Source of the DNA: an uncultured virus (IMG/VR IMGVR_UViG_3300042879_004886)
Lineage: Duplodnaviria > Heunggongvirae > Uroviricota > Caudoviricetes
IMG/VR virus record: IMGVR_UViG_3300042879_004886
Reading direction: 5' to 3' (one strand)
DNA: 20,000 nucleotides
Shown: piece after piece, positions 1-20,000 of the stretch
Layout of the letters: each line of letters opens with the position of its first letter
Numbering within the stretch: the first letter of the stretch is position 1
Position numbers and translations under genes: made by a program
Notes under the pieces: model-generated
Database searches by the model: none
Told to the model about the DNA's origin: nothing
The model's input: the letters and a program-made list of their open reading frames with translations, nothing else

Positions 1-1931
1 ATTCTTGTGAGTTGGTTCAACAAGAAATTATTTGTAAGGGTCTCGATCAACATATCATTGATAACACAATAGTTCTCTCCCAGAAGCCTAGATGCAACTT
101 TTTCGTTTCTTACGACTGGTATCTTTGTCGTCTTTCCATCAACGGTTACGTAATTGTATTCTATTGCATTTACGTCTTCTGGCTTAAATCCAGGCAATAG
201 GCTCGCGTTTATGTCAAAAGTAAAGTTATTCAAAGCATTTTGAATAAAAATGTTCATTGGATCTAACTTTTTGCGATCAACAAACATCTTTTTAAGATCA
301 ATTTTTTCCTTTGGCTCTTCTTTTTCCTCTACTACTTTTCTCCACTTTGTTAGATTTTCGGCAGACTTTCCCTTGTATGTGGAAAGATTAGATCCATCTA
401 TTATTTCCTTGTTCTTTTTTACTTCTATTTTTGCAGTCTTGGAAATTTCATCAATGTAATCATCAGATAATTGGAAGACACCGTTTACCGTTACTACGTG
501 GTTTGCAGAGGTCTTTGGATCTCTGATGTCGTCTCCCCTCAAAGATGATTTGAGTACGTTTGCAGCAAAAGATCTGAAGAATTGGCTGTTTCTTTGTTTG
601 AAGAGATCCTTTCCAGCATCATTAATGGATTTTTGATAAGAAGTAAGAGAAATGGCGGGGTTTACATTTCCATCTTTGTCCACTGCGGTTCCAAGACTTC
701 TACCACTTGGAGAAGTGATGTTTAGCGACTGGAGCTGCTGTACCATATCAGGATCTTTCAAAAGCATGGAAAGAGCTTGGTCCGGTAGCAATTGTGTAGC
801 GAAAAGTTCACTTTGTTGCTCAAGATTATTAACAAATCCTTGTACACCAGGATCTCTAGTAATATTGTCGGGATTGAGGAGAGCCTTTCCTAGGGCATTT
901 CCGATTATTCCCTTAACTATTTTTCCACTTTGATTCAAGTTGTTGGTGGAAATGCTCATTTCACCGCCGGCTGAAATTTTGAATTTATATTCACCACATT
1001 CAAGCTCAGGGGCTCCTTCAGAATACATCGAAGAATTTCCTGCTTCAATGCTTGAAACAAGATTCTTTATGCATTCATCTCCTATCTGAGACAGGATTTT
1101 GCTGGCTTGAAGAAACGCTCCCTTGGTGAAATCCAAAGAAGCAGCAGAAGTAGCAAGCAAAGTCTGCATTTCTTGATCACTGGCTCCGGCTTTTATCTTG
1201 GCAACAAACAAAAGCGCATTTAGGACTTGTTGATTGTACGGAACGCTTGAAAGCGTGTTGATTCCAAACTTGTTGCTTAGAGATTCGAAGGAAATGTTAT
1301 CAAAATCTTTTGCTGCCATGGGAGAACGAAGTCTCTCAAAGAAGTCTTTTTGAACTTCCGGTGGCATTTCGGCCAGTTGATCTGGAGTCATCTGCAACAT
1401 GGCCTTCATTATCTCGTCTTTGGAGAGTTTTTTGGCCTTTGGCTTTTCCTCTGTTTTCTTCTCTTCAGCTTCTTCTTTTTTGCCACCCTCTTTTTTGGAC
1501 GGTTCTTCTTTTTTCTTTGTTTCTTCCTTCTTTTCCTCTTTTTCCTTTACTTCACCGAAAAGAAGCTTTGATGCTCTGGTTTGCTCAAACTTTGGATCTG
1601 ATGTATATTGCTTGGCCTCAGCCTCAGTCATTACATCGCTTTTATTTATTTTTGTGTGTAGATTTTTGTTGAAAGAATCCTTAAAAATCAACTGAACTCT
1701 TCCCGATGCTGTCTTTACAGCAATAACGTCTTTTACAAGCTCCGCTTTGGCCTTTCTTTCACGGGGCACCTGCTTTGCTCTTTCGGCGCGCTTGCGTGCT
1801 GCGTCCTTGGCCTTGTCAGTCGTGGCCTTGGACTTTTCTCGATCCTTTCGCATTGCTTCACCAGTTGTTCTAAAAGAGTCTGCAGCAGCTCGGGAAGCCT
1901 CGGTAAGTTTTAAAAGGTCCTTGAATTTCAT
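1..1931 (-). CDS. Large hypothetical protein (>643 aa, 3' end outside window); candidate virion internal protein
   Basis: Manual translation from ATG at 1931 (MKFKDLLKLTEASRAAADSFRTTGEAMRKDREK...) stays open to position 1. It is absent from the ORF track because there is no stop in the window. It has a Lys/Glu-rich tract (~1430-1555), and GATAAATA lies 7 nt upstream. Confidence 0.85.
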   Translation of the reverse strand, partial: MKFKDLLKLTEASRAAADSFRTTGEAMRKDREKSKATTDKAKDAARKRAERAKQVPRERKAKAELVKDVIAVKTASGRVQLIFKDSFNKNLHTKINKSDVMTEAEAKQYTSDPKFEQTRASKLLFGEVKEKEEKKEETKKKEEPSKKEGGKKEEAEEKKTEEKPKAKKLSKDEIMKAMLQMTPDQLAEMPPEVQKDFFERLRSPMAAKDFDNISFESLSNKFGINTLSSVPYNQQVLNALLFVAKIKAGASDQEMQTLLATSAASLDFTKGAFLQASKILSQIGDECIKNLVSSIEAGNSSMYSEGAPELECGEYKFKISAGGEMSISTNNLNQSGKIVKGIIGNALGKALLNPDNITRDPGVQGFVNNLEQQSELFATQLLPDQALSMLLKDPDMVQQLQSLNITSPSGRSLGTAVDKDGNVNPAISLTSYQKSINDAGKDLFKQRNSQFFRSFAANVLKSSLRGDDIRDPKTSANHVVTVNGVFQLSDDYIDEISKTAKIEVKKNKEIIDGSNLSTYKGKSAENLTKWRKVVEEKEEPKEKIDLKKMFVDRKKLDPMNIFIQNALNNFTFDINASLLPGFKPEDVNAIEYNYVTVDGKTTKIPVVRNEKVASRLLGENYCVINDMLIETLTNNFLLNQLTR

Positions 1932-1937
1932 CTTAAA

Positions 1938-2540
1938 TTATTTATCACTATTAGAATCCTCTACTATTTCTAATGGATTATATAATTTGTAATTTTTATG
2001 ACTTTTTTCTATGCCATTAGCCACTTTATAGAGAGATTTTTTATCTAGTCCCCTGGCTTCAGCAAATTCAGGTATATTTTCAACAAAGCAAATTTCATTT
2101 GTCTTTGTATTCTTGAAAGTCGCAGATTTCATTATTGCAACTTTTTCAGGCGTTTTCTTTTTTACTTTTACATGGGAACCAGTTGTTTCCTTAACTTCGC
2201 GCTGTTCAACAGCGGTCCAGCCTTTGTATGTCTTTCGCTTGCCATTAAGAAGTTCACAGACCTTTACAGCTGTCATTCCATGTTCTTCCGCCCATTTGCT
2301 CATGTTTGAGAAGAATTCTTTCTGGTTTGTGTGGATGTTTATAAGCCAATAGCCATTTTGCTCATCTTCCGGACAAACCCAAAGCCAGTACCGGCCATCT
2401 TGCTTAAAAAATCCCCCATTTTGTTGAACAAAAATTTGTCTTTGTTTTGCGGCCTTTGAATCATCATTCATCTTTGTCCAAAGACGAGATCCCCTTGTAT
2501 TTACCGCCTGTTCAAGTGTTCTGAGTTCTCTGTATTCCAT
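1938..2540 (-). CDS. Protein with two NUMOD1/IENR1-like helix-turn-helix DNA-binding modules, no recognisable nuclease domain
   Basis: Two similar segments, FSNMSKWAEEHGMTAVKVCELLNGKRKTYKGW and VENIPEFAEARGLDKKSLYKVANGIEKSHKNYK, resemble homing-endonuclease-associated DNA-binding repeats. No GIY-YIG or HNH motif is seen. Confidence 0.6.
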   Translation of the reverse strand: MEYRELRTLEQAVNTRGSRLWTKMNDDSKAAKQRQIFVQQNGGFFKQDGRYWLWVCPEDEQNGYWLINIHTNQKEFFSNMSKWAEEHGMTAVKVCELLNGKRKTYKGWTAVEQREVKETTGSHVKVKKKTPEKVAIMKSATFKNTKTNEICFVENIPEFAEARGLDKKSLYKVANGIEKSHKNYKLYNPLEIVEDSNSDK

Positions 2541-3180
2541 GGCTTTCCTTGTACCTATCTATTGTTTTTTTCAATTTTTTTACATAATTTATTGGTCTAT
2601 CTTGAAATACTTGCTTTATTCCATCTTCACATGCTATTAATATAGCAAAATTTTCAACAATTATTCCAGTTCTTTCCTGAAACATCAAGGCATACGCGGA
2701 AGCTTGAAGAAAATAATTTTCAATGTCTTCTTTTCTTTTTTCTTTGCTGCTGGCCTTAAAATCTATGATGGTGGCTTTTCCGTCATACTCTGCTATGCAA
2801 TCTGTTCTTCCTGCCAATCCCAATGTCTCTGACCATAGTGGAGTTTCTATTGCAAGAATGTTGTCGATTTTATCCAGCTCTGGCTTCAATAAATTGAAAA
2901 GATACTTGTAATTGGGTAGCATATTGTCGATATCGATATCTTCATTGTTTAGATATGATTCTATTATGCCATGGAACTTTGTTCCTCTTGATGTGACTCG
3001 TCTGCTTTCTTCTGGATTTTTTCTTCTCCAGTCAGCAAAAAACTTTTGTTTTTCCCATCCCATCACAGTTGTTACACTGGGAAAAATTCCACCGGGAGTC
3101 TCATAATGACGTGAGCCATCTATAGAAACTTCTTTAAGTTGGTTTTCCAATAATATAGTTTTGTGTGTAAACTTCTTCAT
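2512..3180 (-). CDS. PD-(D/E)XK exonuclease (phage Cas4-like/MGME1-like, without Fe-S cysteines)
   Basis: Motifs FPSVTTV, RGTKFH, E-TPLWS, LAGRTDCIAEYDG, IIDFK and YFLQASAY are typical of T4-like phage RecB-family exonucleases. SD-like AAGGTG lies upstream. Confidence 0.85.
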   Translation of the reverse strand: MKKFTHKTILLENQLKEVSIDGSRHYETPGGIFPSVTTVMGWEKQKFFADWRRKNPEESRRVTSRGTKFHGIIESYLNNEDIDIDNMLPNYKYLFNLLKPELDKIDNILAIETPLWSETLGLAGRTDCIAEYDGKATIIDFKASSKEKRKEDIENYFLQASAYALMFQERTGIIVENFAILIACEDGIKQVFQDRPINYVKKLKKTIDRYKESHGIQRTQNT

Positions 3181-3196
3181 GTGTACAAATCACCTT

Positions 3197-3224
3197 ATTA
3201 TACCACAATTTAAATAATAATCAA
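3197..3224 (-). promoter_or_regulatory. Sigma70-like (early) promoter TTGATT-N16-TATAAT with extended -10 TG
   Basis: Minus strand reads TTGATT attatttaaattgtgg TATAAT in the intergenic gap upstream of the exonuclease. Confidence 0.6.
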
Positions 3225-3226
3225 AA

Positions 3227-5197
3227 TTATTGCAGTCTTATTGTTTGCGCTGTTCCGAAAAATTTATCCAAGTAAGCATTGATGTCTGCTTGAGTTTTTA
3301 TATTTCTCAAGTAATTGTCCAGGGGTGTCCCTTGACCATCTCCTACCATACCGAATGATGGGAAACCTCCGCCAGCCGCTTTTTCTTTTGTGGTAGTTTC
3401 TTTCGTGTTTTTTGTTGTTGATTGGGTAGATGTCCTTATTGTTGTTGTCCCGCCACCACCAGTTTGTTGCGCTGGTGCTTGGGCTGGTGTCTGTGCAGGA
3501 ACTTGGGCTGGTGTCTGTGCAGGAACTTGAGCTGGTGCTTGGGCTGGTGCCTGTGACGGAGCTTGAGCTGGTGCCTCTGCCGGAGCTTGAGCTGGTGCCT
3601 GAACTGTAATATTACGTGTAGTTTTAGCTCTACCTGTCACTGGTTTAGTTTCTCCAGAAACCGTTGACTTTCCTCCAGGAACTTCTGTTCTCGTAGGTTT
3701 AGTTTCTGATGGTCTAGAAACTTCTCCTCTAACAACAGTTGGTTTTTGACCAGTTTCAGCTGGCATAACCTCAACAATTCCTGCTGGTCTTGGTGGAACA
3801 TTTGAAGTTGGTGCTCTTGCTGGCTCCGCTGCTCCGATTGCCAAAGCTGCCGTAGTCGCTACTCCAAATTTTTTGGCTAAAGATGGTTGAGCTTCTGGTG
3901 CAACTGTGGAAGGAGATTGTCCGGGTTCAAAATAAGGTTCAAATGGTTGACCTGGTGACCAAGAACCTTCCCCTCTTCTCCATGCCGCCATTTGTTCTTG
4001 GGGAGATAAATTTTGCCACGATGATGGTTGAGTTCTAGATCTTATTGTTATTTCTGGTCGAAGCATTTGTTTCAACCAGCCTGGTAGTTGTTTTGCTTGA
4101 CCTACAAAACCTTGTGGGCTTCTTTGTGTTGCAACAAAATCCGTTGCAATATCTGCCAGTGTTTCAGCTCCTTTTGCCACTTTTCCTGGAACTGATTTTC
4201 CAGTTTCTATTGCTGTTTCAGCAACTTTTGCTGCAGCTTTGCCTGTAGCCTTCAATCCTTCTTTGCCGGCCTCCCCCGCAGCTTTTGCTCCCTGAACCGC
4301 AAGCTTGCCACCCTCAACTCCCGCAACCTTTGCTCCTCTACCAACAATTCCCGCTCCAGCTTCCCCCGCTCTAAAGCCAGGTATTCCACCTAAAACTTCA
4401 CCAGCAAATCTAGATCCTTTTCCTGCTGCAACAGATGTTCCTGCTCCATAGCCAAGCAAACCAATCCCTCCAGCAGCCACAATTGCTTTTGCAGCTTTAG
4501 GGCCATACAGACCACTCAATCTTCCGAAACCGCCAAGAAGGGCTCCAGCTCCTTTAAACGCAGCTCCACCAGCTGCTGTCATTGCCAATCCTTCTGGAGT
4601 TGTCAGAGAGTCCTGCGCACCCCTCAAGAAATCATATGCCATGGCACTATTGGGATCTATTCCTGCCCAAGTTTGTATTGATTTTCCTGCAGAAGGCATC
4701 GAATATTCTCTTCCTTCAGCACCTTTTTTCATAGGAATTACTTCAAGGGGATTGGTTATATCGCCTGCCAAACTTATATATTCATCTCTAGTTAAAACAT
4801 CTGCAAGATCTGGATTTCTTGATAACGCAGTTTGAAGAATTTCTGTTTCATCTGGATTTCTGTCGCCCTCATCAAATTTTTCTTTTCTTGCCAATACAAT
4901 TTCCTTGGCAAGCTGGCTTCTCAATTCTTCATATTTTTTCTTATCTTCTTTAGCTAGAGGAACTTCTCCTTGTGCCATACCTTTAACAAAAGGCATGTTT
5001 TCATATGCAAACTCAGTGTAACCAGATTTATCGGAAATATCCATTAAACCCTGGCCGAGTTTTTCTCTAACATTTGATGGGGCTTTTCTTGTTTTGCTAT
5101 ACTCAATTACACCCAACTCTTCTTTTTCCAGAAGAATCTTATTTTGGTATCTTTGTTCTAAAATAAACTCTACGTTTGGGTGTAATTTTCTGGCCAT
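3227..5197 (-). CDS. Large hypothetical protein (656 aa) with Gly/Ala-rich hydrophobic segments and a QAPA-repeat linker; candidate virion/ejection protein
   Basis: The long ORF has a Gly-zipper-like stretch (GLAMTAAGGAAFKGAGALLGGFG...IVAAGGIGLLGYGAG) and a Pro/Ala/Gln/Thr low-complexity C-terminal third. GATAAATA lies 8 nt upstream of the ATG. Confidence 0.8.
   Translation of the reverse strand: MARKLHPNVEFILEQRYQNKILLEKEELGVIEYSKTRKAPSNVREKLGQGLMDISDKSGYTEFAYENMPFVKGMAQGEVPLAKEDKKKYEELRSQLAKEIVLARKEKFDEGDRNPDETEILQTALSRNPDLADVLTRDEYISLAGDITNPLEVIPMKKGAEGREYSMPSAGKSIQTWAGIDPNSAMAYDFLRGAQDSLTTPEGLAMTAAGGAAFKGAGALLGGFGRLSGLYGPKAAKAIVAAGGIGLLGYGAGTSVAAGKGSRFAGEVLGGIPGFRAGEAGAGIVGRGAKVAGVEGGKLAVQGAKAAGEAGKEGLKATGKAAAKVAETAIETGKSVPGKVAKGAETLADIATDFVATQRSPQGFVGQAKQLPGWLKQMLRPEITIRSRTQPSSWQNLSPQEQMAAWRRGEGSWSPGQPFEPYFEPGQSPSTVAPEAQPSLAKKFGVATTAALAIGAAEPARAPTSNVPPRPAGIVEVMPAETGQKPTVVRGEVSRPSETKPTRTEVPGGKSTVSGETKPVTGRAKTTRNITVQAPAQAPAEAPAQAPSQAPAQAPAQVPAQTPAQVPAQTPAQAPAQQTGGGGTTTIRTSTQSTTKNTKETTTKEKAAGGGFPSFGMVGDGQGTPLDNYLRNIKTQADINAYLDKFFGTAQTIRLQ
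3470..3601 (-). repeat. Coding tandem repeat, 11 x 12 bp encoding (Q/E)-(A/V/T)-P-(A/S)
   Basis: Protein reads QAPA QAPA EAPA QAPS QAPA QAPA QVPA QTPA QVPA QTPA QAPA. It includes a perfect 24-bp duplication, cttgggctggtgtctgtgcaggaa, at 3478-3501 and 3502-3525. Confidence 0.9.
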
Positions 5198-5205
5198 TGT
5201 ATTTT

Positions 5206-5213
5206 TATTTATC
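5206..5213 (-). promoter_or_regulatory. T4 late-promoter-like box GATAAATA
   Basis: It lies 8 nt upstream of the ATG at 5197 and overlaps the upstream stop codon. The same motif precedes many genes in this window. Confidence 0.5.
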
Positions 5214-6300
5214 TAGGTACTTGATTCTTCATTTGTGCCAATGTTGGGCGAACTGGTTTTTTCCCAACTGCGGGGCCAGCAAGAATTTCAGCCTCAGTTT
5301 CCAATCTGTGAGGTACAATGAATGGGGGGGGTTGGTAAAGCCTTTTAAAAGTCTCATCGTATTCCACTGCTGTTACTGGAGGCCGCGGATCGGAATATCT
5401 TGAACCTATTGCGGCTTGTGATGATGATCCCATTTGTGGTGTTCCTGGGTTCATTTCATCGTTCATTTTTCTTACTGTAAGAGTCAATTCCCTTACTGCA
5501 TTCGCATCGCCTCTCTCCCTTGCCTTTCTTAGTTCCGCTTTTGTTCTATCTAACTCACCTCTTATTGCTATATTTGCAGTAGCAATTTTTTCATTTCTTT
5601 GTTGTCTGGCTGATCTCACGGCTTCCAATGATCCTGGATCTCTTGGATTGTATGATGGAACCTGTTGTGCTCTTGCAGTTCTCAAATCCTTCATCATTTC
5701 TCCCTGCTCATAACTCAACTCTGCAGCAGGCATTGATGACTGTGGCCCAATGAAATTGACTTCAGCTGGTGTTAGATCCGCTGGTGGAGGAGTCAATGCA
5801 TAGGATGGCAAACTTTGAAATCTGTTCATTGATGGGGAGAATTGCATTGAAGATGCATATAATCCCATTTCTCTGTTAAGATTTTGGTCTTGGGTTCTGG
5901 GGCTCAGAATATTATTTTTTCTGCCGGGCTTTGTTGAAATTTCAGGATTCAGTAAAGCCTCATTGAGGTTTTTTTTTAAATTGAACATGTTGTCAACTAT
6001 ATTTGGAGTAAATGCCTTGCATTCAGGTGTTCCGTTCTTGACTGCTTCTTCATTCATGGAAAGCAAAGAATTTACATTCTTGATAAGATCTTCTGAAAAA
6101 CAAGACAGTTCATTTGCCATTTGTTTGTTGGAATCCTCTGTCAACACTTGTGGTGTATGCAGTTTATTTTGTGAAACCAACATTTTTTGAATGCTTTCCT
6201 TCAAGGATTCTGGCTTGGCCTTCTTTTGGGTGGTTGAAGGCTTTTTGTTCAAGAAATCCTTGACTTCCCAATAAAATTGTTTATCTTGTTTATTATCCAT
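5209..6300 (-). CDS. Hypothetical protein (363 aa); candidate late/virion protein
   Basis: The long ORF has TCTAAATA 10 nt upstream and several L-x-E sites in the N-terminal third (SLKES, VLTED, NLNEA). There is a predicted coiled-coil segment near the C-terminus. Confidence 0.75.
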   Translation of the reverse strand: MDNKQDKQFYWEVKDFLNKKPSTTQKKAKPESLKESIQKMLVSQNKLHTPQVLTEDSNKQMANELSCFSEDLIKNVNSLLSMNEEAVKNGTPECKAFTPNIVDNMFNLKKNLNEALLNPEISTKPGRKNNILSPRTQDQNLNREMGLYASSMQFSPSMNRFQSLPSYALTPPPADLTPAEVNFIGPQSSMPAAELSYEQGEMMKDLRTARAQQVPSYNPRDPGSLEAVRSARQQRNEKIATANIAIRGELDRTKAELRKARERGDANAVRELTLTVRKMNDEMNPGTPQMGSSSQAAIGSRYSDPRPPVTAVEYDETFKRLYQPPPFIVPHRLETEAEILAGPAVGKKPVRPTLAQMKNQVPR

Positions 6301-6310
6301 GGCTGTAAAA

Positions 6311-6330
6311 TATTTAGATTTTCATAAATA
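6311..6330. promoter_or_regulatory. Divergent pair of late-type boxes: TCTAAATA (minus, 6311-6318) and CATAAATA (plus, 6323-6330)
   Basis: Each box lies exactly 10 nt upstream of an ATG (6300 on minus, 6341 on plus) in a 40-bp AT-rich gap. Confidence 0.6.
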
Positions 6331-6340
6331 CTTAAAAGGT

Positions 6341-6838
6341 ATGAAGAAGCAGGTTCTCTTGCTAAATCAGGATAATACACCCTTAAATATTATTACAATT
6401 GGAAAAGCCTTCAAACTTTTAAGTAAAGACAAGGTTTATGCAGACTTTGAAAGTAGTGAATTTTATGAAGTTGCTTCGGTCTCAAAGATCGTAAAAATAC
6501 CCAAAATTTTAATACTCAAGTATTACGTAAAATTGCCATATAAACGGGTTGCTCCGTCAAGAGCCAATATTCTCCGAAGAGATCAATACTGCTGTCAATA
6601 CTGTGGAATTGAATTGTGTGATAAGACGGCCACCGTTGATCATATTGTTCCTAGATGCAAGGGAGGAGGCTCTACTTGGGTGAATCTCGTAGCAGCCTGC
6701 AAGGATTGCAATCTACATAAAGGAAACAGGACTCTAAAAGAAGCCAAGATGGATTTAAAATCAAAGCCAAAAGAACCATCTTATGGATTCTTGTTTGACC
6801 ATATATTGGTGACATTCAGAAAGACAAAAAATGCCTAA
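6341..6838 (+). CDS. HNH endonuclease (McrA/COG1403-like) with PLMP-like N-terminus
   Basis: Motifs RRDQYCCQYCG, TVDHIVPRCKGG and NLVAACKDCNLHKG form a Zn-binding HNH. The N-terminus is VLLLNQDNTPLNII. Start 6341 is preferred over 6299 because of the upstream ATAAATA box and AAAGGT. Confidence 0.9.
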   Translation: MKKQVLLLNQDNTPLNIITIGKAFKLLSKDKVYADFESSEFYEVASVSKIVKIPKILILKYYVKLPYKRVAPSRANILRRDQYCCQYCGIELCDKTATVDHIVPRCKGGGSTWVNLVAACKDCNLHKGNRTLKEAKMDLKSKPKEPSYGFLFDHILVTFRKTKNA

Positions 6839-7133
6839 CTATTCATTTAACTGCGAAGCATGTGATCATAAATTTGAATTATTTCTAAAGATGAGTGAAT
6901 GTGGAAATCCACTCAAGGAAAAATGCCCAAAATGCAAAAAAAAGAAAGTTGTGCGTGATTGGGCAGACCAAACAAATTCAATTGCCATGGATACAACCCT
7001 AACCCCTTCGAAGGTTAATGGAAGTGCCTGGAAGGAAGTAATAGATAAGATTAAAAATTCAGGCCATGTTCCAAAGAGATACCATGACAAGCTTGAAAAT
7101 TCTGGAAGACATGCTGGTAGATATGTCCGTTAA
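6831..7133 (+). CDS. FmdB-family zinc-ribbon protein
   Basis: MPNYSFNCEACDHKFE...CPKC matches the MPxYxYxCxxCG..FE..CPxC pattern. The start overlaps the HNH stop region. Confidence 0.8.
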   Translation: MPNYSFNCEACDHKFELFLKMSECGNPLKEKCPKCKKKKVVRDWADQTNSIAMDTTLTPSKVNGSAWKEVIDKIKNSGHVPKRYHDKLENSGRHAGRYVR

Positions 7134-7678
7134 ATTTTTGAGTTTACAAGAGACTTAAGAATATAATAACTGTCTATAATATCCGTTACAGGATTAGTCA
7201 GAGATTTTTGCTCAAAGACCGAAATTAAATCGGTCTTTGTCTCTTTTAGGAAGGCTTCATACATTGCCTGTTTATCGGCGTTACCTTTACCTGTGGCGAG
7301 TTTCTTGACACGGGATGGCTCTACGACGGTTACGGGGACGGCGAGCTTATGGAGTTTGTATTTCAATATTCCACAGTTCTCTGCCAGATTAAAAACTCTA
7401 CCGTGTGAGCCGTATGAATATCCTTCTATGCCAACATCTGCAGCCCCAATACATAAATTTGTTGCCCATTCTGAAATGGTATCAAATCTTTCTGTATCGT
7501 GGGCGTATTCCTCAAAACCTTCACCATTAATATTTGGTGCAATTTTTGTAGCAAACTTTTTTGTGTTGGTCAAAAAATAAAATGAGCAATTTTGAAAGCA
7601 GAATTCCCGCTTTTCATCAAAAAGGCAGATGGCTGGGCTGGTTATAGAATAGTCAATCCCTACGAGCATATAGAACAT
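7130..7678 (-). CDS. RuvC-like Holliday junction resolvase (phage type)
   Basis: The RNase H-fold catalytic pattern is present: VGIDYSITSPA, IEGYSY, GKGNADK, DIIDSY. The start may be 7669 (MLVGID). The stop overlaps the convergent Zn-ribbon stop (TTAA 7130-7133). Confidence 0.8.
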   Translation of the reverse strand: MFYMLVGIDYSITSPAICLFDEKREFCFQNCSFYFLTNTKKFATKIAPNINGEGFEEYAHDTERFDTISEWATNLCIGAADVGIEGYSYGSHGRVFNLAENCGILKYKLHKLAVPVTVVEPSRVKKLATGKGNADKQAMYEAFLKETKTDLISVFEQKSLTNPVTDIIDSYYILKSLVNSKI

Positions 7679-7681
7679 ATA

Positions 7682-7689
7682 TATTTATA
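7682..7689 (-). promoter_or_regulatory. Perfect T4 late promoter box TATAAATA upstream of the RuvC-like gene
   Basis: Exact consensus, 3 nt upstream of ATG 7678 or 12 nt upstream of ATG 7669. Confidence 0.6.
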
Positions 7690-7694
7690 CCTTG

Positions 7695-7783
7695 GCCAGC
7701 AGCGGTGGTTCCTTAGCATTACGATGGGTTAATACTTAGAACGGCCCAAAAGGAATGCGTGGAAACATCCCACCGCCGCTGAC
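7695..7783 (-). ncRNA. Candidate structured non-coding RNA (~90 nt, long closing stem)
   Basis: This GC-rich intergenic island has ends that pair: GUCAGCGGCGGUGG with CCACCGCUGCUGGC (14 bp, 2 G-U on minus). Nested helices are UUCC/GGAA, GCAUU/AAUGC and UGGG/CCCA. A CATAAATA box (7789-7796) lies 5 nt upstream on minus. Confidence 0.55.
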
Positions 7784-7796
7784 AGAAATATTTATG

Positions 7797-7828
7797 AAAA
7801 ATCCTTTCCTTGTGGGGAGGATTTTTTT
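7797..7828. terminator. Intrinsic terminator-like hairpin flanked by A- and T-tracts
   Basis: AAAAATCCTTTCC-TTGT-GGGGAGGATTTTTTT sits directly after the stop of the 425-aa gene. The stem pairs better on plus (G-U) than on minus. Confidence 0.65.
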
Positions 7829-9104
7829 AATCAGGTCTTTGTATTGTTTGCAAAGGTCCAGACAAAGGGCCAGCTTTACGCTTTTTCTCTTCTTCTCTGT
7901 TTTTTGCTCGCTGGTTAGCAACTTGTAAAAACGTCGGGTCTACTGCATAACCTTCGCCGCCACCACGCAAGAAAGCATCACCCATCATTTGCTCGCTGTC
8001 GGAATACATTGGATTGTACAATGATGATGCAGCTTTTTTCATTGTCTGATCTCTTGTTGTTACGTCTCCCATTGCACCAGCGACATCATAAGCAAAGTTT
8101 GAAGTAGAAATAGGATCTGACATGAAAACTCCAGAATTAAATCCCATTGGTCTTGTTGCATCAAAATCATTTTTCATTTGTGCAACACGTGTCTGACGCT
8201 CTCGTTGAGGTTTAATCACTTTGTCGCTATAGGCATCTTGGGCCACCTGCTGGGCATAATCGACATTTGATTGCAGACCTCTTGCTACATCTGAAGCGAT
8301 TGATTTTTTTGCAGTTTTAATGTCTTTTGCTGCTCTTGTTGCATCACCTTTTTTTACGTCCTGTAACACATCTGAAAGAAAGTCTAAACCTTCATTTTCT
8401 TTTCCCATATGGGTCTGGAAGGCCAATTCTGCCTGTGATCTTCCTATGTTTGGATCTAATTCGGGAGCTTTTGCCCTGCCTAGAGATTTTTCAAGTTCAA
8501 ATTCATAATCGGCAAATCTCGGATCACTTGTAATTTTTGATCTTGCCAATTCATTATGATGTTCGATTGCATCACCTGCTCTTTCAATTCCTCTTGCATT
8601 TACTTCCTGTGGATCAAGTCTATATGAAAATTCTTTTTTAATGTCATTTTTTATATTATCTGGCATCAAAGCCTCTATACTTGATGTCATGCGTAATTGG
8701 TTATATTTGTTTGATTTTTTTCTATTAAGTGCGTAATGTGGATTGTCTTGTAGTTGCCTTGATTTTTGAAATAGATGCTGTAATTCGTGTCTTAATGCGG
8801 AATTTTCTTGAGAAGTTGGAATTCTAATTTGTGCGGGAGAATCTGTATATATGTTGATTTTATGTGCATCGTGTGATAATTTGACTCCACCGGAATATTC
8901 TTTTTCTTTGGACAAAAATCGATAATCACCTAAAGTTCTACTGTCTTTTGGTTCAACAAATACATAGGTACCTATTCCACCGAGCGCATAGTTTGTCGAT
9001 TTGCCGGTCTTTGCTAAATTTTTTCCTAAAAGATCTGCTCTTGTTCTGGAGGCTTGTATTTGGTCTACAACGCCTTCTACCAAAAATTGTTTAAATCTCA
9101 GCAT
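7827..9104 (-). CDS. Putative virion internal protein with zincin-like metallopeptidase motif (HEXXH)
   Basis: The N-terminus MLRFKQFLVE resembles the T4 capsid-targeting sequence. SALRHELQHLFQ (HEXXH) is followed downstream by YRLDPQEVNAR (candidate third-ligand Glu). TATAAATA lies 5 nt upstream. Confidence 0.7.
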   Translation of the reverse strand: MLRFKQFLVEGVVDQIQASRTRADLLGKNLAKTGKSTNYALGGIGTYVFVEPKDSRTLGDYRFLSKEKEYSGGVKLSHDAHKINIYTDSPAQIRIPTSQENSALRHELQHLFQKSRQLQDNPHYALNRKKSNKYNQLRMTSSIEALMPDNIKNDIKKEFSYRLDPQEVNARGIERAGDAIEHHNELARSKITSDPRFADYEFELEKSLGRAKAPELDPNIGRSQAELAFQTHMGKENEGLDFLSDVLQDVKKGDATRAAKDIKTAKKSIASDVARGLQSNVDYAQQVAQDAYSDKVIKPQRERQTRVAQMKNDFDATRPMGFNSGVFMSDPISTSNFAYDVAGAMGDVTTRDQTMKKAASSLYNPMYSDSEQMMGDAFLRGGGEGYAVDPTFLQVANQRAKNREEEKKRKAGPLSGPLQTIQRPD

Positions 9105-9109
9105 ACCAA

Positions 9110-9152
9110 TATTTATAAACCCCCAGGCTTTTTGCCTAGGGGTTTATTTATA
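9110..9152 (-). promoter_or_regulatory. Hairpin (9115-9147, terminator-like) overlapped on both arms by perfect TATAAATA late boxes (9145-9152, 9110-9117)
   Basis: Minus strand reads TATAAATAAACCCCTAGGC-AAAAA-GCCTGGGGGTTTATAAATA, a 14-bp stem with one U-G. Confidence 0.65.
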
Positions 9153-9172
9153 CTCCTCCGACTATATTATTC

Positions 9173-9508
9173 TTATTTTGGTTGTGGGTGATGTATTTCA
9201 CAGTGGCAATTTGCACACAATAGATCACACTTATCCAATTCTTTTTTGGTTTTTTCCCATGAGTAAGGCATTCCTTTATGGGATAGTCCAAAATTTTTTT
9301 TATTTGGATCTCTGTGATGAAACTGCAACGCTGCTACGCAAGTTTTGTAGCCACATGATTGGCACTTTCCACCTTTATAATCTATACATTTTTGTTTTCT
9401 TCTTTGTCGGTAAATAGTAACTGCACACCCATTACATAAAGATTTTCTGTGTCCGTTTTTACGATTGTAGATAAATGATCTATTACATCTAGTACATATT
9501 GTATTCAT
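9173..9508 (-). CDS. Small HNH endonuclease with N-terminal CxxC/CxxC zinc finger (putative freestanding homing endonuclease)
   Basis: Motifs CTRC...CNGC, GGKCQSCGY, LQFHHRDP and KCDLLCANCHCEIH are present. ATG 9508 is preferred because CTAAATA (9514-9520) lies 5 nt upstream. Confidence 0.85.
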   Translation of the reverse strand: MNTICTRCNRSFIYNRKNGHRKSLCNGCAVTIYRQRRKQKCIDYKGGKCQSCGYKTCVAALQFHHRDPNKKNFGLSHKGMPYSWEKTKKELDKCDLLCANCHCEIHHPQPK

Positions 9509-9551
9509 ACTATTATTTAGTATTAGCACCCTTTGTACTGCCACACTTAAA

Positions 9552-9623
9552 CTGGAGCGACAGGATTCGAACCTGTAACCAATCCGTTAACAGCGGATTG
9601 CACCACCGTTGTGCTACGCTCCA
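9552..9623 (-). tRNA. tRNA-Asn (anticodon GTT), CCA not encoded
   Basis: Cloverleaf: acceptor TGGAGCG/CGCTCCA with discriminator G; D-arm GCAC/GTGC; anticodon stem ATCCG-CTGTTAA-CGGAT; T-arm ACAGG-TTCGAAT-CCTGT. Confidence 0.95.
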
Positions 9624-9631
9624 TAGAAGAA

Positions 9632-11521
9632 TCACACTATTTGACAACCACCTGCACCGCATGCATATTCTTTTGCGGATTCTGTATTGTCTTCTGCTTC
9701 GTATTTAGACAGATCCTTAAAGTTAACTTTAACCTTTGGATGTGCCGAATAAGTAGCAGAATCAATTTGCTCAAATGGAGCCTGAGCGTATGTATGACTA
9801 TCTCCACCAGGAAGGAACGAAATTCCTGTTGCCACATCAAAGTTTTCCCAGAGCCACTGACCGACCTCAAGGAACTCAGAGTCCCTGTAGTTAACGGTGA
9901 TTGATGGCTTGTGGTGGCAATAGTGTTCCTGATATGTCTTCCACAGATCCAAGTGATCCAGTGCACGGAGATCTTCCGTGGTGATTGTTCCCTTGGGGGC
10001 CTTCATCGCAAAGGTGAAGACCGCTGTGTTTCCTGGGTTGATAACATCATCTTCACAAGGAACGCCTTGATCCTTCATGAGATTGTAGATTGGATCTTTC
10101 TTGTCGATGCGAATTCTACGATAATAATAATCCGCATATCGTGGGTGTAGCCCTGATGCAGAATCCACCAAGCAAGAAGTTGTTCCCTCTGGCTTGACGC
10201 AAGTGATTGACTTGCTTGGGTTGATACCAAGTTTCTCTGCCCACTTGAGATTGGTTGCGGTTGCGTGATCACGAAGGGTTTCAAGTAGACGGATCAACTT
10301 TGGCTTGCCTTCAAGACCACTGGTAAGTTTGTTGTCATAGATGCCAGTCATGCTGACACCCAGCAATCTTTCATCTTCACAGTTCTTCTTCCACTCTGGA
10401 CGAAGATATGGGAAGTTCGTGAAGGTGGATTGAACGGTTCCTATGATCGTGGCAATCTCAATCTTCTTCTTCAGAGTTGCTGCAGTATCATCGGGACGAA
10501 CAACAACAGTTGAAAGATTGCAGAACTCAAACGGCTTGAGAATAATCTCTGAGCACGGGTTTGTTCCATATTCACAGTTTTCATCGCGGCCCCACTTGGC
10601 TGCTTGCTCTTGCAAGGCTCTACGATTAATCATTCCACGCTCACCGCTGTGGCTGTTGTAGAGTGATGTCCACTCCTCAAGGAATTGACCCATCGGTGGG
10701 CGACCACGATACACAGCAGAGTTGTTTGCGTATGAACGGAAACCAGCCTGCTCCCACCATGCACCACTCTTGCAGTGAGCCATCTCACGATCAGACAAAT
10801 CGCTGAGAGAAATCATAGCAGAGCGACGAACACCACCAACGATCACAGCATTGGCAATGGCACAGCAAATATCATGGCACTCAAGAGCAGTCAACTTGCG
10901 TCCTTGTGCGTTGTAGAAAACCTTGACAAGGAATTTAAACAAATTGTCAAGAGGTGCTGGACCACTGGCGCGGCCACCAAATGTCTTGAGTCTTGCGCCA
11001 GCAGGACGAATCTTGCTCAAGTCCCACTTGATGTGGCGACCTGCATATAGATGATCCATCAAGAACTTGACGGCATTGCCCCAGCCCTCCTTTGAATCTT
11101 CAACAACGTAAGTGACGTTGAAGTGCTTCTCAATCTTGCTTGCAACTGTTGGAAGTTTGTCTGTGTATTGACGCTCGACAGAATAACCAACGCCAGTACC
11201 GTTCATGAGAACAACAAACAACTCAGCAAATGATTCAAGAGAATCAATCGGTAAATAGGAGCAGTTGTACAAACAAGTATTGTCATGGTCTAATGCTGGT
11301 CCAGCAGTCATAAGACTACGCATAGATGGAAGAACCTCAAGATTCAGAATTGCTTCCTTTACATCAGGGCGTTCTGCAAGTTGAGGAACCTTGTTCGTAA
11401 AGTAATTCCACCAACGCTCCACGCATTCCTCCCAGCTTTCTCTGCGATTGTAATCAGGAAGCCATCTGGAGTAGCGTGAGATGAAAATAAACGATTGAAA
11501 CGGTGATAAAATTTCTGCCAT
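9632..11521 (-). CDS. nrdJ: Class II (adenosylcobalamin-dependent) ribonucleotide reductase, monomeric RTPR-type
   Basis: Motifs PSMRSL, NCSY, GTGVGYS, LKTFGGRASGP, VGGVRRSA, TNPCSEI (thiyl radical Cys), CNL, TCVKPEGT, ISFLP and C-terminal CGAGGC are present. There is no class I tyrosine pair. SD AGGAG lies upstream. Confidence 0.93.
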   Translation of the reverse strand: MAEILSPFQSFIFISRYSRWLPDYNRRESWEECVERWWNYFTNKVPQLAERPDVKEAILNLEVLPSMRSLMTAGPALDHDNTCLYNCSYLPIDSLESFAELFVVLMNGTGVGYSVERQYTDKLPTVASKIEKHFNVTYVVEDSKEGWGNAVKFLMDHLYAGRHIKWDLSKIRPAGARLKTFGGRASGPAPLDNLFKFLVKVFYNAQGRKLTALECHDICCAIANAVIVGGVRRSAMISLSDLSDREMAHCKSGAWWEQAGFRSYANNSAVYRGRPPMGQFLEEWTSLYNSHSGERGMINRRALQEQAAKWGRDENCEYGTNPCSEIILKPFEFCNLSTVVVRPDDTAATLKKKIEIATIIGTVQSTFTNFPYLRPEWKKNCEDERLLGVSMTGIYDNKLTSGLEGKPKLIRLLETLRDHATATNLKWAEKLGINPSKSITCVKPEGTTSCLVDSASGLHPRYADYYYRRIRIDKKDPIYNLMKDQGVPCEDDVINPGNTAVFTFAMKAPKGTITTEDLRALDHLDLWKTYQEHYCHHKPSITVNYRDSEFLEVGQWLWENFDVATGISFLPGGDSHTYAQAPFEQIDSATYSAHPKVKVNFKDLSKYEAEDNTESAKEYACGAGGCQIV

Positions 11522-11546
11522 ATTTGAGACTCCTATAGTGGTGTCT

Positions 11547-12281
11547 TTATTTAGTTGTTAGAGTTTGCCACGAAACTGGGAAAAGGGGAGCAATTAATTT
11601 GTCAATTGCCTTGGCATATTGCTGAATTTCCCATTGTGCGTGAGCGTCGATTCTCAGCTTGTAAACTCGGGCAAATGCGTAGAGAGAACCAGTCCACACA
11701 AATTCCGTATAAGTTCCTTGGGGAAGAATGGATCTTGCCTGTTCTGGGGCAACGCCATCTTGAATAAGTTTGCTGTAGAGATCTAGACATTCTTTTGCAA
11801 CTGCGTCATATTCTTGACGCATACGAATGCAGAGATCCATGTCTTCAATGGCACCACTGCTTCCTTGCTTAGCACCATCTGTTGGAGCATTTCTCCAAAG
11901 TGGAGTATAGATCTCTGGCTCAAATGTAACATAACGACGACTAACCTCATTCATGACCAGACCAATCTGGTGCTTGCCCAGCTGCGCACGAACGAATATC
12001 GGACACTTGATTCTAAGGCTAATCTGAGGATGGCAGAATGGAGTGAAGTGATCGTGCTTTGCAAGATACTTAATTAGTTTGGAATCTTTTTCAGGCAAAG
12101 ATTTAATTAGAACATGGCTATCAGCATAATCCCAAGAACTTTCCTTGTTGAAGGAAACTCTTGCTGCATTGACTACACTAAGATCCGAACCCATCCAATC
12201 AACTAGATCAACGTGACCATGATCTAAAACAAAAATTTTATTAGTCTGATCCGTTTTTGTGGTTGCTGTCTGAGTCATCAT
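11547..12281 (-). CDS. thyX: Flavin-dependent thymidylate synthase ThyX
   Basis: Motifs MGSDLSVVNAARVS, HFTPF, PIFVRAQLGKHQ..NEVSRRY (KHQ variant of RHR-x7-S), APEQARSILPQ and HAQWEI. Confidence 0.95.
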   Translation of the reverse strand: MMTQTATTKTDQTNKIFVLDHGHVDLVDWMGSDLSVVNAARVSFNKESSWDYADSHVLIKSLPEKDSKLIKYLAKHDHFTPFCHPQISLRIKCPIFVRAQLGKHQIGLVMNEVSRRYVTFEPEIYTPLWRNAPTDGAKQGSSGAIEDMDLCIRMRQEYDAVAKECLDLYSKLIQDGVAPEQARSILPQGTYTEFVWTGSLYAFARVYKLRIDAHAQWEIQQYAKAIDKLIAPLFPVSWQTLTTK

Positions 12282-12474
12282 TTATATCCTCATCTTCATC
12301 TACAAGTTCAATCTTTACGCCGGGAATCTTGGTAAAATCTGCTGCATATTCTCTGGCTCTTTCCCATAACTTTGGATCCATTTCCTTCACATATTCACTA
12401 AAGCGGTGAACAAAAGTAAGATATGCTTCACTAGCTTTTAATACGTCTTCTTCTGAGATTTCATCGTCTTCCAT
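12241..12474 (-). CDS. Small acidic hypothetical protein
   Basis: The ATG lies 2 nt after the primase stop, and the ORF fills the gap to thyX in operon orientation. Confidence 0.7.
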   Translation of the reverse strand: MEDDEISEEDVLKASEAYLTFVHRFSEYVKEMDPKLWERAREYAADFTKIPGVKIELVDEDEDINDDSDSNHKNGSD

Positions 12475-12476
12475 TA

Positions 12477-13454
12477 TTAAACCTTCTTCCAGTAAGTGTA
12501 CTTCATTTTTGCCTTAAGTCCAGAATATACATTGTTTATTATAAGCTTAGTGGTTATAGAATTGCCATAAGCAATTACCATGTCATTGATGTCTTTTTTA
12601 TTTATCTCTTCGGGCCATATGACTACGTTTCTTCCCGCGTCAATGTATTTTCCTATGAGTGATACTATTTCTTCGTTTCTTGGTTCATTGTCAAAAATAA
12701 AAACAACGTTTGAATTACTGATCTTTTCAGGAAGATCCGCAAGCCAGCCTGCGCCTTGCATCGCAACACCATTGCTCATAAACATTGAATCTATCGGACC
12801 CTCTGTTACGTAAACCGTGGATCTTGGATCAACTTTATTTAGATTATACCAAAGACGTTCGCAACCCTCTTGTTTGAGCGTGATATAGCGGATTGCATTC
12901 TCAGTGAACGCTCGTCCCTGGACACCAATGAGGTTTCCGGCCTCATCGAAGAATGGTATAACGAGTCGTTCTTCCTGCTTCCCTTCACGATCAAAGGACT
13001 GCATGATCTTACTAAAGTCATTAGTGTAATAAAAATTTGTATACTTTTCTTTCGGAATCCTTCTAGATTCAACATATTTTACCGCCTTATGATCTGGGTT
13101 GAGCAGGTCAAGCCGTGTGCCGAGTTCAGTAAATACAGGGTGACGCTTTGGCTGCTCTTGCTTTTTAATTGGTTCTGGGTTTTTCTCTTTGTAAACTTCA
13201 AATGAGTATTCTTTGCAGAGAGATGGGCTGACACTTTCAAGTACAGAATATAAATTACAAGAAAACCCGCAATTGTGACATTTGTAAACATAATGACCTT
13301 TGTTCTCAAAGAAATATCCCCTTGTCTTGGACTTGTTTTTCTTTGAGTCGCCACACTTAAAACATCTACATGTGGCTAGTGAATCTTTTTTCCACTTGAA
13401 CTTCTGCAACGAACCAGACACAAGATTCACATACTTCTTGTCAATATACAGCAT
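12477..13454 (-). CDS. DNA primase, T4 gp61-like
   Basis: Zn-binding CFKCGDS...YKCHNCG; RLVIPF, QGR; TOPRIM VTEGPIDSMF, DNEPRN, KDINDM. Confidence 0.95.
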   Translation of the reverse strand: MLYIDKKYVNLVSGSLQKFKWKKDSLATCRCFKCGDSKKNKSKTRGYFFENKGHYVYKCHNCGFSCNLYSVLESVSPSLCKEYSFEVYKEKNPEPIKKQEQPKRHPVFTELGTRLDLLNPDHKAVKYVESRRIPKEKYTNFYYTNDFSKIMQSFDREGKQEERLVIPFFDEAGNLIGVQGRAFTENAIRYITLKQEGCERLWYNLNKVDPRSTVYVTEGPIDSMFMSNGVAMQGAGWLADLPEKISNSNVVFIFDNEPRNEEIVSLIGKYIDAGRNVVIWPEEINKKDINDMVIAYGNSITTKLIINNVYSGLKAKMKYTYWKKV

Positions 13455-14869
13455 TATTTAGCGCCTTCAAAAGACCAATTGATTGCCTTGTTTTTCTTTT
13501 TTGCAAACATTGGGTTGAAAGATTCACCGTCTGATCCCGAACCAAAGCCTTCTTCATCTGTGTTGTTAGCATTGATTAGGTTATTGTTGCTGTTATCAAC
13601 ATCAAAAAATTTCATCTTTGATTTGTTAACGCCAACCAAAAACTTTCTATTCTTTGTAAGATCGTTTCCTCTATTTTTGAGTTGCTTTACCATTATCTGA
13701 CCACCTGTGGCAAGCTCTTCATTTTCAATCAAAGCAAAGAAAAAATCTGCTGTTTGAGGAAGTCCAAAGCTTTCAGATGTATCAGTCATTTCCATGTCGC
13801 TGCTCTTGGCACCTTCACGGTTTACCTGAGTTGCCGTCCATACAGGCACATTAAACTGCTTTGCAAGACCTCTAAGCTCCTCTGCAATTCCCTTTACGTA
13901 GGTATAACTATTCATTCCATTGCCCAATTTAAATCGAGCACAAGAACAAATATTTAAATAGTCAACAAAAATTACATCAGGAATAAACTTCTTCTTGATC
14001 TTAAGTTCCTCAAGAAGATTCCTAAAATGGGTTACGTTTCCTGCAGCGGTTGGATATTCCTTGATAATGAGTTTTCCACGGCATGTACGCTTTAGGTTTT
14101 CAATCTTTCCTTCGTACTGTGCATGTGGCATCTTCTCAAGTACATGCATATCCGTATCAAGAAGATTGGCATCAATTCTTTTTGCTATTTCCTCTTCGGC
14201 CATCTCCAAGGTAATGTACAGTACATTCAAATTTTGTGAAAGACATGCTGCTGCATGGTGGCATAGAAATGCACTTTTGCCAACACCAGATGCTGCCATG
14301 ACGACATTCAGTGTCTTCTTCCGAGTTCCACCACGGGTAATGACATTAAACATCTCCAAATCAAATGGGACTTTTTCTTCTACACGGTGATAATAATCAT
14401 ATCTTTCATCCATGTCTTCCAGGAAATCGTGACCAACTCTGGTATCAAAAGATACCGAAAGAGCTTTTGACATTATTTCTGGAATAGCATTTTGAGTTTT
14501 TTCTTTGTCTTTTCCCTCTATGATGCCTATTGATTCCATGATACCATTATAAATTGCTTTTTCCTTGCAGAACTTTTCTGTATTTTCTACAAGCCAAATG
14601 GTATCGGATTTTTCTCCCTCTTTGTACATTTCCTCCGAGATAGAAACACACTTTTTGAACTCTACCTCACCAAGACCCTTCTCATTTTCAAGAGAAATGA
14701 GAATAGCATCCTTTGTTGGTATGCTATTGTACTTCAAGATAAACTTGCTTACAATATTGAAGACCGTCTTTTCAGACTTGTCATGAAAGTATTCCTCTTG
14801 GAGGAACGGAACAACTTTGCGAGCATAGTCCTCATTGAGGACCAAGTTCTTCAGAATAACTGTTTCCAT
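13454..14869 (-). CDS. Replicative DNA helicase, T4 gp41-like
   Basis: Walker A AASGVGKS, YITLEMAEE, IIKEYPT, VDYLNI, AEELRGLA, ATQVNR, TSESFGLP and KQLKNR. Confidence 0.96.
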   Translation of the reverse strand: METVILKNLVLNEDYARKVVPFLQEEYFHDKSEKTVFNIVSKFILKYNSIPTKDAILISLENEKGLGEVEFKKCVSISEEMYKEGEKSDTIWLVENTEKFCKEKAIYNGIMESIGIIEGKDKEKTQNAIPEIMSKALSVSFDTRVGHDFLEDMDERYDYYHRVEEKVPFDLEMFNVITRGGTRKKTLNVVMAASGVGKSAFLCHHAAACLSQNLNVLYITLEMAEEEIAKRIDANLLDTDMHVLEKMPHAQYEGKIENLKRTCRGKLIIKEYPTAAGNVTHFRNLLEELKIKKKFIPDVIFVDYLNICSCARFKLGNGMNSYTYVKGIAEELRGLAKQFNVPVWTATQVNREGAKSSDMEMTDTSESFGLPQTADFFFALIENEELATGGQIMVKQLKNRGNDLTKNRKFLVGVNKSKMKFFDVDNSNNNLINANNTDEEGFGSGSDGESFNPMFAKKKNKAINWSFEGAK

Positions 14870-14875
14870 GTTTTT

Positions 14876-14903
14876 ATTATATCTTTGTTTTTAAAACTGT
14901 CCA
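14876..14903 (-). promoter_or_regulatory. Sigma70-like promoter TGGACA-N16-TATAAT, 6 nt before the helicase ATG
   Basis: Minus strand reads TGGACA gttttaaaaacaaaga TATAAT aaaaac ATG. Confidence 0.6.
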
Positions 14904-14906
14904 GCA

Positions 14907-15227
14907 TCAATCAGAGTGAACATCGTCTTCTAAATCTATTGGTTCTTTTTTTTCTTTTGTTGTTGCCACATCTTTTTCTATGATGTCAACAAAAATTTCA
15001 CCAACAGTTTCAGTGAATTCTTCAGTATTTTGATCAAATCCTTCTGGGGATGTCACCAAAGTTATATCCATGTTTACTACCAATTCCTGTTTGGCATTTT
15101 CATTTATAGAAATTTTTCCATATCTAAAAACTATATCTTTAAACTCCCCACTCATTATTTGAATCGGGCAGTTTTCATTTGGTTCACATATGGATTCTAA
15201 AAATTTATATTTAGGAACTTTGACCAT
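14907..15227 (-). CDS. Hypothetical protein, possibly T4 gp40-like (head vertex assembly chaperone)
   Basis: It sits between uvsX and gene 41, the position of gene 40 in T4. It is ~106 aa and acidic with IQIMSGEFKDIVFRYGKI. ATG 15227 is preferred over the track's longer start. Confidence 0.5.
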   Translation of the reverse strand: MVKVPKYKFLESICEPNENCPIQIMSGEFKDIVFRYGKISINENAKQELVVNMDITLVTSPEGFDQNTEEFTETVGEIFVDIIEKDVATTKEKKEPIDLEDDVHSD

Positions 15228-16233
15228 ATTTAAAATCCTTTTGGACTGATGTATCAAGTTTATTTAAAATATCTAGAGTAAAATACTTTTCCGGCTCATC
15301 ATCAATATTTTTTTCAAACACCTTTGATCCATCTGGCAATTCAATTCTAGTAGAAACCTTTTTAAAGATTCCGTATTTGATTGCAAGATCAGTGAGACCA
15401 TAATACCTGCTGAGACCGGATGTATAATTTAGCCTTGTCTCAACCTGCATATTTTCCTTGACAAAACGATTCTTGTAGTTGGTGCACTTGATAAAATTTC
15501 CAACGACACCATCGTCCGTCTTGTCTTTGCTCTTTGAGAGAGTAAGAATATTACTGGCGGCATACTTCAAACCAATACCACCACCAAGTTCCTTGGTAGG
15601 CACATAGGCACCGATGACCTGATATGTGTGGTTGGTGAGAAGCATGGGAATCTTAGCCTTGCCAAGCTTAAGAGTGAGAACCCTGAATGTTGCCTTGGTC
15701 TGCTGGGCCTTGGTCATGTCACGGACATCCTTGCCTTCAGCAGAGTCTGTCATCTCCTTACGGGTAGACAACATGCCAAGTGAGTCAAGAATCATGAAGA
15801 CCGGCTTGCGATCCTCTTCGGGTTGCTCAAGAATGTCATTGACAATCTTAAGTGCCTGGGTCTTGAACTCTTCGATTGTGGCAACGGGAATGACCGCCAC
15901 GCGCTCAGGATCAACACCCCTTGCAGTGAACATGTCAGATGTCACTGCTTGCTCGGTATCAAAATAAATCACAACACCGTCTTTGTGATCCTTCAGAAAC
16001 TGGCCTGCGATGCCAATGGCATAGAAGGTCTTTCCCGTTGCCGGATCTCCTGCCAAGCAGGAGATCTTGTTGTTTGGTAAACCCCCGAAGATGGATCCAG
16101 ACAGCAATGCATTCAATGCATAGGAACCAGTGTCGATGAAGCCAGATACGTCGGCTCCATCGATACCTTCCGATACAAGAGTTGCGTCAGGATTATCAAT
16201 TTTGCTTATTAAATTTTTTAGATACTTTGACAT
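15211..16233 (-). CDS. uvsX: RecA-like recombinase UvsX
   Basis: Motifs IDTGSYALNALLSG, Walker A GDPATGKT, FDTE, LDSLGML, DMTKAQ, TNHTY and GGGIGLKYAAS. The likely start is MSKYLK at 16233. Confidence 0.95.
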   Translation of the reverse strand: MSKYLKNLISKIDNPDATLVSEGIDGADVSGFIDTGSYALNALLSGSIFGGLPNNKISCLAGDPATGKTFYAIGIAGQFLKDHKDGVVIYFDTEQAVTSDMFTARGVDPERVAVIPVATIEEFKTQALKIVNDILEQPEEDRKPVFMILDSLGMLSTRKEMTDSAEGKDVRDMTKAQQTKATFRVLTLKLGKAKIPMLLTNHTYQVIGAYVPTKELGGGIGLKYAASNILTLSKSKDKTDDGVVGNFIKCTNYKNRFVKENMQVETRLNYTSGLSRYYGLTDLAIKYGIFKKVSTRIELPDGSKVFEKNIDDEPEKYFTLDILNKLDTSVQKDFKYGQSS

Positions 16234-16495
16234 TTTTTGCTTTCTTAACGGAAAGTATAACACTTGCATAGTTATCTGCAAGGTTGCTTTCATCAATTTC
16301 TATATTGGTTATTACAGGGGTGTCTTCAACATCAAGAAGTCTATCACCAATGATATAGCATGGACCGCCTTCAAAGTCAAATAGACCAATGCCGTGGCGA
16401 GTATAAAGAGACCTGCCTTCGATTCGGTAACGTCCATCTTCAAGAAGCGTAATAGTTCGTTCATCACCATATCTAGATTTAAGTTTCTTTACCAT
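16196..16495 (-). CDS. Hypothetical protein (99 aa)
   Basis: In operon orientation with tight spacing to both neighbours; contains FDFEGGP. No function recognised. Confidence 0.7.
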   Translation of the reverse strand: MVKKLKSRYGDERTITLLEDGRYRIEGRSLYTRHGIGLFDFEGGPCYIIGDRLLDVEDTPVITNIEIDESNLADNYASVILSVKKAKNVKVSKKFNKQN

Positions 16496-16498
16496 TTC

Positions 16499-17074
16499 TT
16501 AATACTCCTGATTTACTGCTTTTAGCATTTCAATGTCTTCTTTCATTTCCTGAATCTGTTCTTTCAGTTCAGCAATCAATGCATCTTTTTGTTTTATTTC
16601 ATTCTTGAGTTTAGAACTGTCATCTACTTGAGTTGGTTTTTTCTCATAAAACAAATTAGGATCATATTCCAAATTTTTTATGGTATAAGTTTTAGTAGGC
16701 TTTTTCGTCATTTTCTGCTTAGTTGATGCGCTATTCCAAAATCCAGTTTTATCCAAGATCAAAATTAATTTTTCAATAAATTTATCGTTTTTTGGTGTTT
16801 TGTCTTCACAATTTAAACCCATGTCATACAAAAATTCACTGCTTATCATAAAAGTAGGTATATCATAGGTTTGCAAAGAAAGTTTATCTTTTACAACAAC
16901 ACAAACATATGCACTGCGACTGTTTATGTCATAAACAAAAGTCACATCTTGAAAAGAAATATCGCCCAAATCAATTTGTTGTATTGAATTGACATATGGG
17001 TTTCCATACGTACTGGGACTCCAATGAATGGTGTATCTACCATTCATAACATCTGTACTATATTTCCAAGTCAT
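16499..17074 (-). CDS. Hypothetical protein with C-terminal coiled coil
   Basis: ORF between pol and the 99-aa gene. ATG 17074 (MTWKYS) is preferred over the TTG at 17092 because it follows TATAAT/GAGGT. The C-terminus reads LKNEIKQKDALIAELKEQIQEMKEDIEML. Confidence 0.75.
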   Translation of the reverse strand: MTWKYSTDVMNGRYTIHWSPSTYGNPYVNSIQQIDLGDISFQDVTFVYDINSRSAYVCVVVKDKLSLQTYDIPTFMISSEFLYDMGLNCEDKTPKNDKFIEKLILILDKTGFWNSASTKQKMTKKPTKTYTIKNLEYDPNLFYEKKPTQVDDSSKLKNEIKQKDALIAELKEQIQEMKEDIEMLKAVNQEY

Positions 17075-17080
17075 GGTTTT

Positions 17081-17108
17081 ATTATACCTCAAACAAAAAA
17101 CGATTCAA
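17081..17108 (-). promoter_or_regulatory. Sigma70-like promoter TTGAAT-N16-TATAAT overlapping the pol 3' end
   Basis: Minus strand reads TTGAAT cgttttttgtttgagg TATAAT aaaacc ATG. Confidence 0.55.
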
Positions 17109-19590
17109 GTGTTACTTCATTACTTATCGACCAACCAATAGCCTGAAGAACATTGTCCAAAGGTTCTTTGAAAGTTTTTTCAAACTGCTTGTTTCGGTCA
17201 ATGTAAGTTTCCAATTCAAATTCCTTGGGAGGTTTGTTGATAAAACCCATCACAGCATCCCTGCCACCTATACCATAAGGATTTGGAATCTTTACAAAGA
17301 CGAACTTCATTTTGTCATTCTCTTTGATTATCTGAATATCTTTAGTTAGTTCCATTTTTCTAAGATATGCATTGTGCAGTAGAGCTGCTTTTGTTGCAAT
17401 TGGTGTTCCAGTTTTATAAATTTTAATGCTGTCTCCGTACTTAGCAATACCCTTTACACCCCGAGGAGCTGCGATATCCTCAATAGGCATTTTCATAAAT
17501 TCATCATAGAATTCATCCACATAAACTCGCAGCTCCTCTGGGGTTTTTGTAAGGATAATCTTTATACAGTCTTTTAGTTTGTTTCTAACGACTACTGGAG
17601 TGCTGCTACGCGCAGTCTCAAGACCCATGATCTTTAGCTTTGGTTCCTTGAATCTGATTCCTTCCAGATCTTGGAGATACAATGCATATCTTTTCTTTGC
17701 GATGAATATACCTGCAGATGCAATTGCCTCTCTCTTGAAGAATATCTTGTTCTCGGTGCAGCCCAGAGTATGTGCAATTAATTCCATCTCTTTCTTGAAC
17801 TCTGGTTGGATCTTCTGCTCACAAACTTGGTCGATGAAATCAGTAACATCATCTATCTTTGTTTTACTGGAAATCTGCTTCACTATTGCATCTAGATGCA
17901 GATATACGGAATCAGTATCAACGGCAATGACGTAATCTTTGTCGGTCTTGGTTACCTTCTGTATGTACTGATTCATGCAGTTCTCTGCTTTGCGAATAAT
18001 TACCTGTCCCGTGACGGTAACCGCAGTAGCGAGTGCAGGAGATGAGTACACAAAAGCGGGATTGCCAAGACAACCGTACAGGCTGTTTGCGAGAATCTTC
18101 TTAACTGATTGACGAATTTTGAGTGCCGCGATTCTCGGCAGTAGTTTTTCATTTTTTGTCTGTTCATATTCTTTTTCCAGTTCAATCATCTTGTTTTTGG
18201 CTTCCTTGCGCTGATTGAATGTTTTCTCGATGAGAATTGGAATAAATCCTTTTATATCTCTGGTGAACATCGAACCATTGCATGCTAGGCATGCATTTCG
18301 GGACTCGGCATCTTTCAAAAGATCCGGTAGTTCTTTTTTATTTTCTTGTAAAAAGTAATCTGCATTCAATGATGAATCATCGTTTACACAGGTATCCGGT
18401 GAAATATTCCATTGCATTATAATCGATGGATATAGACTGGTCGCGTCAAAACTTACAACATTGTTGTAGAATCCGGGAACTATGTCTTTAACATAAGCAC
18501 CAACAAACTGATCATCTTTGTCGTATTTTTTCTTAAGGTGAGTAATTATATTTTGCTTTAGCAAATAATCACAGCATATGCTTTCCCATATACGGGTAGC
18601 AAAGAATACCGTATCATAAGTAATCTTTGCCTCGTATGCAATAGAAACAGCAAGATCGATAAGTTTCAGTTTATCGTCAAGTCGTTCAACCAGGACAGCG
18701 TCTTGGACGTTATATTCTGCAAACTTTTGAAAGTTCTTTTTGTAAAACTCACGCAGTGAGCCATACTCGCTATAATCCAGTTTTTGCGCATCGAGTTCCA
18801 CCTTTGCTATGTTTTGCAGTGCATAGCTTTCTTGGCTGGTACCGGAAAACTTCTTATACAGATCCATGTAATCTAGAATCGTATAGCCGGGGAACTCATA
18901 AATTTTATAGTTCTTTCCGCCTATGTCAGTCTCACGCATCTTCATCAAACCAAAAGGCAACCAATTCTGTATATCTTCCGGTTCGTAAAAAAGCAATGCC
19001 CTACCTATTATATAGGGCATATCGAAGAGCTTGATGTTCCACCCGGTTATGATGTCAACATCCTCTTTGGCCAGAATCTCAAAGATCTTTTTGATCAATT
19101 CTTTCTCGGATGCAACCATGATCACCTTGCAATCTGGCAAGGTGATTGGAGTAAAACTTATTACATATGTTGTACCATTGATTCTTATGGTTATTAGATT
19201 GATTCTTTCGTTGGGTGAATCCAGATCTGGGAATCCTCCTTCAGATTCACACTCCAAGTCAAGATATGCTACCTTGATTTGGGAAAGATCGTATTCCACC
19301 TCAGCCGAATAAGTCTCCATGAGGTATTGAGTAATGAAATCAGTGTTTCCATAGATTGGGCAGTCCGGTATGTCTCTGTATTGGTCCAAGAATTCTCTGC
19401 AGTCATAGAGAGAATCGAATATCATTCTCTTGACAGGTATGTTCTTGAGACTTCTATAGTTGGATTCTTTTTCTGAACGAATGTACAACGATGGCTTAAA
19501 GGTCACGGAGTCCGTAAACCTCTTGCCCTTGTTGTATCCACGAACCAAAATTTTATTGCCTTTGAGTGTGCAGGCAGTATAAAACTTCAT
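17089..19590 (-). CDS. Family B DNA polymerase, T4 gp43-like
   Basis: ExoI LDLECE, ExoII GWNIKLFDMPY, ExoIII YNVQD; motif A SFDATSLYPSII, motif B KILANSLYG, motif C DTDS; KKRY; C-terminal clamp-binding-like TLESFF. Uninterrupted, 833 aa. Confidence 0.97.
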   Translation of the reverse strand: MKFYTACTLKGNKILVRGYNKGKRFTDSVTFKPSLYIRSEKESNYRSLKNIPVKRMIFDSLYDCREFLDQYRDIPDCPIYGNTDFITQYLMETYSAEVEYDLSQIKVAYLDLECESEGGFPDLDSPNERINLITIRINGTTYVISFTPITLPDCKVIMVASEKELIKKIFEILAKEDVDIITGWNIKLFDMPYIIGRALLFYEPEDIQNWLPFGLMKMRETDIGGKNYKIYEFPGYTILDYMDLYKKFSGTSQESYALQNIAKVELDAQKLDYSEYGSLREFYKKNFQKFAEYNVQDAVLVERLDDKLKLIDLAVSIAYEAKITYDTVFFATRIWESICCDYLLKQNIITHLKKKYDKDDQFVGAYVKDIVPGFYNNVVSFDATSLYPSIIMQWNISPDTCVNDDSSLNADYFLQENKKELPDLLKDAESRNACLACNGSMFTRDIKGFIPILIEKTFNQRKEAKNKMIELEKEYEQTKNEKLLPRIAALKIRQSVKKILANSLYGCLGNPAFVYSSPALATAVTVTGQVIIRKAENCMNQYIQKVTKTDKDYVIAVDTDSVYLHLDAIVKQISSKTKIDDVTDFIDQVCEQKIQPEFKKEMELIAHTLGCTENKIFFKREAIASAGIFIAKKRYALYLQDLEGIRFKEPKLKIMGLETARSSTPVVVRNKLKDCIKIILTKTPEELRVYVDEFYDEFMKMPIEDIAAPRGVKGIAKYGDSIKIYKTGTPIATKAALLHNAYLRKMELTKDIQIIKENDKMKFVFVKIPNPYGIGGRDAVMGFINKPPKEFELETYIDRNKQFEKTFKEPLDNVLQAIGWSISNEVTLESFFV

Positions 19591-19913
19591 TGCTTGTTCT
19601 TTTGGTCTTTGTCTTTCAACAGTCCAGCAAGCAAAACACTATAGTTGATCATGTCAACAATTGCATCATAGACACTTTCATTTGCAAGAGAAAGATCTCC
19701 CTTGTTCAAAAAAGTTGAGATTCTTGACATTTTATCCGTCATTCTGATAAGAACACCGAGTTCTGCCGTTGCAAAACCCAAATATTCTGCTCGTCTAAAA
19801 TTCATGAACGGATCAACTCCAGAAGCATAATCGTTGTTTTTCTTTTTCATCAACTCTAAGGCTTCGGAACACATATCTTGGTGCAATTTAAATAAATCTT
19901 CTCTTGTAGTCAT
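19587..19913 (-). CDS. DUF1599 / nucleotide-modification-associated domain 1 (Nmad1)-like helical protein
   Basis: Pattern KKNNDYA..DPFMNF...IRMTDKMSRI...ESVYDAIVDMINY. The stop overlaps the pol start (ATGA). Confidence 0.7.
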   Translation of the reverse strand: MTTREDLFKLHQDMCSEALELMKKKNNDYASGVDPFMNFRRAEYLGFATAELGVLIRMTDKMSRISTFLNKGDLSLANESVYDAIVDMINYSVLLAGLLKDKDQKNKQ

Positions 19914-19921
19914 GGTAGATC

Positions 19922-19949
19922 AATATACACCAGTTATAGGGGTCGTCAA
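19922..19949 (-). promoter_or_regulatory. Sigma70-like promoter TTGACG-N16-TATATT heading the replication operon
   Basis: Minus strand reads TTGACG acccctataactggtg TATATT gatctacc ATG. Confidence 0.6.
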
Positions 19950-19977
19950 GTCTAAATATTAAGACACGGAGTTTTTA

Positions 19978-20000
19978 ATGGACTATACGGAAATTTTTGA
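19978..20000 (+). CDS. Start of a divergent gene running off the window (MDYTEIF...)
   Basis: A TCTAAATA late-type box at 19951-19958 and a GGAG SD-like sequence precede ATG 19978. Only 7 full codons are visible. Confidence 0.45.

Follow-up and report, generated by a model that had tools for sequence, protein, structure and literature searches.

A phage small structured RNA of probable dual-coding origin, free-standing or nested in a protease gene

What kind of element lies upstream of the RuvC-like resolvase gene of an uncultured phage, and from what did it arise? The 20,000-nt stretch of viral DNA analysed here (the window) comes from the genome of a T4-like phage, with genes for a class II ribonucleotide reductase, a Cas4-like exonuclease and a RuvC-like resolvase, and no close cultured relative of this phage was found, the best reductase match standing at 54%. 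A sequence-only reading had placed in the interval 7695..7796 a novel non-coding RNA transcribed from its own late promoter. The structured RNA was recovered within narrower limits, as the promoter falls within that interval and the structure itself spans 7783 to 7695; its novelty holds in so far as it is conserved, covarying, on the minus strand, preceded by its own late promoter and outside Rfam, and its standing as a discrete transcription unit is weakened by the absence of a 3' terminator. A further point, absent from that reading, is that the element has a homologue in sister phages, where it forms part of the 5' coding region of a protease gene. This element, called the rod below, is a phage small structured RNA of probable dual-coding origin.

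Table 1. Features of the rod locus in the window
Feature	Position	Strand	Basis or remark
Late promoter CATAAATA, T4-type	7796-7789	minus	conserved before the element in relatives
RNA rod, 89 nt	7695..7783	minus	covariation and covariance model R1
P1 of rod	7783-7770/7708-7695	minus	
P2 of rod	7764-7761/7712-7709	minus	
P3 of rod	7758-7753/7722,7720-7716	minus	
P4 of rod	7748-7745/7728-7725	minus	
Apical motif U-[CUAAGU]-A (family consensus Y-[Y K A A G H]-R)	7733..7740	minus	invariant columns
3' tail of rod	7688..7701	minus	matches best at the closing W-P-W codons of the sister-phage protease gene
Second late promoter TATAAATA, for ruvC	7689-7682	minus	at loci with and without the rod
RuvC-like Holliday junction resolvase gene	7130..7678	minus	phrog_159, E 1e-27
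425-aa ORF upstream of rod, no known family	7827..9104	minus	
tRNA-Asn(GTT)	9552..9623	minus	ARAGORN
Intrinsic-terminator-like hairpin, A-tract before, U-tract after	7797..7826	minus	

Fold, conservation and setting of the rod

Several elements of the earlier description were borne out: the 14-bp helix with two G-U pairs that joins the ends of the element on the minus strand (P1), the three inner helices (P2 to P4), both bracketing late promoters and the RuvC-like nature of the downstream gene (Table 1). The helix base lies 5 nt past the T4-type late promoter, and the predicted +1 of CATAAATA is G7783 under a 5-nt promoter-to-+1 spacing rule that we take to be that of phage T4. Folding z scores of the element are -4.4 on the minus and -4.1 on the plus strand, with 0 and 1 of 200 shuffles equally stable, and the apical loop of the rod comprises 9-16 nt. 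A branched interior appears in the single-sequence RNA fold of the window, without support from covariation; the alternative hairpin once taken to suggest a three-way junction or a switch is present in the sequence, shows two-sided change at 0/6 pairs among 22 sequences and was given up.

Relatives were assembled by retrieving 80 viral loci with the RuvC protein as query, and these loci were searched with a profile of the element. The profile matched 54/80 loci, namely 41 free-standing copies, 35 of type T1 (the window's type) and 6 of the shorter type T2, and 13 weaker matches nested in a protease gene; the 26/80 ruvC loci that gave no match include some cut-short loci. In these regions upstream of ruvC the rod proved both conserved and covarying. 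Across 22 distinct T1 sequences, a hand-drawn unbranched rod has 94.8% of its cells paired and two-sided change at 9/29 pairs, a level of pairing reached by 0/500 shuffles and falling to 51% or less when the structure is slid, both controls leaving relatedness in. Two-sided change extends to 24/29 pairs in a model-fitted alignment of 47 sequences that includes one antisense row, and P2, which has no covariation within T1, shows it at 3/4 pairs once the other types join in that alignment. Covariation supports the unbranched rod; RNAalifold recovered P1 alone from the first mixed alignment because the short type was misaligned there. The element is a real, conserved folded RNA of uncultured freshwater phages.

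A covariance model built from T1 only (R1), whose strand preference is partly built into the model, finds one sense copy in 4/5 long records and none in 5 others, with no second copy elsewhere in the 10 records. Energy alone favours sense over antisense in 19/22 T1 sequences and in 23/38 overall, a weak preference, so it is the promoter and the pattern of G-U pairs that place the rod on the minus strand. As had been cautioned, the hairpin upstream of the rod (7826-7797) does fold better on the plus strand (-16.9 vs -10.5 kcal/mol on minus); it is a perfect A-tract/U-tract hairpin in relatives and probably closes the upstream transcript, acting bidirectionally. No intrinsic terminator was found at the 3' end of the rod on the minus strand. 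None of 8 public runs considered for expression contained half of the sequence words sought, and the 4 that were aligned comprised assembled contigs, which carry no record of transcript ends, strand or level. The 5-nt spacing between promoter and helix recurs in 34/38 free-standing sequences, a count partly built in, as sequence extraction began at 5 nt, whereas the start of the helix at that base is independent.

The rod is not bound to ruvC, in agreement with the sequence-only reading: in 4/41 free-standing copies it lies ~2.5 kb upstream, before another gene, with two other genes, both carrying promoters of their own, separating it from ruvC; the gene downstream of the rod varies among relatives. 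The TAAATA promoter of ruvC is kept with or without the rod. The true start of ruvC is probably the second ATG (7669), giving a 7-nt leader, because the first ATG is GTG in some relatives and because promoter spacing puts the +1 inside the first ATG. An invariant GG at the end of the rod tail, 11-13 nt before the first ruvC ATG in types T1 and T2, may also serve as a ribosome-binding site. On the upstream side, tRNA-Asn directly precedes the rod's terminator in several relatives; in the window the 425-aa ORF, for which ESM Atlas named no family, and an HNH endonuclease gene (9173-9544) lie between tRNA-Asn and the rod. The slot of this ORF holds different genes in relatives, for example that of adenylosuccinate synthetase in L011.

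Additional observations concern the wider gene content of these phages. At 3227-5197 the window encodes a 656-aa ORF that belongs to no known family and contains a long tract of Pro-Ala-Gln repeats. A permuted two-piece tmRNA, which may hint at the host group, is present in several relatives (L033:2544-2819, L037:2653-2839; also G008, G012 and G013), and in L033 and L037 it lies, together with several tRNAs, directly upstream of a short-type rod. A SpoU-family RNA methyltransferase is encoded among the phage tRNA genes (L518:7640-8200 in G008; also G002, G012 and G014), and the close relative G008 further carries a large cluster of glycosyltransferase, nucleotide-sugar and methyltransferase genes (L515:7358-17525).

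The rod has no real match in cultured phages, where 2 records share a 24-nt match at E 0.3, and a literature search found no description of this RNA, supplementary motif lists, which could hold one, lying outside that search. Among the matches listed by a pattern scan for rod copies many were chance ones, and the scan served solely to gather further true copies; one chance match, L176, is an unrelated viral contig in which units of ~50 nt are repeated in tandem.

The nested form and the origin of the rod

In 13/80 loci the rod lies inside a late gene for a 265-aa protein that has a trypsin domain and, as judged by eye, a lipoprotein-type signal, about 105-195 nt after the gene start, and in 7 clade-A protease genes the nested rod folds with z scores of -3.8 to -6.5. 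Synonymous difference among 20 representatives is 0.16 in the rod codons, 0.18 in codons 1-20 and 0.41 in the protease domain, which is support for RNA constraint, not proof, since gene starts often vary less anyway. Distant proteases (30-40% identity) also have structured 5' coding regions, in which small hairpins are followed by a long helix that ends in C-V-G codons and shows two-sided change at 5/44 and 9/43 pairs. The protease mRNA is nearly leaderless, with its first ~200 nt all structured (e.g. L016:1880-2080, L257:2483-2695, L271:2498-2698), and conserved hairpins in the signal-peptide codons are lost from the free-standing forms. A conserved AT-rich hairpin region additionally lies between the distant protease and ruvC in L495, L508, L509 and L511.

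The protease adjoins ruvC in 84/145 further distant loci, duplicates counted, and this adjacency is spread over the ruvC tree (FastTree, 94 rows), where T1 and nested forms intermingle. Cultured phages gave no real match to the protease, one distant locus was found in bacterial genomes, offering no clue to the host, and a search without positive control for the protease elsewhere in G001, G002 and G007-G009 gave 0/5, fragments only.

It is quite probable that the protease came first and that the RNA domain arose within its gene, given the wide synteny, the match of the rod tail to W-P-W codons, a residual reading frame and helices that end in S-C or C-V-G codons. The best site for the 14-nt tail of the window falls at the W-P-W codons in 8/8 protease genes (9-11/14 bases; ties possible), the window rod still reads AFLLGRSKY(stop) ... 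WPRY in one frame, and other free forms close with helices whose ends are the S-C or C-V-G codons common to the family; against this order, the tails of T2 match best mostly elsewhere than at W-P-W. When the rod-coded peptide was compared with a profile of 31 distant protease segments, 24-91/200 shuffles scored as high; this lack of significant similarity to the distant proteases is a negative outcome that counts against protease-first, and the peptide test does not fix the direction. In a protease-first course of events, deletions on both sides would have cut away the signal peptide together with the protease domain, leaving the promoter, the rod and the last codons in place.

Further free-standing types, T3 to T5, were sought among loci without an adjacent protease, after a TA(A/T/G)ATA promoter. 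Type T3 (11 loci, 13 records by pattern) resembles the nested domain of clade A and has ends unlike those of T1, its 3' end corresponding to S-C codons and not to the W-P-W tail. Run against 22 loci, the T1-only model R1 ranked all 7 T3 loci first (E 5e-4 to 7e-3) and 2 T4-type loci next, in the right places in each case, and missed T5. Type T4 (9 loci, 58 nt), spotted by eye since the type screen required 70 nt, has no clear descent. Type T5 (8 loci) keeps the closing helix of clade B and falls inside clade B on the ruvC tree, and its alignment score is weak, at 21.7 with nested B vs 22.0 with C and a null of about 16. At least one further free-standing form appears to derive from the RNA domain of another protease clade, and the protease was lost while the RNA stayed on no fewer than two separate occasions, probably on three or more. 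A different 109-nt rod, preceded by a late promoter and without the loop motif, lies upstream of ruvC at L417:1375-1483.

Phage small RNAs with a traceable origin are few. Here nested and free states coexist in relatives, and one can trace how coding sequence gave rise to a non-coding RNA gene, apparently repeatedly.

The apical loop and possible modes of action

Among the distinct free-standing sequences, which are related to one another, the motif Y-Y-K-A-A-G-H-R, defined post hoc, occurs in 38/38 and is nearly always unpaired, and the loop is kept although the free-standing types are only 41-58% alike. In 65 protease genes a nested hairpin loop with the motif is found in clades A (15/15), B (8/8), D (5/7) and A' (1/1) and is absent or rare in three groups (C 3/16, others 0/7 and 0/11). 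The nested motif loops fall in two reading frames and crowd towards the start of the protease genes, with 3.0 per kb over the first 215 nt and 0.36 per kb beyond; in clade D the stems show compensation and loop position 2 is G or U. Repeated retention of the RNA points to one six-base loop as the working part. A strict loop-hairpin scan of four long records, which also misses the rod's own lone-pair loop, gave 0, 0, 2 and 2 matches with no enrichment, and the other promoters of the 4 long records lack the motif. The sequence permits a cross-loop C1-G5 pair (C-G; U-G in part of T3) of the kind that pseudotriloop hairpins combine with a 3' pyrimidine bulge. The loop-closing pair is U-A or C-G, not the G-C pair that closes pseudotriloop hairpins (HBV epsilon, IRE type), and a C-G closing pair disfavours the pseudotriloop fold in the part of the source drawn on here (PMC3884659).

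No partner protein for the rod was found among the candidates TROVE (Ro60), SpoU methylase and RegA. A TROVE gene was seen within 4 kb in 0/5 records (70-83% complete), the control being positive in 2/14 genomes; the SpoU methylase is present in 3/5 records, where its presence does not track the loop motif; and RegA is present, with nothing tying it to the rod.

From the observed homology, the conserved rod and the conserved loop, we infer a transcript, its trimming, the binding of a protein and an action in trans. This reading, a late, helix-protected RNA that binds one protein via its apical loop, is held tentatively, at somewhat under even chances. The late promoter would make a transcript starting at the helix base, the 3' end of the rod would be set by trimming of read-through RNA, the long helix would protect the RNA and present the C/U-(G/U)-A-A-G-N loop, this loop would bind one host or phage protein, and the RNA would act in trans, late in infection, as a decoy or sponge. 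Against such an action in trans stand the lack of a terminator after the rod and the GG before ruvC, which fits a read-through leader. A more specific version, in which a protease-born small RNA family was freed at least two and probably at least three times and its decoy loop, borne on a nuclease-resistant rod, titrates a host factor such as an RNA sensor or nuclease of anti-phage defence, is doubtful.

The rod without a terminator and the GG invariant in T1 and T2 make a cis element of the late transcript the main rival, itself rather unlikely: a promoter-proximal hairpin, translated or not, that stabilises the message or recruits an antitermination or translation factor. A cis role would fit the constant position of the rod within about 200 nt of a late promoter, nested or free, and two 93-nt records of a freshwater RNA run, weak and maybe DNA, that span 7641-7730 and join the rod end to the ruvC start. 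It is harder to reconcile with a separate TAAATA promoter right after the rod for ruvC and other downstream genes, with an operon that is over within 0.6 kb, at convergent genes, with a motif confined to this promoter in the long records, and with an invariant loop that a plain stabiliser would presumably not need.

Less probable is a neutral or near-neutral relic, a hairpin spared by chance or shape whose conservation is inherited from S-K-Y codons. Non-coding copies with compensatory changes weaken this explanation, as do the two frames of the nested loop and frame-breaking indels across which the divergent types have nevertheless kept the loop; in its favour are the residual reading frame of the window rod, the interspersion of T1 and nested forms on the ruvC tree, which points to recent exchange, and the many loci without a rod. 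A similarly slim chance attaches to a DNA-level element, namely a single-strand hairpin or cruciform, opened by the promoter, for replication, recombination or packaging. As DNA the window element forms the same rod on each strand (z -3.5 and -3.2), occurs once per record, adjoins a resolvase gene and has a weak energy-based strand preference, but the opposite arm of a cruciform is disrupted by the many G-U pairs of the promoter strand, the helix begins at the predicted +1 and many loci lack the element. Least probable is the special trans case of a mimic of the tRNA T-loop or of the 23S rRNA loop that we take to be helix 43, titrating a translation enzyme or anti-phage nuclease: the loops of L033 and L038 share 8/9 bases with the E. 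coli 23S loop at about 1065-1073, and the locus often lies among tRNAs and permuted tmRNA, but R1 has no match in E. coli 23S, the shared 6-nt core, with C first and G/U second, fits either model loop poorly, and the phage SpoU methylase and the motif do not co-occur.

Should the more specific version, with a protease-born decoy RNA, be true, the protease mRNA would be a dual-function RNA whose RNA role outlasts the protein, and a host defence factor as the partner would make the rod an RNA-only counter-defence. A plain cis stabiliser would still be a new family, worth adding to Rfam.

Comparison with known RNAs

In line with the novelty proposed in the sequence-only reading, no Rfam family lies over the element at E<=5. 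In 12 and 7 related loci the Rfam 15 covariance models match neither the rods nor the nested domains, the lone near-match (E 3.4) being antisense and overlapping the start of the RNA of L367, and in the window, the 12 + 7 loci and one 126-kb record they report tRNAs and permuted tmRNA only. A tRNA or tRNA-like RNA was rejected, as in the window ARAGORN finds tRNA-Asn and nothing else; the CCA that follows P1 there is not kept in L001, L060, L033 and others. Small SRP RNA has an apical GNRA tetraloop and a symmetric internal loop, and was rejected on the lack of an Rfam match and on the 9-16 nt apical loop with its other motif. HDV-like and theta ribozymes fold into a double pseudoknot whose J4/2 strand, close to the 3' end, carries C-K-A-A, whereas the C-K-A-A of the rod stands at the apex of nested covarying helices, again with no Rfam match. 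The L11-binding domain of 23S rRNA is formed by the junction of helix 43 and helix 44; the likeness of the rod is confined to the loop, R1 has no match in 23S, and a mimic of this domain was rejected.

RNAs of the EutX/Rli55 type act as sponges. In the part of the source drawn on here, EutX/Rli55 and ANTAR RNAs are described as regulator-binding hexaloop hairpins in mRNA leaders and small RNA (PMC8934654), and on that account they are the closest analogy for the possible working of the rod. An ANTAR-binding RNA proper was rejected, as the ANTAR loop has A1 and G4 in the same part of the source (PMC8934654), whereas the rod has C/U1, A4 and G5 and usually one loop.

T4 RNA C and D (species 1 and 2) are given in the consulted part of another source as small structured RNAs near tRNA genes with no assigned role, and the rod is like them in being a small structured RNA of a T4-like phage with tRNA genes nearby (PMC3014915). 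Kinship with these RNAs, which the sequence-only reading had named as a precedent, was not upheld, R1 with filters off finding no match on rnaC or rnaD. RNA C ends in a tRNA-like T arm, which the 3' part of the rod lacks, and we know of no coding-gene origin for T4 RNA C or D. The same part of that source describes leader hairpins of the T4 genes e, soc, 49 and I-TevI, which carry the promoter in the 5' strand and hide the ribosome-binding site; the rod resembles them in that it, too, is a T4-like phage hairpin that goes with a late promoter (PMC3014915). An inhibitory leader hairpin of this described kind was rejected, as the promoter of the rod lies upstream of P1 and the ruvC start lies 17-26 nt beyond P1.

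YrlA, a Y RNA with the motif GNCGAAN0-1G near its 5' end in the portion of the source used here, is similar to the rod in size and in its 5'/3' helix, and the GUCGAAG of some rods fits that motif (PMC4201824). It was rejected, as far as that portion describes it, because the word is apical in the rod and reads UUCUAAG in the window, D and T arms are absent and no Ro60 was found in 5 records.

In the dual-function RNAs RNAIII, SgrS and SR1 the RNA function overlaps a protein-coding frame. Unlike in these, the frame here is that of a 265-aa protease, and the RNA part has split off from it in several lineages.
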